From contig DAHVRJ010000136.1 in NCBI GenBank assembly GCA_027322505.1, positions 8,935-72,934 on the forward strand: a stretch of 64,000 bases of DNA. The letters are read 5' to 3'. The notes beneath the pieces were generated by a model. It was not told the DNA's origin. It did not search any database and saw only the letters and a program-made list of their open reading frames with translations. This stretch comes from Demequinaceae bacterium. GTDB lineage: Bacteria; Actinomycetota; Actinomycetes; Actinomycetales; JAJYRW01. The position numbers and the translations under genes were made by a program. Of this stretch, positions 1-64,000 are shown one piece after another. Numbering within the stretch: the stretch's first letter is position 1; each line of letters begins with the position of its first letter.

Positions 1-2388
1 GGTGGGTTCCAGCCGGCCCGAAATTGTGAGCAGCAGCGCGCTGAGTTGTTCGGAGTTTTTGGCGTAAACGCGCGCGTGGCTGGCCTGCGGGATGGCCAGG
101 TTCACGTCGCGGTAGATGGTGCTGGCGGGGTCTTGCGGGTCGATAAGTGTGAGCCCTTCGGCCACTACCAGGTCGGTGTTATCGGGGGCGGGCCACTGGC
201 GCAGTTCCAGTTCGTGGGTGATGCCCTCACCCTCCACATCAAAGGAGGGCATGGCCTTATCGAGCCAGGCGGGAATCCACCAGGCGCGATCCCCCAGTAA
301 TTGCAGGACGGCTGGTACGAGGGTCATGCGCACCAAGAAGGCATCCACAAATACGCCCACAGCCAGTCCCAGTGCGATGGGTTTGATGTTGGTATCGCCC
401 TCGGGGACGAAAGCTAGGAAGACTGCCACCATGATCACGGCCGCGGCGGTAACCACTTTGGCGGTGGAAACAAACCCGGTTTCGATGCTGCGGCGCGCGT
501 CGCGGGTGTGGACGTAATCCTCGCGAATGCGCGAAACCAGGAAGACCTGATAGTCCATCGCCAGGCCAAAAAGAACACCCATGACAACAATGGGCATGAA
601 ACTGATGACCGGTCCCAGGCGCGCCAGGTTCAAAATCGTTGCCATGAAGCCGTCTTCAAAGACGAGGGCAACCACGCCAAAGGCCGCGCCCACACTAAGT
701 AGATAGCCCAGCGTTGCTTTGATGGGAACGGCGATGGAGCGAAATACCATCGTCAGCAAAATAAGTGACAACCCCACAACAACGATCGCAAATGGCAACA
801 GCGCATCGCCGAGCTTGTCGGAAACGTCAATCCCGACGGCGGTGAAGCCGGTTACAGACAAGTCAAAATGGTGCTCAGCCAAGATGCGCGGCTGCATTTC
901 GCGCAAATCATTGACGAGATCTTTGGTTGCTTGCGAATCCGGCGCGCCGGTGGGAACGACCTGGATGATGCCGGTGTCAGCGGTTTCATTCGGCGTGGCC
1001 AGCGGAATGTCGGCCACCCCGTCGAGGGTCTCGATTTCATCGGCAACCGATTCGATTAAGCCAACCGGGTCATCGCTGGTAATGAGCGAACCGGTGACGA
1101 TGAGGGGGCCATTAAAGCCGGGACCAAAGTGTTCATCTACCAGGTCATAGGTAACGCGCGCCGGGTCGTCAGATGCCAGCGAGGACGCGTCGGGCAGCGC
1201 CAAGCGCAAGTGCAGGGCGGGGAACGCGGCGATACCCACGACGGCCAGCACCGCAATAATTGTCAAAATGGGCCGACGCGTGGCGGCGCGGACCCAGCCG
1301 CGGAAGAAGCCAGCCGACCGGGAGGGCCGGGGTTGGGTGGACTTTGATTTTTTCGAGTTGCGGCCGGGGGCAATTTTCATTCCGGCCGCCCCCAACAGCG
1401 CGGGCAACAGCGTGATGGAAACCAACACGGCAATGCCAACTGCTGCTGATGCTGCAATACCCATCGTGGTCAGGAACGGAATTCCGGCCACGCCCAGACC
1501 CAGTAGGGCGATCATGACCGTAAGTCCGGCAAAAACCACGGCGGAGCCGGCCGTTGCCACGGCTCGGCCAATAGATTCTTCCAGTTCGACACCGCTGCGC
1601 AGCTGGTCTTGATGGCGGGCGACGATGAACAGTGCGTAGTCAATTCCGACGGCCAGGCCGAGCATGAGGGAAAGCATGGGGGTGGTGGAGTTGATTTGGC
1701 CAAATGCCGTCGCCGCAAAAATCAGCAGTGTGGAGATTCCCACGCCGACCAGGGCGTTCAGCAGGGGCATTCCTGCGGCGATAAAGGAGCCAAGCGTAAT
1801 GATCAGCACGATCATGGCAACTGCGACGCCGAGCAACTCCGATGCGCTCAAGCCCGGGAACTCGTTGCTAAAGAGTTCGCCACCCAGGGCAGATTGTGCC
1901 GCCTCGGGCAAAGCAGCGTCCAGGTCGGCGGCCACGTTGGAGAGTTCATCTTTTACCGAGTCGCTGATATCGGTGAATGCGGCGTCCATCTGAATGTTGA
2001 TGATGGCGGCGCTTTCATCATCACTTATGGCGCCCTCGCCCAGCATTTCGTCAAACGGGGAGGCAGCTTGGGCGACCGAGTCGATGTTTTCCAGCTCGGC
2101 TACCGCATCGGTTATCGGATCGGTGACATCGGAATCGTGGACGGTTTCACCCTCGGGGGCGACCACGATCATCTGCGCGGATGCGCCGCTGACCTGCGGG
2201 AACGTGGCTTCCAGCGTGTCGAGGGCCTCTTGCGATTCGGTTCCGGGAATTGAAACTCCGTCGTCCATTCCGTCGCCAAACAGGGCCGCGAGCCCGCCCA
2301 ACAGAACTAGTAGGGCCAGCCACCCGACGAAGACTTTGGCGCGCGAACGGGCCGCCCAGCGTCCTAGGGAATAGAGCGCAGATGACAC
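1..2388 (-). CDS. MMPL family (RND superfamily) membrane transporter, 3' end beyond window edge. The last ~75 in-window codons resemble a degenerate ABC nucleotide-binding domain
   Basis: The minus frame is open from GTG at 2388 to position 1. It is not in the ORF track, presumably because there is no in-window stop. Hand translation gives MSSALYSLGRWAARSRAKVFVGWLALLVLLGG..., ...GMPLLNALVGVGISTLLIF...LGLAVGIDYALFIVARHQDQL..., and in the second half ...VMGVLFGLAMDYQVFLVSRIREDY...LVPAVLQLLGDRAWWIPAWLD. This is the duplicated MMPL transmembrane block pattern. Confidence 0.85.
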   Translation of the reverse strand, partial: MSSALYSLGRWAARSRAKVFVGWLALLVLLGGLAALFGDGMDDGVSIPGTESQEALDTLEATFPQVSGASAQMIVVAPEGETVHDSDVTDPITDAVAELENIDSVAQAASPFDEMLGEGAISDDESAAIINIQMDAAFTDISDSVKDELSNVAADLDAALPEAAQSALGGELFSNEFPGLSASELLGVAVAMIVLIITLGSFIAAGMPLLNALVGVGISTLLIFAATAFGQINSTTPMLSLMLGLAVGIDYALFIVARHQDQLRSGVELEESIGRAVATAGSAVVFAGLTVMIALLGLGVAGIPFLTTMGIAASAAVGIAVLVSITLLPALLGAAGMKIAPGRNSKKSKSTQPRPSRSAGFFRGWVRAATRRPILTIIAVLAVVGIAAFPALHLRLALPDASSLASDDPARVTYDLVDEHFGPGFNGPLIVTGSLITSDDPVGLIESVADEIETLDGVADIPLATPNETADTGIIQVVPTGAPDSQATKDLVNDLREMQPRILAEHHFDLSVTGFTAVGIDVSDKLGDALLPFAIVVVGLSLILLTMVFRSIAVPIKATLGYLLSVGAAFGVVALVFEDGFMATILNLARLGPVISFMPIVVMGVLFGLAMDYQVFLVSRIREDYVHTRDARRSIETGFVSTAKVVTAAAVIMVAVFLAFVPEGDTNIKPIALGLAVGVFVDAFLVRMTLVPAVLQLLGDRAWWIPAWLDKAMPSFDVEGEGITHELELRQWPAPDNTDLVVAEGLTLIDPQDPASTIYRDVNLAIPQASHARVYAKNSEQLSALLLTISGRLEPT

Positions 2389-2420
2389 ACGATCTCCCGA
2401 AAAAATTAAATAAGAACGTC

Positions 2421-2470
2421 GATACAGTGTTGTATCCGATACGCAACTGTATGGGATACAATTTTGTATC
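2421..2470. promoter_or_regulatory. Putative TetR operator array: three 16-bp dyads GATACA-N4-TGTATC spaced every 17 bp
   Basis: GATACAGTGTTGTATC 2421-2436 (perfect), GATACGCAACTGTATG 2438-2453 (imperfect) and GATACAATTTTGTATC 2455-2470 (perfect). All lie in the 109-bp divergent spacer between the MMPL start (2388) and the TetR start (2498). Confidence 0.55.
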
Positions 2471-2497
2471 GCAAACTTCCCCAAGGAGATCCATTCA

Positions 2498-3160
2498 ATG
2501 GGAGAAACCATCAGCGAAGTACCGGCAACAGCGCGGCGGCAGCGCACGCGTGAGCGTTTAATGGACGCCGCACATAAATTATTTGCCAGCCAGGGCGTGC
2601 ACGCGGTGTCGATCGAAGCCATTGCCGAGGCGGCCGGCTATACGCGCGGGGCTTTCTACTCGAACTTCGCGAGCAAAAACGAGCTGTTTTTTGCAATGAT
2701 GCGCCGCGAAATCGAGGTGCAGCTAGACCGACTGCGCGCGGCTATTGCGCGCAACTCGGATCTGGGAACCGGGCGCGCCACCCTCGAAAGCGGCTTCCTC
2801 GCTGAGGTCATTCAGGAAATTTTCAGCGCCCTACCCGATGACCGGACTTGGACGCTCATTCACAGCGAGTTTGAACTCCTGGCGCTGCGTGATCCAGCGG
2901 CGGCGCCCGAATTTTTAGCCAATGAAGCCCTCTTTCGCACCGAGCTATCCGAAGTGCTTGTTGCGACGGCCGCCACACTGGGATTGCGCTTTCGCATCGA
3001 CCCGCTCCTGGTAACAGATCTCGTACTGGCCCAGGGCAAGCAAGCGATGCGCGAAATGATCTTGCGCGGGGCCGAAGATCCAGCGATTGCCACCCACGAC
3101 ATCGTCTTGAAGACAATGCCGGCGGTGTTACAACAGCTCTTGGAGCCGATTGAGCCGTAG
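2498..3160 (+). CDS. TetR/AcrR family transcriptional regulator
   Basis: N-terminal HTH RERLMDAAHKLFASQGVHAVSIEAIAEAAGYTRGAFYSNFASKNELF. AAGGAG RBS at 2483-2488. Divergent from the MMPL gene. Confidence 0.9.
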   Translation: MGETISEVPATARRQRTRERLMDAAHKLFASQGVHAVSIEAIAEAAGYTRGAFYSNFASKNELFFAMMRREIEVQLDRLRAAIARNSDLGTGRATLESGFLAEVIQEIFSALPDDRTWTLIHSEFELLALRDPAAAPEFLANEALFRTELSEVLVATAATLGLRFRIDPLLVTDLVLAQGKQAMREMILRGAEDPAIATHDIVLKTMPAVLQQLLEPIEP

Positions 3161-3173
3161 CGGGCGCGGTGCT

Positions 3174-3265
3174 GGGTCTGGTGCCGGGTTTGACGCCGGG
3201 GTCTTGGCGCCCCGGGTCTGGTGCCGGGTCTTGGCGCCCGGGTCTGGTGCCGGGTCTTGGCGTCC
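3174..3265. repeat. Intergenic tandem repeat (26-bp unit GGGTCTGGTGCCGGGTCTTGGCGCCC, about 3.5 copies)
   Basis: Copies at 3214-3239 (consensus) and 3240-3265 (1 mismatch), plus a diverged 40-nt copy at 3174-3213. Lies between the convergent TetR and methyltransferase genes. Confidence 0.8.
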
Positions 3266-3390
3266 GGTTTCGTGCGCGTTTGGCGGCGCGAATCCTCCCG
3301 TGTAGCCAGAGTTGCACCATGCAGGCAAATGGCCACACACCAGGAATTCAGTGTCGGCTCGTGCGCCGCGGACGCGGACCAACGAGTGCC

Positions 3391-3530
3391 GCAACTCGGA
3401 CGGCTAGATGCAAACTCGGACCACTAAGCGCCGCGACTCGCACCCCAGGGCCGCCTCGCACCGCCCAGGTCCGCCGCGTGCCGCCCGGCGCCGCCGACTC
3501 GCACCCCAAGGCCGACTCGCACCGGGAAAA
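3391..3530. repeat. Degenerate iterated motif (A/G)ACTCG(G/C)AC, including a ~35-bp duplication
   Basis: AACTCGGAC occurs twice. CGACTCGCACCCCAGGGCCGCCTCGCACCG (about 3434-3463) recurs as CGACTCGCACCCCAAGGCCGACTCGCACCG (about 3495-3524). No credible ORF. Confidence 0.5.
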
Positions 3531-3543
3531 TACACGCGCGCTG

Positions 3544-4422
3544 CTAAGAATCCACGCGCGCCTCGATCGCCAGGAATCGTGGGAATGGGAAAACGGAGCG
3601 GGGCTCCGTTCCCCGCAACTCCTCCATCCGAGTTATCACCATTCCCGCCTGGGTGAACGCCGATATATAGCGAGAAACCGGGCGATGGATGTGAGTCGTA
3701 GCCGATTTGAAACTTCGGTTATTGACCACGTAGGGCGCCTCAATGAATGTTTCATTGCCGTAGCTGAATGATTCTTTGCCGGCATAGCCCAAATAGAGCG
3801 GCCAAAATGCTGGATGCGCAATTGTGGCGACAAACCGCCCACCGGGGACCAAGCGCGCTACGCCTTTGAGTAAGCCGTCTAAATCTGGCGCGTCCATTAG
3901 CACCATGTTGGCAACCGCTAAATCGAAGCGCTGCGAAGGATTTTGGGCGGCAAAACTCTCCAGGGTTCCCACGTGATAGGTCTCGTGCGGGTTTGATGCT
4001 CGAGCCAGCGCGATGGATTTCGGACTCGGGTCCACACCCACAACGTGAACAGTTTGCGATTGGCGGGTTTCATCCCTGTTGCCCAAATCGCCCGCTGGGT
4101 TATCCAAATCTGCCGCTAGGTTAGCCAAATCGTCCGCTAGGGGATCGTCATCTGACTGGCGTGCGGCTTGAGCTCCATTCGAGGCGCGCGCTCCTCGCGC
4201 ACCGGCCAAACGCAGCGTCTGGGTCAATCGGCCTGAGCCGCAGCCCACGTCCAAAATTCGTTTCGCGCCATTAACCGCTGCCCCAATCCACGGGCGTAAA
4301 ACTTGTAAGAAAGAAACGTCTCCCGCCCGCTGTTGGGCATCGCGGGCTGGCACGATCACATCCCACTCGCGGTTAATCTCAGCCTGAGTTTTTTGGGAGG
4401 TGAACTTAATCTCATGAAGCAT
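3544..4422 (-). CDS. Class I SAM-dependent methyltransferase with an acidic insertion after motif I
   Basis: Motifs ILDVGCGSGRLTQ, VVGVDPSPKSIALAR, FDLAVANMVLMDAPD and LVPGGRFV. I prefer the ATG at 4422 (MLHEIKF...), which is preceded by AGGACG. The track ORF extends to 4548. Confidence 0.8.
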   Translation of the reverse strand: MLHEIKFTSQKTQAEINREWDVIVPARDAQQRAGDVSFLQVLRPWIGAAVNGAKRILDVGCGSGRLTQTLRLAGARGARASNGAQAARQSDDDPLADDLANLAADLDNPAGDLGNRDETRQSQTVHVVGVDPSPKSIALARASNPHETYHVGTLESFAAQNPSQRFDLAVANMVLMDAPDLDGLLKGVARLVPGGRFVATIAHPAFWPLYLGYAGKESFSYGNETFIEAPYVVNNRSFKSATTHIHRPVSRYISAFTQAGMVITRMEELRGTEPRSVFPFPRFLAIEARVDS

Positions 4423-4841
4423 GTGTCGTCGTCCTAAAGCGGTAAAAACCGCATTAATAAGCCCAGCCGGGCGGCAAATCACAGGAAGAGCACGCGGCAA
4501 AACACGACCGGGCCGAGGGAAAAATCGAGAAAAGAGCGGGATCAACACCCGCGAATTAGCGCGGAATTAACACTCGAATTTCAAAGGCGACAACAGCCAG
4601 CGACAATCTGGGCACGAATGTAGACAGCAGCACGAGGGGTCGATATCAGACCGGGCACTGCTTCTCCCTTCTCATCGCGGTGTGAGTGAATGTGATTGAG
4701 ATTGACGTAAGTTAATCATGATGTCAAGGGGGGCGGTGCATGCAGTCGGGGCGATAGTCGAAGTTCGCGCCGAAAAGCGGTTGCTCGATGCGCGCGGCTT
4801 GGGGGAATGTTCTACCTTGGAGGCAGACTTGAAGGAGTAAT

Positions 4842-5393
4842 GTGCGTCGAATATTTGCCATGCCATTTGTTCTAGCCAGCGCGATCGTTTTAGCTGCCTG
4901 CGCTGGCGAAAGTAACGAAAAAGCAGCAGATCCGCACCCGGAGTCAATTGCCACATCGGGCGCGCGGGCCGATGAGGACAATCTCGGCTTCCCGCTGCCT
5001 GAAGAAGAGGAAATGATTGTTGATGTGCGCCCCGATGCGTATCCGGCCGAACTAACGCTGGTGACCTGGGGTAGCTCGGCCTGCCCCACAGTTCCAACGA
5101 GTGTCTCGTGGGCCGGCTCCAGCACGATCGTGCTCGCAATTACTAGCGACTACGGGGATCAAGCCTGCACCGCAGATATGGTCCCTTGGGCCTCCATAGT
5201 TGAGTTGCCGCCGCGGAAAGAGGGTGGCGAAATTACTGAGGTGCGCGTCGAAGGTAAAGACGTAAATTTCCTGGTCAATGGCGCTGAAGTCAATGGCGAT
5301 GGTGATGAAAACGGCGCCGATGAAGACGGAGACCAAGGCGACGGCGATGGCGACAGTGATACCGACGACAACGGGGATGACAAAGACGATTAG
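4842..5393 (+). CDS. Hypothetical lipoprotein with poly-acidic C-terminal tail
   Basis: Signal peptide plus lipobox MRRIFAMPFVLASAIVLAAC. AAGGAG RBS upstream of the GTG start. The tail reads NGDGDENGADEDGDQGDGDGDSDTDDNGDDKDD. Confidence 0.7.
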   Translation: MRRIFAMPFVLASAIVLAACAGESNEKAADPHPESIATSGARADEDNLGFPLPEEEEMIVDVRPDAYPAELTLVTWGSSACPTVPTSVSWAGSSTIVLAITSDYGDQACTADMVPWASIVELPPRKEGGEITEVRVEGKDVNFLVNGAEVNGDGDENGADEDGDQGDGDGDSDTDDNGDDKDD

Positions 5394-5505
5394 GCGCCAA
5401 AATAGGGCCGATTCGTAAAGACGGCTAAGCCCGCCAGATTCGTAAAAGCGCCTAAGCGCGGCACCCAGAGCTCACTCCGCGATTTTCAACACGCCAACGG
5501 CAAAC

Positions 5506-5537
5506 TATTCACCCAGAGTATTCACCGGGTGTATAGT
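5506..5537 (+). promoter_or_regulatory. Candidate padR promoter: direct repeats TATTCACC x2 plus a -10 TATAGT giving a leaderless transcript
   Basis: TATTCACC at 5506-5513 and 5519-5526. TATAGT at 5532-5537, 7 nt before the ATG at 5545. No SD sequence is present. Confidence 0.4.
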
Positions 5538-5544
5538 CGCCGTC

Positions 5545-6075
5545 ATGTCACTTCGCCACACGCTCCTTGGGCTGCTCGAACCCGCCCCTGCCCACGGATA
5601 TTCCCTAAAAACTGCTTATGACTCCCATTTTGGCTCCGCTCGCGATGTCAAATACGGTCAGATTTACGCGACACTGGCGCGCCTGGAGCGCGACGGACTG
5701 GCCCACACCGTTGCCTTCGAATCGGGCGAAGGCCCCGACCGGCGCAACTATGCAATCACCGAATCTGGCATCACCGAACTCGAAGAGTGGCTTTACCAGG
5801 CCGAGCCCGTCCGGCCTGCCGCTCCCAGCGAACTGTTCGTCAAAGTAACGCTCGCGCTGGTATCTGGCCGCCCAGCAGCCGAAATCCTCGACGCCCAGCG
5901 CTCCGTTTATCTCACCCGCATGCGCGAACTTGCGCGCTTGCGCCGCAGCGCTGATTTACCCACGCAACTGGCAGCCGACTTCGAAACTGCCCACCTCAAA
6001 GCCGATCTGGAATGGATTGATGTGGCGGGCCAACGCCTGGACCGCTGGAAAACCGCACTGGAGAAAACGAAATGA
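5545..6075 (+). CDS. PadR family transcriptional regulator
   Basis: LLGLLEPAPAHGYSLKTAY...GQIYATLARLERDGL winged-helix pattern. Its stop overlaps the next start (ATGA at 6072). Confidence 0.9.
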   Translation: MSLRHTLLGLLEPAPAHGYSLKTAYDSHFGSARDVKYGQIYATLARLERDGLAHTVAFESGEGPDRRNYAITESGITELEEWLYQAEPVRPAAPSELFVKVTLALVSGRPAAEILDAQRSVYLTRMRELARLRRSADLPTQLAADFETAHLKADLEWIDVAGQRLDRWKTALEKTK

Positions 6076-6821
6076 AACCGTCCACCACAGATCCGCTCAG
6101 CGCCCGCTCGAACCAGCCGATTCCGCGCATCACCGGCAATGATCTCGCGCTGGCGTTTGGTCAAACCCAGGCTCTGGGCGGCGTCAATGTTGACGTCAAC
6201 CCGGGTGAAGTGCTCGCCGTAATGGGACCAAGCGGGTCGGGAAAGTCCACACTCTTACACGTTCTGGCCGGCATTTTGCGCCCCGACGCCGGTGAGGTGA
6301 TCTACCGGGGTAGGAAGCTCAGTGAACTCTCCGCGCGGCGCCGCGATGCCATTCGGCTGCGAGAATTCGGGTTCATTTTTCAATTCGGCGACCTAATTCC
6401 CGAGTTGTCGCTGGCGGAAAACGTAGCGCTTCCCTTACTCATGACTGGAATGCGCCGCCGCCGAGCGATGCGCCGCGCCCGGTGGATGCTGGAGCGACTG
6501 GAGATCGCTGATGTGGCAGATCACAGCGCCGCTCAGGCCTCGGGCGGTCAGGTTCAGCGCGCCGCCGTGGGCCGAGCCCTGGTTCATCGGCCTTCCGTGG
6601 TTTTCGCCGATGAGCCCACCGGCGCGCTGGATACGGTCACGGGCGAGCTGGTGTTGACGGCGCTGGTTGATCTGGCGCGCGAGCATGATTCTTCCGTCGT
6701 ACTCGTGACGCATGCGGTGGATGTCGCCGCCGTTTCCGATCGCGAGATCGTCATTCGCGACGGGAAAATTGCCGTACCAAAACAGTTTCGGCCGCTAAGT
6801 GCGCTGGAGCAGGTGCGTTAG
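6072..6821 (+). CDS. ABC transporter ATP-binding protein (MacB/LolD-like)
   Basis: Walker A GPSGSGKST, signature SGGQVQR, Walker B VVFADEPTGALD. Confidence 0.92.
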   Translation: MKPSTTDPLSARSNQPIPRITGNDLALAFGQTQALGGVNVDVNPGEVLAVMGPSGSGKSTLLHVLAGILRPDAGEVIYRGRKLSELSARRRDAIRLREFGFIFQFGDLIPELSLAENVALPLLMTGMRRRRAMRRARWMLERLEIADVADHSAAQASGGQVQRAAVGRALVHRPSVVFADEPTGALDTVTGELVLTALVDLAREHDSSVVLVTHAVDVAAVSDREIVIRDGKIAVPKQFRPLSALEQVR

Positions 6822-9236
6822 GTGGCTGATTTTGGACGGCGTCGCAGCCTTCTCAATACCGTTCGCCTCGGTCTGCGGCTGGCTCGGGCGGGCGGCAAAG
6901 TGCGCATGGCGCTCGTGGTGGTCGGTGCCATGGTGGGTGCCCTGATGATTCTGATTGCTTTCAGCATTCAGCACGTCGTTGATACGCAGTGGACAGGCAA
7001 TCTGGAGCGCGAGCCTTTCCACGAGGAAGTAGCAGCGCCCGAACCTGATGAGTGGATTGAACATGATGATGGCACCACGGAAGTCGTTGAAGAATCCAAA
7101 CCACAGCCCCTTCATGCGGCCGATCCCAATTCCACCCTCCAGCTTGCCCACGGAACCGGCGGAGAACTGGGAGTAACAGATGAGGCGCTTATCCGCTATG
7201 TCTTGGGCGATGGACCCAGCCCTCCGGGAGTAGCTGCGGTTCCCGACCCAAATGAGGCCTACCTGTCCCCCGCGCTGTTGGAGCACGTCGAGCAATCCGC
7301 GAGCGCGCAAGAGAAATTTGCCGGATTTGAACTCCATGAAGTCAGCCGCGAGGGATTGGGCTACCCAAATGAATACGTGGCCTATATCGGCGTTACGGAA
7401 GCCCAGTTCCCTGGAGATGTCGATGTTGAGCCAAGCGTTTTGAGTTGGGGCATCAGCTATGCAGATGAAACGATGCTCTACAACCCGCAGCGGGGCACTG
7501 CCGTTCCGATCTTCGCTTTCATGCTCGCGCCCGCGATCTTGCTGCTGGCAACTACCACGCGGCTGGCCAGTTCGGTGCGCACCGAACGGATGGCGGCACT
7601 GCGTCTGCTGGGCATCAATCGCTTCCGCACTCGGCTTATTGCCGGGATCGAAGCAGCGAGCTTGGCGCTGGCTGGCGTCGCACTTGCCGTCGCGATCTTG
7701 CCGCTGTTGGGGTGGTTAACCGCGGGCCGCCGGCTATTTGGACTGGAATGGTTCGCCGGCGATTTTCACCCGGCTTTGCCCGCGTTTATTGCAACAGTTT
7801 TATTCGTGCCAGTCATTACCGTGCTGACCGCATTCGTGGTGCTCCGCAAGATTTCACACAATCCGCTGCAAGTGCGCCGCAAGGCTGCCAATCCAGCCCC
7901 CTCCTATTGGCGGCTCATCCCGTTAGCGCTGGGCACGGTGGCACTGGTCTTAGTCGTGCGCGGTGATCTTTCCATTGGTGCGGAATTCGATGCGGCAATA
8001 AATGTCTACACGTTTTTAGCTGGCGCAGTTCTGGTTGGCTTTGGAATTTTATTGGCTATACCGGTATTCATTCGGCGCGTGGCTGGTCTTTTAGGCAAAA
8101 ACACTTCAAGCCCCTCAGTCCTGCTCGCCGCACGCCGCACCCAGTATGAGCCCGCGATTTTAAACCGGCTCGTTGGCGGCTTGATTCTGGTTTTATTCAT
8201 CGCCACCGGCGGGCAGGCGGTAATTCTAGCTTTTGAAAAAACACCGCAGTATCAACGCGCAGTGGAGGCCACCTCGGGGGAAAGTACCTATCTTCGCGTC
8301 GATTCCAACGCCATCGACATGTCGGCTGATCCGCTTGAAGTGCCAGAAGATCCCGCCTTGACGACAAAGCAATTAGAAGCCGTGGGGTTAGTAGAAAGCG
8401 TTGTTCCGCTTCGTTTCATTAGAGGAAACGTGGAGTATTCCGATACCGGGGAAATGGATCTGGAAATACTGGTAGCTAGCTGCGCCGAGTTGGCCAGACT
8501 CGGGGACATGCGCGGTGAGTGTTCCGATGATGCAGTTCGAACTTTTGCTGGCCATTACGGCGATCTGGAACACCTGACGGTATTCGCCGACGGCCAAGAA
8601 GTACCGATTCCACCCCACGTAAGTGCCACCGATTTTGCACCTGAAACCGACATCCTTTACTACGATTTGTCACTGCCGCCGTCCCTGCCGGAACTGCAAG
8701 AGGTTGGCCAAATTCCGCCTACAAACTGGCTGGTTGAAGTCCCGGCAAATCAGGAAGCCTGGGCGCAGGTACAACAAGAGATTAACCAAATAGCGCCAGA
8801 GGCTTGGGTTGCTGAGCCACAAACCTACGCCTTAGAAGAAGTTGCCAATGTGCGGATGGGAATCTGGCTCGGAACTGCAGTCGCCGGCAGTATCGCCATC
8901 ATCACGCTGCTCATTACCGCCATCGACAACGGCATCGCGCGGCGACCTCAGATTGCGATGCAGCGGGCATTTGGGGTGTCGCTGCGGCGGGTGCGCCGGT
9001 CACAACTGCTCCAGGCGCTGCTGCCCCTGGTAGTCGGTGTACCTCTTGCGGGAGCCGCAGGCATTTTGGCCGGACAGGCATATACCGCTTTAGACGTTTC
9101 CGGACCAACAAACACCTATTGGGCCGCCGTTGCCGTCACCCTCGGCCTTGCCGTTGGCGCCGCGATCCTGCTCGCACTAGCGACCCTGCCCGCGATTGGC
9201 GGCAAGATTATGCCCCAATCACTGCGCCGCGAATAA
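6822..9236 (+). CDS. ABC transporter permease, FtsX-like family (two FtsX modules)
   Basis: 804 aa with multiple TM segments. Loops MAALRLLGINRFRT and MQRAFGVSLRRVRR are typical of FtsX domains. The GTG start directly follows the ATPase stop. Confidence 0.85.
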   Translation: MADFGRRRSLLNTVRLGLRLARAGGKVRMALVVVGAMVGALMILIAFSIQHVVDTQWTGNLEREPFHEEVAAPEPDEWIEHDDGTTEVVEESKPQPLHAADPNSTLQLAHGTGGELGVTDEALIRYVLGDGPSPPGVAAVPDPNEAYLSPALLEHVEQSASAQEKFAGFELHEVSREGLGYPNEYVAYIGVTEAQFPGDVDVEPSVLSWGISYADETMLYNPQRGTAVPIFAFMLAPAILLLATTTRLASSVRTERMAALRLLGINRFRTRLIAGIEAASLALAGVALAVAILPLLGWLTAGRRLFGLEWFAGDFHPALPAFIATVLFVPVITVLTAFVVLRKISHNPLQVRRKAANPAPSYWRLIPLALGTVALVLVVRGDLSIGAEFDAAINVYTFLAGAVLVGFGILLAIPVFIRRVAGLLGKNTSSPSVLLAARRTQYEPAILNRLVGGLILVLFIATGGQAVILAFEKTPQYQRAVEATSGESTYLRVDSNAIDMSADPLEVPEDPALTTKQLEAVGLVESVVPLRFIRGNVEYSDTGEMDLEILVASCAELARLGDMRGECSDDAVRTFAGHYGDLEHLTVFADGQEVPIPPHVSATDFAPETDILYYDLSLPPSLPELQEVGQIPPTNWLVEVPANQEAWAQVQQEINQIAPEAWVAEPQTYALEEVANVRMGIWLGTAVAGSIAIITLLITAIDNGIARRPQIAMQRAFGVSLRRVRRSQLLQALLPLVVGVPLAGAAGILAGQAYTALDVSGPTNTYWAAVAVTLGLAVGAAILLALATLPAIGGKIMPQSLRRE

Positions 9237-9335
9237 CCCCGCGCCACGGTATGCAAAGTGCGCAATGTCCTTCCAGACGGAATCGGTGTGCCGGGGCTGC
9301 CCGCAATGACCAGGGTCGAACAGTAGGATTAAGTA

Positions 9336-10367
9336 ATGCACTTTTGGGGCCGCGGCCGGTTTTTTCTGATCGTGGTAGCGGCCTTTTTCCTATTCACGGC
9401 ATGTAGCGGTAACGCCACTCCGGCAACTTTCGTATCTAGCTTCACGTCGATAAGCAGCGCTACGTCCACTCCGCGTAACTCCCCCGGCGCAAACTTCGCT
9501 GCGCAGCCACCGGCCACCGGGATCGTGCAGATGTACCGCGAGATCCCGGAGCCAGCTCAGCCTGTGAAACGCGAAGTTCCCCTCCCTAGCCGCAGCGGCC
9601 ATACTGAAACCGTGAACTCGAAGAGTGCAGATTTCGCAGGTACCGACGCCGAACCCGGCAGGGACTTTGCGTCTAAAAGCTCCGTACCCGGCAGGGACTT
9701 TGCGTCTATGGGCTCCGAAGCCGGCAGGGACTTTGCGTCTCAAGGCTCCGAAGCCGTCGACTGCAGCGAAGAAAAGTGCGTTGCGCTCACCTTTGACGAC
9801 GGCCCCGCTCCGACTACAACGCCGAAGTTGCTCGATATTTTGGCTCGCGAAGAGGTTCCGGCCACGTTCTTTGTTTTGGGTTCCCAGGTCGAGAAGTACC
9901 CAGAAATTGTCAAACGTGCCGCGCTAGAAGGCCATGAGATTGGAAACCACACCTGGAAACATGATCGGCTGACTTCGCTGCCATCTAAAGCAGCACGGAA
10001 AGACCTCGATAAGACGAACCGCATGATTGAAAAGGCGTCCGGCACCGCGCCTACGCTGCTGCGCCCTCCTTACGGTTCAACAAACAAAAAAGTTGCCAAA
10101 GTCGCAAAGCAGTCCGGTTTAGCCGTGATTTTATGGGATGTTGATTCCCGTGACTGGGAACACCGCGACCCAAAGAAAACGGTCAAGGAGGCTAACGCCG
10201 CCCAGGATGGCTCAATCATCTTGTTGCACGACATTCACGCCAGCACAATTGGCGCCGTACCGAATGTCATTAAGGCACTTCGGAAACAAGGCTTCAGCTT
10301 CGTAACCGTCTCTGACTTAGTGGCTGGTGCGAAGCCCGGCGAGTCCCACTTCCGCGCCCACCGCTGA
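9336..10367 (+). CDS. Polysaccharide deacetylase (NodB domain) lipoprotein
   Basis: Lipobox FLFTAC. NodB motifs ALTFDDGP, FFVLG, HEIGNHTWKH, LLRPPYG and IILLHD. AGGA RBS. Confidence 0.88.
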   Translation: MHFWGRGRFFLIVVAAFFLFTACSGNATPATFVSSFTSISSATSTPRNSPGANFAAQPPATGIVQMYREIPEPAQPVKREVPLPSRSGHTETVNSKSADFAGTDAEPGRDFASKSSVPGRDFASMGSEAGRDFASQGSEAVDCSEEKCVALTFDDGPAPTTTPKLLDILAREEVPATFFVLGSQVEKYPEIVKRAALEGHEIGNHTWKHDRLTSLPSKAARKDLDKTNRMIEKASGTAPTLLRPPYGSTNKKVAKVAKQSGLAVILWDVDSRDWEHRDPKKTVKEANAAQDGSIILLHDIHASTIGAVPNVIKALRKQGFSFVTVSDLVAGAKPGESHFRAHR

Positions 10368-10369
10368 GG

Positions 10370-10491
10370 TTGGCGGAGTTCTGACGGAACCCCCTAGTTT
10401 TTCCGTTGATAATCGCAGCTTTAAGGCACTCCAGTCACATCAGTATCGTTACGTCACATTTTCGGAAGGGGTTCCGTCAGAACTCCGCCAA
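10370..10491. repeat. 24-bp perfect inverted repeat flanking a 74-bp AT-richer core (MITE/REP-like element or long hairpin)
   Basis: 10370-10393 (TTGGCGGAGTTCTGACGGAACCCC) is the exact reverse complement of 10468-10491. The left arm starts 3 nt after the deacetylase stop. The element sits between convergent genes. Confidence 0.8.
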
Positions 10492-10548
10492 ATTCCGGGT
10501 TGACCCACCTTTGAGATTCTCGAATTGAGACCACTTCCGGTGGTTGAC

Positions 10549-11862
10549 TTATACGTAGCCCTCGTAGGCCGGCAGGTCGAGCACGCCATTTCCGGAAAGC
10601 CCGAACACAACAACTTCGCCGTCTTGGGCATCGCGAGTATAATTGAGCGCTCCCGCCACCGCGTGCGTGGACTCGGGAGCAGGAATAATGCCTTCGGCGC
10701 GGGCGAAAGTGACACCGGCCTGGAAGGCATCGTCCTGCTCGACTGCAATTGCGTCCATCAAACCCAAATTCACCGCATGAGAAACCATGGGCGCCATACC
10801 GTGATAGCGCAATCCTCCCGCGTGAATGGCGGGCGGCACAAAGTCCTTGCCGAGGGTGTGCATCTTCAAAAGCGGAGTTAAGCCCGCCACGTCACCGTGG
10901 TCATAGCGATATTCCCCCTGGGTAAGTGAGGGGCAAGCCGCCGGTTCGCATGCCACGAAGCGCGTCGTAGTCCCCTCGCGCAAATTCTGCCCCAGCGCTG
11001 GGAACGTAAGCCCAGCAAGGTTCGAACCGCCACCGGCGCAACCGAAGATAATGTCGGCCTGTTCTTCCCCGGCCTCCTCCAACTGCGCCAGCATCTCTTG
11101 GCCAATCACCGTTTGGTGCAGCATCACGTGGTTGAGAACACTGCCCAGCGAGTAGTGGGCCTGGGGATCTTTCGCGGCGACCTCGACAGCCTCGGAAATT
11201 GCCATTCCCAGCGATCCGGTGGTGTCCGGGAACTCCTCCAACATGGCGCGTCCGGCTTCGGTTAAATCCGAGGGTGAGGGGTGACAGCTTCCCCCATAGA
11301 CCTCCATTTGATGGCGGCGATACGGCTTGGAATCAAATGAGGTGCGTACCTGCCACACTTCGCATTCCAGCCCGAGCAGCGCGCACGCCATGGCCAGCGA
11401 GGCGCCCCACTGCCCGGCACCGGTCTCAGTTGTGAGCTTGGTGATGCCCGCGGCCGCGTTGTAATAAGCCTGCGCCACTGAGGTGTTCGGTTTATGGGAT
11501 CCAACCGGGCTGACGCCCTCATACTTATAGTAAATCCGCGCTTTAGTGCCGATAGCACGCTCCAAGCGTGAGGCCCGCACAAGCGGGGCGGGGCGCCACA
11601 TGGCGTAAATCTCGCGGACGGTTTGCGGTATTTCGATGTATCTTTCCGTGGCTACTTCCTGCTCAATTAGGGCAGGCGGAAATAGCGGAGCCAAATCATC
11701 AGGAGTAAGAGGCTCTTTCGTGCCGGGATGTAGGTGCGGGGGCACGGGTTCGGGCAGATCGGCTGCCAGGTTATACCAGTGCGTGGGAATCTTTGTCGGA
11801 ACTGGAATTCCAAGTGGTTCGACTCCGCGAAAATGAGGGCTTTGAGCGCCGGTTTCAACCAT
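10549..11862 (-). CDS. TrpB-like PLP-dependent enzyme (tryptophan synthase beta chain type 2, stand-alone)
   Basis: [17 protein letters not shown] (PLP-lysine region), [24 protein letters not shown]. The long N-terminal extension is typical of TrpB2. GAGGA RBS. Confidence 0.9.
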
Positions 11863-12150
11863 GACGTCCTCGTCTGCTCGATGGGGTAATTCACCACATA
11901 ATGTAGCGGAGCGGATTTACCACTGGGTTCTGCGCTCGTTTCAATGGGTGACCGCTAGGTGCTGCGTTCGTTTCTAGGGTGATCGCGTTCTTTGGCAGCG
12001 CCGCGTATTTTCTAAATGATCACTTATTTCTAATGCGATCATGAAATAGCGGTGCTAAAGTTTTTCGGTAAGCCACTCGCCCCGGACCCCGGCGACTCAC
12101 AGTTGCTCCAAATTCCTGGCAACACGAATACGGAATAGGAGTGGCACATC

Positions 12151-12579
12151 ATGTCACCGAAAAAGCAGACCCGGCTTTCCGGTAATTTCGTGCGAGCAGT
12201 TGAACAAGAACTGGCAAATCCCGAGCGCGACGCTGTTGCCATCATGTCACTGAACCTGGGATGTCCCCACGATCTTTTTGCCCGCACACAGGCGCATCTG
12301 CTGCGCGAAACCGTCGCCTTATTACCAGCTTTTGCCCCGGCTTTTAAAACCATGGATATCCGCGCTGATCGGATATTTGCATTGACCGCTGGGACCGTGT
12401 CGGAACTGATGGATTTAGTAAACGACACCCACCACAGTCTCATCGTGCTGGAGGTGAAACATCCCGGTCTCGTTAAGTTCTGCATGAGCTTGGCTGTGGC
12501 AAAACCAGGAGATAGCGCGCAAGACCTACTCGAACGGGCACACGACATGCTCGATGCAGCAGTAATGGACTTCTCATGA
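12151..12579 (+). CDS. Hypothetical protein, probable degenerate GGDEF-like domain
   Basis: GGAG RBS, and ATGA overlap with the next gene. The pattern LSGNFVRA...AVAIMSLNLG...HLLRETVALL...DIRADRIFALTAG...FCMSLAVAKPGDSAQDLLERAHDMLDAA follows the GGDEF-fold order, but reads ADRIF where GGDEF is expected. Confidence 0.6.
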   Translation: MSPKKQTRLSGNFVRAVEQELANPERDAVAIMSLNLGCPHDLFARTQAHLLRETVALLPAFAPAFKTMDIRADRIFALTAGTVSELMDLVNDTHHSLIVLEVKHPGLVKFCMSLAVAKPGDSAQDLLERAHDMLDAAVMDFS

Positions 12580-12914
12580 CCGTGCCGGTACCCGGGGGGC
12601 TTGTGCAGGTTTTATGGGATGAAAAACGCACGTTGGTTGCGCTCAGTGGCGAAATCACCGCGGCCATCGCCGCGGAAATACAAGAGGCCGCGGGCATCGC
12701 GCGTTCGCGAAAACAACCCCTGGATATTGATGCACGGCACGTAACGCGTATTGACGCGCCCGGCTTCGCCGGATTAGCAAAACTAGCACTCCATAGATCC
12801 AGCGCCGTGCGTTTGCTGTATCCGTCCCCCGCAATTTGCTTTATTGTGTCTCTAACCGGGCTCGATGATCACGTGGAGATCGTAAGTACGCCGGACCTGA
12901 TTGGCGAGAATTAG
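12576..12914 (+). CDS. STAS domain protein (anti-sigma-factor antagonist-like)
   Basis: TLVALSGEITAAIAAEIQEA...LDIDARHVTRIDAPGFAGLAKL is a STAS pattern. Translationally coupled to its neighbours. Confidence 0.8.
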   Translation: MTVPVPGGLVQVLWDEKRTLVALSGEITAAIAAEIQEAAGIARSRKQPLDIDARHVTRIDAPGFAGLAKLALHRSSAVRLLYPSPAICFIVSLTGLDDHVEIVSTPDLIGEN

Positions 12915-12939
12915 TGCTTGAGAAAAGGAATGATTCCAA

Positions 12940-13647
12940 GTGCCCGACCATTCAAAAGTGTTTACGGCACTGTCGGATTTCATTCGAACGCTCCTGACGC
13001 CTTACGACATCGATCTAGCGCTCAATGATCTAGCGATTCGACTTTGTGAGCTTTTGGAAGTCGAAGGAGCCGGGGTTTCGTTAGCCAAGGATGATCACCT
13101 GCGGCTGGCCACCGCGCTGCCGCCCGACATCACTCCGCTGGAGGAAACGCAGTCTGCGCACCAATCTGGCCCCTGCGTTACAGCGTTTCGCAAGGGGCAA
13201 GCCGTCATGGTCAATGACCTACACGATTCCAAGTGCCGCCAAACCTGGCCGGAATACTGTAAAACGGCTGCGGAGATCGACTATCGCGCAGTAGCGGGCA
13301 TCCCCATGAAAATTGAAGACAATGCTTTTGGTGCTATCAATCTGTATTCCAAGCGCGCCCGCGAATGGGGCGAGCGCGAAATATTCTTAACGCAGACCTT
13401 CGCCGATGCCGCCACTGTCTACCTGCTGAATGCTTCCACCTTCGACCGCGAACGCGTGCTGAACAAGCACCTGCAACACGCGCTCGACTCTCGCGTCCTG
13501 GTGGAACAAGCCAAGGGCATCATTGCCGAAGCGCGCGGCATTACCGTCGATGAGGCCTTTGAACTTATTCGCCGCCAGGCGCGGTCACGCAACGCCTCGT
13601 TACGGTCAGTAGCCGAAGCGATAGTGACGCTGGGATTGCGGCTGTAG
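12940..13647 (+). CDS. GAF and ANTAR domain-containing RNA-binding regulator
   Basis: C-terminal ANTAR motif LDSRVLVEQAKGIIAEARGITVDEAFELIRRQARSRNASLRSVAEAIV. N-terminal GAF-like ...AVAGIPMKIEDNAFGAINLYS. AAGGAA RBS. Confidence 0.88.
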   Translation: MPDHSKVFTALSDFIRTLLTPYDIDLALNDLAIRLCELLEVEGAGVSLAKDDHLRLATALPPDITPLEETQSAHQSGPCVTAFRKGQAVMVNDLHDSKCRQTWPEYCKTAAEIDYRAVAGIPMKIEDNAFGAINLYSKRAREWGEREIFLTQTFADAATVYLLNASTFDRERVLNKHLQHALDSRVLVEQAKGIIAEARGITVDEAFELIRRQARSRNASLRSVAEAIVTLGLRL

Positions 13648-13662
13648 AGATGCCGTCCTTAA

Positions 13663-14283
13663 TTAACCTTTGGCGGTAAACCGCCGGGTCAGGGGCGTCG
13701 TTAGGGGGCTGAGCAGCAGATAGACCGCGACAGTAATACAGATTCCTAAAACCGCGCCGCCTAGCACGTCGTGCGGAAAATGGGCGCCGGTCGCGATGCG
13801 TAATGCTCCGATGGCCAGAGCAGCCAGATAAGCAAGGAGCGCCCAGCGATTCGTAGTAATAATCATGATGCCCGTTGCCACGGCAAAAGCAATCGTGGCG
13901 TGGTTGGAGGGAAAAGACCAGTCCCCCACCGCCGGACAATCATCCAAGATGAGAAGTTCGCGGCAGGGGCGTTCCTGGGTTAAAAAAATCTTGATCGCTT
14001 CGCTCAAAAGATAAGCCGTGATGATGCCGATTCCCGCCATTACTGCCACGATGATGCGCCGGGCCTCCAGTCGGCGAAAACCCCAGGCCACGAGCCCGAA
14101 GGCGGCTATCAGCCCCAGCATCAAGATCTCAGTCAGCCGGCTGGGAACGGGAATGTCGAGTTCGACAATTGACACGTACAGGTCGCCCGATACGCCCTTA
14201 AGAAGCAGCGCGCTGGGCACGAGAATCAGCGCGATGAGAAGCCATATGCCGGCTTTTTGGGCAGAGATGCGGGCTGCGGTCAT
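13663..14283 (-). CDS. PAP2 family lipid phosphate phosphatase
   Basis: The three PAP2 motifs: KIFLTQERP, PSNH and GAHFPHDV. Six TM segments. GGAGG RBS. Confidence 0.85.
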   Translation of the reverse strand: MTAARISAQKAGIWLLIALILVPSALLLKGVSGDLYVSIVELDIPVPSRLTEILMLGLIAAFGLVAWGFRRLEARRIIVAVMAGIGIITAYLLSEAIKIFLTQERPCRELLILDDCPAVGDWSFPSNHATIAFAVATGIMIITTNRWALLAYLAALAIGALRIATGAHFPHDVLGGAVLGICITVAVYLLLSPLTTPLTRRFTAKG

Positions 14284-14333
14284 TTCTGCCGCCTCCTAGA
14301 AACTGGATTGCAGGTTAAGCGATCTGGCCACTG

Positions 14334-15020
14334 TTAACTGTAAAAGAGTGCCATGCATGGCCCGATTACGATGATCCACGCCGCTGCCATGATGATGAGC
14401 ACACCAGTGGCGAAGGGTCGCAATTGCCGGAAAACCATGCCGATAGCCGCGGCTACGGGAACTGCCAAGGTAATGATCAGCGCGACATACCACTTTCCCA
14501 TCATCGCCGCCCAAAACATCAGCCCCACCACGATAGCGGCGAAGATCAGGCCCACTCCGGCCCCGATTCCGACTTTGGCGCCAAAAGACAGGTTCTGCTG
14601 TGGCGGCTGATAAGGACCGTAGGGGTTGGCACCCGGCGGAGCGTATGGGCCGGATGGATATTGCCCTGGGGGCGGCGCGCTCGGTGCGTACGGGCCGGGC
14701 TGCGCTCCAGGTGGATACGGGCCCGGCGAATGTGGCCCCGGCGGCGAGTGAGCACCAGGTGGATACGGGCCCGGCGGCGGCTGTTGATAAGAAGCCGGCG
14801 GCTGCTGCCACCCCGGCGGCGGAGCAGGCTGCTGATGCGGCGGCATTTGATGAGGCGGTTGCGGAGCACCCGGCGCCGGTTCAGGGCTGAGCGGCGGTTC
14901 CCCACCCGGCGCGCTCCAGGCCGTGGGTGGACGCCAGGCTGCAGACTCGCTCGGCGAATCATTTGGCGCGTCAGAGGATGAACCGCTCGGCGAATCGTTG
15001 TTCTCAGGCAGGTTGTTCAC
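14334..15020 (-). CDS. Proline-rich membrane protein
   Basis: About 140 aa of P/Q/G/Y-rich N-terminus (PPPGWQQPPASYQQPPPGPYPPGA...) followed by TM helices. GTG start with AAGGGGG RBS. Overlaps the upstream gene by 17 nt. Confidence 0.7.
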   Translation of the reverse strand: MNNLPENNDSPSGSSSDAPNDSPSESAAWRPPTAWSAPGGEPPLSPEPAPGAPQPPHQMPPHQQPAPPPGWQQPPASYQQPPPGPYPPGAHSPPGPHSPGPYPPGAQPGPYAPSAPPPGQYPSGPYAPPGANPYGPYQPPQQNLSFGAKVGIGAGVGLIFAAIVVGLMFWAAMMGKWYVALIITLAVPVAAAIGMVFRQLRPFATGVLIIMAAAWIIVIGPCMALFYS

Positions 15021-15822
15021 TGGGTGCCCCCTTTGGTGTTGCAGTCGTAGTTAATGCTGTAAATACGCCCCGGCGGGCCTTCCAAATAAGCCGCGCCATG
15101 AGCAGTGGGAACGTCACCATCAAAAACAGTTGGGGCCGGGTAAAACCAAGCCACGCGATGTTATTGCCGCGCACGAACTCGACTCCGAAACGAAACAGCG
15201 CGTAACCGGCAATAAAAAGGGTGAGGGTTTCACCAGCGGCAATGTCGCGGTGTCGAAGCCAAAACCACAGCAGGCCAAAGGCAATGGCATGAAAAATAAT
15301 CTCGTATACGAAGCTGGGGTGCAGGCCGGTATTTGCGGGCGATCCCACCCGCATGGCGGCAGCCGGATCCAACATAATTCCCCAGCCCCCGCCCGTTGGG
15401 GTGCCGGGGCGCTCGGTCAGTAGACAGCCGATCCGCCCGATCACCATCGCCAGTGCCACCGCCGGCGCAAATAAATCACCCGTCCGGTCTGGGTATCGCA
15501 CGATCATCTTGGCCACGTGCACGCCCAGCCAGGCGCCAAACAGCCCGCTCAAAATCGAGGCGTTGCCGGTCATCATCTGTTCGGCAAACGAGGCATTCTT
15601 CGACATATCTAGGTGCTGCAACCACGTGCCAAGACGGGCAAAAATTGCCGCTCCAAGAAGCGCTCCCAACACCACGTAGGCAATGCGATGGTCTTCCACG
15701 CCCCGCCGCCGCTTTTCAATGATGAAAATCAGCCCGCCGGCGCCAACCCCCAGCGCCACAAAAAATGCGTGCGTATCAATCGGCGGCGCCCACTCGATCA
15801 GGTCTTGCAGCGTGGGATACAT
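15004..15822 (-). CDS. Prolipoprotein diacylglyceryl transferase (Lgt) family protein, divergent
   Basis: Lgt-like HPSFVYEIIFHAIAFGLLWF and VIGRIGCLLTERPGTP. The canonical GNF.N.E signature is not conserved. GGAG RBS. Confidence 0.8.
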   Translation of the reverse strand: MYPTLQDLIEWAPPIDTHAFFVALGVGAGGLIFIIEKRRRGVEDHRIAYVVLGALLGAAIFARLGTWLQHLDMSKNASFAEQMMTGNASILSGLFGAWLGVHVAKMIVRYPDRTGDLFAPAVALAMVIGRIGCLLTERPGTPTGGGWGIMLDPAAAMRVGSPANTGLHPSFVYEIIFHAIAFGLLWFWLRHRDIAAGETLTLFIAGYALFRFGVEFVRGNNIAWLGFTRPQLFLMVTFPLLMARLIWKARRGVFTALTTTATPKGAPSEQPA

Positions 15823-15825
15823 GTG

Positions 15826-16149
15826 TTAGCTCCAAACTCCCATCCACAGCTTGACCCAAAACGGTATCGCCACCGCGGCCAAAACCGTAACAGTGATCAG
15901 GTATGCCAAAACAACGCGCGTATCGCCCAGTTTGCAGCGCGAGCGCATTAATCCACCGCGGCGGGCTTTTATGTAACCGCTGATTGCGATGAGACCAAAA
16001 GTAAGGACGGCAAGTGGTCCCGTTAGTGCGGCAATGATCGCAATCGTCGTAAATACGCACAGGCGCAGCGGGTCGAAGGGCGGGTGGGGGTCCGCAACCG
16101 TTTCGTCTCGCTGATTGAGCTGGGAGTAGTCGAATTCGGTGTTGTTCAT
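15826..16149 (-). CDS. Small membrane protein (about 107 aa, 3 predicted TM)
   Basis: I prefer the ATG at 16149 (MNNTEFDYSQL...), which forms an ATGA overlap with the radical SAM stop. The track ORF extends to 16245, inside the upstream gene. Confidence 0.55.
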   Translation of the reverse strand: MNNTEFDYSQLNQRDETVADPHPPFDPLRLCVFTTIAIIAALTGPLAVLTFGLIAISGYIKARRGGLMRSRCKLGDTRVVLAYLITVTVLAAVAIPFWVKLWMGVWS

Positions 16150-17756
16150 AGCGCTCGCAGGGATAGTTGGCGCTGCCCCGTTGCGGTAGAAATGCGGCTG
16201 TCGGAAAGTGGCTTCCACGCCTGCACCGCGCAAAAAGGCGCGCACTGATGGTTAGAGGTCTCTTCGTTGACGGTGGCCACGTGGACGCAGCACTGAATGA
16301 GTCGCTCTTCAATCATGGTGTTGATGTCCATGAAGGGCTTAATGGTGATGCGCAATACGCGCTCAGCCAGCATGCGGCGCATGCGCTGATGCTGTCCGGG
16401 AAGTTTGGATGCCGCCAATGTGGTCAGCGTTCCAATGCCCAGATCGCAGTTCACGCAAATATCGCGCCAGATATCAACCATGGTCGGGTGTGAGAGTGAT
16501 GACTGTTCGCTCAGCAGGTCCATTAGGGAACTTTTAACAACCTCGCGCACCTCCTTGTTGAAGTCGGAGTCCGCAATGCGGTTGGCGATAACGTCGGGGT
16601 TTATATCGAGGAACTCTTTGAGCCGGTCATGCCCGATGAGTGCCACCAGGGATTGCCACTGGTTGGAATCATCTTTTAGAAAATAGCCAACGGAGCAGCA
16701 GTGCGGGTGGCTGCACGGCAGCGCAGTGAGATCTTGCCACGTTATTTCGCCGTTCGTCTGCGGCCCCAACCGCGCAAGGACGCCCGTATGGGTAAGCCGA
16801 TCTTGCGGGTCAACTCCCGCGGAGCGTCCCGAGCCAAAAACTGGCTGAATGGTTACCCCACCTACATAGGGGGTTTCCTTGGCGCGGTTGATCACCGCAC
16901 CGATCTCATCGTCGTTCACGCCCAGCGCCGCGGTCATGGTCAAAGTCATAAACACGCCGGATTTGGCTAACCGGTCGATGGCTTGATCTTTGAACCTGCG
17001 AATGTCTCCGCCGCGGTGGTGACGTGAGGCTTCTTCCGACTCACCGTCGAATTGGAGGTAAATCTCAACACGTTCTCGATGCTTTTTAAGCACGCCCACA
17101 AATTCGTCGTCTTTCGCGATGCGCAAACCGTTCGTGTTGATCAAAATCCGCACGATCGGCCGGGCGACTAGGTGCTCCAGGAGTTGTTCCAGGTAGGGAT
17201 ACAACGTGGGCTCGCCACCCGAGAGCATCACGACGTCCAACCGGTCGTTTTCCTTCTCCAACCGCGCATCGATCGAATCAAGAACCTCTTGCAATGGCGC
17301 GACGTTCGCTAGCGCGGGGCTGGCAGAAGCAAAACAGGTCGGGCACTGCAAATTGCAGTGATCGGTGATGTCTTCTAAAAGAATGCATGTGTGCTGGGTT
17401 TGCATTTCCGGTAAGCCATCCTCATAGGCCTCCGGCACCGGCTTGAAGTTGCCTTGCACATCGGGAAGATGTTCCTTAGTGGGCGCCGTCCACTGCTCGA
17501 GATAGGTCAGAATTTCAGCGGACTCGTCATAAAGGGTGCGCACCAGACCGTGCTCACGGCACCCCCGCTCCAGCCACACCACACCGTCCCGATCTGCTAA
17601 CCAACCCGAAAGCCGTTGCACTTCTGCCAGCGGCTGGTCCGGATTTTCTTCGTGGCAGTGGGGGCAAAACGCGTTGACATATCGATGTAATCGGTAATTA
17701 CGCAGCGGCATACCCGCGCCGGCAGAAGCTGTCATGCAGGTCACCCTACCGACCAC
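16146..17756 (-). CDS. Radical SAM protein with N-terminal Cys/His ribbon and C-terminal Cys clusters
   Basis: Core CNLQCPTC followed by MLSGGEPTLYP. N-terminal FCPHCH...(31 aa)...GCREHG. C-terminal PCSHPHCC, CVNCD, QCCVH and CAPFC. Alternative starts are at 17735 and 17711. Confidence 0.88.
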   Translation of the reverse strand: MVGRVTCMTASAGAGMPLRNYRLHRYVNAFCPHCHEENPDQPLAEVQRLSGWLADRDGVVWLERGCREHGLVRTLYDESAEILTYLEQWTAPTKEHLPDVQGNFKPVPEAYEDGLPEMQTQHTCILLEDITDHCNLQCPTCFASASPALANVAPLQEVLDSIDARLEKENDRLDVVMLSGGEPTLYPYLEQLLEHLVARPIVRILINTNGLRIAKDDEFVGVLKKHRERVEIYLQFDGESEEASRHHRGGDIRRFKDQAIDRLAKSGVFMTLTMTAALGVNDDEIGAVINRAKETPYVGGVTIQPVFGSGRSAGVDPQDRLTHTGVLARLGPQTNGEITWQDLTALPCSHPHCCSVGYFLKDDSNQWQSLVALIGHDRLKEFLDINPDVIANRIADSDFNKEVREVVKSSLMDLLSEQSSLSHPTMVDIWRDICVNCDLGIGTLTTLAASKLPGQHQRMRRMLAERVLRITIKPFMDINTMIEERLIQCCVHVATVNEETSNHQCAPFCAVQAWKPLSDSRISTATGQRQLSLRAL

Positions 17757-17807
17757 GGCCGTTTTTTCTGCGAATGCACGCTCACCGCCCGTGCCAACGC
17801 GCCGCGA

Positions 17808-17857
17808 AATTACTTGCTCTACAACTGGGAAGTGGAATTACTTGCTCCGCAACTGGG
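17808..17857. promoter_or_regulatory. Two 22-bp direct repeats AATTACTTGCTCNNCAACTGGG (28-bp period) in a divergent promoter region
   Basis: 17808-17829 and 17836-17857 match at 20 of 22 positions. They lie between the radical SAM operon start and the CMD-family gene start. Confidence 0.45.
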
Positions 17858-17899
17858 TTGGCACTAATAGAGTCGCTTCTAAAGACGAGGAGTTTAAAT

Positions 17900-18364
17900 A
17901 TGCGCGAGGTTCGCCCCTACATCGACAAGACGCATCCCGAGATTTATAAAAGTCTTGTCCAGGCCGTTGCCCACAATCGCAAAGCTGCCAAGGCAGCCGA
18001 TATTTCTGTTGCGCTGTTGGAATTGGTCAACCTTCGAGTTTCCCAGTTAAATGCTTGCCCCACCTGCTTAAGCATTCACGCACCGGCTGCGCTGCGGGCC
18101 GGAGTGGAGCAGGAGAAGGTCGACGCCCTGCCGGCGTGGCGGGATACGACGATTTTCAATGAGGTCGAGCGGGCCGCTTTGAGTATTGCTGAATCGTTGA
18201 CGGTCATTGACCCGGCGCTAGATCGCAACGCTTTAGGCGCAGAGGTCGCACAAGTTCTGTCCACGGAACAAATCGCCGTTTTGGAATGGACCACGATCCT
18301 CATCAACGCGTTCAACCGGATTTCAGTCGCTAGCGGTCATCCAGTGCGCAAGAGTTCGAAGTAG
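17900..18364 (+). CDS. Carboxymuconolactone decarboxylase (AhpD-like) family protein
   Basis: LELVNLRVSQLNACPTCLSIH carries the CxxC motif of the AhpD/CMD fold. I prefer the ATG at 17900, which has a GAGGAG RBS at 17887-17892. The track ORF begins at 17774. Confidence 0.85.
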   Translation: MREVRPYIDKTHPEIYKSLVQAVAHNRKAAKAADISVALLELVNLRVSQLNACPTCLSIHAPAALRAGVEQEKVDALPAWRDTTIFNEVERAALSIAESLTVIDPALDRNALGAEVAQVLSTEQIAVLEWTTILINAFNRISVASGHPVRKSSK

Positions 18365-18370
18365 AAATAA

Positions 18371-18410
18371 AATTCCCGGGCAGCCTCTAAGACTGTCCGG
18401 GAATTTTGTA
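18371..18410. terminator. Bidirectional intrinsic terminator hairpin
   Basis: AATTCCCGGGCAG / CTGTCCGGGAATT forms a 13-bp stem (one G-U pair) with a 9-nt loop. T-rich tracts follow on both strands (TTTTGTATT on plus, TTTTATTTC on minus). Lies between the CMD stop and the tRNA 3' end. Confidence 0.6.
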
Positions 18411-18411
18411 T

Positions 18412-18488
18412 TGGTAGCGGGGGGAGGATTTGAACCTCCGTCCTCTGGGTTATGAGCCCAGCGAGCTACCGAGCTGCTCCACCCCGCG
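18412..18488 (-). tRNA. Initiator tRNA-Met (anticodon CAT)
   Basis: The reverse complement CGCGGGGTGGAGCAGCTCGGTAGCTCGCTGGGCTCATAACCCAGAGGACGGAGGTTCAAATCCTCCCCCCGCTACCA folds as a 77-nt cloverleaf. It has a C1-U72 mismatch, three G-C pairs closing the anticodon stem, and an encoded CCA. Confidence 0.93.
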
Positions 18489-18574
18489 TCGCCAGGACTA
18501 CATTACGACACTGGGCACTGAAGATCAAGTCCGCGCTGGAAGGCATCTCAAATTCTCACCAACTGCACGCGGAA

Positions 18575-19648
18575 TCAAGCAAGGATCGTCACGATATAAA
18601 GCGCAAACAGCATCAAGTGCACTCCGCCAAATATCGCCCTGATTTGCCCAGCCATAAATGAGGCGAACGACGCGATCAAAGTGGCGGCGAGCAACATCAG
18701 GCTTGCTGGAGTCTGCGCTAATACGACGAGCTGCCCTGTCAGTAAGCCGATCGCCAATACTGCTGGGATCGTGAGCCCCACCGTCGATACCAGGGCGCCG
18801 TGACACAGATTGCTCACACGCTGTATCTCGCCGGCGGCGGCAGCCCGCAAAGCCGTTAGCGTTTCGGGCAAAAACACAATTCCAGCAATGAGCACACCCG
18901 ACAGGGCCGGTGGTGCTCCCGTACGCGCCAGCCCCTCATCCAGCAGGGCCGCCATGGGTTGCGAGGCGAAAACGATTGGTATCGCGGCACCAACAAGAAG
19001 GGCTGCTCGCAGTGTCACTTCCTGCTTATTATTTAGGACGACGCCGCGCACCTTCAGCCCCCTAGTCACCTTCACATCAACTTCTTTCGGTTCCACTGCT
19101 GACCGGGATATCTCTTGGAAATCTGCCCGATTCCGATCCATTTGAAGACCGAGAAAATACCCGTAGAGACAGATCGTTGCGATCAATACGACCAAGGCTT
19201 GAGCCGGGGAATAGCTGCCGGTTTCCGAAATGAAGGCCGGTATGCCAAAGGAAGCAGCTAGTAGGGCGGTAAGCACCGCGAGATAGCTCGCCACGCCGGT
19301 CCGGTTTGGCTGCAAAGCGCTGTGGCGTCTGTTGCCAATGATGAGCGACAGGCCAACCACGAGGTTCAAAATAATCATTGCCACTGCCATGACCGAGTCA
19401 CGAGCGATAGTGACGTGTTTTCCGGGCCCCAGCATCACGGCACAGATCAAAACAACTTCAATCAAAACGATTGACAGCGTCAATACGAGCGTTCCGTATG
19501 GTTCGCCCAGTTGCCGTGCGAGATGCTCTGCCTGCCGCATCACGGCGAGCGCGCAGGCCGCGACTAGCGCAATGATGCCCGCGAGGAGAGCAAAAATTAC
19601 GGGGATGGAAGTTGCCGAAGCAAACGCACTGATTGACAAGACGGCCAC
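18575..19648 (-). CDS. Calcium/proton antiporter (CaCA family, ChaA-like)
   Basis: 11-TM profile. LPETLTALRAAAAGEIQRVSNLCHGALVSTVGLTIP resembles the ChaA alpha-repeat. Confidence 0.8.
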   Translation of the reverse strand: MAVLSISAFASATSIPVIFALLAGIIALVAACALAVMRQAEHLARQLGEPYGTLVLTLSIVLIEVVLICAVMLGPGKHVTIARDSVMAVAMIILNLVVGLSLIIGNRRHSALQPNRTGVASYLAVLTALLAASFGIPAFISETGSYSPAQALVVLIATICLYGYFLGLQMDRNRADFQEISRSAVEPKEVDVKVTRGLKVRGVVLNNKQEVTLRAALLVGAAIPIVFASQPMAALLDEGLARTGAPPALSGVLIAGIVFLPETLTALRAAAAGEIQRVSNLCHGALVSTVGLTIPAVLAIGLLTGQLVVLAQTPASLMLLAATLIASFASFMAGQIRAIFGGVHLMLFALYIVTILA

Positions 19649-19772
19649 GGGTTTGTACCTCGTTTTGCGGGCCGTCCCAGCGATTGATTATGGCGTCGAG
19701 GTCGTCCTAAACGCGTTATTTCTCAAGTCATTTTACTTTAGAGGTGCCGCAAAGGCTACTTTTATGCTGTGT

Positions 19773-20084
19773 TTATGGAGTACGCATGATTGTCACAGGA
19801 TCCCGGCTGGCGGCGTAGCCTGCGGGGACAAGACTCATCAAAGTTGCGGTGATAAGAGCGATAATCGGGGTCGCTGCCACAAAATCCCACGAAACCGGAT
19901 TGCTTTGTCCGATCATCAGAGCCTGCGCGGCACCTGCGCCCAAAGCAGCGCCGACGGCTGCTGGGGCGCAGGTTCTTAAGCTCACTAGCGCCACAAGACC
20001 TAAACGGGTGATGCCCAGGGTGCGACGTCGGCCCAGATCACGTCGCCTTATTAATACATCCGCTAGCACGACTACAATGACCAA
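19773..20084 (-). pseudogene. C-terminal remnant of an FtsX-family ABC permease
   Basis: Only the loop plus the last two TM segments remain: IRRRDLGRRRTLGITRLGLVALV...VPAGYAASRDPVTIMRTP. TTG start, with an in-frame stop 7 codons upstream. Only 121 bp separate it from the next gene, so the rest of the permease is absent. Confidence 0.45.
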
Positions 20085-20205
20085 AACAAGCTTACGGAAA
20101 AGCTTTCAACACTCATCAAAAAATCTACCCCACCGGCTACCCAATAATCACAAGGAGATCGGGAGCCGATGGGGTAGATATCGTGTATTTGAGAAGGCCA
20201 GTGGC

Positions 20206-23200
20206 CTACTCGGTCGCTCCTTCAATTTCTGCTTCGGCGCTGAACGCCTCTTCGAGCGCCTGCTGCAATTTATCCTGCGCGGCGCCATATGCAGCGAAGT
20301 CACCGGACTTCAGGGCCTCATCGGACTCCACCATCGCATCGCGAGCCTTGTCTAATGCGGTGGCAAGCCGTTCATGCGCATCGCCGACTGCCTCGGGAAT
20401 ATCCGGCTCCTCGGCGTCCGCATCTTCCGGTTCCTCTGTGCCTTCCGGAGCCTCGCCCTCATCGGGCTCCTCCCCTTCAGGCAGGTCTTCTTCTGGTATT
20501 TCGTCGCCTTCCGAAATTTCGCCGTTGCCGTCTGCCTCGACACCGGAGTCTCCTCCGAATATCTGGTCAAGAGCTTCATCGAGGGTGTCAGCGAATCCGA
20601 CGTTTTCACCGAAGGCTACGAGCACCTTCTGCAGCAGCGGGAACTTTGTTCCCTGGGAGCTTTGCACGTATACCGGCTGCACGTAAAGCAACCCGCCGCC
20701 AACGGGCAATGTAAGCAAATTACCCTTCAAAACCGAGGAGTTACCGCGGTTAAGCAAGTTCAAAGTCTCTGAGACGCGGGAATTGGCGTCAAAGTTGTTT
20801 TGCACCTGTCCTGGCCCGGGAACGGTGAGGTCACGCGGCAACTCGAGGAGTCGCAACTTGCCATAACCCTCCCGTGGTTTACCGGCCTCATTTCCCGCTT
20901 CCGCATCAGCCGCTAAGAAACCAGTGAGCACATTTCGCTCCCCACCGGTAATGAACGAAGAGGTAAGCGAGAATTCCGGGTTGTCTTGACCGGGCATCTG
21001 CAACGTCAAGTAGTACGGAGGCTGCAAGACCCGCGTGTTTTCGCCCTGTGTGGGTTCAGTGGGCTGGAGCCAGAAGTCCTGACCAGAATAAAACGCGTCC
21101 GCGTCCGAGACGTGGTACTGGGTCAGCAGCTGCCGTTGGATCTTGAACAGGTCTTCCGGATACCGAATGTGCGACATCAATTCTGAACTGATGTCATCGA
21201 TTGGATTCACCGAACCGGGGTAGACCGATTCCCAAGTCTTCAAAATTGGATCGTCCGGCTCCCACGCATACAGCGTTACTTCTCCGCTGTAGGCGTCGAC
21301 GGTTGCCTTAACCGAGTTCTTGACGTAGTTCGCTTTTTGCGGAGCGAGCGCTTGAATTGTCGAGGTCGATTCGGTGAGTGTGTCTCGGGTAGCAGTTTCC
21401 AAGCTCGTCGACTTTGAGTACGGGTAATCATCAGTTGTGGTGTAGCCGTCAACTATCCAGACCACCCGCTCATCGACCACCGCCGGATATACGCGGCCAT
21501 CCAGGGTCAACCACGGGGCAACCTTCTCGACCCGCTCGGATGGGTCGCGATCAAACAGAATCTGCGATTCGGAATTCACCCGGTCGGAGAACAGAATCTT
21601 TTCATCCCCAAACTTGATGGCGAAGAGAAGTTTGTTCCAAATATTGCCGATGCTGGGGCCACCATCGCCGGTGTAGGTGGTGTTCACCTGACCGGTAGGC
21701 GCTTCGTCATCCGGGTAGTCCAACTCCCAGGGCGTCGAGCCCTCAGGGGCGCCGACAATTGAGTAATCCGGAGACCTTTGACCAAAGTAGATTCGCGGCT
21801 CATAGTCGCCCAGTTCACCGGTAGAGGGAATGCCCCGCTGATAAAACGAGGGGCGTCCATCCCCCTGCGTGGTATTACCGAACGCAGCCACAACGCCATA
21901 ACCGTGGGTGTAGACGGTGCGCTCATTAACCCACGTGCGTTCACTGGCTTCTAGACCATTGAGGTCCAGTTCGCGCACCGCAATAACGGTGTCGCGCTTT
22001 TCGTCCCCGACGGTGTAGCGGTCAACTGCCAGCGTGTCCGGGAAGTTGTAGTACTGCTTGTTTTGCTGTAACTGCCGGAAGGAGGGGCTGACAATTGTGG
22101 GGTCGAGGAGTCGAATTGAAGCGGTTGCCTCCGCGTCTTGGCGCAGCGCGCCCTCTTCGGCGTCAGTTTTCGCCTCATAGCGCGTTACTTCAACATCCTC
22201 CATGCCGTACGCGAAGAGGGTGGCGTCAATATTGCGCTGAATAAATGGTTTTTCCAGCTGCTGGGCGTTGGGCTCGACCTGGAATCGCTGAATGAGTGCT
22301 GGATAGGCCGCTCCAACCACTAGCCCAGACAAAACCATGAGCCCCACACCCAGGGCTGGCAGCTTCCAGTCGCTGCGGAAAGCTGCCGCGATAAACAGCA
22401 GTGCCACGAATACGGAAATACCCGCCAGGATGCCCTTGGCCGGTAGTACGGCATGAATATCGCTGTAGGTAGCGCCATCAAACTTTCCGCCGCCCTTGGA
22501 CAACAAACTGTAGCGGTCTAGCCAGTAGTTGACACCGATCAGCAGCGTGAATACGGCCGCGAGAATCGCTAAATGCAGGCGAGCGGTGCGGGTTAGCGGC
22601 TCACCGCCGCCCCCAATGCGGATGCCACCGTAGAGGTAGTGCGTGGCGGCCCCAGCAATCACCGCGATTGCAACAACCGCCATCAAAAAGCCAGTGACGT
22701 ATTTCCACCAGGGCAGCGAAAATACGAAGAATGAAATGTCCATGCCAAATTGGGGGTCCGTCTGGTTAAACGGCTCGGCTTTAATCCACAGAAGCACCGT
22801 CTCCCACTGGCTCGCCAGCGAAGCGCCCGCAAATAACCCAATCAGAATCGGCGCACCGATCATGATGATTTTGCGTAGCGGCTCCAGCGAGGCGCGATAA
22901 CGATCTAAAACGACTTGTTGCGGCGTTGAGGGAGCATAAATTGGACGGTGGCGCCAGGCAATATAGATGGAGGCCCACACTCCCGCACCCATCACCGCGC
23001 CCCCAATTATGAATAGGAGCGCTTTGACGATCCAGCGGGTGCGCAGCACCTGCAAGAACCCAAGTTGATCAAACCACAGCCATTCAGTCCAAAACTGGGC
23101 CAAGATTACGATGGCCACGGCAATTACTGCCAATACCACCAAAGTGGGAACCAGTGCCCCCCGGCGCTGGTTCTTTTTCGGTCCGCGTCCCACCGGTTGG

Positions 23201-23220
23201 GACGGGCTCTGTTGTGTCAC
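20206..23220 (-). CDS. UPF0182 family membrane protein
   Basis: 1004 aa. N-terminal TM bundle FWTEWLWFDQLGFLQVLRTRW and a large extracytoplasmic domain. Acidic C-terminal tail. Sits next to a PPA1309-family gene, as in other actinobacteria. Confidence 0.9.
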   Translation of the reverse strand: MTQQSPSQPVGRGPKKNQRRGALVPTLVVLAVIAVAIVILAQFWTEWLWFDQLGFLQVLRTRWIVKALLFIIGGAVMGAGVWASIYIAWRHRPIYAPSTPQQVVLDRYRASLEPLRKIIMIGAPILIGLFAGASLASQWETVLLWIKAEPFNQTDPQFGMDISFFVFSLPWWKYVTGFLMAVVAIAVIAGAATHYLYGGIRIGGGGEPLTRTARLHLAILAAVFTLLIGVNYWLDRYSLLSKGGGKFDGATYSDIHAVLPAKGILAGISVFVALLFIAAAFRSDWKLPALGVGLMVLSGLVVGAAYPALIQRFQVEPNAQQLEKPFIQRNIDATLFAYGMEDVEVTRYEAKTDAEEGALRQDAEATASIRLLDPTIVSPSFRQLQQNKQYYNFPDTLAVDRYTVGDEKRDTVIAVRELDLNGLEASERTWVNERTVYTHGYGVVAAFGNTTQGDGRPSFYQRGIPSTGELGDYEPRIYFGQRSPDYSIVGAPEGSTPWELDYPDDEAPTGQVNTTYTGDGGPSIGNIWNKLLFAIKFGDEKILFSDRVNSESQILFDRDPSERVEKVAPWLTLDGRVYPAVVDERVVWIVDGYTTTDDYPYSKSTSLETATRDTLTESTSTIQALAPQKANYVKNSVKATVDAYSGEVTLYAWEPDDPILKTWESVYPGSVNPIDDISSELMSHIRYPEDLFKIQRQLLTQYHVSDADAFYSGQDFWLQPTEPTQGENTRVLQPPYYLTLQMPGQDNPEFSLTSSFITGGERNVLTGFLAADAEAGNEAGKPREGYGKLRLLELPRDLTVPGPGQVQNNFDANSRVSETLNLLNRGNSSVLKGNLLTLPVGGGLLYVQPVYVQSSQGTKFPLLQKVLVAFGENVGFADTLDEALDQIFGGDSGVEADGNGEISEGDEIPEEDLPEGEEPDEGEAPEGTEEPEDADAEEPDIPEAVGDAHERLATALDKARDAMVESDEALKSGDFAAYGAAQDKLQQALEEAFSAEAEIEGATE

Positions 23221-23341
23221 AGTCAGGCACCTCTGTTGCTAAAGCAAAGTATTTACGATGATGCTAAGGGATTCCACATTGATTAACGTATTTCACCTCC
23301 TCTAGGTTCCCACACATTGTTCTAGTGACAGGATCGAAGGC

Positions 23342-23914
23342 GTGAGTTCTTCCAATAGCGACCAAAATTCCTCTGCTCCCGGTTCCGCGCAAGATGCGCT
23401 GGCTGCCGCCGTTATGGAGATTGAACGGCATGTAGCAACCGCTGGCTGGGATGGCCCCGTACGCGTATTTGCGCTGGTTCACACCGCCAACGCCATTGAG
23501 ACCGATCCGGCCATCATGTCGATTTTGACCCCGGACGTCGTTGCCCGCGCCAAATTTGATGCCCATCATCTAACTTCGATCGAACAAGAAGATCTTCCAG
23601 CAGCTTCGTCACTGGGAGAACTACTAGCCCGGCTGGCCTGGCCCGAGTCCGTCGATGGCACCGCGGTGGTTACCGAACGGATTGTCGTGCCACCCGAAGC
23701 CGAAGAAGACCTGCCCGAAGATCCCGAAGAGGCAACGCAGGTCCTGCTAGCCCATCCAGAGCGCCAAGATATGCGCATGGCAGTTGGCGTTCTACGTTCC
23801 GGGGAGTCGTGGTGCGCCATTCGCTTAAAAAGTGCGGACGACGACGCTTCCGTTGCGCGCGGAGCTGACCTGGTACCCGAACTCGTCTCGGCGCTGCTAA
23901 CGACTTTTGAGTAG
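23342..23914 (+). CDS. PPA1309 family protein (conserved actinobacterial hypothetical)
   Basis: ALAAAVMEIERHVATAGWDGPVRVFALV... matches my recollection of the family. Divergent from the UPF0182 gene. GTG start. Confidence 0.7.
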   Translation: MSSSNSDQNSSAPGSAQDALAAAVMEIERHVATAGWDGPVRVFALVHTANAIETDPAIMSILTPDVVARAKFDAHHLTSIEQEDLPAASSLGELLARLAWPESVDGTAVVTERIVVPPEAEEDLPEDPEEATQVLLAHPERQDMRMAVGVLRSGESWCAIRLKSADDDASVARGADLVPELVSALLTTFE

Positions 23915-23952
23915 CCCTAACTACCTTTAAGTAGCGCTGTCCGCGTAACTAT

Positions 23953-25023
23953 CTAGTCGGCTACGGAGTCACAAGTGGGCAAGGAGCTGCCCTGGCCCGA
24001 AGCAATCGCATCTACTGCCAGTTTTGCGGAATCGAAAGTATCAACCGGTATAACTTCCAAACCATCAGGAACGGTGGAAAAATCTTGGCAGTTATTCGTC
24101 GGGGCTAAAAACCAATTAGCACCGGCGTCAGCCGCGCCGAATAGTTTTTGTTGAATTCCACCAATTGGACCAACGTTTCCCGCCAGGTCAATGGTTCCGG
24201 TCCCGGCGATGTCTTCACCGCCGGTGAGCGAGCCGGGCGTGAGTAGATCAACGATGCCTAACGAGAAAATCAGTCCCGCGCTGGGGCCGCCGATCTCATG
24301 CGCGTTGATATCCACCTCTACCGGGAAGTCAAAATCCGGGTCGAGGAGCACGCCTAGTTGAGCGGCGTCGTCCTCACTTGCCGTGGTGACCACATCCACA
24401 TCCGTTTCAGTCCCGTCCCGCTCAATTTCTACGTTCACCGTTTTGCCACCGGCAATGTGGCTGAGTTCATCGTCGAGTTCCGCGAAGTTTGATACGCGTG
24501 TGCCGTTGATTCCCAGCAGCACGTCGTCATCTTCTAAGACCCCCTCGGCGCCAGAGTCCGCCACCGTGCCCACAATTCGCAAAACTGTGGGCACTTCATA
24601 ATCGAGCGCCTCCAGCGCCACCACGACCGCGCGACGCTGCGAAGCTTCCATTTCCTGTTGGTTGCGCTCAGTGATTTCTTCGCGCGTCACATCCTTGGGA
24701 AACACGTTCTCTACCGGCATTACCGAGGAATCATTGCGAAAATAGGCGCCCAAAACATTGAATCCCCAGTTCGGGAAACCCTCGCCACCGTGGACCTGCA
24801 CCGTGGTCAATCGCAGTTCACCGCTGGGGTCATAGGTCTCGGCATCCGCAACGGAGATCGCGGGCTCACCGGCATCCTCGTTAAGAACGTTGACTGTTGG
24901 GCCCGGGCGCTGAATCACAAACCCAGTGGGAATTATCGCCATCAAGGCCAGCGAGATCCCCAAGATCGTACAAGAAATAAGTTGGGTGAGTTCCCGGTTA
25001 CTCAGTCGCTGTTTTTTCATCAT
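23953..25023 (-). CDS. PDZ domain-containing S16 (Lon-like) serine protease, membrane-anchored
   Basis: N-terminal TM segment. PDZ-like LLGINGTRVSNFAEL. Lon protease catalytic domain IGGPSAGLIFSLGIVDLL...GGIQQKLFGA. Confidence 0.85.
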   Translation of the reverse strand: MMKKQRLSNRELTQLISCTILGISLALMAIIPTGFVIQRPGPTVNVLNEDAGEPAISVADAETYDPSGELRLTTVQVHGGEGFPNWGFNVLGAYFRNDSSVMPVENVFPKDVTREEITERNQQEMEASQRRAVVVALEALDYEVPTVLRIVGTVADSGAEGVLEDDDVLLGINGTRVSNFAELDDELSHIAGGKTVNVEIERDGTETDVDVVTTASEDDAAQLGVLLDPDFDFPVEVDINAHEIGGPSAGLIFSLGIVDLLTPGSLTGGEDIAGTGTIDLAGNVGPIGGIQQKLFGAADAGANWFLAPTNNCQDFSTVPDGLEVIPVDTFDSAKLAVDAIASGQGSSLPTCDSVAD

Positions 25024-26084
25024 CTCCGCCGATTACCGCGAGCACGTCGCCACACCGCCGCCGTTCCTAACAGGGCTACGGCGGCGCCGGCAGCCCCAAG
25101 AGCTGCCGCATCTTTCCCACCGAGACGACGTCCCGCCACGGCGTGGTGTTCCCGGGCCTGAATAAGCAGTTCGCGAAAACACTGCGCATTATCGTAACTG
25201 GAGCGCCAGCCCGCCTCTGTCAGACGGCCGGCCTTGACGGCCCAACTGCGCGTTACATACAGCAAATCGGTCGGTGGCATGGGCAGCGCTCCAACCCGGT
25301 AGAGGCGGTCGGCAGATGCGCGGGCCATCGACTCCGGGATTTCGATACTGCGCATCTGAGAAAGTCGTTCAATTTCAACCTGGGTGAGCACACCTGGCGA
25401 CGCAACCGCGACGGGCCCAAAAAGCGAGTGTTCCAGCACGTGACCTACTGCCCGCGCCACGTCGTCAATGTGCGCAAATTGCCACGCGATGGGGATGTTG
25501 CGCAACACCAAAATGCGCGGGGCCTCAAAGTGGCGGGTGGCAGCAGTATCCACTTCCGGCCCCACGAGTGCTGCCGGGCGCAACATGGTGAAGTTTCCAT
25601 TTGCCGTGGCGGCGATGAGTTTTTCTATCGCAAGCGCATCGCCGACCAACCCCTCGTCTGTCTCCGCGTTCAGCGGCGCGTCATCTGCCAGTGGGGGCTG
25701 ACCGGCTCGGGCGCCATAAACCATAGCCGTGGTGATCACCACGATGTGCTCAATTTGAGCCTGTTGCGCCGCTGCCAAAACCGTTTGTGTGCGCTCTAAC
25801 AGTTGCGCGCGGCGGTGGGGACCCGCGGCGAGCGCCTGGGTTAGATCGTCAAAATTTGGAACATAAACCAGCGCGCGGCAGTCATTAATTTCCGCTGCTA
25901 GCGCACATGGCGCGACGGCAGCGGAGACGGAATCTATACCCACATGCACGACATGGGCGTTTACTTCATCGGCCAAATATCGCGTGATAGCGCGCGAAGT
26001 GGGCCCCGAACCGATAAGCGCCACCGGATTATTAGACAGGCGGGCAGGTGAATTTACCGCCCGATTTTGCCCTGGCACCGCCAC
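25020..26084 (-). CDS. NAD-dependent epimerase/dehydratase-like (SDR) protein
   Basis: N-terminal Rossmann VALIGSGPTSRAI. ATGA overlap with the downstream protease gene. Family assignment is only moderately supported. Confidence 0.55.
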   Translation of the reverse strand: MAVPGQNRAVNSPARLSNNPVALIGSGPTSRAITRYLADEVNAHVVHVGIDSVSAAVAPCALAAEINDCRALVYVPNFDDLTQALAAGPHRRAQLLERTQTVLAAAQQAQIEHIVVITTAMVYGARAGQPPLADDAPLNAETDEGLVGDALAIEKLIAATANGNFTMLRPAALVGPEVDTAATRHFEAPRILVLRNIPIAWQFAHIDDVARAVGHVLEHSLFGPVAVASPGVLTQVEIERLSQMRSIEIPESMARASADRLYRVGALPMPPTDLLYVTRSWAVKAGRLTEAGWRSSYDNAQCFRELLIQAREHHAVAGRRLGGKDAAALGAAGAAVALLGTAAVWRRARGNRRR

Positions 26085-26195
26085 CCCTGCCTCATTTCCT
26101 CACGCGCTTGAAAGTAGATTCCGGTTACCGTTAATGGTGTGCCGTCATTTAATTATGGCTAGAACCGCACATCACTGCAGCAGGAAGGACCGGTT

Positions 26196-27644
26196 ATGAG
26201 TGACGATGCCCGCGGCCCGGAGGAGCCCGAAGGCGACATTTTTGAGTTGCTCGCTTCCCTCTTTGGTGGGGACCGGGAGTCCATGGAGCGCGCGCTTTCC
26301 GAAAGTGGAATCAACCCGGCTGAATTGCAGGCCATGAGCGCGCAAATGCCCGCGCTGCCTTCGGGGATGGAGCAGATGTTCTCAGCGCTGACGGGATCTG
26401 GCCCGTCGCAGGGCCCGGTGAATTGGGAACTAGCCCACAATATTGCGCGGCAAACGGCAGTGGCAGAGGGCGATCCCTCAGTTGGTCCTCGCGTCGAAAA
26501 AGATTGCCGGGACGCGCTCAATGTGGCTGAACTGTGGCTCAACCCGGCGACAAATCTGCCCGCGGCCGCCATTGACCAGCGCGTGTGGAGCCGCTCCGAA
26601 TGGGTTGAAGCAACGCTTGATACCTGGCGGAAGTTAACCGAACCGATCGCAACATCGGTGGCCGACGCCATGAGCGAGGTCATGCGCGAGGCCGGGATGG
26701 AAATGGGCGCACCCGCCGGACTTGGCATCGATCCCAGCCAGATGCTGCGCCAATTTGGAGGCGCAGTCTTTGGCATGCAGGTAGGAAATGCCGTGGGGAC
26801 GCTCGCGCAGGAAGTGCTGGGCGCCGGCGATGTGGGCCTGGCTCTTACTTCCAAGCCCACCGCCGCACTCATCCCAGTAAACGTTGCCGCGCTGGCGGAG
26901 AATTTTGAAGAACCCGAGGCGGAGCTGCGGCTGTTTGTGGCCCTGCGGGAAACCGCGCTGGCCCGCCTTTTTACGCATGCACCGTGGCTGGGCTCGAGAT
27001 TAGCCGGAGCGGTCGAAGATTACGCCTCGGGCATTTCTATCGATATGAGCCAGTTGGAAGAAACGGTGCGCTCAATCGACCCCACCAACCCCGAAGAGTT
27101 GCAAGAAGCTTTGGGGAGCGGAATGTTTGAGGTCGCTAAAACCCCGCAGCAGCAGGCAGCGCTGGGACGGTTAGAGACAATGCTGGCCCTGGTGGATGGG
27201 TGGGTTGACGTTGTCGTGGCCGCGGCCGCTGAACCGAATTTGCCGCGCATAGATGCGCTGCGCGAAATCATGACGCGGCGCCGCGCTGTGGGTGGCCCCG
27301 CGGAGCAAACATTCGCCGGCCTGGTCGGGCTGGAACTGCGTCCGCGCCGCCTGCGTGAGGCCTCGCGACTGTGGCACATCATTGGCGAGGAATGGGGGCA
27401 GGCCTCCCGCGATGATCTGTGGTCACATCCAGATTTGCTGCCCACTGCCGAAGACCTGGATGATCCGGAAGGATTCGCCAATCGGCGTGCGGAAGCGCGC
27501 GAGGCAGAGGCGGACCTCGATGAAGTCTTAGCCCAGATCTTGGATGATGAGGCCTCAGACAAAGGCGACAGTGAAGAGCCCGACGAAGGCGACAGTGAAG
27601 AGCCCGACGAAGGCGACGTTGAAGAGCCCGACGAAAAAGAATGA
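26196..27644 (+). CDS. Zincin-like (DUF2342-type) protein lacking the HExxH motif, with an acidic repeat tail
   Basis: GPVNWELAHNIARQTA and FVALRETALARLFTHAPWL fit my recollection of the family. There is no HExxH anywhere in the 482 aa. The tail reads GDSEEPDEGDSEEPDEGDVEEPDE. Confidence 0.7.
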   Translation: MSDDARGPEEPEGDIFELLASLFGGDRESMERALSESGINPAELQAMSAQMPALPSGMEQMFSALTGSGPSQGPVNWELAHNIARQTAVAEGDPSVGPRVEKDCRDALNVAELWLNPATNLPAAAIDQRVWSRSEWVEATLDTWRKLTEPIATSVADAMSEVMREAGMEMGAPAGLGIDPSQMLRQFGGAVFGMQVGNAVGTLAQEVLGAGDVGLALTSKPTAALIPVNVAALAENFEEPEAELRLFVALRETALARLFTHAPWLGSRLAGAVEDYASGISIDMSQLEETVRSIDPTNPEELQEALGSGMFEVAKTPQQQAALGRLETMLALVDGWVDVVVAAAAEPNLPRIDALREIMTRRRAVGGPAEQTFAGLVGLELRPRRLREASRLWHIIGEEWGQASRDDLWSHPDLLPTAEDLDDPEGFANRRAEAREAEADLDEVLAQILDDEASDKGDSEEPDEGDSEEPDEGDVEEPDEKE

Positions 27645-27695
27645 CTGGGTTAGCTTGTGGCCACCGCTGAGCCCTAAACGGCGACCCAGCATGCC

Positions 27696-28436
27696 TTATG
27701 CTCCTTCGCGATCGGTAATTTCCTCCGCAGCGGCGATCTGCTCGGCCGCAGTTTCCGCTTTATCGCGCGTATCACCGTCACCTGCATCGCGCGTATCGCT
27801 GTCTCCTGCATCATGGGTATCGATGTCATCTTCATCCTGCGCATCGATGTCATCCGGTTCGACTTCTGGGCCAGCCGCACCGTCCTGTTCAAAAGAGACA
27901 CCTTCTAAGAAACCGCGCGCCCGCTCCGTGCGCTCATAGCCCGCTAGCAGTGCCCAAAATTGCGAACTGTGATCCGGGGTAATCATGTGCGCCAACTCGT
28001 GCAATAACACGTAGTCCAATACCCAGTGCGGCATGCCCTTGAGGCGATCAGAAATACGAATACTCCCCGTGGCTGGCGTGCACGAACCCCAGCGCCGGTT
28101 TTGCGAAGAGGACCACGTCACCGACTTCGGGTGCGCTTGGGAGCCCAAGTACTTTTCCGACAATTTCAGTGCGCGCTCATGTAGCTGCGCGTCGGTGGGA
28201 CGCCGGCGTTTTTCTTGATTTTTAAGCCGCTCGAGCATCTTTTCCACCCACTCGCGCTCTTGCGCGCGGGTGAACCTAGCCGGGATAGCCACCACGGTGA
28301 CATCACCTTCCCGGAACGCACTAACGGTTCTTTTTCTTCGTGAGCTGCGCCGAACCTCAATCTCAAAATCGACATCTTCGTCTTTCACAATCCACACGTT
28401 AGCCGGTCTGTGGATTATTTGGGTATTTATCCACAT
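27696..28436 (-). CDS. M48-type (YgjP/DUF45-like) zinc metallopeptidase
   Basis: VEVRRSSRRKRTVSA near the N-terminus and YVLLHELAHMITPDHSSQFWALL (HExxH). I prefer the ATG at 28436. The track ORF extends to 28679, into the divergent gene. Confidence 0.8.
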   Translation of the reverse strand: MWINTQIIHRPANVWIVKDEDVDFEIEVRRSSRRKRTVSAFREGDVTVVAIPARFTRAQEREWVEKMLERLKNQEKRRRPTDAQLHERALKLSEKYLGSQAHPKSVTWSSSQNRRWGSCTPATGSIRISDRLKGMPHWVLDYVLLHELAHMITPDHSSQFWALLAGYERTERARGFLEGVSFEQDGAAGPEVEPDDIDAQDEDDIDTHDAGDSDTRDAGDGDTRDKAETAAEQIAAAEEITDREGA

Positions 28437-28500
28437 TTTTCGGCGCGGGAGCCTTTTTGGCAGCGTTTCATGCCACAGTCGAACAGGCACGAAGAGCAAA

Positions 28501-29520
28501 ATGAAAACAACACCGGGGTGGTTCATGCAGGTGCGATTACGGCCAGGAATGCGCCTGCTGTGGCGCGACAGCACAACGCTCCAGGTCAGCAAAACGGGGC
28601 TTGATGGCGTGGTCTTCGAAAACCTCCGACCCGATGAGATTCGACTGCTAGAAGATTTACAAGTCCAGGGCGCTGCCAATGATCGCTCGCACCCCGTATT
28701 GGCAAAACTTCACGATGCCAACCTGCTGTTGCCAATGACGCGCATGGGCATAAATCACCTCAGCCACAGTCTGCGCGCCCGCCTCCAGGCCGATGCCCGG
28801 GCACTAAGTACACAGGCCCCAACCGGCATTGGATGGCCCGTTCTTTCACAGCGCCAGCACAGTGCGGTCGAAGTCCGCGGGCTGGGTCGTACCGGCGCGC
28901 TACTGACAAGACTCTTAGCCCACAGCGGCGTGGGAGAAATTTTGATTGCGGACGACACCCCAATAGTTATTGATGACCTGTCACCTGGGGGCTATTCTTC
29001 TGGGGATTTAGGAAAAAGCCGTGCCACCGCGCTTCGAGCTGCGCTGCAGCGTGACGCACCAGAGATTTTTACCGGGTTCGCGGGAAGCCGGCACCCCGAT
29101 CTGTGCGTGCTTATCGCCCATCACGCGGTGAATCCGGTTTATTACCAGCGCCTCATGCGGCACGACATCGCGCATATCGCGATTGTTTTAAGCGATGGGC
29201 GCGCAACGGTGGGGCCATTTGTAATTCCGGGGCAGACCCCTTGTTTGCGGTGTCTTGATTTACATCGCCTCGATCTCGACCCGGCCTGGCCCGTGCTGGC
29301 CACGCAGCTTATGAACATTGAGTTAGATGAACAATGCCCCGAAGAGAGCGTGCTGGCAGGACTAGTCGCACACCTTGGTGCGGGCCAAATCCTTAGCGCA
29401 ATTGCGGGATCGCAGCCGCTAACTGTCGCCGCGACGATGGAATTGACCCTCACCGATTATGTTCCCGCGCTGCGGGAGTGGACCATCCATCCCGATTGCG
29501 GGTGCGCGGGTGTGCCCTGA
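28501..29520 (+). CDS. ThiF/E1-like family protein
   Basis: Rossmann VRGLGRTGALLTRLLAHSGVGEILIADD. Cys pairs CLRC and CGC. The start is uncertain (ATG at 28501 or 28525; the track ORF begins at 28270). Confidence 0.7.
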   Translation: MKTTPGWFMQVRLRPGMRLLWRDSTTLQVSKTGLDGVVFENLRPDEIRLLEDLQVQGAANDRSHPVLAKLHDANLLLPMTRMGINHLSHSLRARLQADARALSTQAPTGIGWPVLSQRQHSAVEVRGLGRTGALLTRLLAHSGVGEILIADDTPIVIDDLSPGGYSSGDLGKSRATALRAALQRDAPEIFTGFAGSRHPDLCVLIAHHAVNPVYYQRLMRHDIAHIAIVLSDGRATVGPFVIPGQTPCLRCLDLHRLDLDPAWPVLATQLMNIELDEQCPEESVLAGLVAHLGAGQILSAIAGSQPLTVAATMELTLTDYVPALREWTIHPDCGCAGVP

Positions 29521-29589
29521 AAACAGGCGCCCAACGAAACTGGCTCGCTACCGAACTAACGCGCCCTCCAACGCTGGAATGGGTTGAAT

Positions 29590-31662
29590 CTAAGATGCCG
29601 GAACGTGTTCGGCCACGATCCGCAAAATGTCTTCACCGAACTGTTCCAATTTGCGTGGCCCAATACCGCGGATCTTTATTAGATCCGCGGCGCTTTGTGG
29701 CCGCTGCTGCGCCACCTCTTCCAGCGAGGCGTCAGCTAAAACAGTGAAGGCCGGTTTGCTGTTTTCTTGGGCCTGCTGCGCCCGCCACTGGCGCAGCGCC
29801 TCGAAAAGCTCTTCGTCATAGGGCACTGGGCACTGGCCACACCGGCGTCGTTTGCGCTCCTGCGAAGAGATCAAGGGGCCACCGCACACGGTGCACACGT
29901 TCGTGCCGCGGCCACCGCGAGCACTACCAGCACCCCGCCGCCCCCGCGGCTCGGGCCAAATTCCATCTAAGAATCGGCTGCGGCGGCGATTGCCGCGCGT
30001 ACCCGGATTACGGGCCCGCGACCACGACAACACCAGGTGTTCGCGCGCCCGCGTGACGCCCACATAGAGCAGGCGACGCTCTTCTTCCACGGCCTCTTCC
30101 CCCTCCGCCAGTGAAATCGGCATCAAGCCCTCTGACATGCCCGCTAAAAACACCGCGTCCCACTCCAGGCCTTTCGCGGCGTGCAGGGAAGCCAGTGTCA
30201 CGCCCTCGATCGTGGGAGCATGCTGCGCGTTAGCCCGGTCATCTAACTCTGTGATGAACGACTCCATCGTCGGCGCCGGTGCGGACTTTGCTTCCAGTTC
30301 ATCGGCCAGCGCGACAAGCGCCTGGAGCGCATCCCACTTTTCCCGCACGGCGCCACTGGCCGCTGGCGGTTCTGGGCGCCAACCCGCGTTGGCCAAGATA
30401 TGGCGCACGGCAGTGCCCAAAGAAGCATCACTCGGTGTCGTGCGCACCGCTGCACGCAACAGCACAATCGCCTCGCGCACTTCTCGGCGGGCAAAAAACC
30501 TTTCACCGCCGCGCACCACATAGCCAATTCCCGCGTTGGCAAGCGCCGTTTCAAAAGCGGCGGACTGCGCATTGGTGCGGAACAGGATCGCTATTTCGCT
30601 AGCCGGCACGTCCTGCTTGATGAGGCGGCGAATCCGATCCGCAACGCCCGCGGCTTCCGCCGTGTCATCGTCATAGGTAACAAAGCTCGGCTCGGGGCCA
30701 CTGGGCCGCTGCGCGAGCAGCGTTAAGCCCGCACTGTGCGTGGGGCGACCTTGCGAAATGATGTCGTTGGCCACCTGCACAACCTGCGGCGTCGAGCGGT
30801 AATCGCGGGTGAGTTTGATCGTCGCGGCATCCGGATACCGACGCGCGAATTCCAGCAGGTAGTTCGGCGTCGCCCCCGTAAACGAATAGATTGTCTGATG
30901 CGCATCGCCCACCACGCACAGTTCCTGGCGCTCCCCCAGCCACAGATTTAAAAGCCGCTGTTGCAGGGGAGAAACGTCTTGATACTCATCTACCACGAAG
31001 TGGCGATATTGGTCGCGTACCTGCGCTGCCACGTCCGGTCGGGATTCTAACCACCCAACTAAGAACAGCAGCACGTCTTCGAAATCAATGAGGTAGCGGT
31101 CGGACTTTTCATCTTCATACTGGCGCATCAGTCGCGAAACCGTTAGCAGATCAAAACCGGCCACCCCGGGCCGGGAAATCGCTTCAGCCCGTTTCACGTA
31201 TTGATCAGGCGTGAGCATATTGACCTTGGCCCACTCGATCTCGGCCGCAAGATCGCGCAGCGTCGAGCGGTCCACATCCAGGTGGAGCATCGCAGCTGCA
31301 TGCGCCACCAATTGCGCCTTATGTTCCAGCAATTGCGGTACGCCGCCCCCGACCGCCTGCGGGTAAAAATACTGAACCTGGCGCAGCGCAGCAGCATGGA
31401 AGGTGCGCGCCTGCACGCCCGCTACACCCAGCATTCGCAGTCGAGAGCGCATTTCCCCGGCAGCGCGGGCGGTAAACGTCAGTGCCAATACCGATGTGGG
31501 GTGGTACATACCCGAAGCTACGCCATAAGCGATGCGGTGGGTGATGGCGCGCGTTTTGCCCGTTCCCGCGCCAGCCAGCACACACACTGGACCGCGCAGC
31601 GCCAGGGCGACTTCGCGCTGGTCTTCATCCAAAGCGGTAAGGATTTGTTCAGGGTTCGACAT
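29590..31662 (-). CDS. uvrD2: ATP-dependent DNA helicase UvrD2
   Basis: SF1 motifs AGAGTGKT, VDEYQD and TLHAAKGLEW. Tetra-Cys CTVCGG...CGQC. C-terminal HRDC-like region LIKIRGIGPRKLEQFG. Confidence 0.9.
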   Translation of the reverse strand: MSNPEQILTALDEDQREVALALRGPVCVLAGAGTGKTRAITHRIAYGVASGMYHPTSVLALTFTARAAGEMRSRLRMLGVAGVQARTFHAAALRQVQYFYPQAVGGGVPQLLEHKAQLVAHAAAMLHLDVDRSTLRDLAAEIEWAKVNMLTPDQYVKRAEAISRPGVAGFDLLTVSRLMRQYEDEKSDRYLIDFEDVLLFLVGWLESRPDVAAQVRDQYRHFVVDEYQDVSPLQQRLLNLWLGERQELCVVGDAHQTIYSFTGATPNYLLEFARRYPDAATIKLTRDYRSTPQVVQVANDIISQGRPTHSAGLTLLAQRPSGPEPSFVTYDDDTAEAAGVADRIRRLIKQDVPASEIAILFRTNAQSAAFETALANAGIGYVVRGGERFFARREVREAIVLLRAAVRTTPSDASLGTAVRHILANAGWRPEPPAASGAVREKWDALQALVALADELEAKSAPAPTMESFITELDDRANAQHAPTIEGVTLASLHAAKGLEWDAVFLAGMSEGLMPISLAEGEEAVEEERRLLYVGVTRAREHLVLSWSRARNPGTRGNRRRSRFLDGIWPEPRGRRGAGSARGGRGTNVCTVCGGPLISSQERKRRRCGQCPVPYDEELFEALRQWRAQQAQENSKPAFTVLADASLEEVAQQRPQSAADLIKIRGIGPRKLEQFGEDILRIVAEHVPAS

Positions 31663-31670
31663 CGCTCCTC

Positions 31671-31693
31671 ATCTTCGCACCCCACACTGACAT
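31671..31693 (-). promoter_or_regulatory. Candidate RecA-independent DNA-damage promoter upstream of uvrD2
   Basis: The minus strand reads ATGTCAGTG-TGGGGTGC-GAAGAT, followed by 8 nt and then the ATG at 31662. The recalled mycobacterial motif is tTGTCRgtg-N8-TAnnnT. Confidence 0.3.
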
Positions 31694-31767
31694 CACCGCC
31701 GCCCGCTCGGGTCAGTCCCAGCAGTTAGTCTTAATAAGCAAAACATTCTTGATTGAAAGGGCCATTA

Positions 31768-32043
31768 ATGGCTAATCCGTATACTCCTGCAGCTGGTTCG
31801 ACACTAATGTTCACCACGCCTTGGTGTGGTTATTGCCGCCGGTTAAAAAGCCAAATGGACCGCGCGGGCGTCTCGTATAGCGAGGTCGACATTGAACAGC
31901 ATCCGGATGCGGCCGAGATTGTCGAAAAGGTAAATGAGGGCAATCAAACTGTTCCAACCATGCTCTTTTCCGATGGCAGTGCAGCAACGAATCCCTCACT
32001 GGCCGAGGTCCAAGAGCGCATTAAAGCGGCCCAAGAGGGCTAG
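31768..32043 (+). CDS. Mycoredoxin / glutaredoxin-like protein
   Basis: FTTPWCGYCRRLKSQM (CxxC) and VPTMLFSDGS. I prefer the ATG at 31768. The track ORF begins at a TTG at 31753. Confidence 0.85.
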   Translation: MANPYTPAAGSTLMFTTPWCGYCRRLKSQMDRAGVSYSEVDIEQHPDAAEIVEKVNEGNQTVPTMLFSDGSAATNPSLAEVQERIKAAQEG

Positions 32044-32086
32044 GTTCCCAGCCAGGCACGAGCGCTAGTTCCGAGCAAAACGCGCG

Positions 32087-33055
32087 CTAGCTCCACTCGT
32101 GATTCGGTGACGTGCCCAGCGGCTGGCCGTACCAGTGTTCAATAAGTACGCGGGCCACCGATGCTTTCCCGGGCAAAATGACCCGGCCCTCCTCGACATC
32201 CGCGGCGAGGGCCGGGCGCGTAAACCAGCGCGCTTCAAGCATCTCCACTCCGTCAACAATGATTTCGGTGCTCAGCGCGTTGCCGGTATAGGCCAACATC
32301 AAAGATGCGGGAAAGGGCCAGGGTTGCGAGCCGCGGTATTTCACCGCGCCCACTTCAATACTCGCTTCTTCATAAACCTCGCGGCGCACCGCACTTTCCG
32401 GGGTCTCGCCCGGTTCAACAAAGCCGGCGAGAGTGGAAAACCGGTGCTCCGGCCAAGCGGCGCCCCTTCCGAGCAAAAGGCGATCGGCGTCGTCCGTAAT
32501 TGCCATAATCACTGCCGGGTCAGTGCGCGGGAAGTGCTGGGAGCGATCAATTGGGCACTGCCGCACCCAGCCCGATTCGATAGAAAGTGTTGTTGCACCG
32601 CAGTGGGGGCAGTGGCGATGTCGGCGGTGCCACTGCATGAGCGCGAGCGCGGTGGTGACTAGCCCCGTTTCGCTGTCGCTAAGCGCAGTTCCGAATTGGC
32701 GCGGGCTGGCCCAATCCAGCTGCTTATGCGGCGTCTTTTGTTGGATTTGATTGAGCAGGTCACCGCTGCGCTCCCCCGCGTCCACGACCAGATAAGCGTT
32801 GTGGGCATCAGAGCCCAAATAGGCGAACTGGGCTGGCTCGCGGCCATTGCTTGCCGCGGCTGGAAAATCAGTGCCCGATATCTGAAGAAGCTCAGGCGTG
32901 GAGTCGGTGCGCGCAATGGCGATGCGGGCGCCGTCCACAATTAAAACCCGGGCCACCGAACTGGTTAACATGCGCGAAATTAGTTCCGGATCCTGGCGAC
33001 TAAGGGCGTCGCGATCCACGGCGGATCTGGCAAGCGGTAACGGATCAGGGAACAC
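32087..33055 (-). CDS. nudC: NAD(+) diphosphatase NudC
   Basis: Zinc-ribbon region HCPHCGATT and Nudix box GFVEPGETPESAVRREVYEEASI. Confidence 0.88.
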   Translation of the reverse strand: MFPDPLPLARSAVDRDALSRQDPELISRMLTSSVARVLIVDGARIAIARTDSTPELLQISGTDFPAAASNGREPAQFAYLGSDAHNAYLVVDAGERSGDLLNQIQQKTPHKQLDWASPRQFGTALSDSETGLVTTALALMQWHRRHRHCPHCGATTLSIESGWVRQCPIDRSQHFPRTDPAVIMAITDDADRLLLGRGAAWPEHRFSTLAGFVEPGETPESAVRREVYEEASIEVGAVKYRGSQPWPFPASLMLAYTGNALSTEIIVDGVEMLEARWFTRPALAADVEEGRVILPGKASVARVLIEHWYGQPLGTSPNHEWS

Positions 33056-33139
33056 TCCTTAACCGTACCGTTGAAAATCGATGCTGCTTGTCGGTGCGTC
33101 GACGAGCCGGCCCCGGGATTAATTTCGTAGGTTAAGAGG

Positions 33140-34066
33140 GTGTCACGTTCACCCCTTACGCTCGCTGCTCTGGCCACCGCGGCCATTCCCGCTCTCGCTC
33201 CGGTCGATGCGCGCGCAGTGCCCGGGCCGCTGGGTACTGATGCGGCAAAAATTGTGGACGACGCCGGGCGCCACTGGCTCATAATCGCACCTCAGCATGC
33301 GGCTGCTGGGGCGGCTTTAGATGCTGAGGCGGCGCTCCTGGAGCGGTTGGGGCAGGAAGCGACGGCCGGAAATCTTCCTTTTGCCGTGCTTGAGCCACGC
33401 GGCTGGTCGCCGCTGCCCGAGGGGGGACGGGCCTGTATCTATCAGGCACCGCAGGGGCGGGAATTGCACTACGGGCAGCTGGAACCGCGCGGGCAACTTG
33501 CGCGGAATTTAGGGGCGATGCTGGGCAAAATTCATGAGCTTTCCCCAAAGATTGCCGAAGATTTGAGTTTGCCTACCTATGACAGTGAGGAATATCGCAC
33601 CCGGCAACTAGTGGAGCTTGATGAGGCGGCTCGCACCGGTCATGTGCCAACCAACCTTTTGCGCCGCTGGGAGCGGGCGCTGGAAAATGTGGCGTTGTGG
33701 CGCTTTTCGAGTGTGATGACGCACGGAGATTTGGCGCAAGAATTGGTTTTAGTGGCAGATCAAAGCGTGGCCACGGTACTGGGTTGGAGTAGAGCCCGCG
33801 TGGCTGATCCCGCCGATGATTTGGCGTGGCTTTTGACCGCACTACCCGAAGACATCACGGACACGATTGTGGAAACGTATGCGCTGTCCCGCTCGGAAGA
33901 GCCGGACCCGCACTTGCAAACGCGGGCAATTTTGGCCGGGGAGTTCGCCGTTGCGCGGTGGCTCCTATACGGCGTGCGCAATGACGATTCTGAGGTCGTC
34001 GCCGACGCGGTTGAGATGCTGCGGGACCTAGAAGCTGACTTGGGCGATGAGCCGCTCGAACTGTAG
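33140..34066 (+). CDS. Phosphotransferase (aminoglycoside/choline kinase-like fold)
   Basis: VMTHGDLAQELVLV is the catalytic-loop HGD pattern, with downstream WSRARVADPADDLAWL. Confidence 0.7.
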   Translation: MSRSPLTLAALATAAIPALAPVDARAVPGPLGTDAAKIVDDAGRHWLIIAPQHAAAGAALDAEAALLERLGQEATAGNLPFAVLEPRGWSPLPEGGRACIYQAPQGRELHYGQLEPRGQLARNLGAMLGKIHELSPKIAEDLSLPTYDSEEYRTRQLVELDEAARTGHVPTNLLRRWERALENVALWRFSSVMTHGDLAQELVLVADQSVATVLGWSRARVADPADDLAWLLTALPEDITDTIVETYALSRSEEPDPHLQTRAILAGEFAVARWLLYGVRNDDSEVVADAVEMLRDLEADLGDEPLEL

Positions 34067-34146
34067 ACGGAACGGGCACCTGCGGGCGACCTGTAGGCGG
34101 AACGGGGACCCGCGCGACCTGTAGGCGGAACGGGGCCCCGCGCGGG
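34061..34146. repeat. Three tandem 28-30 bp repeats CTGTAGGCGGAACGGGGNCCCGCGCGAC
   Basis: Copies at 34061-34090, 34091-34118 and 34119-34146. The first copy starts inside the last codons of the phosphotransferase gene. Lies between convergent genes. Confidence 0.8.
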
Positions 34147-34181
34147 GGCAGGGACGTTCCAGATATCGCCGCGCACCGGCC

Positions 34182-37100
34182 TTAAGCGAATGTAAGTTTC
34201 CCGCCCGGGGCTTGCCGGGCGAGGGTTTCAGCGATCTGGGCATCGGTGAGTTCAAGTGCTGGCACTTCGGTTATTCCCTGCGGCAGGACGTGCACGAATA
34301 CGGCGTCGACATCTTCCAGCGGGGCGCCGTGGAGCCTGGCCCAGGCCAGTCGGTAGATCGCTAGTTGAACTGAGCGCTCTTGATGGGCGCTGGAGCCGAT
34401 TTTTGGTGGCGCTCCCGTTTTCCAGTCGACGATCAAGATCCGGCCATCGGGTTCTTCAAAAACTGCGTCGATCCGGCAGCGAATAGTGGTATTTGCCACG
34501 GGAGTGTCAATATCGATCTCTAACCCGATGGGTTGGCGCTGGGCCCACTTGGACTGCGAGAAAACCTCTTTCAGGGCTTCCAGATCCGTGTCGCTGGTTG
34601 CGGTCTGAGAGCCGGGCAGGTCATCAAGGTCGACCAGTACCGGAGTGCCATATAGCTGCTCGACCCAGGTGTGAAAGGCCGTGCCCAGTCGCGAACGGGT
34701 GGTGGGTTGTTGCGGGATGGGGCGGCGGCGCAGGAGCGCGAACTTGTGCGGATCTTCCATGAGGGAAACCAGGCCGGAGGCAGAAAGATGGTCGGGCAAG
34801 TCCACCGCCCGCTCGGGCGCGGAATCGCAGTTAGCTTCGGCCAGGAGTAGATCGGCGTGACGGTGCCAGGTTGCTATTTCCTCGCTGGGCGCATCATCGG
34901 GCGTGAGACTTAGCCCGTGTCCGGCGGCAATACGCCTTTGGACGCGCTGCGCCGAGGCGATAATTTGCTCTGTGCGTTCAGTACTTGGGGCTTCGGGCCA
35001 AGAAGCAGTGTTTTCGACCTCGAGATCGGGGTTGGTTTCGTTCTCCGGCTGGCTGGCCAGGGGGTCCGAAATTAGACCGCCCTGTACGAGTGCCGTTAAG
35101 AACCGGGAGGGGCGAGCCGGTGTTTTTCGGCCACTGCGCCACCACGACCCCGTCAAAAGCAACCGGTGCCGGGCCCGGGTGAAAGCGACGTATGCCAAGC
35201 GGCGTTCTTCAGAAATTCGGTGGTCGCCGGCCGCAATTTTGAAATCGGCTACGGCCGCACTGAATTGATCCATATCGGCCGCGCCGTCGCCCGCAAAAAC
35301 GGGCAGGCCCTCGGCATCACCGCGCAGTTCATAGGGCAGTTCTTGCCGGTCTGTCAGCCATCCGACATCTTCGACGGGTTTTTCGGGGTCTTTCGGAACG
35401 CGGCAAGAGGGAAAGACGCCCTCAACCAGCCCGGAAACTGCCACAACATCCCATTCCAAGCCCTTAGCCGCGTGAATTGTTAGCAGCTGGACGGCATCGG
35501 CGGACGGGTCGACATTGGTGACCGGTAGGCCTCGCTCTTCTTGGCTTGCTACCTCGAGCCACTCGAGGAATGCGCCCAAGGTGACCGGCGCCCCGGTCCC
35601 GCCGGTTGATTCATACTGCGCAGCGACCGCCCGGAACTGTTCTAAGTGGTGTAGCGCTTGGGCGGAGCGGGTTGGGTCAATGGCGAACTCGATGTCAAAA
35701 AGCAAGGCCCGCTCCACTTCGGCCACGAGCTCGACCAGGCGTAAACCAGTGCGGGTGCGCAGTTGGCGCAGTTGCTGGCCAAACTCTTTAAAGCGTTCTT
35801 GGCCGGCCGAGGAAATATCTAAACCATCGGGCCAAACGTCGCGGTCGGCCAGTTCATCTAGCGCATCGATAATGCTGCGCTCATCGCGCGCCGCACCGGC
35901 GATTTTTCGCGACCATCGCGCCAGGCCGTGTAGATCGCGAATGCCAAATTGCCAGCGGGGATTCGTCAGCAGGCGAATAAGCGCATCGCCTCGGGAGGGG
36001 TCGTGAACTGCTTGGAGCATTGCCACCACATCGCTGACTTCTGGCGTGTCTAACAGGCCGCCCAGTCCCACGATTTCTACCGGCACATCGGCGGCCGTCA
36101 GGGCAGCAGCGATGGAATCAAATTGGCTGCGAACACGGCACAGCACGGCTGCCGAGACGGGTTTTGATTTCGGGTTCGTATTCGTTCCGCGGTGGTGCGC
36201 CATAAATTCGGCAATCTTTTGCGCTTCCAACTCGCTGGTCTCGACAAACGCGGCGCGGACTTCTCCCGCTCCCGCGTTAGGGCGGGCTTGGAGTTTCTTG
36301 ACCTGCACGTCGCTGGTCTCAGCCGCTGCGATGGCGCCCGAAGTTGGGGTAGGCACCGCACCCGCGTCGCTGGCCTGCAGCGGCGCGGCCGTGCGGTTGG
36401 CGACTTTAAGGATCTCCTGATCGTTGCGCCACGCAATCGACAGGTTGGTGTGGGTAGCGGGTCGGGGCTCCCCGGTTTCTTTATCCACAGCCGGAAACAC
36501 CTGCGGGAAGCGCAGTAGAGCACCCGAACTTGCGCCACGCCATCCATAAATCGCCTGATACGGATCACCCACGGCCGTCACGGCGTGTCCCGCGCCAAAA
36601 AGCCCGGACAGTAGTGTGACCTGCGCGTGGGATGTGTCTTGGTACTCATCAAGCAGCACGGCTTGGAAGCGTTCCCGCTCCCGGGCCCCAATCTGCTCAT
36701 CCTGCTGCACCAGCTGGGCGATAAGCGCAACCTGGTCGGCGAAATCCACGAGGTTATCGCTGCGCTTGCGTGCAATATATTGCTCCACCAGCGGAATAAG
36801 ACTAGTTCGTTGCCGCCAGTTGTCTCGAATCCGCTTCTCAGGGCTGCGCATCTTTTTCTCGCCGGCCAATATCTCGAGTTGATCGGCTTGGGAATGCAAA
36901 TAATCGGCTACTTCAAACGGCTCGATCAGATGCTCGGCGCAGGAGCCGGCAAGCTTGATTACCGCGTTTATGACAGTCGATGCGGCCATCGGTACTTGCA
37001 GATCATCGGGCCAGCTCGTGACAATCTCGTGCACGAGTTGCCACTGCCCCGCCTCGGAGAGCGTGATGGAATCCGGTTCGATTCCCAAGCGCAGGGCGTG

Positions 37101-37541
37101 TTCCGAGGCAAGCCGCGCCGCATAGGAGTTATAGGTAGTTACGGTTGGCGTTGCGAGCGCTCGTTCATGGGGCATCAGGTTATCGCGCATCAAACCTGCT
37201 TGCCGCAGCTGCCGGAGCCGAGATCGGACCCGATCAGCAAGTTCACCGGCCGCCTTGCGAGTGAAGGTCAGACCCAGTATTTGCTCCGGCGCCACGTGCC
37301 TATTGGCCACCAGCCACACCACGCGTGCGGCCATTGTTTCGGTCTTGCCCGAACCAGCGCCGGCAACGACTAAAAGCGGCTCATCCGGGGCAGCCTCGAT
37401 CACTGCAACTTGCTCATCAGTGGGCGGTGGCTGGCGCAGCTGGCGGGCGATTTCGCGCGCCGAGAGCGCGGGCGCTGCTTGCACGGGCAGCGCGGACCCT
37501 TCTTGCGCTGACTGTGACGGAGGTTGCGACGGATTGAGCAT
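34182..37541 (-). CDS. adnB: ATP-dependent helicase-nuclease subunit AdnB
   Basis: AGAGSGKTETM, LLDEYQDTS and IHAAKGLEW, plus a C-terminal RecB-type nuclease IDAVFEEPDGRILIVDWKTG. I prefer the ATG at 37541 (TAATG junction with the adnA stop). The track ORF extends to 37595. Confidence 0.85.
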   Translation of the reverse strand: MLNPSQPPSQSAQEGSALPVQAAPALSAREIARQLRQPPPTDEQVAVIEAAPDEPLLVVAGAGSGKTETMAARVVWLVANRHVAPEQILGLTFTRKAAGELADRVRSRLRQLRQAGLMRDNLMPHERALATPTVTTYNSYAARLASEHALRLGIEPDSITLSEAGQWQLVHEIVTSWPDDLQVPMAASTVINAVIKLAGSCAEHLIEPFEVADYLHSQADQLEILAGEKKMRSPEKRIRDNWRQRTSLIPLVEQYIARKRSDNLVDFADQVALIAQLVQQDEQIGARERERFQAVLLDEYQDTSHAQVTLLSGLFGAGHAVTAVGDPYQAIYGWRGASSGALLRFPQVFPAVDKETGEPRPATHTNLSIAWRNDQEILKVANRTAAPLQASDAGAVPTPTSGAIAAAETSDVQVKKLQARPNAGAGEVRAAFVETSELEAQKIAEFMAHHRGTNTNPKSKPVSAAVLCRVRSQFDSIAAALTAADVPVEIVGLGGLLDTPEVSDVVAMLQAVHDPSRGDALIRLLTNPRWQFGIRDLHGLARWSRKIAGAARDERSIIDALDELADRDVWPDGLDISSAGQERFKEFGQQLRQLRTRTGLRLVELVAEVERALLFDIEFAIDPTRSAQALHHLEQFRAVAAQYESTGGTGAPVTLGAFLEWLEVASQEERGLPVTNVDPSADAVQLLTIHAAKGLEWDVVAVSGLVEGVFPSCRVPKDPEKPVEDVGWLTDRQELPYELRGDAEGLPVFAGDGAADMDQFSAAVADFKIAAGDHRISEERRLAYVAFTRARHRLLLTGSWWRSGRKTPARPSRFLTALVQGGLISDPLASQPENETNPDLEVENTASWPEAPSTERTEQIIASAQRVQRRIAAGHGLSLTPDDAPSEEIATWHRHADLLLAEANCDSAPERAVDLPDHLSASGLVSLMEDPHKFALLRRRPIPQQPTTRSRLGTAFHTWVEQLYGTPVLVDLDDLPGSQTATSDTDLEALKEVFSQSKWAQRQPIGLEIDIDTPVANTTIRCRIDAVFEEPDGRILIVDWKTGAPPKIGSSAHQERSVQLAIYRLAWARLHGAPLEDVDAVFVHVLPQGITEVPALELTDAQIAETLARQAPGGKLTFA

Positions 37542-40500
37542 TAAAGAACTCGTCCCCCTTCGTTCTGTAATGGGCAACTGCGTCGAACTGGGCAACTGCG
37601 ACAGCCCGGATTTTCCCGCGCTAGAAAAGTGGAACCGGCCATCTGCTCGGCCGTTTCCGTGACGCGCTTGTGCACCCAGTGCGGGTCTTCGTCCTCAGCC
37701 AGCGCTAATTGCGAAAACTGCTTATACCCCTTGTTTGGATCGCTGACATACACCAGCGCCGCACCTGCAGACTGACGCTCGGAGCCCGCGAAACGACCCT
37801 CTTGGACTGCCAGTTGATATATACCCAGCTGCGAGTGGCGCGGGATCTCATCCTTGTCGGCATAGCTACCGGTTTTAAAATCAACGACGCGCAGGGCCCC
37901 ACTGTCGGTGCGTTCGATCCGGTCCGCGACGCCGGTAATACGGGCGCGCCCGACCTCGAGTTCGAATTTTTCTTCCACCGACACCACCGAGCGGCCCTCG
38001 GCGATGTACTGGGCTAGGCGCTGAACCGATCTTTCCACTTCGGCGCGCTTCACAATGCCCACCCAGCCCGTCGGTAAGCCCAAACTGGGCCACTTCTCAT
38101 CCAATCGGGCCAGAAGCTGGGCTTCGGTTCCATCGAAAAGTTCTGCCGCTAACTCGTGGATGAGGTTTCCCACATCCTGTTGGATCGTGGCGGGGCGGGT
38201 GCCTCCAGCCTGTTCCAAGGCCCAACGCAGCGGACAGGTGATGAATGAATCCAAGCGGGAGGGAGACATGTACACCGGCTCGGAGGCATCTGCGAGCGGG
38301 GCGGTCGTGGTCAGTTGGGCGGTTCCGTTCCATGACTGGGGATTGGCGCCGGCAACTTCGTGTCGGGCCAAGAACGCTAATAGGTCTTCGGCCGCCGCTT
38401 GCCGCTGTGGATCTTGTTCATCAAGCGACGCCCGACGCAATACCGCCACCAGTTCGCGCAAGCTGACCGGTACGCGATTGGGATCCCCCATGCCTACCGC
38501 TTCGGTGACTGGCACGTCGCCGCTTTGTAGCACGTCAATGAACGCCGAAGGCAACAAATCGGCATCCGGGTCTGCAACTGCGCTGACCAGCAAGCGGCTG
38601 CGGGCACGGGAGATAGCCAATAAAAACGAACGGGCCTCATCATGCAGTACCTCGCGCCGTGCCGCTGCAAAGTCGCGCTCTAACCCGTGCGCTCGGCCCG
38701 TGAGGACCTCGGTTAAACGCTGGGCACCCAGGACGGTATCGCGCAGGCGCACATCGGGCCACACATCGGCTTGAACAGACAAGATGCAAACGAAGTCCCA
38801 GCGGTTTCCGGCTGCTGCGGCCGGCGTGAGGACGGCCACGCCCTCTTGACCGGTGGCTCGCGCGGCCAGCGAGTCAGCAGGCAGGCTTTCTGATCGGATC
38901 TGGCGGATAAATGCTGCAATGCTGGCGCCCGGCATGCGCTCAACGAAGCGTCCGGCCGCCGCAAAGAGGGCCAGCACCGCATCCAGGTCCCGGTCTGCTT
39001 GGCGCCCGGCAATTGCGCCAGCAATCGCTTGGTCTTGCCAAATTCGGGCCAGGCCCGTGGCGTCCCACGCCGCCCACAACACGCTTTCGACGTTGGCGAG
39101 CCGGTCTTCGGCTGCGGCCCGCGCAGCCTGCAACATGGTGGCCACGCGCGTGACGGGGCGCCGAATACTGGCCGGCAAAGAAATGGCCACCGCCGAACTC
39201 ATTAGATCAACGAGTGCCTCATCAACGGATTGCGCCATGGACTCGTGGCGCAGAAAGTTCCACAGGGCCCGGCGCAACCGCCGCAACTCAACTGAATCCA
39301 ACCCGCCCACCGGTGAGCGCAGCAACGCCAGCACATCAGGAGGCTCCAGCTTGGCCGTTACCGCATATTCCAAAGCCATCAAAAGTGGTTGGACGGCGGG
39401 TTCGGCGCGCAATAGCACCTCCGCCGTTTCATCCAAGATAGGAACACCGTGCTCCAAAAGTCCGCGGCGCACCTCATCGGCTTGGGCCCCCGAGCGCACA
39501 ATCACCGCCATTTGGCGCCAATCCAGTCCGTCCACCACGTGCGCGCGCCGTAATTCATAAGCCGCATGTGAAATTTCCCGCGCGGGAGAATTGGCAATTG
39601 CTACCTGCGCCGCCGGCGGCACAGCGCCGCGACTGGAACCCAAGGTGCTGTCGTCATTTACTTCAACAGCGCTGGCGGCAACGTCGGAAGCGCTTGCACC
39701 TACCTCGACAGCGCTGGCAGCCTTGCGATGATCCACCAGACCAATTGAGCCGATCACCGGAGTTATTAGCTGGGTAACCCGGCGCAGCTGCGGAGTTTGG
39801 CCCCAGACCTGTTCCAATACGATGTGCTGCGCGCCAAACGCACCCAATTCGCTGCCGCGCGGCTGCATCGCGCGCGCCAGCAGCGCAGGTTGGGCTCCGC
39901 GGAACGTTTGTACAGCCACATCGGGGTCACCAAAAAGCAAAAGCTCCGCCCCGGAACTTTGCATGACATCTAGCAGCCGCACCGTAGCGGCGGTTGCCTC
40001 CTGATAGTCATCGACGATCACCGTCTTCCAGCGCGGGGGCGGCGGCAACGGACCCGTAGGGTCCTGCGCGTAGTCCTCCTCCCACATCGCCAGTAGATTC
40101 GTGGCCGAATCGACAATTCCGGCCGCGTCAAAGCGCTGCCCCGCATCGGGGGTGGACCAGCGCTGGGATGTGACGTTCAAGTACTCGCTATAAACCATTC
40201 CACCGGCGATCCATGGTTGATAAGAATGGCGCTCCCCCAACGCAATGAGCTCTTCGGGCGCAAGTCCATATTCGGCAGCGCGCATAAGTAAATCCCGCAG
40301 CTCAGCGCGGAAACCGGTAAGACGCAACGACTGCGTTGGCAAGGAGTCGGGCCACGGCGGGCGAACGCCCTCGCCCGCTAAATGCCCTTCAATCAGCTCC
40401 GCCAAGACCGCGTCCTGTTCCGGCCCGGATACCAAGACTGGCGGCGGTTCATTGTTGGCAACCGCCCACGCCCGCACAATCGCAAACGCGGTCGAAGCCG

Positions 40501-40732
40501 CACTGCGCGCCGGTGGCTGAGATGAAGTGCGTTTTAGGCGGGCAGAAAGATCTTGGCGCATCTGCGCCGCAGCGGTGCGGGAGGCAGAAATCACCAGCAC
40601 GTCATCAGCAGCAAACCCCGCCTCTACCCGCCGGGCAGCCATCTCGCGTGCCAGCGTTGTGCGTCCGCTGCCGGGCGCACCCGAAACCAGCACGGCCGAC
40701 GATGCCCGGTAGGGCCGGTCCAAAATACTCAC
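37541..40732 (-). CDS. adnA: ATP-dependent helicase-nuclease subunit AdnA
   Basis: SGAPGSGRTT, VIVDDYQEAT, nuclease ADRIERTDSGALRVVDFKTG and C-terminal Cys cluster CRSCPVRRSC. It is the upstream partner of adnB, as in mycobacteria. Confidence 0.85.
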   Translation of the reverse strand: MSILDRPYRASSAVLVSGAPGSGRTTLAREMAARRVEAGFAADDVLVISASRTAAAQMRQDLSARLKRTSSQPPARSAASTAFAIVRAWAVANNEPPPVLVSGPEQDAVLAELIEGHLAGEGVRPPWPDSLPTQSLRLTGFRAELRDLLMRAAEYGLAPEELIALGERHSYQPWIAGGMVYSEYLNVTSQRWSTPDAGQRFDAAGIVDSATNLLAMWEEDYAQDPTGPLPPPPRWKTVIVDDYQEATAATVRLLDVMQSSGAELLLFGDPDVAVQTFRGAQPALLARAMQPRGSELGAFGAQHIVLEQVWGQTPQLRRVTQLITPVIGSIGLVDHRKAASAVEVGASASDVAASAVEVNDDSTLGSSRGAVPPAAQVAIANSPAREISHAAYELRRAHVVDGLDWRQMAVIVRSGAQADEVRRGLLEHGVPILDETAEVLLRAEPAVQPLLMALEYAVTAKLEPPDVLALLRSPVGGLDSVELRRLRRALWNFLRHESMAQSVDEALVDLMSSAVAISLPASIRRPVTRVATMLQAARAAAEDRLANVESVLWAAWDATGLARIWQDQAIAGAIAGRQADRDLDAVLALFAAAGRFVERMPGASIAAFIRQIRSESLPADSLAARATGQEGVAVLTPAAAAGNRWDFVCILSVQADVWPDVRLRDTVLGAQRLTEVLTGRAHGLERDFAAARREVLHDEARSFLLAISRARSRLLVSAVADPDADLLPSAFIDVLQSGDVPVTEAVGMGDPNRVPVSLRELVAVLRRASLDEQDPQRQAAAEDLLAFLARHEVAGANPQSWNGTAQLTTTAPLADASEPVYMSPSRLDSFITCPLRWALEQAGGTRPATIQQDVGNLIHELAAELFDGTEAQLLARLDEKWPSLGLPTGWVGIVKRAEVERSVQRLAQYIAEGRSVVSVEEKFELEVGRARITGVADRIERTDSGALRVVDFKTGSYADKDEIPRHSQLGIYQLAVQEGRFAGSERQSAGAALVYVSDPNKGYKQFSQLALAEDEDPHWVHKRVTETAEQMAGSTFLARENPGCRSCPVRRSCPLQNEGGRVL

Positions 40733-40738
40733 GTATTA

Positions 40739-40761
40739 ATCAGACCACACACCTGTGACAA
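40739..40761 (-). promoter_or_regulatory. Candidate leaderless promoter of adnAB resembling the RecA-independent damage motif
   Basis: The minus strand reads TTGTCACAG-GTGTGTGG-TCTGAT, followed by TAATAC (6 nt) and then the GTG start at 40732. Confidence 0.3.
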
Positions 40762-40831
40762 AACTAATAATGCGCGGGATCCGTAAAGACCAATGAGGCG
40801 CGGGCTCGGCAAGAACCAATGAGACCCGGGA

Positions 40832-41188
40832 TCAGTAAACCGGCACGGAGTCGTCAATGTGCATCGACCAGGCCAAAATCCCGCCGGAGATATTGGAGGC
40901 AGCCACGCCGCGTGCCTGCAAAATCCGCGCCGCCTGGTCGGAGCGGCCGCCTGAGCGACACAGCACCAAAACGTCACGCACATCTGCCAACTCGGCCACT
41001 CGCCGTCCCTCATCAGCAAAAATCTCATCCAGCGGCACGTGCGTGACCTCGGGAAGCTGGGAAATTTGCAATTCGAACGCCTCGCGGACGTCCAAAATAA
41101 GAAAGTCATCCTGCCCCGCTGCGCGCGATTGCAGCCGGTCGGCAACCTCTTGAACCGAAACCTGGGGCGCGGGAACCGACTGCGGCAT
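40832..41188 (-). CDS. Rhodanese-like domain protein
   Basis: FLILDVREAFE and active-site loop LCRSGGRS. Confidence 0.88.
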   Translation of the reverse strand: MPQSVPAPQVSVQEVADRLQSRAAGQDDFLILDVREAFELQISQLPEVTHVPLDEIFADEGRRVAELADVRDVLVLCRSGGRSDQAARILQARGVAASNISGGILAWSMHIDDSVPVY

Positions 41189-41296
41189 ATTTACTCCTAA
41201 TTAAAGGTCCAGATTGAGTTGAAAACTCCAGCGTACGCATCAAACCGATAACAATCACCCTTAAGGGGTTGTAAGAACCTGCCAAAGGGTTCCGAA

Positions 41297-41923
41297 GTGG
41301 TTACGATTCTCCTCATGCCGTCTGCCGCTACCCCCGCTATCAGCCGAATTACTCGGCGCGCGCAAATCATGAACGCCGCGCTGGAAGCATTCGTGCACGA
41401 GGGCTATCACAACACGTCAATGGAGACGATTGCTGAACGCGTCGGAGTTACGAAACCGGTGCTATATCGCCATTTTTCGTCCAAGATGGAGCTGTATCTG
41501 GCGATCGTGGATGCCCAAACAAATGAGCTGGTAACTCACGTCCAGACCGCGCTGGATACACCGGTGAACCACGAGCGGGAACGCGTGCGCGCCGCCTTTG
41601 CCGCCTACTTCAATTACATCGAGGCCGAAGGAGCCGCATTTCGGCTCATCTTCGAATCCGACGTCACAGCCGATGAAGCCCTGCGCGAGCATGTGGAGCG
41701 CTCCAGCCGACTGTGCGCTGGGGAAATCTCACGCCAGTTGCGCGCCGTAGCCGATCTGACCGACGCGCAGGCGCACCTGCTGGCGACCGCGCTGCTGGGC
41801 ATGGCGCAAATCACCGCCCGCACCCGCCTGCGTAATCCCCGGGGAGTGTCATCAAGTGAAGCGATCGATTTGCTGACACAGCTTGCCTGGCGCGGACTGT
41901 CGCACTTCCCCGCTCTAGACTGA
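41297..41923 (+). CDS. TetR/AcrR family transcriptional regulator
   Basis: RRAQIMNAALEAFVHEGYHNTSMETIAERVGVTKPVLYRHFSSKMELY. The start could instead be the ATG at 41315. Confidence 0.88.
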   Translation: MVTILLMPSAATPAISRITRRAQIMNAALEAFVHEGYHNTSMETIAERVGVTKPVLYRHFSSKMELYLAIVDAQTNELVTHVQTALDTPVNHERERVRAAFAAYFNYIEAEGAAFRLIFESDVTADEALREHVERSSRLCAGEISRQLRAVADLTDAQAHLLATALLGMAQITARTRLRNPRGVSSSEAIDLLTQLAWRGLSHFPALD

Positions 41924-41967
41924 CATGCGGTATCTGCACTCCAGTTTTGTAAGAAGGGAAGCCCGAC

Positions 41968-42186
41968 GTGGAAATCACAGTTGGAATCCAGCACGTAAGC
42001 CGCGAACTAACAATCGAAACTGACCTGACTATGGACGACGCCTCTAAGGCTGTGGAAAAGGCGCTCACTGGGAATTCACTCGTCTTGGACGACGTTAAGG
42101 GACGCCGTGTTGTGGTTCCGTCTGCCGCTGTGGCCTATGTGGAACTCGGCTCCGATACCGCGCACCCGGTGGGCTTCTTGCGGTAG
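41968..42186 (+). CDS. DUF3107 family protein
   Basis: MEITVGIQHVSRELTIETD...VVVPSAAVAYVELG. Conserved position between a TetR gene and a DEAD-box helicase gene in actinobacteria. Confidence 0.8.
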   Translation: MEITVGIQHVSRELTIETDLTMDDASKAVEKALTGNSLVLDDVKGRRVVVPSAAVAYVELGSDTAHPVGFLR

Positions 42187-42451
42187 GTTTCCCGTCGGTT
42201 GTTGCGTTAGCGTTCCCGCGTGGATTTCGCACTTTTAATCGCCGGATCGGGCTTTTTCTTGTCTTTCGCGGTATGATGGCCGGTTGTAAGTAAGGCTGAC
42301 CGGTCGTATGACCAAAAAGTTTAGTTGTTTTTTACGCGCACATACCGCGTCGAAATTGCCTAATTCACGATCGGCTGCCCCAGTAGCGCTCCGCCTTCAT
42401 TGCAGACAAACTGCCCGGCGAGGCGCCAGAATCAGATGAGGCAAAGCACTC

Positions 42452-44101
42452 GTGGATAATCAAACATTTGCTGAGCTTGGCGTTATGCCAGAAATAGTTT
42501 CAGCGCTCGAAAAAGTCGATGTCACCCATCCTTTTCCGATCCAGGCTCTCACCCTGCCCGTGGCGCTGGCGCGCCACGACATCATTGGTCAGGCCAAAAC
42601 CGGGACCGGAAAGACGCTCGGATTTGGCATTCCGCTGCTCCAACACATCCTGGCTCCGGGCGAGGCAGGATTTGAGGACTTAAAGGAACCCGGCGCGCCG
42701 CAAGCCCTTGTGGTTGTGCCCACCCGCGAATTGGCAGTGCAGGTCGCTACCGACCTAGAAAAAGCGTCTACCACGCGCAAGGTGCGCGTTCAGCAGATCT
42801 ATGGCGGCCGCGCTTTTGAACCCCAAATCTCGGCTTTACAACGCGGGGTCGAAGTCGTCGTTGGCACGCCCGGGCGCCTACTTGACCTGCTGCGCCAGCG
42901 CCACCTGAATCTCAATCACGTCAAGACGGCCATCTTGGACGAGGCTGACGAAATGCTCGATCTGGGCTTTTTAGAAGACGTGGAAAAGATCCTGGCCGCT
43001 ACCCCACACACTCGCCACACCATGTTGTTTTCGGCCACCATGCCGGGCGCGGTTGTGGCCCTGGCGCGGCGCTATATGACCCAGCCCACGCACATTCGGG
43101 CGGAAGACCCCGAAGACTCCGGCGCCACCGTAAGTGCGACCAAGCAATTGGTCTATCGCGCGCACGCACTAGATAAAATTGAGGTTCTGGCCCGGCTTTT
43201 ACAGGCGGAGGGACGCGGGCTAACAATTGTTTTCACCCGTACAAAGCGCACGGCAGCCAAAATTACGGACGATTTAAATGACCGCGGTTTTGCCGCTGGC
43301 GCGATCCACGGAGACCTGGGTCAGGGGGCGCGTGAACAGGCACTGCGCGCATTTCGAACCGGCAAGGTCGACGTACTCGTCGCAACCGATGTGGCAGCGC
43401 GCGGCATAGACGTAGAAAACGTCACGCACGTTGTTAATTACCAGTGCCCGGAAGATGAAAAGGTCTACCTCCACCGCATCGGGCGCACCGGCCGGGCGGG
43501 ACTGACCGGCACCGCGGTCACGTTCGTGGATTGGGACGACGTCCCGCGCTGGAGCGTTATTAACCGCGCCCTGGATCTGGGCTTCCCGGAACCGGTGGAA
43601 ACCTATTCTTCCTCTGACCACCTTTACTCCGACCTAGGAATCCCCGCTGGAACCAAGGGCACTCTGCCTAAGGAGAAGCGCACGCGCGCCGGGTTGGAAG
43701 CCGAAAAACTTGAAGACATTGGCGAAACCGGGAAGCGCACCGCTGGCGCTGGTTCGCGCGGCGGTCGCGGTGAGCGCGGCGGTCGCGGTGGTCGAGCGGG
43801 TGGCTCTCGCCGCGACGGGCGTGGCGATGGCAACTCCCGCCGTGACGGGCGTGGTGGCGGCGGTTCTCGCCGCGACGGGACACGGCGCCGCAAGCGCACG
43901 CGCCGGGGCCAAAACATCAACCGGTCGGATGCCGGACAATCTGGCGCTCCCAGCGGTTCAGACCAAAAGCGCGGCGCGGCTACGCCGGCAAATCGACATG
44001 GAAACCAAAACGGTCAATCAAATTCCGGCCAGCAGCGGTCCCGGCGCCGCCGCCGGACGCGGGGCGGCAATCCCATCGAAACCAAGGGCGGCGCCAACTA
44101 G
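42452..44101 (+). CDS. DEAD-box ATP-dependent RNA helicase with RGG/RRDG-rich tail
   Basis: Q-motif FPIQ, AKTGTGKT, PTRELA, DEAD, SAT and HRIGRTGRAG. The C-terminal ~130 aa are R/G-rich. Confidence 0.92.
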   Translation: MDNQTFAELGVMPEIVSALEKVDVTHPFPIQALTLPVALARHDIIGQAKTGTGKTLGFGIPLLQHILAPGEAGFEDLKEPGAPQALVVVPTRELAVQVATDLEKASTTRKVRVQQIYGGRAFEPQISALQRGVEVVVGTPGRLLDLLRQRHLNLNHVKTAILDEADEMLDLGFLEDVEKILAATPHTRHTMLFSATMPGAVVALARRYMTQPTHIRAEDPEDSGATVSATKQLVYRAHALDKIEVLARLLQAEGRGLTIVFTRTKRTAAKITDDLNDRGFAAGAIHGDLGQGAREQALRAFRTGKVDVLVATDVAARGIDVENVTHVVNYQCPEDEKVYLHRIGRTGRAGLTGTAVTFVDWDDVPRWSVINRALDLGFPEPVETYSSSDHLYSDLGIPAGTKGTLPKEKRTRAGLEAEKLEDIGETGKRTAGAGSRGGRGERGGRGGRAGGSRRDGRGDGNSRRDGRGGGGSRRDGTRRRKRTRRGQNINRSDAGQSGAPSGSDQKRGAATPANRHGNQNGQSNSGQQRSRRRRRTRGGNPIETKGGAN

Positions 44102-44107
44102 AAGGTG

Positions 44108-44128
44108 GTGCCGGCGCAACGCCGGCAC
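44108..44128. terminator. GC-rich hairpin between convergent genes (I-shaped terminator candidate)
   Basis: GTGCCGGCG-CAA-CGCCGGCAC forms a perfect 9-bp stem. It fills the 27-bp gap between the helicase stop (44101) and the MarC stop (44129). There is no U-tract. Confidence 0.5.
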
Positions 44129-44740
44129 TCAGACTTCTGCGACGAAGCTGGTGACGGCTTCTGCGATGAGCTGGACGGCGATTGCGGCCAAAAGGATTCC
44201 GGCAATTCGCGTGACCAGTATCGTTCCGCCGGTGCCCAATATCCGGTGAATGACGTTGGAGAACCGCAGCGCGGCAAAAATTGTGATGTGCACGGCAAGA
44301 ATGCCGAGATAGATAGCTGAAAATTCGTCCACTCCGCTGGCTGCGTGGATGAACACCATTGTCGCCACGATTGCGCCCGGTCCCGCTAAGAGTGGAATTC
44401 CCAGCGGCACAAGGGCGACATTTACGCCCTCGCGTCCCTTGGGGTCTTCGTCAAATTTTCCGGTTAAGAGTTCCAGCGCCACCAGCAGTAGGAGCAAGCC
44501 GCCCGATGCCTGCAGTGCCGGAAGTGAAATATGGAGATAATCCAAGATGGACTGTCCAAAGAGCGCGAAAACTAAAATTACGCCCAGTGAAACGAATGTC
44601 GCCTGGATTGCCGCCCGCGCGCGCTGCTTAGCAGTTTGAGCTTCCGTGAGAGCCAAAAAGACGGGAATCGTACCCGGGGGATCCATAATCACAAATAGGA
44701 TTACAAAAACCTCGGAGAGCAGCCTCCAGTCAATGCTCAC
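44129..44740 (-). CDS. MarC family (UPF0056) membrane protein
   Basis: FVILFVIMDPPGTIPVFLALT and six TM segments. GTGA overlap with the upstream gene. Confidence 0.85.
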   Translation of the reverse strand: MSIDWRLLSEVFVILFVIMDPPGTIPVFLALTEAQTAKQRARAAIQATFVSLGVILVFALFGQSILDYLHISLPALQASGGLLLLLVALELLTGKFDEDPKGREGVNVALVPLGIPLLAGPGAIVATMVFIHAASGVDEFSAIYLGILAVHITIFAALRFSNVIHRILGTGGTILVTRIAGILLAAIAVQLIAEAVTSFVAEV

Positions 44741-45579
44741 GGGCGAATCACCTCCAACATTCCTTCGGCTTCAATGAACTCCAAACTCTGCGGGTCCGTC
44801 AGGTTTTCACCCAGCCGATTCGGTTTGCCAGTGCCGTGATAGTCGCTGGCCCCGGTGGTGATGAGGCCTAGGTCGTTGGCGAGGGAGCGCAAGCGTTCCT
44901 TGGTTTTCGGCGAGTGATCGCGGTGGTCCACCTCGAGCCCGGACATTCCTGCCCGAGCCATCGCTTCAATTACCTCTGGGCCGACAGTTAATCCGCGAAC
45001 CGAGGCACCCGGGTGGGCAAAAACGCTTACGCCGCCTGCGGCACGCACCATTCGCACCACGTCAACCGGATCAATCGTGGGGTTGTGCACATAATACTTA
45101 TTTCGCGGGTGCAGCAACTCCTCAAATGCAGCGCTGCGCTCGGAAACGATGCCGCGGGCTACCAACGCATCAGCGATGTGGGGCCGACCCAGAGTTGCGC
45201 CTGGCTCCACCTGAGATAAAACGTCTTCCCACGTGATGTCGTAATCAACACCAAGGCGCTCCACCATGGTGCGGGCGCGGCTATCACGCGAAGTACGAGT
45301 ATTAGTGAAAACCTCCTGCAGGGCGGCGTCATGCGGATCGAATAGATAACCAAGGAGGTGCACTGTAATGCCGCCAACCGCACAGGAAATCTCGGCGCCG
45401 CGCACCAGCGCGACCCCGGTCCTTTCGACGGCGGCGCTAGCTTCTTCCCAGCCGGAAATGGTGTCGTGGTCCGTTAATCCAATGACGTCAATATTGGCTT
45501 TGGCGGCCGCCGCCATTACTTCAGCGGGATCCTCCGTACCGTCTGAGCGGTTGGAGTGCGTGTGAAGGTCAATGCGCAC
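44737..45579 (-). CDS. PHP domain metal-dependent phosphoesterase (TrpH/YciV-like)
   Basis: MRIDLHTHSNRSDGT, GLTDHDT, AHPG and SDYHG. Confidence 0.85.
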   Translation of the reverse strand: MRIDLHTHSNRSDGTEDPAEVMAAAAKANIDVIGLTDHDTISGWEEASAAVERTGVALVRGAEISCAVGGITVHLLGYLFDPHDAALQEVFTNTRTSRDSRARTMVERLGVDYDITWEDVLSQVEPGATLGRPHIADALVARGIVSERSAAFEELLHPRNKYYVHNPTIDPVDVVRMVRAAGGVSVFAHPGASVRGLTVGPEVIEAMARAGMSGLEVDHRDHSPKTKERLRSLANDLGLITTGASDYHGTGKPNRLGENLTDPQSLEFIEAEGMLEVIRP

Positions 45580-45638
45580 AGGCTCACCATACCGCGGCCG
45601 AATTGTGCGGTTTTCTGGCCCAGTGGGACGATAAAGAC

Positions 45639-47126
45639 ATGTCTGAAAACTTACGCGAACGCGGTAGCGCCCGCTCCCAGCGTCCCACTTCCGATGCTTT
45701 CAAGAAATTCATCGCAGCGAACTGGGAGCCGCGCAGCACCGAATTACCCTCCCAGCGAGAGTCCGCCCCCTACGCCGCACGGCGCCGGGCTGCCATAGCC
45801 GAAACCTTCCCCAATGAGCGCCTGGTGATTCCGGCCGGTGGTCTAAAAGTGCGCAGCAATGACACTGATTATCGCTTCCGGCCCCACTCAGCTTTTGCGC
45901 ATCTGACGGGCCTGGGAACAGACCGCGAGCCGGAAGCGGTCCTGGTGATTGAACCGGACGGCGAAGCGGTGTTGTATTTCCACCCCCGCGCTTCGCGTGA
46001 TTCTGATGAGTTTTACGCCGATGCGCGCTACGGCGAACTGTGGGTGGGCGCCCGCCCGAGCTTGGAAGAAGTGGAGGCGGAAACCGGAATCACGTGCCGG
46101 CACATATCCGAGTTTCCCGATGCGCTCGCCAAAGATGTGGGTCCGGCAGATGAGGCCGGTGCTGTCCAACTGCGGATCGTGCGCGGGGCGGACGCCCAGA
46201 TAAATGCCCTAGTTGATGAAGTCCGTTCCACCGCAGGCGTCACTACAACCGACACTTCGGCAGATGACCTGCTCACCGAAGCACTTTCCGAATTACGACT
46301 GGTGAAAGACGATTGGGAAATCGCCGAAATGCGATCTGCAATCGCTGCAACCATCACCGGATTTGAAGATGTAGTGCGTTCCCTACCGCGCGCAATTGGT
46401 CACCCGCGAGGGGAAAGGGTCATCGAGGGCGCCTTCGGGGCGCGAGCCCGCGAGGAAGGCAATGGATTGGGCTACGACACAATCGCGGCTTCAGGCGCGA
46501 ACGCCTGCACACTGCACTGGATTAGAAACGATGGCGAAGTCGGCAAAGACGACCTGCTTCTTTTAGACGCCGGCGTGGAGGTCGATTCGCTTTATACCGC
46601 GGATATCACCCGCACACTGCCCGTATCGGGACAGTTTTCAAGCGCCCAGCGTCAGGTTTATCAGGCAGTTTTGGACGCCGCCGATGCTGCTTTTGCGGTG
46701 GTGCGTCCGGGAGTTAAGTTTCGCGATGTGCACGCCGCGGCGATGGAAGTCATTGCGGCACGTCTCGATGAGTGGGGCCTGCTTCCAGTATCAGCTGCGG
46801 AATCGCTCTCCGAAGAGGGCGGTTTTCATCGGCGCTGGATGGTGCATGGCACCAGTCATCACCTGGGCATTGATGTGCACGACTGCGCGCAGGCGCGTCG
46901 AGAAATGTACTTGGATGCCCAGTTGCAACCCGGCATGATCTTCACCATTGAACCCGGTTTATATTTCCGGGCGGAAGACCTGTCCGTTCCGGTCGAATTT
47001 CGCGGCATAGGAGTGCGCATTGAAGATGACGTACTCGTGACCGAAGACGGTTATGAAAATCTCACAGCGGCGCTTCCGCGCACGCCCGATGCGGTCGAAG
47101 AATGGATGGCTAGCCTGCGCAAGTGA
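45639..47126 (+). CDS. Xaa-Pro aminopeptidase (M24 family)
   Basis: LLLLDAGVEVDSLYTADITRT, HGTSHHLGIDVHD and FTIEPGLY. I prefer the ATG at 45639. The track ORF begins at 45603. Confidence 0.88.
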   Translation: MSENLRERGSARSQRPTSDAFKKFIAANWEPRSTELPSQRESAPYAARRRAAIAETFPNERLVIPAGGLKVRSNDTDYRFRPHSAFAHLTGLGTDREPEAVLVIEPDGEAVLYFHPRASRDSDEFYADARYGELWVGARPSLEEVEAETGITCRHISEFPDALAKDVGPADEAGAVQLRIVRGADAQINALVDEVRSTAGVTTTDTSADDLLTEALSELRLVKDDWEIAEMRSAIAATITGFEDVVRSLPRAIGHPRGERVIEGAFGARAREEGNGLGYDTIAASGANACTLHWIRNDGEVGKDDLLLLDAGVEVDSLYTADITRTLPVSGQFSSAQRQVYQAVLDAADAAFAVVRPGVKFRDVHAAAMEVIAARLDEWGLLPVSAAESLSEEGGFHRRWMVHGTSHHLGIDVHDCAQARREMYLDAQLQPGMIFTIEPGLYFRAEDLSVPVEFRGIGVRIEDDVLVTEDGYENLTAALPRTPDAVEEWMASLRK

Positions 47127-47224
47127 CGCGGATCGGCTCAGCACGCGAAGTTCTGGTCATCTTGCAGAACCCGAGGTCTAGCGCAGTTTGTCATCCCGCA
47201 AAGGCCGCGATCTAGACACGAAGC

Positions 47225-47869
47225 TTACTGCCCGCTTTCGGGGCCGGACCCTGGCTGGCTGGGGCCGGTCCCTGGCTGACTGGTGCCGGACTGACCGGGA
47301 CCCGACTGACCAGCACCTGGCTGACCGGCGCCCGGCTGACCGGGACCCGACTGGCCAGCGCCCGGCTGACCCGGACCGCCGAGGCCGGCCCCGGGAAGCT
47401 TGGCGAGTATCCGGCGGGCTTCACCCGCGTGCTCGGCCCGGCACAGCACCGCGTAGGTGGCGGCAACGATCTGGCTTGAAGACGTAAAGTCGCGCTTTCC
47501 ACCGGTGAACATGAAAGAAATGACCCCAAAGAGCATTCCAAAGCCCACGCCAATGGCGATCGCTGGAAGCAAAGAGGCCGGTTCATCGGAAAACATGGTC
47601 AAAAGCAAACCCACAAAGAGGCCGAACCATGCACCTGAAAGCGCCCCAGCCAGGGCTACGCGCGCATAGGTAAGGCGGCCGGTAACGCGCTCCACCATGC
47701 GCAGGTCCGTTCCCACGATGGTCACGTGCTGGACCGGAAACTCCTCGTCAGAGAGAAAATCTACCGCGCGCTGCGCTTCGAGGTAACTCGTAAACGAGGC
47801 AAGTTCTACACCACTGGGTAACGTGGGAACGCGCGGAACATTGCTTGGAGGCCGACCGGAGATACTCAT
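47225..47869 (-). CDS. Membrane protein with general-stress-protein-like N-terminal domain and G/P/Q repeat tail
   Basis: ASFTSYLEAQRAVDFLSDEEFPVQHVTIVGTDLRMVERVTG, then 2 TM segments, then (PGAGQSGPGQ)n. I prefer the ATG at 47869. The upstream part of the 376-aa track ORF looks non-coding. Confidence 0.65.
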   Translation of the reverse strand: MSISGRPPSNVPRVPTLPSGVELASFTSYLEAQRAVDFLSDEEFPVQHVTIVGTDLRMVERVTGRLTYARVALAGALSGAWFGLFVGLLLTMFSDEPASLLPAIAIGVGFGMLFGVISFMFTGGKRDFTSSSQIVAATYAVLCRAEHAGEARRILAKLPGAGLGGPGQPGAGQSGPGQPGAGQPGAGQSGPGQSGTSQPGTGPSQPGSGPESGQ

Positions 47870-48017
47870 GTGCCAAGTCTTACCTACTTTTGACCAAAGC
47901 GCATCCATCTCTATGCCAGCTGCGCAGCCGAAGTCAGGCAAGCCGCAGCTCCTTTCCTTCTCAGCAGCGGCTGCGGCCCGTGAAAGCACTAAAATCTGCG
48001 CGGCGTACCATCGAGGT

Positions 48018-49145
48018 ATGTCTTTGCCCACTGTAGAAACCGTCACCGCCGCCCTGGATACGGTGCTCGACCCTGAGATTCGTAAACCAATAACCGAATT
48101 AAACATGGTCGACTCCGTTGAAATTGGCGAGGGTGGATCCGTCCTAGTAAATGTGCTGCTTACTACCGAGGGCTGTCCGCTAAAGTCGACGATCACCCGC
48201 GATGTCGAAAACGCGGTGAAAGAAGTCGAGGGAGTCTCTTCGGCCGCCGTAAGTCTCGGCGTTATGAACAAGGAACAGCGTGAAGCGCTGCGCACGCAGC
48301 TGCGCGGAGGCCAGGCTGAACCCGAAATTCCCTTTACCAAGCCCGAGTCACTCACCCGCGTCTACGCGATCGCCTCGGGGAAGGGTGGCGTCGGCAAATC
48401 CACTGTCACGGCAAACCTTGCCGCCGCCATGGCCGCCGATGGCCTGCGCGTGGGGGTAATTGACGCGGATGTTTACGGGTTTTCCATTCCGCGCATGATG
48501 GGCGTGAAACTTCCGCCCACCCGCGTTGACGACATGATCTTGCCGCCGGTGGCACACGACGTAAAAGTAATCTCGATCGGAATGTTCGTGCCCGGCAATC
48601 AGGCCGTGGTTTGGCGTGGGCCCATGCTGCACCGGGCGCTGCAGCAATTCCTGGCCGATGTGTTTTGGGGGGATTTGGATGTGTTGCTCTTGGACCTGCC
48701 CCCGGGTACGGGCGATATCGCAATATCCACCGCTCAGTTGCTGCCAAATGCGGAGATCGTGGTTATTACCACCCCGCAGGCCGCGGCCGCGGACGTGGCC
48801 GAGCGCGCCGGGTCGATCGCTGTGCAAACCCGCCAACAAATTGTCGGCGTGATCGAAAATATGAGCTGGTTGACCCAGCCCGACGGCTCGAAATTAGAAC
48901 TGTTCGGCGCCGGTGGCGGACAAACCGTGGCAGATCGCCTCAGCGAAACGCTCGGTTCTCAGGTCGACGTTATTGGTCAAATCCCGCTCGACGTGGCCGC
49001 CGGTGCGGGCTCCGACGCTGGCACCCCGGTTGTCCTCAGCGATCCCGACTCCCCCGCCTCAACTGTAATTACTGAGATGGCGCGCAAGCTCACCAAACGC
49101 TCTCGGGGCTTGGCGGGTCGCTCGCTCGGACTCAGCCCGCTCTAA
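48018..49145 (+). CDS. mrp: Mrp/ApbC-type Fe-S cluster carrier ATPase with N-terminal DUF59 domain
   Basis: ALDTVLDPEIRKPITELNMV (DUF59) and deviant Walker A SGKGGVGKST. I prefer the ATG at 48018 with a GAGG RBS. The track ORF begins at 47823. Confidence 0.9.
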   Translation: MSLPTVETVTAALDTVLDPEIRKPITELNMVDSVEIGEGGSVLVNVLLTTEGCPLKSTITRDVENAVKEVEGVSSAAVSLGVMNKEQREALRTQLRGGQAEPEIPFTKPESLTRVYAIASGKGGVGKSTVTANLAAAMAADGLRVGVIDADVYGFSIPRMMGVKLPPTRVDDMILPPVAHDVKVISIGMFVPGNQAVVWRGPMLHRALQQFLADVFWGDLDVLLLDLPPGTGDIAISTAQLLPNAEIVVITTPQAAAADVAERAGSIAVQTRQQIVGVIENMSWLTQPDGSKLELFGAGGGQTVADRLSETLGSQVDVIGQIPLDVAAGAGSDAGTPVVLSDPDSPASTVITEMARKLTKRSRGLAGRSLGLSPL

Positions 49146-49195
49146 GACCCCTCGAAGGGTTAAGCGCTCGACTGTTTTCATCGACCCAGCCCGCT

Positions 49196-49630
49196 TTAGG
49201 TCGCCTCGTCATCAAAGGGCGGGGGCTGGTCCGCATCGCGCTGCGCGCCCGCCTTCGCACCGCGAACGGCGGTGGCTGTCCCGGCGCTCATTGCTGCCCC
49301 GGTTCCCGCCGCGGCTGCGCCCGGGCCTAGGCGCCGACCAGCACCGGTCCCCGTCGTCGCTGGACCGTCTGCATCATCAGTGAAAACCGCTTCGCGCACG
49401 ATTCGGCGCGGGTCGTACTGCCGGGGATCCAGTTTATCCCAGGGGATGTCCTCCCCCTCGGGGCCCAACTCGTCACGCACCTTATTCTGCGCGTCGCTGA
49501 GCATTGCTTTGAGCCCGCGCACGAGTTTTCCTAGTTGGGCTGCATAGTGCGGGAGTCGTTCAGGGCCCACCACGATCAGGATTATTACCAGCAGGATGAG
49601 CGCTTCAGAACCGTTAATCCCGGCAAACAT
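49196..49630 (-). CDS. tatB: Sec-independent protein translocase TatB
   Basis: MFAGINGSEALILLVIILIVVGPERLP. The position after htrA matches the conserved sigE-rseA-htrA-tatB order. I prefer the ATG at 49630. Confidence 0.8.
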   Translation of the reverse strand: MFAGINGSEALILLVIILIVVGPERLPHYAAQLGKLVRGLKAMLSDAQNKVRDELGPEGEDIPWDKLDPRQYDPRRIVREAVFTDDADGPATTGTGAGRRLGPGAAAAGTGAAMSAGTATAVRGAKAGAQRDADQPPPFDDEAT

Positions 49631-49640
49631 GGCAGGTGGG

Positions 49641-51107
49641 TCACTCACTCTCGGTTTCATCGAGAGTGACCGAGACTTCTTTTTCACCCGAACCGTCCCG
49701 AGGGCGGATCGTCAACTCGATCTCATCCCCGGGTGCTTTCGCGCGAATGGCGACAATGAGCTCATCGGGCTGAGTAACGGGGCGTCCGTCAATTGCCAGG
49801 ATCACATCCCCCGGTTCGATACCGGCCTCTTCTGCCGGTCCGCCCGGAGTCACGGCCTCCATATCGGCGCTGTCTTCTTCGAGTACTTGAACGCCCTCGC
49901 CGTTATAACGATTGTCAAGCAGCACCCCAACAATGGGATAGGTTGCCTTACCCGTTTCCATCAATTGATCCGCCGTGCGACGGGCTTGACTGGCGGGAAT
50001 TGCAAACCCTAAACCGATGCTGCCGCTCGAGCCTGGTACCTGTGCGATCGCCGAGGCAATCCCCACCACCTGCCCGGACATGTTCACCAGCGGACCGCCC
50101 GAGTTGCCGGGGTTAATAGCGGTGTCAGTCTGAATGGCGTTGATGAAGGCGGTGTCAATTTCGTCGCCCGCCGCCACCGGCCGATTAAGCGCGGAGACAA
50201 TTCCAGTTGTGACTGTCCCGTCCAAGCCCAGCGGCGCGCCAATCGCTACAACCTGCTCCCCCACTTCAACACTTTCGGAATCGGCCAACTCCAGCGGCAC
50301 GAGGTCATCTCGATCAACTTTCAAAACAGCAAGGTCGTATGAGACAGTGCTGCCAACCACCTCGGCCTCTTCTTTGCGTCCGTCGGCGAAGGTAACCGTC
50401 AACTGCCCATCTGCATTGGCAATAACGTGGTGGTTAGTCAGTAAATATCCGTCGGTCCGCACCGCAAATCCCGAGCCCGAGGAGGCGCCGGTGTCAATCG
50501 AAACCACGGAGGGAAGTACCGCATCAGCAACGGAAGTGACGCTGCCTGCTAGCGTCTCGCCGTCCTCACCCGTGGGCGTTGGCGGGGGCAGTGCAACGGG
50601 CTCCGAACCGGTTCCGGGTACGAAGAACGCGCCGACCGCTCCCCCAATAAGGCCCGCGATCAAGGTGAGTGCAATAAGTACCAGTACGGGAACGCCGCGC
50701 CGACCGTCTTTCGAGCGGGTCGATTGGTGGCCCGGATCATACGGCCCATACGGCGACTGCGGGGGCGACGGCTGCGGGTGCGAAGAGGGCCCATACGGCG
50801 ACTGCGGGGGCGATGGCTGCGGGTGCGAAGACGGCCCATAGGGAGTCTGGGCGTATGGCCCCGGTGAGTACTGCTGAGTTCCGCGTGGATCATCCGCCTG
50901 CTGCGCGTATGGGGACTGATAGGGATTAGGCCCCGCACCAAAACCAGCCCAGCCCCCGGTTTGGAATACCGGCGGCGCGCCGGGACCGGTATCTTCCACT
51001 GCGCGACCCGCGTCCGGCTTTTGGGACTGAGCAGGCTGCGTTGGCGGGAATGATCCCGGTGCGGCAAATCCCTTGTCGTCTTCACCCATACTGTTTTTCT
51101 CACTCAC
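49641..51107 (-). CDS. htrA: HtrA/DegP-family serine protease with PDZ domain
   Basis: Catalytic TNHHV, D and GNSGGPL. C-terminal PDZ GIEPGDVILAIDG. Pro-rich N-terminus plus a TM anchor. Confidence 0.9.
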   Translation of the reverse strand: MSEKNSMGEDDKGFAAPGSFPPTQPAQSQKPDAGRAVEDTGPGAPPVFQTGGWAGFGAGPNPYQSPYAQQADDPRGTQQYSPGPYAQTPYGPSSHPQPSPPQSPYGPSSHPQPSPPQSPYGPYDPGHQSTRSKDGRRGVPVLVLIALTLIAGLIGGAVGAFFVPGTGSEPVALPPPTPTGEDGETLAGSVTSVADAVLPSVVSIDTGASSGSGFAVRTDGYLLTNHHVIANADGQLTVTFADGRKEEAEVVGSTVSYDLAVLKVDRDDLVPLELADSESVEVGEQVVAIGAPLGLDGTVTTGIVSALNRPVAAGDEIDTAFINAIQTDTAINPGNSGGPLVNMSGQVVGIASAIAQVPGSSGSIGLGFAIPASQARRTADQLMETGKATYPIVGVLLDNRYNGEGVQVLEEDSADMEAVTPGGPAEEAGIEPGDVILAIDGRPVTQPDELIVAIRAKAPGDEIELTIRPRDGSGEKEVSVTLDETESE

Positions 51108-51985
51108 CCAATTACTTGGCGAACCTTATGGACGCCCCGCATCACTCGTGCCCCGATTCCCTCATCCACCGGAGCTGGTGGGAATGATTCTATGATCAGG
51201 GCAATGGTGTCATGGGGCGCGTCGGCGGCAACGCTAATTACCCGATCCCCACGCTGCCACACCGCAGTGAAGGGTGCCTGTTCAATCACCTGGACCTCAT
51301 AGCCCGCAATTTGGGCCGGCTTACCAAATGCGCGGTCCCCCAGCGGCAATTTGCCCCGGCGCTCGCGCACGACCACTTGGGAGGCATCGACCGTTAAGAT
51401 CGCTTCTATTTCGTCGCGGGTGGGGTCCGGCGCGATCGACAAAATCTCTAAATCGGCAGTCTGCTCTTCCAAACGCCGCAGTTCAGGCTCCAGTTTGCTT
51501 TCCGACTCCGCCGAGCTGACAGCGGCCATAAAGCGCGGCGTGGGGCTACGCTGCCCCAAAAGGCTGCTTTGGGCCCGCTGCGCCACATTTTCACTCACAT
51601 CCGGCAGGTCATATGAGCCGACCACAGCCAAAAGCGCGATTGAGGCGGCCAGCCCAAAGGCCGTAACGAGCACGCGGCTGGTCCAGGTTTGTTTTTTCTC
51701 CGGCGCGGGAGGCTGTTGCAGTGCCTGTGTCTCTTCTATGGCAGCAAGTTGATTCAAAAGCGCGGGGCTGGGAGTAACAATCGGGGACGTGGCGAGCAGA
51801 CCGCGTACCTCGCGAATTTCCAGTACCGCTGCTGCACACTCGCCACACACTGCCAGGTGGCTCTCGACTCGCTCCGCATCCGCCGCGACCAACTGCTCAT
51901 CCACATACGCCGAAAGCAGGGCGCCAAGATGATCATCCCCCAGCGGCAAATTGTCGCCTGCCCCAAATTCGGACTCCTGCGTCAC
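51104..51985 (-). CDS. rseA: Anti-sigma-E factor (zf-HC2, RseA-like)
   Basis: HLAVCGECAAAV is the HxxxCxxC motif. A central TM segment is present. 4-nt overlaps with sigE and htrA. Confidence 0.75.
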   Translation of the reverse strand: MTQESEFGAGDNLPLGDDHLGALLSAYVDEQLVAADAERVESHLAVCGECAAAVLEIREVRGLLATSPIVTPSPALLNQLAAIEETQALQQPPAPEKKQTWTSRVLVTAFGLAASIALLAVVGSYDLPDVSENVAQRAQSSLLGQRSPTPRFMAAVSSAESESKLEPELRRLEEQTADLEILSIAPDPTRDEIEAILTVDASQVVVRERRGKLPLGDRAFGKPAQIAGYEVQVIEQAPFTAVWQRGDRVISVAADAPHDTIALIIESFPPAPVDEGIGARVMRGVHKVRQVIG

Positions 51986-52644
51986 TGCGCACCACCACCC
52001 TGACTGGTGGTATCCCCGCTGCGCGCGAGCCGCTCGCCTCCATCGCCGGCACTGGTGACGGCTGTGGTCTGCCCATCGGCAGTGGCGTCAGTGGGCGGGG
52101 TAGGAATGACAAATTCGGACGCTCGGTGCGCTAGTTTCCGGCGCATGGCCGCCCGGGCTCGGTGAATTCGGGAGCGGACCGTGCCCAAAGAAATTCCCAG
52201 CGTCGTGGCGATCTCTTCGTAGGAGAGATCTTCCATATCGCGCAGCACAATCGCCGCGCGCATTTGGGGGGAGAGTTCCGCCAGCGCGGTTTGCACGTCA
52301 TCGCCCATGTTGCGGTGTTCAAACGCCCGCTCCGGTCGCTCCTCAGCGCGGCCATCATCGAGCCGATTATCCGCATCGATGGGCAGGTCAACCATGCGGA
52401 TGCGCTGCTTGCGGCGTACCTGATCTAAAAATTCATTCGTGGTTATGCGGTGGAGCCAGCCCTCGACGTTTCCGGGCTCAAATTTCGCCAGCGATCGAAA
52501 GACTTTCACAAAGACGTCTTGCGTGAGGTCTTCCGCATCGTGCTGGTTACCCGTTAAGCGGTAGGCAAGCCGAAACACCCGACCCGACTGCTCGGAAACA
52601 ATCTGTTCCCAGCCGGGCACGCTCGCTGGCGTGTCACTATTCAC
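51982..52644 (-). CDS. sigE: ECF RNA polymerase sigma factor SigE
   Basis: Region 2 LAYRLTGNQHDAEDLTQDVFVKVF and region 4 LSYEEIATTLGISLGTVRSRIHRAR. Confidence 0.88.
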   Translation of the reverse strand: MNSDTPASVPGWEQIVSEQSGRVFRLAYRLTGNQHDAEDLTQDVFVKVFRSLAKFEPGNVEGWLHRITTNEFLDQVRRKQRIRMVDLPIDADNRLDDGRAEERPERAFEHRNMGDDVQTALAELSPQMRAAIVLRDMEDLSYEEIATTLGISLGTVRSRIHRARAAMRRKLAHRASEFVIPTPPTDATADGQTTAVTSAGDGGERLARSGDTTSQGGGAQ

Positions 52645-52704
52645 GGCGCGCTTCTACCTCCTGAAGATTTACTTGGGCCATTGTCCCACTATCCTCGAAC
52701 CTAT

Positions 52705-53379
52705 ATGGAATCGGTCCGAATACCGGCCCACGAAACTGCGGAGGTCGTCATCAAAGATAAAGCCCTAAGTTGGGCCTACTGCGAAGAGTTCATTGAGCCC
52801 GATGAGGCGATGCTTGAGGCGCGCGCACTCAGTCAAGAACTGGGATGCGCGGTGATGTCGACGGGAGCCGGCGCCACGCTGCGCTTACTTGCGGCCACAA
52901 TCCAGGCCCGCGCGGTTGTTGAAGTGGGCACCGGCGCAGGTGTTTCCACCCTGTGGCTCCTGTCCGGGATGCCCGCCGATGGCGTCTTGACCAGCATCGA
53001 TGTCAACGTCGGTCACCAACAAGCCGCGCGCAAACTCCTCACCGCCCAGGGGGTTCCCAGCGGCCGCGTGCGGATGATCGCCGGCGATGCCATAAACGTC
53101 CTCCCGCGGCTTGCGGACGGCGCCTATGACCTGGTCTTACTCGATGCGGATCCGCTGGACTACGCCGAGCAGTTCGAACTGGCCACCGTGCTGTTACGTC
53201 CCGGTGGTCTCATGGTCATCAACGATGCGCTGTGGCACGACCGGGTTCCCGATCCGGCACGGCGGGATGAAACCACCACAGCGGTGCGCGAGATTGGCCG
53301 CACGTTGCGCCACGATGAGCGATTCCTACCCGCGCTTATTCCCATCGGCGGCGGGCTCCTAATTGGGACGCGGGTCTAG
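52705..53379 (+). CDS. O-methyltransferase (class I SAM-dependent, caffeoyl-CoA OMT-like)
   Basis: VVEVGTGAGVSTLWLLSG, LTSIDVN and YDLVLLDADP. Divergent from sigE, as in mycobacteria. The start is either the ATG at 52705 or the TTG at 52681. Confidence 0.8.
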   Translation: MESVRIPAHETAEVVIKDKALSWAYCEEFIEPDEAMLEARALSQELGCAVMSTGAGATLRLLAATIQARAVVEVGTGAGVSTLWLLSGMPADGVLTSIDVNVGHQQAARKLLTAQGVPSGRVRMIAGDAINVLPRLADGAYDLVLLDADPLDYAEQFELATVLLRPGGLMVINDALWHDRVPDPARRDETTTAVREIGRTLRHDERFLPALIPIGGGLLIGTRV

Positions 53380-55052
53380 CTCGCGTTTTCGAGCCAGCGC
53401 AGCAACAAGCGCGCGCCGTATCCCGTCGCGCCCTTGGGGACCTCGTGCTTAGCTGCGGTAGCACGAGCGGGCCCGGCGATGTCTAAATGGACCCACTTGC
53501 GTTCGCCCACAAATTCTTGCAGGAACAGCGCGGCCGTAATCGAACCACCTAAATAGCGGTGTTCCGCGTTTGGAACATGGCGTAACTGGGCCACATTCGA
53601 CGACACTGCCGGCCGATATTCATCTACCAGGGGCATGTGCCAAATTCGCTCCCCGGTCTGCTCACCAGCCGCACTGAGTTGCGAGATTAACTCATCATCG
53701 GTGGAATATGCTGCCGCGTGCCCGCGCCCCAGGCCCAAGGTCGCAGCGCCGGTCAAGGTTGCCACATCGACCAGCACGTCGGGGTCTAAATTCTCATCCG
53801 CCCAGGCCAGCGCGTCAGCTAAAACCATCCGCCCTTCGGCGTCGGTGTTGGCAATTTCGACCGTGCGGCCCCCATAGGTGCGCACCACGTCTCCGGGTCG
53901 ATACGCCGAGCCGCTTACCGCGTTTTCTGCCAGCGGAATGACCGCGGTAATTCTTTGCGAGACGCGAAGTTCGGCCGCGCCCACAATCGCGGCGAGGACC
54001 GCGGCGCCGCCGGCCATATCGGTTTTCATTGAGACCATGGATTCGCGCGGCTTGATCGATAAGCCGCCGGTGTCATAGGTAATGCCTTTACCGACTAACA
54101 CCACGTGTTCGCCGCTGGCTTCTTCGGGCTCATAACTCAAAGTCATCATGCGCGGCTGGCTTGCTGAGCCGCCGCCCACCGCTAAAATGCCGCCAAATCC
54201 CTCGGTTTGCAGCCGCTCCAAATCCCACACGTCGGTCTCCAAACCGACTTGGCTTGCCAGCGTGGTGGCCTGCTCAACAAACCACTGGGGGGTCTTAATG
54301 TTGGACGGCGTCGCAGCCAAAGCGCGCGTGCGCAGCGTGGTCCGGGCTCCGGCTTGTGAAAGAGCCACGGCCTGCTGTGGGTGACGTCCCACCAAAACGA
54401 TCTCGTTTTCGACCTCCCCACCAGCAGGTTCTTCCACTTCCTCGCCAAAGACGTCAGTGTCTGCGGTGACGGAGCCCTGCCCAGCTGGAGTGGTGTCGTC
54501 CTTAATTTCGGCTAAACCCGTACCGGTCCAGCGCGCTTGCCGGTAGCCACCCAGATAAAAGCCTTCTAAGAAGGCGCGGACGGCATCGGCTTTTGCTTCG
54601 GCGCCCACGGTGGTGATGGTGCGGCTGTTAGCCGGCACGTGTTGGGCATGGGAGTGGACGCGGCGGGCCAGTGCTGCTCCGGCGCGGCGCAAATCCTGCA
54701 CGGCGGCGGAGCCGATTCCCACCAAGTAAATGCACAGCGGGAGGTCTTGCCACGGGAACGCGTTATCGCCCACCGGTCGCGGTAAGTGGAGGACTCCAAT
54801 GTTACCGCCCGCACCGGTAGCGCCCGAGCGTACGGCCAATTCGGCTAGGTCAATGCCGTAAAGGAGCGCAGCATCCGCCGTGCCCCAGCGGGGTTGGACC
54901 TCGGTCTCCCCCGCGGCCGGCGGAGCAACCGGCAAGGCTAGTGCCGAGGCACTCATTAGCGCCTCGGCACTCAAGTTCCCGCGTTGGACTCCAATAGGTG
55001 CCAGCGACGGATTCAACAAATCCTGGATCGAATTACTCACTTGCAAAATCAA
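53376..55052 (-). CDS. pepA: Leucyl aminopeptidase (M17 family)
   Basis: VGKGITYDTGGLSIKP and NTDAEGRMVLADALAWA. The TTG start is uncertain. Confidence 0.88.
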   Translation of the reverse strand: MILQVSNSIQDLLNPSLAPIGVQRGNLSAEALMSASALALPVAPPAAGETEVQPRWGTADAALLYGIDLAELAVRSGATGAGGNIGVLHLPRPVGDNAFPWQDLPLCIYLVGIGSAAVQDLRRAGAALARRVHSHAQHVPANSRTITTVGAEAKADAVRAFLEGFYLGGYRQARWTGTGLAEIKDDTTPAGQGSVTADTDVFGEEVEEPAGGEVENEIVLVGRHPQQAVALSQAGARTTLRTRALAATPSNIKTPQWFVEQATTLASQVGLETDVWDLERLQTEGFGGILAVGGGSASQPRMMTLSYEPEEASGEHVVLVGKGITYDTGGLSIKPRESMVSMKTDMAGGAAVLAAIVGAAELRVSQRITAVIPLAENAVSGSAYRPGDVVRTYGGRTVEIANTDAEGRMVLADALAWADENLDPDVLVDVATLTGAATLGLGRGHAAAYSTDDELISQLSAAGEQTGERIWHMPLVDEYRPAVSSNVAQLRHVPNAEHRYLGGSITAALFLQEFVGERKWVHLDIAGPARATAAKHEVPKGATGYGARLLLRWLENAS

Positions 55053-55216
55053 TCCGTGACCGTTGCTAAGGCCTCTTTCAGTTCCGCTGCCTCAGTAGCT
55101 GATAACTCAACAACGAGACGGCCCCCACCTTCCAGTGGGATTCGCATAATATAGCCGCGCGCTTCTTTTTCAACCTCGAGCGGGCCGTCTCCGGTCCTCG
55201 GCTTCATAGCCGCCAT
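55049..55216 (-). CDS. DUF3117 family small protein (55 aa)
   Basis: MAAMKPRTGDGPLEVEKEARGYIMRIPLEGGGRLVVELSATEAAELKEAL. AAGGGGAG RBS before the ATG at 55216. The track ORF extends to 55321. Confidence 0.75.
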   Translation of the reverse strand: MAAMKPRTGDGPLEVEKEARGYIMRIPLEGGGRLVVELSATEAAELKEALATVTD

Positions 55217-55346
55217 CCGTGGCTCCCCTTTCTTGGGTTCAGCTCGTGACGCTAATCCTTCCCGATGCCGGGTGGAATCGGGGGCAAAGTGGAGTGCGTC
55301 CAACGAGAGTTCAGTTCTCATTCTACCCGGCGCCGGGCCCTGCTAG

Positions 55347-56252
55347 TTATGCCATACCGCGAATCGCCCTTTTTGGGGGACGTTCTGCGCGCACGGCAGC
55401 CACCATTTCTAAGGCGCGAACGGTGGCTTGCACGTCGTGGGTTCGAAAGACGGTTGCCCCGTTCCAGGCGGCGATCGCGGTGGCGGCCAAGGTGCCCTCC
55501 AGTCGCTCTTCCACATCCAGGTCGAGTGTCTCTCCGATGAAATCTTTGCGCGATAACGCCATCAGGAGCGGGTAGCCCAAATCTGCAAGTTCCTGGGTGC
55601 GGCGCACCAGTTCCAGCGAGTGCCAGGTGGTTTTACCAAAATCGTGCGTCGGATCTATGAGAACCGCTTCGGGCCGCACGCCAGCTGCAATTGCCCGCTG
55701 GGCGCCCGCCTGCAGCGACGCCCGCACATCGGCGAGCACTCCCTGGGGGTAAAACGCGCGGAATGGGTCGGTCCGCGGCGGCATGCCACCGGTGTGCGAG
55801 CACACCAGCGCCAAGTCATTGGCCCCCGCCACAGTAGCCACCTGCGGGTCGGAGCCCGCCCAGGTGTCGTTTAACAAATCAGCGCCGGCCTCGGCGGCGG
55901 CCCGCGCCACCTCCGAGCGCCAGGTATCAACCGAAATTAGCAGTTGCGGAAACTCCCGCCGCACCTGCGAGATGAAGGGGATTACCCGCTTAATCTCATC
56001 GGCTACCGGCACCTGGGGGCCGCGGCCAGCACGCACCCCACCAATATCGACAATGTCAGCGCCCTCACTTGCAGTTTGCTCCACCGCGGCGAGCGCCTGT
56101 TGGTCATCCAGTTGGCGGGCGCGGGGGTAGAAGGAGTCGGAGGTGCGATTAATGATTGCCATCACCAGGAATCGATCGCGCAGCTTGCCGCGCAGCCACA
56201 AACCTGGCGCTCGGGGAGGCACGGTGGATGAATTAAGTTTTGACATGCTCAC
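55347..56252 (-). CDS. folP: Dihydropteroate synthase family protein (FolP paralog-like context)
   Basis: Pterin-binding pattern MAIINRTSDSFY, ADIVDIGG, ISVDT, LLNDT and DPTHDFGK. Confidence 0.85.
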   Translation of the reverse strand: MSMSKLNSSTVPPRAPGLWLRGKLRDRFLVMAIINRTSDSFYPRARQLDDQQALAAVEQTASEGADIVDIGGVRAGRGPQVPVADEIKRVIPFISQVRREFPQLLISVDTWRSEVARAAAEAGADLLNDTWAGSDPQVATVAGANDLALVCSHTGGMPPRTDPFRAFYPQGVLADVRASLQAGAQRAIAAGVRPEAVLIDPTHDFGKTTWHSLELVRRTQELADLGYPLLMALSRKDFIGETLDLDVEERLEGTLAATAIAAWNGATVFRTHDVQATVRALEMVAAVRAERPPKRAIRGMA

Positions 56253-56258
56253 GCGTGG

Positions 56259-57137
56259 TTACTGCGGCTGCTTCGGTGTTACTTCGGGGTCTCCATTGCG
56301 ATGGTTGCGGGCGGAGACAATAATTTCAACGGCTCGGTCCACATCGTCGGTCAGTTCGATGAGCTCAAAATCCTCGGGGCTGATGTAGCCGTGATCAACG
56401 ACCATCTTCCGCAGCCAATCCACCAGGCCCGTCCAGTACTCAGTGCCCACCAACACGATGGGAAAACGGGTGACCTTGCCGGTTTGCACCAGGGTCAACG
56501 CTTCGAAGAGTTCGTCGAATGTGCCGAAACCGCCGGGCAGGACAATAAAGCCCTGCGCGTATTTGACGAACATGACCTTGCGCACGAAGAAGTAGCGGAA
56601 GTTAACGCCCACATCGACCCAGTCGTTCATTCCCTGCTCGAAAGGCAGTTCAATACCCAGGCCAATCGAGAGGCCATTGGCCTCTACCGCGCCGCGATTT
56701 GCGGCCTCCATCACGCCGGGCCCACCGCCAGTGATGACGCCGTATCCGGCTTTGGCCAGGGCCTTTCCGACCTCGACACCCAACTCGTAGTCTTGGTCGC
56801 CGGGTTGGACGCGCGCGGAGCCGAATACGCTTATCGCACGTCCCATTTCGGAAAGTGCGTCGAAGCCTTCGACGAATTCACTTTGAATTCGCAGTACGCG
56901 CCAGGGATCCTGGTGAGACCAGTGCCCGGTTTCGTAAGTCTCTAAGAGGCGCTGGTCACTGGTGGTATCTGGCACTTGACTCCGGCGGAAAGTTAACGGC
57001 CCCTGTTGATAGGCCGGGAAGTCCGACCCGCTGCTTCGTGCTTCGCGTGGATGTGATGTGTTGTCACTTCCATTAATTACGTGAGGCACGTCGCCGTGGC
57101 TGTGCGGCTTTTTAGAAAGGTCGAAGGAACGAGTCAT
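56259..57137 (-). CDS. TIGR00730/LOG family protein (cytokinin riboside 5'-monophosphate phosphoribohydrolase-like)
   Basis: ISVFGSAR, VITGGGPGVMEAANRGA and LPGGFGTFDELFE. I prefer the ATG at 57137. The track ORF extends to 57227. Confidence 0.88.
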   Translation of the reverse strand: MTRSFDLSKKPHSHGDVPHVINGSDNTSHPREARSSGSDFPAYQQGPLTFRRSQVPDTTSDQRLLETYETGHWSHQDPWRVLRIQSEFVEGFDALSEMGRAISVFGSARVQPGDQDYELGVEVGKALAKAGYGVITGGGPGVMEAANRGAVEANGLSIGLGIELPFEQGMNDWVDVGVNFRYFFVRKVMFVKYAQGFIVLPGGFGTFDELFEALTLVQTGKVTRFPIVLVGTEYWTGLVDWLRKMVVDHGYISPEDFELIELTDDVDRAVEIIVSARNHRNGDPEVTPKQPQ

Positions 57138-57196
57138 GCACTCCAGGTTAAGCCCTAGGCTGGCTTTGTGCGGAATCGCTGACGGGTGATTGTGTA

Positions 57197-58093
57197 GTGG
57201 GCGGTATAAGGAAGTTCTTTTTAACAACGATCATCCTGATTGTTGTACTGGCTCTCGCCGTTTTTGGAACCGTTTGGGCGCTAAATCATTTTTCGACCAC
57301 CCTGCCGTTTTCCCAGCGCTGCACCGCGACCGCTAGCGCTGTTGGAAGCCACAGCTTGGCTCCGGATCAGGCCGATAATGCGGCCCTAATAAGTGCTATT
57401 TCGCTGCAGCGGGATTTGCCCGCCCGGGCGGCTACTATTGGCATTGCCACCGCAATGCAGGAATCGAAACTACGCAATATTGATTACGGCGATCGCGACT
57501 CGCTGGGACTGTTTCAGCAGCGGCCGTCCCAGGGCTGGGGAACCGAGGAACAGGTACAAGATCCTCGCTACGCCACCGAGGCTTTCTATGACGTGCTGGC
57601 TCGCATCAAGGGATATGACGATATGCCCGTTACCGATGCGGCCCAGGCGGTGCAGCGGTCGGCCTTCCCGGACGCGTATGCCCAGCATGAAGATATGGCG
57701 CGCGCTTTTGCCTCGGCGCTGACCGGGCACTCCCCCGCGGCGCTCGACTGCCAGCTGCATGAGGCCGATAGCGGCGATTTAGCCGGATTTTCTACGCGCT
57801 TCGCGGCCGACTTTTCCGATTTGGAAGCGCGGCCGGTGGACAGCGACGGCGCCGATGCAGCGGCGGCCGGTCAAAAACAAATCGCTATTTCAATTCCCCA
57901 TGACGCGGATGCGGAGGCCGATGTTCGGGTGTGGGCGGTGGCTAACTGGGCCGTTGCGGTTGCCGACAGCTACGGAATCGTCGCCGTTGACGCGGGCGGT
58001 CAACGATGGACGCGCGCCGAACCATGGGCAGTATCCGATGTACCAGAAAGCGGGGACGTCCTAATCACGTTCGCGCCCCAGGACGGAAACTGA
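57197..58093 (+). CDS. Membrane-anchored extracytoplasmic protein of unknown function
   Basis: N-terminal TM segment FFLTTIILIVVLALAVFGTVWAL. Conserved-looking core ATAMQESKLRNIDYGDRDSLGLFQQRPSQGWG. GTG start. Confidence 0.65.
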   Translation: MGGIRKFFLTTIILIVVLALAVFGTVWALNHFSTTLPFSQRCTATASAVGSHSLAPDQADNAALISAISLQRDLPARAATIGIATAMQESKLRNIDYGDRDSLGLFQQRPSQGWGTEEQVQDPRYATEAFYDVLARIKGYDDMPVTDAAQAVQRSAFPDAYAQHEDMARAFASALTGHSPAALDCQLHEADSGDLAGFSTRFAADFSDLEARPVDSDGADAAAAGQKQIAISIPHDADAEADVRVWAVANWAVAVADSYGIVAVDAGGQRWTRAEPWAVSDVPESGDVLITFAPQDGN

Positions 58094-58096
58094 GCC

Positions 58097-59395
58097 CTAG
58101 CGGTTCTCGATGGCCGGAACATCACGCTTCGTGTTGCCGGTGTAAACCTGGCGCGGACGGCCGATCTTGGTTGCGGGGTCCTTGCGCATTTCGTGCCACT
58201 GTGCGATCCATCCGGGCAGCCGGCCCATCACAAATAGCGGCGTGAACATTGCGTTGGGGAAACCCATTGCCTTGTAGATCAGACCGGTGTAGAAGTCCAC
58301 GTTCGGGTAGAGTTTGCGTTCAATGAAGTATTCGTCATTGAGAGCAATTTCTTCTAAGTTCAGCGCAATATCGAACAGCTCATCACGGGCGCCCAGGGAT
58401 TTAAGAATGTCGTCTGCGGCCTGCTTCACGATCGCCGCCCGCGGATCATAGTTTTTATAGACCCGGTGGCCAAAGCCCATCAAGCGAACTCCGGCTTCCT
58501 TGTTCTTCACGCGATCGACATACTTTTCGACGCTGTCACCCGAGGAACGAATGTCTTCCAACATGTGCAGCACTGCCTCATTGGCGCCGCCGTGTAGGGG
58601 CCCCGACAGCGCGCCAATGCCGGCGGAAATTGAGGCGTACAGCGTGGCTTCGCTTGATCCAACCAGGCGCACTGAAGAGGTAGAGCAGTTCTGCTCATGA
58701 TCAGCGTGCAAAATCAGCAGCGTGTCCATGGCCTTGGCAACGACCGGGTCGACTTCGTAGCGTTCGGATGGGTTACCGAAAGTCATGCGTAAGAAATCGT
58801 CCACGTACCCGTAGTCGTTATCCGGGTAGAGCGGGGATGCTCCCTGCATCTTCTTAAAGACGCGCGCCACGATGGTGGGCATCTTTGCCAGCAAACGAAT
58901 CGTGGTTAGGTCGGAGACTTCGTCATCGTGAACGTCCAGCGCATCGGAATAGAATCCACCAAGCGCCGCGGTGGCACTGGCCACTACCGACATGGGGTGC
59001 GCATCGCGGGGGAAGGCATCGAACAGGCGCGCAAAGTCTTCCCGAATCAGCGTGTGGCGGTTTACGCGGTCGTCAAAGGCAGCCAACTCAGAAGCGTTGG
59101 GTAGCTCACCGTAGAGCAGCAGGTAGGAGACTTCTAAAAAGCTTGTCTGATTCGCTAACTGTTCAATGGGGTACCCGCGGTAGAGGAGAACGCCGGCACC
59201 GCCGTCAATGTAGGTGATGTCGGAGGCGCAGGAAGCGGTATTAGTGAAACCGGGATCGAGGGTTACGACACCTGTATCGGCGAGAAGTTTCGAAACAGTG
59301 ATTCCGTCATTTCCCTCCGTGGCAGCAACGCGCGGCAGCTCAAGCTCTGTGCCGTTTAGTGCAAGGCGAGCTGGGGTGGTATTGCCATCGGACAT
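58097..59395 (-). CDS. gltA: Citrate synthase (type II)
   Basis: GFGHRVYKNYDPRA, LHADHEQN and GPLHGGAN. I prefer the ATG at 59395 with a GAGGGAG RBS. The track ORF extends to 59440. Confidence 0.93.
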   Translation of the reverse strand: MSDGNTTPARLALNGTELELPRVAATEGNDGITVSKLLADTGVVTLDPGFTNTASCASDITYIDGGAGVLLYRGYPIEQLANQTSFLEVSYLLLYGELPNASELAAFDDRVNRHTLIREDFARLFDAFPRDAHPMSVVASATAALGGFYSDALDVHDDEVSDLTTIRLLAKMPTIVARVFKKMQGASPLYPDNDYGYVDDFLRMTFGNPSERYEVDPVVAKAMDTLLILHADHEQNCSTSSVRLVGSSEATLYASISAGIGALSGPLHGGANEAVLHMLEDIRSSGDSVEKYVDRVKNKEAGVRLMGFGHRVYKNYDPRAAIVKQAADDILKSLGARDELFDIALNLEEIALNDEYFIERKLYPNVDFYTGLIYKAMGFPNAMFTPLFVMGRLPGWIAQWHEMRKDPATKIGRPRQVYTGNTKRDVPAIENR

Positions 59396-59637
59396 AATTA
59401 TGCTCCCTCTGGAATATCCAGGAGTCAGTACAAATTTCATTTATTCGACGTCTGGCTATTAGACAACGTCGGCTACCAGGAGACGTTACCGCCCGTTAAC
59501 CATGCGTCCTAATCGGGTCCGCCTTCAAGAGCTAAGCGTGTGGGTCGAAAGTCCCAAATGCGCGCGTGATTTCGATCACGATCGCTTCGGTGGCGCTCCG
59601 GGATGGTACAGCGCCAGGCCGAGCCTGTTAGCCCCCC

Positions 59638-60819
59638 TTAAGCGCCATCCTCGCGGGGAGCAATGCGCCGGGCGGCTGCCGCTACGTCAACATCGCTAGC
59701 CGTCAGGGCAATTCGAACGTGATTTTTACCCGCCGGACCATAAAAAGTGCCCGGCGCAACCAGAATGCCGCGGTCGGCGAACCACTCCAAAAGCGTCCAC
59801 GCCCCCGCTTGCGGCTCGCCGGCGGTATTCCCGCTGGCTTGCGTGTTCAAAATTTCATCGTGCGTAACCCACAGGTAAAGGCCCGCTTCAGAATCATCAA
59901 TGCGGAAACCAGCTGCTTCCAGTGCCAAGCGCAACAGCCCCCGCCGTTTGCGATAGCGCTCGCGCTGCTCCACCACGTGCGCGTCATCGCGCAGCATCGT
60001 CTCCATAGTGGCTTGGACGGGCCCGGGCATCATCATCCCGGCATGCTTGCGAACCTCTAAGATGGGCGCAATGATTTTCGGATCACCGGCGGCGAATCCG
60101 GCGCGATACCCGGCCAGGTTGGAACGCTTTGAAAGCGAATACAGCGCGAGGACTCCTTCGGGGGAACCGCCCGTGACGCGCGGATCTAAAATTGAGGGAA
60201 CGCCCGCGCTGCGCCAGGGCTCCTCCCACGGCAACTCGGCATAACACTCATCCGCCACCACGATGGCACCTCGCTCCCGAGCCCACGCCACCACCTTGGC
60301 CAGGTGTTCAACTCCAAGGACCTTGCCCGTGGGATTGGAAGGCGAATTAAGCCACACCAATTGAACCTCACCGGGACCAACAGCTGTCGTGGCATCTGCG
60401 GCAATGGTTTGGGCGCCCACCAGCCGGGCACCAATGTCGTAGGTGGGGTAGGCGATTCGGGGATACATGACGGTGTCATTTGCCCCCAACCCCAAATACC
60501 CGGGTAAGAACGCCACAAATTCTTTCAACCCGATCGTTGGAAGTACGCCATCTTCACTCAGTCCCGCCCGCATGGCATCTACCCCGCGGGCCCGAGTGAA
60601 CCAATCCAAAACTGCCTCCCGCAGCGCCACCGTGCCGGCGGTCGGCGGATAGCCCGGCGCGTTTGCCCCAGCGCGCAGCGCGGATTGGGCGCGCTCGGGG
60701 GTCGGATCAACGGGAGTTCCGACTGAGAGGTCTATAAAACCGTTCGAATGGGTTTTGGCGCGCGCAGTGATTGGCGCCAAACTATCCCACGGAAAATCTG
60801 GCAGCCCTAAAACTTGCAC
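59638..60819 (-). CDS. dapC: Succinyldiaminopimelate transaminase DapC
   Basis: PDFPWDSL, YPPTAGT and YSLSKRSNLAGYRAGF (PLP lysine). Adjacent to fdxA, as in other actinobacteria. Confidence 0.85.
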   Translation of the reverse strand: MQVLGLPDFPWDSLAPITARAKTHSNGFIDLSVGTPVDPTPERAQSALRAGANAPGYPPTAGTVALREAVLDWFTRARGVDAMRAGLSEDGVLPTIGLKEFVAFLPGYLGLGANDTVMYPRIAYPTYDIGARLVGAQTIAADATTAVGPGEVQLVWLNSPSNPTGKVLGVEHLAKVVAWARERGAIVVADECYAELPWEEPWRSAGVPSILDPRVTGGSPEGVLALYSLSKRSNLAGYRAGFAAGDPKIIAPILEVRKHAGMMMPGPVQATMETMLRDDAHVVEQRERYRKRRGLLRLALEAAGFRIDDSEAGLYLWVTHDEILNTQASGNTAGEPQAGAWTLLEWFADRGILVAPGTFYGPAGKNHVRIALTASDVDVAAAARRIAPREDGA

Positions 60820-60852
60820 TTAACTATCGCCTTTACGCCCGGTGGTGCCTGA

Positions 60853-61170
60853 TTATTCTTGCGGGGGTAGCGCCGCAATAATGGGATGGTCCTTTTCAAT
60901 CAGCCCCAGTTTCGCCGCCCCACCAGGTGAGCCGAGGTCGTCAAAGAACTCCACGTTCGCGGTGTAGTACTGCTCCCACTCCTCTGGGACATCGTCCTCG
61001 TAATAAATCGCTTCTACCGGACACACTGGTTCACAAGCACCGCAGTCGACGCATTCATCGGGGTGAATATAAAGCGAGCGCTCACCCTCGTAAATACAAT
61101 CGACAGGACACTCCTCTACGCAGGAACGATCTTTAACGTCAACACATGGTTGCGCAATGACATATGTCAT
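60853..61170 (-). CDS. fdxA: 7Fe ferredoxin FdxA
   Basis: MTYVIAQPCVDVKDRSCVEECPVDCIYEG...CVDCGACEPVCP. I prefer the ATG at 61170 with a GAAGGGA RBS. The track ORF extends to 61302. Confidence 0.92.
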   Translation of the reverse strand: MTYVIAQPCVDVKDRSCVEECPVDCIYEGERSLYIHPDECVDCGACEPVCPVEAIYYEDDVPEEWEQYYTANVEFFDDLGSPGGAAKLGLIEKDHPIIAALPPQE

Positions 61171-61254
61171 AAAAGTCCCTTCACTCCTAGCCCCTGCCCG
61201 GGTGGTGCAGCCGTCTATTGTTAAGTATCGCACCCATAACCCCCAGGAGGCGAG

Positions 61255-61515
61255 ATGACCCCCACACCGGTTGGCCCGCAGCGACCTGGTCGCAGACCGC
61301 ATGTGCCGTGGCGGGACTGGGCCATTGGCATGCGCGTCTCGGTACGCCGTCGCTTGCCCGAGGGCGGGTTCGCAGACGCCTTGGGCTACATAACCGCCCT
61401 GAATGAAACGGGCCTTGAGGTAGAAACGCGCCGGGGCAAAGTGTGGATTGATGCCGACACTATTTACCTGGGTAAACCCGTGCCGCCGCCCCCGAAAAAG
61501 CGTCCACGCCGCTAG
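61255..61515 (+). CDS. Hypothetical small protein (possible orphaned N-terminal domain)
   Basis: 86-aa ORF. GMRVSVRRRLPEGGFADALGYITALNETGLEVETRRGKVWIDADTIYLGKPVPPPP. Its stop overlaps the convergent VanW gene end by 4 nt. Confidence 0.4.
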   Translation: MTPTPVGPQRPGRRPHVPWRDWAIGMRVSVRRRLPEGGFADALGYITALNETGLEVETRRGKVWIDADTIYLGKPVPPPPKKRPRR

Positions 61516-63278
61516 TCGTCATCCTTCGCGCACCGCACACCGTTTGAGGGGCTATAGCGCCAGCTTTGACTCTCGGTCTTCTTCAGCTCGTCATTCTTGT
61601 AAAACATGCGCTTGACCGTAACAGCAAAGCCGGGGCTGCCGGGCTTATATGGACTACATTCCGGGTCGGAGATCGTCACCGTTTTAGCTGGGACCACGTC
61701 ACGGCGCGGGCTAATTTCTGATTTGATCTCCCACTCTTTTGTACCCCAAAAGACCACGTGCAACTGTCCGTCGCCCACCCAAGACTCGATCAAGATGCCG
61801 TGATCGGAGTCGTTGCGGAATTTCATGTCCACGTGCGGGGCGGCCATGGTTGCTTCCCGCCCCTCGGGGTAGCGGGAGAAATACTGCGAATGCGGTTTGT
61901 GCTCGACGTCTTCTAAGCCGGCGAAAAACGCTGCGTTGTAGACCGTAGTGGCCACCTGCGAAAGGCCACCGCCCAAGCGGCGCTTCAGTACGCCGTCAAT
62001 AATCATTCCACCCTCGCCGTAGCCCTTCTCGGCCGTGACCGGGTGGATCTCATCGATCAAACTGAACGTCTCCCCGGGCATCACAATGAGCCCGTTGATG
62101 GTCTTGGCCCCCACCCGCAAGTTGTTGGTGCGTACCGCATCCGAGGTGACCGGGGTGGAGAAGGAGGAGACGCGCTCCTTGATGCCCAGCGCTTTAATGT
62201 CTTCTTCGGTGCGCTCGGCCGCAGTTTCTTCGAAATTTAAATCTATAGTGCGCACGTCATCACTCGCGGCGGTGATTATGTCCTCACCCAGGCGCTCAAT
62301 GTCGATCTTGGTTCCCGGTTTATCAGCGGTAATTTCCGGGCCATCGTCCCCAATTTTTATGGTCGCATCCTTGGGCGCTTTTTCCAGCTTCGGAATCTCC
62401 TCGCGCAAATATTCGGCCAATACTTCCCCGTCGATGCGCAGCTGCAGGGTCGCGCCCTGGCTCTCAAATGTCGCGGCCGAGGCCAGCAGGTCCGGCTTTA
62501 AGTCTTTACGGGAATCATCGACGCGCACCGATATCGGGTCAGAAACCAGCGGCTTGGCCTCCTGGGTCAACACCCGATCTACCTCTTCGTCCGTGATTAC
62601 TGGCGGCACGGTACGTGCGGGCAATTCCAACGGCGGGGATCCCGTAAGCCAGTTCTGTACGAGGAACGTGACCGCGTCATCGGTGTTTAATTCGACTCCC
62701 GACTCAGCCGGAGTTGTTTCTGGCTCACCGTCAACAAACTCAATCGTTGCATCGGTTGGTTCAACCTTGAAATCTTCTGCCAACACAAACAGGGCCCCCG
62801 AGAGTTCTTCCTCATCCACGTCTGTGATCGGATCGACCGCGCCTGACCCGGCGATGTGCTGCCACATTCGCGCTGGGGAGAGGTTAAAACCAACTAGGCG
62901 TTCCACCGTCGCGTTCGCATCAAAGCGCAAGCCGGATTCCTCCGGGTCTAAAGAACTCTCCACGCTTTCAACTGCAACCGCCAGGGGTTCTTCGGTGACC
63001 GATGCCAGCGCCTGGCGCAACGTGGATTTGGCATCGGGGGCCGACATTCCCCCAATCGTTACCCCCGCCACGGAGGTGCCGCGCGGGACGCGATCCCCCA
63101 GCGCCCACGCTGCAATCACGTAGGCAATAAGCACCACCAGGACGATGCTTACGCCCGTGATGATTCCGCGCAGGCCCTTGCGGCCCCCGGAATTTTTCTG
63201 GGAAGAATCGCCCGAGTTTTTGCTGCTCGGGCTGTCGTCAGTTTTCGGCACGCTGGCTATTTTACTGGTAAACGCCAT
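61512..63278 (-). CDS. VanW family protein, membrane-anchored
   Basis: N-terminal TM segment. VanW core PGETFSLIDEI...GGGLSQVATTVYNAAFFAGLE...RYPEGREAT. Confidence 0.88.
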   Translation of the reverse strand: MAFTSKIASVPKTDDSPSSKNSGDSSQKNSGGRKGLRGIITGVSIVLVVLIAYVIAAWALGDRVPRGTSVAGVTIGGMSAPDAKSTLRQALASVTEEPLAVAVESVESSLDPEESGLRFDANATVERLVGFNLSPARMWQHIAGSGAVDPITDVDEEELSGALFVLAEDFKVEPTDATIEFVDGEPETTPAESGVELNTDDAVTFLVQNWLTGSPPLELPARTVPPVITDEEVDRVLTQEAKPLVSDPISVRVDDSRKDLKPDLLASAATFESQGATLQLRIDGEVLAEYLREEIPKLEKAPKDATIKIGDDGPEITADKPGTKIDIERLGEDIITAASDDVRTIDLNFEETAAERTEEDIKALGIKERVSSFSTPVTSDAVRTNNLRVGAKTINGLIVMPGETFSLIDEIHPVTAEKGYGEGGMIIDGVLKRRLGGGLSQVATTVYNAAFFAGLEDVEHKPHSQYFSRYPEGREATMAAPHVDMKFRNDSDHGILIESWVGDGQLHVVFWGTKEWEIKSEISPRRDVVPAKTVTISDPECSPYKPGSPGFAVTVKRMFYKNDELKKTESQSWRYSPSNGVRCAKDDD

Positions 63279-63286
63279 CGCTTTAC

Positions 63287-63799
63287 CTACGGCACGGCGA
63301 AGAAATCAGAGTTTCGATGGACCAAGCCCGGCTCATTGGGCCCCAGATGCGTTGAAAGGACCCGCCCGACTACTAAATCGTGATCCCCGGCCGAATACAC
63401 GTGTTTCGTTTCGCACTCCAGCGCCGAAATAGCTCGCTCTAGAATCGCAGCCGAGGTGGATTCTCCCCGGAAAAATGGCACGCGATCAAGCTGGCCAATG
63501 ATTGGACGCCCGGGCGTGGCGAGCCACTGGGCGTCGGCCTGGCCGCTTTGCCCCATGATATTCAGCGCCCATTTATTTGTAGCTTCCAGCGCATCACGCA
63601 TCCGGGAGTCAATGTGGACGGCGAACATGACAAGGCGCGGTTCCAACGACACTGAAGCCACCGCGGTTGCGGTCATGGCGTGGTCCATATTTCCCCAGCG
63701 CGCGGTAACCACGCACACCCCCGAGGCCAACCTGCCCATGGTGCGGCGAAAATCATCCTTCTCCGCTTCTGTTGGCAGGTCAGTATCCCGGTTGGTCAT
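63287..63799 (-). CDS. Flavin reductase family protein
   Basis: FRRTMGRLASGVCVVTAR...MTATAVASVSLEPRLVMFAV is the flavin reductase-like FMN-binding pattern. Confidence 0.85.
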   Translation of the reverse strand: MTNRDTDLPTEAEKDDFRRTMGRLASGVCVVTARWGNMDHAMTATAVASVSLEPRLVMFAVHIDSRMRDALEATNKWALNIMGQSGQADAQWLATPGRPIIGQLDRVPFFRGESTSAAILERAISALECETKHVYSAGDHDLVVGRVLSTHLGPNEPGLVHRNSDFFAVP

Positions 63800-63804
63800 G
63801 AAAA

Positions 63805-64000
63805 CTATTCCTTCGTTAAATGCGAACGTTTGGCGTCGCGACGCCGATCTTGGAAGAACGTGGCCGGCAGCAACAGCCCCACAAAAAGTGCCAAAATTCC
63901 GCCCAGTAGCCAGCCGTAACCTAGGCCATCGCCCGCGATCAGAACATCACCGGCTGGTCCTTCCAGCGCCAGCCACTGCACCGCAATGGCCCACCCCACC
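63805..64000 (-). CDS. C-terminal part of a membrane protein (5' end beyond window)
   Basis: The frame is open to the window edge. Hydrophobic ...GYGWLLGGILALFVGLLLPATFF followed by a basic tail. No function can be assigned. Confidence 0.4.
   Translation of the reverse strand, partial: VGWAIAVQWLALEGPAGDVLIAGDGLGYGWLLGGILALFVGLLLPATFFQDRRRDAKRSHLTKE

Follow-up and report, generated by a model that had tools for sequence, protein, structure and literature searches.

In the AmiC-AmiR system, a partner protein gates RNA binding. Many degenerate GGDEF domains act as nucleotide receptors, and PelD, PopA and the GGDEF domain of LapD are degenerate domains with receptor or adaptor roles. ANTAR proteins are controlled by autoinhibition or dimerisation, and published examples bind RNA either once autoinhibition is relieved or under the control of a partner protein (PMC7496416). 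In Actinobacteria, ANTAR RNAs exert translational control at ribosome-binding sites; such a target RNA is defined by two stem-loops in tandem, each with 3 bp or more and with a hexanucleotide loop that has A at position 1 and G at position 4, joined by a linker of 2–25 nt (PMC8164766). GAF-ANTAR is among the commonest ANTAR architectures, and STAS_2 is listed in the domain key of the ANTAR/CAT architecture figure of a 2025 review (PMC12591593). In the literature and structure sources searched, no GAF-ANTAR protein with a known signal, RNA target or structure was found. A precedent for contact between STAS and GGDEF domains is provided by HsbA, a single-domain STAS-type antagonist that directly contacts the GGDEF-fold domain of HsbD (PMC5085249).

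The operon described here combines elements of these kinds. It lies in a window of 64 kb (the whole stretch of DNA that was analysed) from an uncultured actinobacterium and comprises three genes, which encode a small protein termed P1, a STAS protein and a GAF-ANTAR regulator (Table 1). The compact layout given in the original prediction was confirmed by direct reading: genes 1 and 2 overlap in an ATGA (12576–12579), and the 25-nt gap ahead of gene 3 contains a Shine-Dalgarno-like AAGGA. The ATG at 12576 may nevertheless not be the real start of the STAS gene. Two related contigs (L098 and L101; related loci are cited by L number) encode a GAF-ANTAR protein identical to that of the window, and in both the STAS protein is called as 103 aa with a start further downstream. 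In L098, one additional G within the G-run at 12591–12596 places the ATG out of frame. L099 carries GGAGG 5 nt upstream of the GTG that matches the alternative start of the window, and the L003 STAS gene begins at the corresponding site. With either start the genes are closely packed, because 4-nt overlaps are present in L001, L007 and L096. Upstream of the operon, the block GGTGYTANNNT is kept across six leader sequences and contains a probable extended -10 element, for which a consensus scan made no call; such a promoter would probably place the transcript start a few bases 5' of two leader hairpins. The earlier statement that no kinase, phosphatase or sigma factor is encoded nearby also holds: the ten neighbouring ORFs scanned (6.8–19.6 kb of the window) include none, and a STAS-cognate kinase or anti-sigma factor and a PP2C phosphatase were likewise not found among them.

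Table 1. Features of the operon and its leader (positions in the window).
Feature	Position	Strand	Details
Extended -10 promoter element, probable	12053..12061	+	TGCTAAAGT; predicted from sequence
Leader hairpin 1	12077..12095	+	stem TCGCC/GGCGA, 9-nt loop CCGGACCCC; RNAalifold
Leader hairpin 2	12102..12123	+	stem GTTGCT/GGCAAC (6 bp), 10-nt loop CCAAATTCCT; RNAalifold
Shine-Dalgarno-like GGAG	12138..12141	+	9 nt 5' of gene 1 ATG; direct reading of sequence
Gene 1 (P1)	12151..12579	+	142 aa; ORF confirmed
Gene 2 (STAS)	12576..12914	+	112 aa; alternative start GTG 12603
Shine-Dalgarno-like AAGGA	12925..12929	+	5' of gene 3 GTG start; direct reading of sequence
Gene 3 (GAF-ANTAR)	12940..13647	+	235 aa; GTG start
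GAF domain	about 13006-13419	+	Pfam
ANTAR domain	about 13468-13626	+	Pfam; long linker helix between GAF and ANTAR

Gene 3 encodes a one-component GAF-ANTAR regulator that is predicted to bind RNA. Pfam detects a GAF domain (3.1e-13) and an ANTAR domain (4.5e-19), the latter as originally proposed. Gene 3 has 162 homologues, and the closest named GAF-ANTAR proteins belong to Georgenia and Beutenbergiaceae (about 50% identity). The AlphaFold model (pLDDT 90) contains a long helix (residues 145–199), typical of dimeric ANTAR regulators, and a three-helix bundle. The ANTAR part matches 6wsh, Rv1626 (1s8n) and NasR (4akk). The GAF fold was recovered by Foldseek at about 1e-8, with generic GAF matches only as a guide to the ligand.

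P1 defines a small new family that probably represents a degenerate GGDEF-like (palm-fold) domain. Window P1 matches no Pfam or NCBIfam entry at E <= 10, and PF00990 is matched at that threshold neither by it nor by any of 10 family members. The protein is a near-orphan, with 2 clusters among 1.84 billion representatives in an exhaustive HMMER search and four k-mer matches. A scan of reference genomes with the P1 alignment returned zero relatives and a metagenome scan one further close locus only; the family reaches L096, L007 and L097. The GGDEF-like assignment is drawn from three weak lines of evidence, formed by the AlphaFold model and weak profile alignments. With the model (pLDDT 75.6, built from 5 sequences), Foldseek places GGDEF domains on top (TMq 0.58–0.66) at E-values of 2e-3 or higher, and non-GGDEF folds, among them the palm domains of IS200 TnpA, Cas10 and Thg1, follow at TM about 0.4–0.5. 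The hhalign alignment to a small GGDEF alignment is full-length and collinear over 125 columns (E 0.0015, probability 17%; 10–17% across the comparisons). The sole match of the P1 profile among 177,635 PDB sequences is a diguanylate cyclase (E 1.1). The alignments span the N-terminal helix to the C-terminal LLxRAxxxL helix and run in the same direction as the GGDEF elements; the palm-like GGDEF fold itself comprises alpha0, beta1, alpha, a beta2-beta3 hairpin, alpha3, beta4 and alpha4. The GGDEF fold order claimed for P1 has the model and the weak profile alignments as its only support and finds no counterpart in Pfam or NCBIfam.

The substitution of the catalytic and metal-binding positions, also claimed earlier, is evident in the hhalign register. 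The GGDEF motif corresponds to A72-D73-R74-I75-F76, a position that varies across the family (PERIF, GDQIF, VATIF, GARIR, GTRIR), and the metal-binding Asp corresponds to N35. AFKT stands where the RxxD I-site would be, and P1 lacks the guanine-binding NDxxGHxxGD segment through a deletion. Across the family, the residues that never vary are hydrophobic ones, one Gly and one Arg, the Arg being the only invariant polar residue. A nucleotide-receptor role of P1 is unsupported, because every catalytic and nucleotide-binding motif is missing. In L031, the partner position of P1, with the same leader hairpin, is occupied by a Pfam-detectable degenerate PAS-GGDEF protein with an identical LLARADAML helix. 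A sequence bridge from P1 to GGDEF domains through L031 was rejected; the alignment is full-length and weak (E 0.009), with an inconsistent register in its middle.

Gene 2 encodes a single-domain STAS protein of the RsbV/SpoIIAA anti-sigma-factor-antagonist family. Pfam matches to STAS_2 (9e-9) and STAS (2.5e-5) both exceed the curated cut-offs, and profile comparison retrieves the solved antagonists RsbV (6m36; 2.4e-10) and SpoIIAA (1tid; 5.6e-10). The DSTG motif of RsbV and the DSSG motif of SpoIIAA align with D-A-P-G in the window protein and with DPSG, DATG, DARG, DASG and DCAG in its orthologues, so that Ala, Pro or Cys replaces the canonical phospho-serine in 8/8 lineages aligned. As judged from this alignment, phosphorylation at the canonical serine is impossible, and classical partner switching is unlikely because Ala occupies the position in the window protein and one subclade has dropped the STAS protein altogether.

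The three ORFs form a conserved unit, as predicted, in that P1 homologues adjoin an orthologous GAF-ANTAR gene in 9/9 lineages found. These comprise the window clade (at least 13 contigs), L001/L002, L003, L004/L005, L093/L094, L095, L096, L007/L008 and L097. Beyond these nine, no P1 homologue was found in 80 reference loci; the family was seen only next to this GAF-ANTAR orthogroup. Five lineages conserve the whole trio in tight packing, and in 4/5 the STAS gene is closely coupled to that of P1. The STAS gene is missing from L004, L094 and L095, all of which keep P1 and GAF-ANTAR, and it is also lacking in L097, whose gene 1 is divergent. Elsewhere in the Actinobacteria, members of this GAF-ANTAR orthogroup are paired with STAS alone, kinases or sigma factors. 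Neither P1 nor STAS is a core component, because one subclade dispenses with STAS and most lineages have no P1.

Both leader hairpins are kept across the leaders of related operons. In the stem of hairpin 2, L003 replaces a C-G pair by U-A, a compensatory change, other leaders turn U.G into C-G, and L007 reads GCTGCC/GGCAGC. Hairpin 1 belongs to a covarying motif with a 5-bp stem and a 9-nt loop, CCRGACCCC. This motif was observed 48 times, compared with 11.8 in shuffles. In a loop-only test that scored paired flanks, 26/108 sites were positive versus 20/960 (odds ratio 15, Fisher p 8e-16), with 14 different stems. Compensatory changes occur in 4/5 stem pairs and in 31/150 stem cells, and a further 19/150 cells are G.U. 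Of 80 actinobacterial genomes, about half have the hairpin next to a GAF-ANTAR orthologue, all loci having been chosen for carrying GAF-ANTAR. A single-hairpin covariance model was used, the both-hairpin model having been dropped over a MAFFT misalignment of hairpin 2 in L003 and L007. It scores 29.2 bits at hairpin 1, the sole significant match in the window, and also picks up loci on which it was not trained, in matching relative positions. In 11/30 cases versus 4.1 expected, the first hairpin has another on its 3' side whose loop is similar; this second hairpin is not universal. The motif is always 5' of a same-strand gene, frequently no more than 15 nt from the start codon, and the signalling genes concerned encode STAS proteins, STAS-kinase fusions, ANTAR paralogues, histidine kinases, ECF sigma factors and one degenerate GGDEF protein.

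Compared with the published ANTAR targets, the leader exhibits certain discrepancies. Hairpin 2 starts 6 nt past hairpin 1, within the permitted linker range of a tandem pair, but neither loop is a hexaloop with the A1/G4 signature. A strict scan of the window for canonical dual hexaloops returned 4 sites versus 4.1 +/- 2.2 in shuffles, none near the operon; an ANTAR target of the canonical dual-hairpin type, as originally envisaged, is thus at chance level. Nor do the candidate loop sequences occur among those that the actinobacterial ANTAR-RNA survey gives in its supplement. No Rfam family matches hairpin 1; the Rfam scan of the window yields one tRNA only at both gathering and E <= 1 thresholds, and short segments give chance-level matches only (for example c-di-GMP-I-UAU, 13.4 bits against a gathering score of 65.9). 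Two other candidate elements were rejected. A 29-nt tandem repeat (11919–11979), considered as a dual hairpin, has its second copy partly deleted in the 94%-identical L091 and fold z-scores of about 0. An anti-Shine-Dalgarno pairing (CCACUC/GAGUGG) is present in the minimum-free-energy fold of the window and by eye is not kept in relatives.

The operon is best explained as encoding a one-component regulator that binds RNA, together with two accessory proteins, and as carrying an RNA element in the operon leader, a reading that has about an even chance of being correct. The GAF-ANTAR dimer would bind the hairpin or hairpin pair once the GAF domain senses its ligand, and binding would alter translation or read-through of the adjoining gene. 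The position of the leader hairpin suggests ANTAR control of STAS and gene 1 expression, beyond only the reverse. Since the adjoining genes in the window are the operon of the GAF-ANTAR protein itself, the system would be autoregulated. P1 would serve as a catalytically dead GGDEF-like adaptor that binds the STAS protein, the GAF-ANTAR protein or both, and could tune RNA binding by sequestration or release, comparable to AmiC holding AmiR. Contact between P1 and the STAS protein would resemble that of HsbA with the GGDEF domain of HsbD, and neither a phosphorylation nor a nucleotide step would be needed. All interactions among P1, STAS, GAF-ANTAR and RNA in this scheme are drawn from adjacency. 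A broader proposal, held tentatively and with less than even confidence, is that a large subfamily of actinobacterial GAF-ANTAR proteins has the CCRGACCCC hairpin as its cognate RNA, which would give ANTAR domains a second recognition mode, one that needs no hexaloop. These regulators would stand above partner-switching, ECF-sigma and two-component modules, and in the present lineage a catalytically dead GGDEF domain and a STAS protein that cannot be phosphorylated would have been recruited to modulate the RNA-binding regulator at the protein level.

Other explanations of the proteins were weighed against this accessory model. According to the original prediction, P1 binds c-di-GMP or another nucleotide and signals through STAS partner switching to the ANTAR regulator. 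The predicted GGDEF-like fold, the receptor role of many degenerate GGDEF domains, the known HsbA-HsbD interaction and the tight, five-lineage co-conservation of the trio are consistent with such a route. However, this signal flow is not borne out and is very improbable: P1 has lost the I-site (RxxD to AFKT), the GGDEF motif (to ADRIF), the metal-binding Asp (to Asn) and the guanine-binding segment, its invariants are the hydrophobic residues with one Gly and one Arg, the STAS phospho-site is Ala, a kinase or phosphatase was not found nearby, and three lineages keep P1 and GAF-ANTAR without STAS. A classical role of the STAS protein, with an anti-sigma factor or kinase encoded elsewhere and adjacency to GAF-ANTAR reflecting co-regulation only, draws on its RsbV/SpoIIAA family membership (2.4e-10), the same leader hairpin on ECF sigma factor genes, the RsbW-like kinase ORFs beside STAS genes in L063 (by eye) and the neighbouring STAS proteins of L041 and L052 that are fused to a HATPase_c domain (weak match). 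The replacement of the phospho-serine in 8/8 lineages, the tight coupling to P1, and a neighbourhood in which kinase, phosphatase and sigma factor genes were not found within about 6 kb render this role improbable. It is somewhat unlikely that P1 is unrelated to GGDEF domains, being instead a lineage-specific small alpha/beta (ferredoxin-like) protein with a generic beta-alpha-beta-beta-alpha-beta likeness; the operon logic would be the same. The lack of a Pfam GGDEF match in any family member, the low hhalign probabilities, the Foldseek E-values, the additional matches to TnpA, Cas10 and Thg1 palms and the five-sequence basis of the model point in that direction. Conversely, the GGDEF TM-scores are clearly above those of other folds, the alignments follow the GGDEF order from the first to the last helix, the only PDB profile match is a GGDEF domain, and L031 has a degenerate GGDEF protein with an identical LLARADAML helix at the same genomic position.

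The hairpin could alternatively be a DNA operator for a transcription factor, the 3'-end or terminator of the GAF-ANTAR mRNA, or a C-rich anti-Shine-Dalgarno element that acts independently of protein. It departs from the ANTAR hexaloop consensus, at about 20 loci it lies 20–170 nt past the GAF-ANTAR stop codon on the same strand, the window copy overlaps the expected transcript start, which is a typical operator position, and its C-rich loop would resemble an anti-Shine-Dalgarno sequence. These readings are unlikely, given that the stems covary around a conserved asymmetric loop and that their G.U cells are non-palindromic in DNA. No T-tract follows the hairpin, and it is always 5' of a gene on its own strand, often close to the start codon. 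It is not simply a GAF-ANTAR terminator, because it also occurs in operon leaders and on the opposite strand ahead of divergent genes (L014, L022, L043, L055, L049 and L097).

A short, well-defined hairpin linked to GAF-ANTAR proteins represents a directly testable candidate target, and searches with its covariance model could predict regulons. If this candidate is confirmed, ANTAR recognition would reach beyond A1/G4 hexaloops, and modules built on STAS proteins, sigma factors and kinases would be tied to RNA-level control. With the P1 family there would be a pseudo-GGDEF domain that lacks nucleotide-binding features, a caution that a GGDEF-like fold need not mean second-messenger signalling.

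Each component resembles a described system and departs from it. The gene 2 protein shares fold, family and single-domain size with SpoIIAA and RsbV, but it has Ala in place of Ser (compare the MDASG sequence of PDB 1tid), and a cognate kinase, anti-sigma factor or PP2C phosphatase was not found in its neighbourhood. P1 is similar to PelD, PopA and the LapD GGDEF domain in its probable GGDEF-like fold, in having lost the GG(D/E)EF active site and in a role presumed to be non-enzymatic. Those domains retain c-di-GMP contacts, the RxxD I-site or others, and PF00990 detects them, whereas P1 has none of these contacts, escapes Pfam and is a stand-alone protein of 140 aa. The pairing of the P1 and STAS genes matches that of HsbA-HsbD in Pseudomonas aeruginosa, and also SiaC-SiaD. 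In contrast, HsbD is an active diguanylate cyclase that HsbA binds only when its own Ser56 is phosphorylated, whereas P1 has no active site, the STAS protein lacks the phospho-serine and an RNA-binding protein forms the output. With NasR (NIT-ANTAR) and AmiC-AmiR, the gene 3 protein shares a sensor domain, a long helical linker and the ANTAR three-helix bundle, and its ANTAR profile matches NasR, Rv1626 and a EutV-like structure. Its sensor is a GAF domain, its accessories are STAS and a pseudo-GGDEF protein instead of the periplasmic-binding-protein-like AmiC, and its candidate RNA target has no hexaloops. The candidate loops (9–10 nt, consensus CYRGNCCYY) do not have the A1/G4 signature of ANTAR-target RNAs. 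Similar to those RNAs, the leader presents tandem stem-loops with a 6-nt linker close to a ribosome-binding site, and at several loci both loops look similar, which would suit a dimeric binder.

Three coding regions constitute the operon, and the features of the original prediction, including the ATGA overlap between P1 and the STAS gene and the 25-nt gap ahead of the GAF-ANTAR gene, which contains a Shine-Dalgarno-like AAGGA, were largely confirmed in the sequence. At least 13 metagenome contigs, drawn from several samples, carry this operon with a GAF-ANTAR protein of identical sequence, so it is not an assembly artefact. The 4-nt overlap is also present in the related loci L001, L007 and L096. 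The STAS start codon is ambiguous (12576–12605). In contig L098, which like L101 encodes a GAF-ANTAR protein identical to that of the window, one extra G in the G-run at 12591–12596 places the upstream STAS ATG out of frame, and the called STAS gene has 103 aa in both contigs. In L099 a GGAGG is located 5 nt ahead of the GTG equivalent to window position 12603, and the STAS start of L003 falls at the same equivalent position, which together suggest that the true start may be 12603. On the 3´ side of the operon, a conserved block (13663–17756, − strand) encodes a PAP2 phosphatase, a hypothetical protein, an LGT-like transferase, a second hypothetical protein and a radical SAM protein with an HMPTM zinc ribbon, and is syntenic in L003, L004, L093–L095 and L098–L100. 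The 228-aa ORF at 14334–15020 (− strand) has a proline-/glutamine-rich N-terminal half and a hydrophobic C-terminal region, and has no Pfam match.

Coordinates of the operon genes, the leader hairpins and the RIC-type genes of related loci
Feature	Locus	Position	Strand	Description
P1	window	12151-12579	+	ORF, 142 aa
STAS gene	window	12576-12914	+	ORF, 112 aa
GAF-ANTAR gene	window	12940-13647	+	ORF, 235 aa, GTG start
Hairpin 1	window	12077-12095		TCGCC-CCGGACCCC-GGCGA
Hairpin 2	window	12102-12123		GTTGCT-N10-GGCAAC; 6-nt linker after hairpin 1
RIC-type di-iron protein gene	L001	651-1352		directly upstream of P1
RIC-type di-iron protein gene	L004	2685-3380		directly upstream of P1
RIC-type di-iron protein gene	L095	900-1604		directly upstream of P1

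The third protein contains a GAF domain (Pfam, 3.1e-13) and the expected ANTAR domain (4.5e-19). Its 162 homologues form a graded series, and the nearest named ones belong to Georgenia and Beutenbergiaceae at ~50% identity. The AlphaFold model (pLDDT 90) comprises the GAF domain, a helix at residues 145–199 and the ANTAR bundle. The ANTAR part matches an EutV-like regulator (6wsh), Rv1626 and NasR, and no GAF-ANTAR structure was found in the PDB comparison. In Foldseek the GAF domain matches GAF domains in general, which gives no pointer to the ligand.

P1 represents a rare new family that is tied to the GAF-ANTAR protein. It has no match in Pfam or NCBIfam at E ≤ 10 or in a scan of 185,579 species-representative genomes. 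Four matches were returned by a k-mer-indexed search of 5.8 billion clusters, and two clusters by an exhaustive HMMER profile search of 1.84 billion representatives, which was run with a narrow initial profile and underestimates the true family size. More divergent members were reached by walking outward through the GAF-ANTAR homologues. A 173-aa protein from L096 bridges the groups, matching the window P1 at 6e-11 and a 140-aa protein from L007 at 5e-15, and the divergently transcribed 140-aa protein of L097 aligns to the P1 family profile in hhalign (probability 82%, E 1e-5). The P1 gene adjoins an orthologous GAF-ANTAR gene in 9 of 9 lineages, and the operon holds as a conserved unit. None of the 80 actinobacterial reference-genome loci, which were chosen for more distant GAF-ANTAR orthologues (34–51% identity), contains a P1 homologue. 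Directly upstream of P1, several relatives carry a gene for an RIC-type di-iron protein (ScdA_N plus hemerythrin), which may hint at a nitrosative or redox context. The window has a divergent PALP-family enzyme gene (10549–11862, − strand) at this place. Between this gene and P1 lies a tandem direct repeat of ~29 nt (11919–11979, 79% identical, 32-nt spacing); in the 94%-identical relative L091 part of the second copy is missing, and the repeat has no folding advantage over shuffled sequences.

P1 was originally described as a degenerate GGDEF domain with a possible role as a nucleotide receptor. No member of the family has a Pfam match to GGDEF. The AlphaFold model of P1, built from five sequences (pLDDT 75.6, pTM 0.76), follows the order helix, strand, helix, strand, strand, helix, strand, helix, and the PDB structures that Foldseek ranks closest to it are GGDEF domains (6et7, 5llw, 3qyy, 5euh and 4urq; TMq 0.58–0.66, E 2e-3 to 3e-2), compared with TMq ~0.4–0.5 for other palm or ferredoxin-like folds (IS200 TnpA, Cas10 and Thg1). 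An alignment of ten P1 sequences matches a small GGDEF alignment over 125 collinear columns (hhalign, E 0.0015, probability 17%), compared with 22 columns for the close P1 family alone. Among 177,635 distinct PDB sequences, the P1 profile has one match at E ≤ 10, the diguanylate cyclase 4zmm (E 1.1), and this alignment covers its entire GGDEF domain. In L031, a Pfam-detectable degenerate PAS-GGDEF protein (8e-10), with RLETGKF where RxGGDEF is expected, occupies the partner position beside GAF-ANTAR, and shares the helix LLARADAML with the P1 of L003. Its gene (1780–3034, − strand) lies end to end with GAF-ANTAR. The three weak lines and the L031 context, none of which is significant singly, agree that P1 is GGDEF-like, and P1 probably descends from a GGDEF domain. 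The receptor role did not stand. In the hhalign register, the GGDEF motif corresponds to ADRIF, the metal-binding Asp to N35 and the RxxD I-site to AFKT, and the NDxxGHxxGD segment is deleted; P1 is therefore predicted not to act as a cyclase or as a c-di-GMP receptor of the I-site type. Apart from G81 and R129, the residues that never vary within the family are hydrophobic. The economical reading is that P1 acts as an adaptor.

Pfam likewise bears out the STAS domain of the second protein (STAS_2 9e-9; STAS 2.5e-5), and a profile built from the STAS proteins of the operons matches anti-sigma-factor antagonists, among them RsbV (2.4e-10) and SpoIIAA (5.6e-10). Where RsbV (MDSTG) and SpoIIAA (MDSSG) have the phospho-serine, the window protein has Ala (IDAPG), as does PDB entry 1tid (MDASG), and this position is Pro, Ala or Cys in all eight aligned lineages. 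No kinase, phosphatase or sigma factor was found among the window neighbours scanned. STAS is missing from L004/L005, L093/L094 and L095; P1 is followed directly by GAF-ANTAR in L004 and L095, and in L094 as far as the contig edge. The proposed signal flow through STAS partner switching is not borne out by the Ala substitution, the neighbourhood and this dispensability, and phosphorylation-driven switching is unlikely in the window operon. The STAS-ANTAR link itself is recurrent, since ~24 of the 80 reference loci have a STAS gene no more than 5 kb from GAF-ANTAR (iterative HMM search); some of these genes include a fused region that weakly matches HATPase_c, and others adjoin ORFs resembling RsbW-type kinases. 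STAS and GAF-ANTAR occur without P1 in L013, L050, L054 and L063. In L063 (2587–4309), two ORFs beside them resemble RsbW-type kinases by eye (ELATNAIHHA, AVNEIATNSIRY), and some lineages may thus keep a full partner-switch set. An ORF of ~310–345 aa with a STAS-like region follows GAF-ANTAR in L041, L052, L024, L029, L033, L034, L042 and L065, several of them from Dermatophilaceae; in L041 (5829–6767) and L052 (5983–7011), the ORF additionally matches HATPase_c weakly, and its leader carries the conserved hairpin. STAS_2 is named in the domain key of a review figure on ANTAR and CAT architectures (PMC12591593).

An ANTAR target of the published type (two stems of at least 3–4 bp, A1/G4 hexaloops, 2–25 nt linker), which the original prediction had called for, occurs in the window only at chance level (4 sites, compared with 4.1 ± 2.2 in shuffles), with none near the operon. 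Rfam identified only a tRNA in the window; a c-di-GMP-I-UAU riboswitch candidate at 12098–12160 was judged to be a chance match (13.4 bits against a gathering threshold of 65.9; E 1.1 in a 106-nt search). The operon leader contains a block conserved far above its flanks in all relatives, in which RNAalifold predicts two hairpins with compensatory and G.U changes, downstream of a probable extended −10 element. A covariance model finds the leader as the sole significant match in the 64-kb window (29.2 bits; next best 13.7 bits).

Hairpin 1 is found again next to the GAF-ANTAR orthologues of distant Actinobacteria, where the stems differ and the loop stays the same. In 869 kb of loci there are 48 occurrences of the motif (five paired positions plus the loop YYRGNCCYY), compared with 11.8 in shuffles, and by our count ~40 of the 80 reference loci carry it. 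When sites were selected by loop only, fully complementary flanks were found in 26 of 108 within 300 nt of GAF-ANTAR, compared with 20 of 960 elsewhere (odds ratio 15, Fisher p 8e-16, 14 distinct stems), and roughly half of the 20 sites away from GAF-ANTAR are partner-gene leaders. When 30 instances were aligned, they showed double changes in four of five pairs, 31 compensatory cells compared with 6.5 in shuffles, and G.U pairs in 19 of 150 cells; this set was chosen for pairing, and the loop-only selection is the unbiased test. The covariance model also detects, at the same relative positions, further loci on which it was not trained. The element is located 20–170 nt past the GAF-ANTAR stop codon on the same strand, on the opposite strand 150–250 nt ahead of the start codon, or in the leader of a partner gene that lies upstream. 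A same-strand gene always follows the element, often with its start codon within 15 nt, and the genes that follow include those for five ANTAR proteins, five histidine kinases, four STAS proteins, two to three ECF sigma factors, a response regulator, a DUF6098 protein, a degenerate GGDEF protein and P1. No Rfam family matches the motif, and its loop sequences are absent from those in the supplement of an actinobacterial ANTAR-RNA survey.

In 11 of 30 cases (4.1 expected), hairpin 1 is followed by another hairpin whose C-rich loop is similar. The L031 leader has the same hairpin and a second one, GTGCCGCC-CCGGCCCC-GGCGGCAC. In Nocardioides (L022 4700–4835 and its equivalents in L043 and L055; − strand), tandem hairpins are followed by a conserved G-rich GGGAGGGAGCTCGGGG, which precedes a GAF-GAF-HisKA_3 kinase gene. 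Since GGGAGGGAGCTCGGGG complements both the 5´ arm and the loop of hairpin 1, an alternative pairing may form.

The original route from nucleotide sensor through STAS to RNA-level control thus retains its operon and GGDEF-like fold and loses its nucleotide-receptor and partner-switch flow. Most likely, on the present analysis, a ligand of the GAF domain would cause GAF-ANTAR to bind the hairpin or hairpin pair and thereby regulate the adjacent signalling gene; the domain identities, the co-conservation and the link between hairpin and genes are established by the analysis, and we infer all binding events and the direction of regulation. The window operon would then be autoregulated through its own leader, with P1 and STAS as putative non-enzymatic protein modulators. 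The locus thus combines an ANTAR one-component system, accessory proteins that are unusual for it and a candidate RNA target of non-canonical form. Among known systems, AmiC sequesters AmiR. Each element of the mechanism has a precedent in the literature: direct STAS-GGDEF contact is found in HsbA-HsbD (PMC5085249), ANTAR proteins are controlled by autoinhibition or dimerisation (PMC7496416), and ANTAR RNAs of Actinobacteria act translationally at ribosome-binding sites (PMC8164766).

Follow-up and report, generated by a model that had tools for sequence, protein, structure and literature searches.

Among solved structures, the radical SAM enzyme that we describe here finds a sequence match in Tes/GDGT-MAS (MJ0619; PDB entries 7TOL and 7TOM) alone, and the match covers residues 46-510 at about 22-28% identity. 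Crystals of GDGT-MAS/Tes contained archaetidylglycerol or phosphatidic acid as ligands, and the enzyme forms a lipid C-S(cluster) intermediate. The two enzymes have in common a rubredoxin-like C-x2-C...C-x2-H site, a C-x3-C-x2-C motif and a C-terminal CC...C arrangement, as well as a helical C-terminal domain where the second lipid pocket of Tes is located. Unlike Tes, our enzyme has bacterial, aerobic hosts and obligate Lgt-like and small-protein partners, which have not been described for Tes. The best-scoring named family is TrsS (NF045646; 205.6 bits, below the NCBIfam cutoff of 490, over model positions 12-429 of 441). Both belong to one Zn_ribbon_HMPTM/Tes superfamily; however, TrsS is a (seleno)protein, whereas selenocysteine is not evident in our enzyme. 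Mss, a radical SAM enzyme proposed to form tail-to-tail C-C bonds in bacterial glycerolipids, offers a functional analogy only. It represents another radical SAM lineage, whose relationship to Tes has been described as no more than remote, has anaerobic hosts and has no reported Lgt partner. Sactipeptide and ranthipeptide synthases provide a mechanistic analogy, namely a bond from cysteine sulfur to carbon made with the aid of an auxiliary cluster, and the partner proteins in our cassette are likewise cysteine-bearing and often duplicated; on the other hand, our enzyme has no SPASM or RRE domain and resembles these synthases in the radical SAM core only.

The locus lies in a 64,000-nucleotide stretch of DNA from a Demequinaceae bacterium, in which five co-directional open reading frames occupy positions 13663-17756 of the minus strand. 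A sequence-only reading had described them as a tight five-gene operon that looked like a pathway for membrane-lipid or lipoprotein-anchor tailoring, and all four junctions that it listed proved exact. The stop TGA of the radical SAM gene (16146-16148) and the ATG of the first small-protein gene (16147-16149) share an ATGA; the stop of the latter gene ends at 15826, 3 nt before the Lgt-family ATG at 15822. The Lgt-family stop, ending at 15004, overlaps by 17 nt the proline-rich gene, whose GTG start at 15020 is preceded by an AAGGGGG Shine-Dalgarno sequence 7 nt upstream, and the same two genes overlap by 17-20 nt in the homologues L082, L084 and L171. Finally, the proline-rich stop (ending at 14334) and the PAP2 ATG at 14283 are 50 nt apart, with an AGGAGG ribosome-binding site in between. 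A Pfam search of the five proteins returned Radical_SAM with Zn_ribbon_HMPTM, LGT and PAP2, while the two small proteins matched no Pfam or NCBIfam family. Upstream, a divergent intergenic region (17757..17899) separates the radical SAM gene from a CMD/AhpD-like gene with a likely start at 17900; it is presumably the promoter region of the cassette, and neither a sigma-70 consensus nor an Rfam family was found in it.

The radical SAM gene (16146..17756, minus strand) encodes 536 aa as the longest open reading frame, but ATG 17735 or ATG 17711 appears a more likely start than GTG 17756, the former because a 98%-identical protein (P0001) is 529 aa long and the latter because invariance across the family begins at M16. 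The protein carries a rubredoxin-like site (C31-x2-C34...C66-x2-H69), the radical SAM motif C134-x3-C138-x2-C141 (17334-17357) and, invariant in the family alignment, C348, C353, C354, C434, C437, C489, C490, C505 and C509, among which C348, C353, C434 and C437 are additional in comparison to Tes. Pfam found Radical_SAM (7.4e-20) and Zn_ribbon_HMPTM (2.2e-10), phmmer gave a full-length match to 7TOL (E 2.5e-36), and a Foldseek search ranked 7TOL/7TOM first (E 1e-19), albeit with a low-confidence AF2 model (pLDDT 53). The enzyme thus really does belong to the Tes/GDGT-MAS superfamily, which bears out its earlier comparison, made by analogy, with radical SAM enzymes that form C-C bonds in lipids, and it falls in no characterised non-lipid family. 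Nevertheless, with 164.6 bits it falls far short of the NCBIfam Tes cutoff of 450, and the alignment shows that it lacks the N-terminal auxiliary-cluster cysteines: the [4Fe-4S] ligands C73, C77, C80 and His of Tes are A/E, D113, P116 and Q119 here, and Met439 and Tyr459 are Lys473 and Val493.

In a comparison set of about 80 actinobacterial genomes, the radical SAM gene, the small-protein gene and the Lgt-like gene lay together on one strand, in two gene orders, in every locus with room for them (79/79), and the 4-nt ATGA overlap between the radical SAM stop and the small-protein start recurred in 45 of about 80 loci; together, these two observations indicate that the unit is more than a chance arrangement. 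The trio of radical SAM gene, Lgt gene with a 'GRxGC' signature and gene for a second small protein (the G-x-C protein, see below) persists with radical SAM relatives of only 33-41% identity, among them those carried by a plasmid of Bacteroidota and by a mobilizable plasmid of Mycobacterium avium. The coupling of a radical SAM enzyme to an Lgt-family protein, as first noticed, is therefore conserved across Actinomycetota and beyond. The sequence-only reading could not match the operon to a described actinobacterial system, and our literature search likewise found no paper describing the cassette. The conserved unit is, however, one of four genes: radical SAM, two-cysteine protein, Lgt paralogue and G-x-C protein. 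The fifth gene (13663..14283, minus strand), encoding a PAP2-family phosphatase of 206 aa (Pfam PAP2 3.2e-21) with weak, below-cutoff similarity to undecaprenyl-diphosphatases, was found in none of 80 related loci, nor in the closest relatives (81% identical), and its adjacency is limited to contigs of the same 90%-identity lineage. While it is probably co-transcribed with the cassette here, it is a local, lineage-specific neighbour, and its proposed membership in the pathway has to be abandoned.

The gene that follows the radical SAM gene in 79/79 loci (15826..16149, minus strand) encodes a 107-aa membrane protein. As judged from hydropathy and charge, this protein has two hydrophobic segments and an acidic N-terminal tail. 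Its invariant features are a DPLRLC31 motif (C31 at 16057-16059), a G-P within TM1 and a second cysteine, C72 (15934-15936), in a basic loop, GY.ARR.GL.RS.C72.LGDTR. Homologues with both cysteines also follow radical SAM genes that are 45% and 41% identical, but neither the M. avium plasmid nor the more distant versions of the cassette encode the protein.

The Lgt paralogue (15004..15822, minus strand; 272 aa) has a seven-helix Lgt fold (Pfam LGT 3.3e-25) and retains H24, G98, D129, R143, H196, Y235, R239, E243 and R246 in E. coli numbering. Its AF2 model (pLDDT 71) has 5AZB, the structure of E. coli Lgt, as its sole significant PDB match (TM 0.53), and its signature motif is predicted to be on the outer face, as in E. 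coli Lgt. The 'Lgt-family' protein of the sequence-only reading nevertheless differs from a usual Lgt. None of the NCBIfam Lgt cutoffs is reached (at best 57.7 vs 334 and 46.8 vs 118.9 bits), and three essential residues are changed: alignment with the E. coli protein places an invariant Cys133 (15424-15426; motif GRIGC) at Asn146, His103 is a leucine and Tyr26 is lost, so that transferase activity is not assured. Moreover, there is a rearrangement of the E151/G154 region, and the extracytoplasmic head is reduced by about 15 aa. Unlike Lgt, the paralogue always has a Tes-like radical SAM gene as its partner. The 'GRxGC' signature occurs in Lgt-like genes beside the radical SAM relatives of 33-41% identity, on Mycobacterium avium and Chondrinema plasmids and in 24/80 metagenomic loci; distant Lgt-like proteins carry an additional GGCCYG motif.

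The second small membrane protein ('small2'; 14334..15020, minus strand; 228 aa) consists of a variable proline-rich N-terminal tail of ~149 aa followed by ~80 aa with three hydrophobic segments. The cysteine of its invariant G-x-C motif, Cys222 (14355-14357), lies six residues before the C-terminus. The last helix comes after a basic loop, RQLRP, and a positive-inside analysis, based on hydropathy and charge only, predicted that this cysteine sits where the helix ends on the outer side, to which the Lgt-type motif was also assigned. In 78/82 loci the cassette encodes the C-terminal domain in the direction of its other genes, always with the cysteine 5-18 residues from the end, and similar G-x-C proteins, often duplicated, flank the distant relatives as well as the copies on the M. 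avium and Chondrinema plasmids. Their N-termini may be proline-rich, a zinc-ribbon or missing, tandem duplication is frequent, and only the cysteine-bearing helix is invariant. With their variable N-termini, duplication and invariant helix, these proteins appear to behave like substrates.

We thus propose, with a probability of about 0.42, that the module serves to modify a thioether that derives from a glycerolipid and is carried by dedicated small membrane proteins. In this scenario, the Lgt paralogue would bind a phosphoglycerolipid at the outer leaflet through the phospholipid-binding core Arg143/Arg239/Glu243/Tyr235 and pass a diacylglyceryl (or related lipid) group to a thiol, most likely the invariant cysteine of the G-x-C protein, because its geometry matches that of a lipoprotein signal peptide and lipobox. 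The translationally coupled two-cysteine protein would hold the radical SAM enzyme at the cytoplasmic face, where it would take a hydrogen from an unactivated carbon of a hydrocarbon tail, and a C-C or C-S bond might then be formed with the help of its C-terminal Fe-S cluster(s). The comparisons establish how the genes are ordered and coupled, the superfamilies to which they belong, the residues kept and changed, and the conservation and plasmid occurrence of the module; we infer the substrates, the acceptor, the order of steps and the product. A link to lipids is favoured by the full-length alignment to Tes, in which the radical SAM motif is retained along with the rubredoxin-like site and the CC...C cysteines of the C-terminal part. 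The constancy of the cassette, the residues kept by the Lgt paralogue, the substrate-like G-x-C proteins and the place of the cassette right after cdsA in Nocardioides speak for the proposal as well. Several observations speak against it, though. The radical SAM enzyme is cytoplasmic and the Lgt-type active site extracytoplasmic, that is, on opposite faces of the membrane; the hosts are mostly aerobes, while the characterised Tes and Mss enzymes work anaerobically; the context [LVIF]-x-G-[PASV]-C is a non-canonical lipobox in which proline at -1 is common; and the anchoring role cannot be general, since the two-cysteine protein is missing from some versions of the cassette.

A somewhat unlikely alternative is that the product is a free membrane lipid, with two acyl tails coupled as in Tes/Mss into a diacid lipid of macrocyclic or membrane-spanning form. 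The Lgt paralogue would then remodel the backbone or head group, and the small proteins would be scaffolds only. The Tes homology over the full length of the radical SAM enzyme would fit this, as would the proposal that bacterial Tes homologues are brGDGT or iso-diabolic-acid synthases, although none of them has a confirmed function. In line with this reading, too, the cassette of Nocardioides lies directly 3' of cdsA, the CDP-diacylglycerol synthase gene. Iso/anteiso branched fatty acids, with termini resembling phytanyl ends, are abundant in the hosts; yet we know of no membrane-spanning lipids from these aerobic genera. The N-terminal cluster cysteines, Met439 and Tyr459, which define Tes, are lacking, the score is far under the Tes cutoff, and scaffolding would explain neither the invariant cysteines of the three membrane partners nor the duplicated, variable G-x-C proteins.

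We consider it quite improbable that the system is RiPP-like and acts on protein only, the radical SAM enzyme cross-linking small-protein cysteines by thioether or other bonds beside an Lgt-fold protein serving as a non-catalytic membrane chaperone. The small partners do look like precursors, with invariant cysteines in an otherwise variable, often duplicated protein, and there is weak similarity to sactipeptide and SPASM maturases. This similarity is nevertheless confined to residues ~125-290, SPASM, twitch and RRE domains were undetected, and the alignment to Tes extends over the whole protein and takes in the C-terminal lipid-pocket domain. Nor would a chaperone account for the strongly conserved phospholipid-binding and catalytic Arg/Glu/Tyr set, and the G-x-C cysteine has its predicted position outside, on the far side of the membrane from the cytoplasmic enzyme.

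To a similar extent, we doubt that these proteins form a membrane complex handling thiols, Fe-S or metals (for instance as a redox relay or in a lipid pathway that involves sulfur, selenium or arsenic), with the cysteines as ligands or relay sites and not lipidation sites. Every partner has an invariant cysteine, the GGCCYG motif of distant Lgt-like proteins adds to these, among named NCBIfam families the (seleno)protein TrsS comes closest, and one distant locus runs on into an ArsP-type permease and a YedE/YeeE-ICMT fusion. However, this context was seen in that one locus and in none of the actinobacterial ones, and the TrsS cutoff is not reached. Incidental adjacency of a housekeeping lipoprotein diacylglyceryl transferase and a radical SAM pterin methyltransferase, as might be read from public annotations of the Lgt-like neighbour ('prolipoprotein diacylglyceryl transferase') and of some radical SAM homologues ('7,8-dihydro-6-hydroxymethylpterin dimethyltransferase'), is hardly credible given adjacency in 79/79 loci that is kept down to 33% radical SAM identity, an Lgt-like protein under all Lgt equivalog cutoffs with N146C, H103L and no Y26, cassettes on plasmids and at variable genomic sites, and a pterin assignment of MJ0619 that was not reproducible, this protein having been shown to be Tes.

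The four genes constitute a conserved, horizontally mobile membrane module, and its best reading, in our opinion, is that of a dedicated module for thiol-directed lipid modification or small-protein lipidation.

The five minus-strand reading frames and all four of their junctions lie exactly as the sequence-only reading had described them. The ATGA at 16146-16149 is common to the stop of the radical SAM gene and the start of the next gene, which encodes a 107-aa membrane protein with two cysteines. A gap of 3 nt (15823-15825) follows ahead of the Lgt-family gene, which in turn overlaps by 17 nt the gene of a proline-rich membrane protein (14334-15020, with a GTG start at 15020 and a good Shine-Dalgarno sequence upstream), and a gap of 50 nt carrying an AGGAGG site precedes the PAP2 gene. 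The radical SAM gene probably starts at ATG 17735 or 17711 rather than at GTG 17756. Pfam matches in the operon were Radical_SAM and Zn_ribbon_HMPTM, LGT and PAP2, and neither of the two small proteins matched a Pfam family. Scanning of 13300-18100 found no promoter, and the terminator-like hairpins detected there were all located within coding sequence and are thus uninformative on transcript ends.

Close relatives of the radical SAM protein were found at no fewer than 597 loci in a scan with one genome per species, and the best 80 of these, from Microbacterium, Agromyces, Leucobacter, Arthrobacter, Knoellia, Janibacter, Phycicoccus, Ornithinimicrobium and Nocardioides, were compared. At every locus with room for them (79 of 79) the radical SAM gene has the small membrane protein gene and an Lgt-like gene next to it in the same orientation, so the tight coupling of the radical SAM and Lgt-family genes proposed earlier is borne out. 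The order is radical SAM, small protein, Lgt in Microbacteriaceae and Micrococcaceae, and Lgt, radical SAM, small protein in Intrasporangiaceae and Nocardioidaceae. The 4-nt overlap between the radical SAM stop and the small-protein start recurs in 45 loci, the remaining junctions being mostly 1-4 nt or -4 nt. As for the proline-rich protein, its C-terminal membrane domain of about 85 residues was found in 78/82 loci, with a variable N-terminal tail. Neither PAP2 nor any flanking gene of the window (deacetylase, TrpB-like, STAS, ANTAR, CMD, Na/Ca exchanger, UPF0182) occurs beside the cassette in any of the 80 related loci. The nearest relatives, 81% identical, possess the four other genes without PAP2, which was found adjacent only on contigs belonging to the same 90% cluster. 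PAP2 was thus rejected as a pathway member, and the five-gene operon assumed previously has to be reduced to a four-gene cassette with PAP2 as a lineage-specific neighbour. Clustering of all ORFs from the 80 loci revealed no further gene family in more than about 22 loci, in a single-linkage procedure confounded by over-long high-GC ORFs.

The cassette occupies varied genomic sites. In Nocardioides it lies directly 3' of cdsA, in Phycicoccus it has an mshC-like gene on one side and PAC2 on the other, and in Leucobacter it comes after a MarR gene; cdsA is found within about 2 kb of it at 6 loci. In Nocardioides daedukensis (locus L083, 6336-10771) it is inserted in the conserved rpsB-tsf-pyrH-frr-cdsA block, right after cdsA, and is followed by a His_Phos_1 gene. 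A 66%-identical cassette resides on pS2b, a 344-kb mobilizable plasmid of a sputum isolate of Mycobacterium avium subsp. hominissuis (L174, 4225-7545), where genes for an LGT-family protein, two mini-proteins ending in a G-x-C motif and the radical SAM protein, without the two-cysteine protein, are flanked by RES-Xre and AbiEii toxin genes and an IS110 transposase. These varied sites, the plasmid copy and the identity of 72-82% between radical SAM proteins of different orders together indicate horizontal mobility. As the cassette is mobile elsewhere, an integration site could be marked by the tRNA-Met (CAT) gene of the window (18412-18488, minus strand), which lies about 650 nt upstream, flanked by a CMD/AhpD-like gene and a Na/Ca-exchanger gene; besides this one tRNA, an Rfam scan of the window found nothing.

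Some features of the neighbourhood may be recorded here. On the plus strand at 12151-13647, an unknown 142-aa ORF overlaps by 4 nt a STAS-domain gene, followed by a GAF-ANTAR regulator gene, which converges on PAP2 with 15 nt between the two stops; two GAF-ANTAR genes also lie 6-8 kb off the cassette in Microbacterium sp. dk485 (L082). A polysaccharide deacetylase (PF01522; 9336-10367, plus strand) has a lipoprotein-like signal sequence (...LFTAC) and then an N-terminal linker with three '(P/A)GRDFAS' repeats in tandem, and the 1004-aa membrane protein of the UPF0182 family (20206-23220, minus strand) ends in a long, highly acidic tail rich in Glu and Asp.

The radical SAM enzyme belongs to the superfamily of the tetraether synthase Tes and the related TrsS proteins, and to neither family, judging by its sequence: it scored 205.6 bits against a cutoff of 490 for TrsS (NCBIfam NF045646) and 164.6 bits against 450 for Tes (NF045702). 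The only solved structure matched by sequence was that of Tes, also called GDGT-MAS (7TOL; residues 46-510, E 2.5e-36), and in a Foldseek ranking 7TOL/7TOM stood fourteen orders of magnitude ahead of other radical SAM enzymes; the AF2 model ranked there, built from a 14-sequence alignment (pLDDT 53), serves just to confirm 7TOL as the top fold match, and not for pocket or cluster geometry. Two elements of Tes are retained, and a third may be. The radical SAM motif C134/C138/C141 (C-x3-C-x2-C) and the rubredoxin-like site C31/C34/C66/H69 (C-x2-C...C-x2-H) are invariant in 14 orthologues and aligned to Tes residues, and CC489/490 and C509, candidate ligands of an auxiliary cluster, align with the C-terminal CC...C cysteines of Tes. 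In contrast, the N-terminal auxiliary [4Fe-4S] cluster of Tes, held by C73, C77, C80 and a His in the motif GCPxDCGxCPxH, has lost its ligands here, as the aligned segment, YEDGLPEMQTQHT, contains no cysteine. As the GCPxDCGxC motif is kept in 80/80 more distant metagenomic Tes/TrsS-like relatives, its loss marks this clade. Moreover, Met439 and Tyr459 of Tes, strictly conserved in 1000 archaeal homologues, are replaced by invariant Lys473 (KPFMD) and by Val493 (CCVHVAT), respectively. Invariant cysteines added relative to Tes, including C348, C353, C434 and C437, suggest a cluster complement different from that of Tes. Among representative sequences clustered at 50% identity this clade forms a small, discrete group, with full-length members at 58%, 45% and 41% identity, below which there is a drop to the mass of Tes/TrsS-like sequences at 30-38%. 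Assignment as a pterin dimethyltransferase was rejected because it rests on a superseded annotation. No cassette protein matched a defence system among the PADLOC models, where the radical SAM protein showed only generic core similarity to prokaryotic viperins and the other four proteins nothing.

The Lgt-like protein clearly belongs to its family in the broad sense, with 89.2 bits against a gathering threshold of 24.9 for PF01790, but it falls far below the NCBIfam cutoffs for Lgt itself (TIGR00544, 46.8 against 118.9 bits; NF000778, 57.7 against 334 bits). The sole significant PDB fold match of its AF2 model (pLDDT 71) was E. coli Lgt, 5AZB (probability 1.00, TM 0.53). Lgt moves a diacylglyceryl group from phosphatidylglycerol onto a cysteine thiol, and Y26, H103, R143, N146, E151, G154, Y235, R239 and E243 are reported to be essential or important in the E. 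coli enzyme. When 77 family members were aligned with the latter, H24, G98, D129, R143, H196, Y235, R239, E243 and R246 proved to be conserved, so that R143, Y235, R239 and E243 are kept from the essential or important set, but not the full set. Asn146 is changed to an invariant Cys (motif GRxGC) and His103 to Leu, Tyr26 is lost, E151 and G154 are not alignable, and about 15 residues are missing from the extracytoplasmic head. Thus, the phosphate-binding and catalytic arginine/glutamate core is preserved, with a remodelled acceptor side. The partners appear in public records as 'radical SAM protein' and 'prolipoprotein diacylglyceryl transferase (family protein)', and annotation of the paralogue as an ordinary Lgt is probably wrong. 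There is no second lgt within the 64-kb window.

Both small proteins carry invariant cysteines. In the 107-aa protein, an acidic N-tail is followed by a first hydrophobic segment, which opens with an invariant DPLRLC31 and contains an invariant G-P, then by a strongly basic loop, GY.ARR.GL.RS.C72.LGDTR, and a second hydrophobic segment. The proline-rich protein has three hydrophobic segments and an invariant G-x-C 5-18 residues from its C-terminus; by the positive-inside rule the cysteine is predicted at the outer end of the helix, with a basic loop before the helix. This geometry resembles a lipoprotein signal peptide with its lipobox, although the context [LVIF]-x-G-[PASV]-C is not canonical. 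The N-termini of such G-x-C proteins are variable and the proteins are frequently duplicated, the cysteine-bearing helix being the only invariant part; they appear to behave as substrates, not enzymes.

The association of the radical SAM, Lgt-like and G-x-C proteins long predates the actinobacterial clade. In the 41%-identical relative, the radical SAM gene is accompanied by an LGT gene (GRIGC) and by genes for a two-cysteine small protein and for a membrane protein with a zinc ribbon and the ending ...IGC..., on a contig that we suspect to be non-actinobacterial because a neighbouring gene has an SBP_bac_10 domain; at this locus (L087) the protein with a zinc ribbon and a membrane helix has a duplicate, encoded by an unannotated ORF (5371-5700) that separates the LGT gene from a 111-aa gene. 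The 45%-identical relative has the two-cysteine protein with a 4-nt overlap, and the 37%- and 33%-identical ones adjoin an LGT gene with GRxGC and membrane proteins ending in the G-x-C motif. A profile of distant relatives fetched 80 metagenomic loci. An LGT-family gene lies within 5 kb at 36 of these, and at 24 of the 36 it is adjacent, on the same strand and of the GRxGC type; the loci without LGT show another N-terminal sequence signature and are probably a Tes-proper-like branch. Two distant Tes-like metagenome loci (L091, L092) have an LGT-family gene with the canonical GRLGN 500-750 nt upstream, so the pairing may predate the Asn-to-Cys change. At least 10 of the metagenomic loci are flanked by G-x-C mini-proteins, frequently as tandem copies, and so are the M. 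avium plasmid copy (two copies) and a plasmid copy from Chondrinema (Bacteroidota). The universal core consists of the radical SAM enzyme, the GRxGC Lgt paralogue and a G-x-C membrane protein, and the two-cysteine protein was added in the clade whose N-terminal cluster was lost; the M. avium copy lies within this clade yet lacks it.

What might such a cassette do? We favour, at a probability of roughly 0.4, a dedicated thiol-directed lipidation module, because the G-x-C proteins behave as substrates and the chemistry of Tes and Lgt stands in the background. In this scenario the Lgt paralogue would lipidate the G-x-C cysteine at the outer leaflet, and the Tes-like enzyme would dock at the inner face and perform radical C-C or C-S chemistry on a lipid tail. 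Spelled out fully, this would be an unrecognised bacterial protein-lipidation pathway, in which the cysteine-variant Lgt paralogue attaches a lipid, at the outer leaflet, to the sulfur of G-x-C mini-proteins. Their last helix would mimic a lipoprotein signal peptide in having a basic loop, a hydrophobic helix and a G-x-C with 5-18 residues after it. The Tes-like enzyme at the inner face would then join the tail covalently to a second lipid or to a cysteine, and the product would be either a short lipopeptide or a covalent anchor of lipid and protein that spans the membrane; in this detailed form we consider the pathway unlikely. Points against a lipidation module are the opposite membrane faces on which the radical SAM enzyme (cytoplasmic) and the Lgt-type site (extracytoplasmic) lie, the change of Asn146 to Cys, and the aerobic life of most hosts.

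Another candidate product is a free lipid with coupled tails, of the kind that Tes or Mss would make. Phosphoglycerolipids bound to Tes have their head groups facing out; the enzyme abstracts a terminal hydrogen, parks the radical on a sulfide of the C-terminal cluster and then forms the C-C bond. The pairing with Lgt and mini-proteins points to chemistry beyond, or besides, simple tail coupling, and we regard this alternative as somewhat doubtful. Protein-only cross-linking is improbable: the radical SAM protein matched neither SPASM nor RRE, its similarity to maturases being confined to the radical SAM core, and the small neighbours are membrane proteins rather than the typical adjacent precursors of RiPP maturases. 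A thiol, metal or selenium-related complex is equally improbable. At a 33%-identical relative (L090, 829-5408), after the radical SAM and LGT genes come those of an ArsP_1-type permease and of a YedE/YeeE-type sulfur/selenium transporter fused to an isoprenylcysteine carboxyl-methyltransferase-like domain, a context which hints at C-terminal cysteine processing or S/Se chemistry. Coincidental adjacency or mis-annotation can practically be dismissed for genes kept together at so many loci.

The sequence-only reading could match the operon to no described actinobacterial system, and the full-text literature on radical SAM enzymes with Lgt, Tes homologues in Actinomycetota and Lgt paralogues agrees with this, as no description of the cassette was found in it. 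Tes-type lipid radical SAM enzymes and Lgt-type transferases are known; what is new is an undescribed, widely conserved architecture. The four genes are a concrete candidate for modifying lipids or lipoproteins in a new way, and they are found in culturable strains of Microbacterium, Nocardioides and Knoellia as well as on a mobilizable plasmid of a clinical M. avium isolate. Bacterial Tes homologues are used as genomic markers of the producers of branched GDGTs, which serve as palaeoclimate proxies, and according to recent papers function has been confirmed for no bacterial Tes homologue. A large part of their radiation, including a well-defined clade in aerobic Actinomycetota with at least 597 genome loci, is tied to an altered Lgt and cysteine-bearing mini-proteins, and this pairing therefore bears on how matches to a 'Tes homologue' are read. 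If the protein-lipidation reading is true, many bacterial candidates for brGDGT synthases would do another job.
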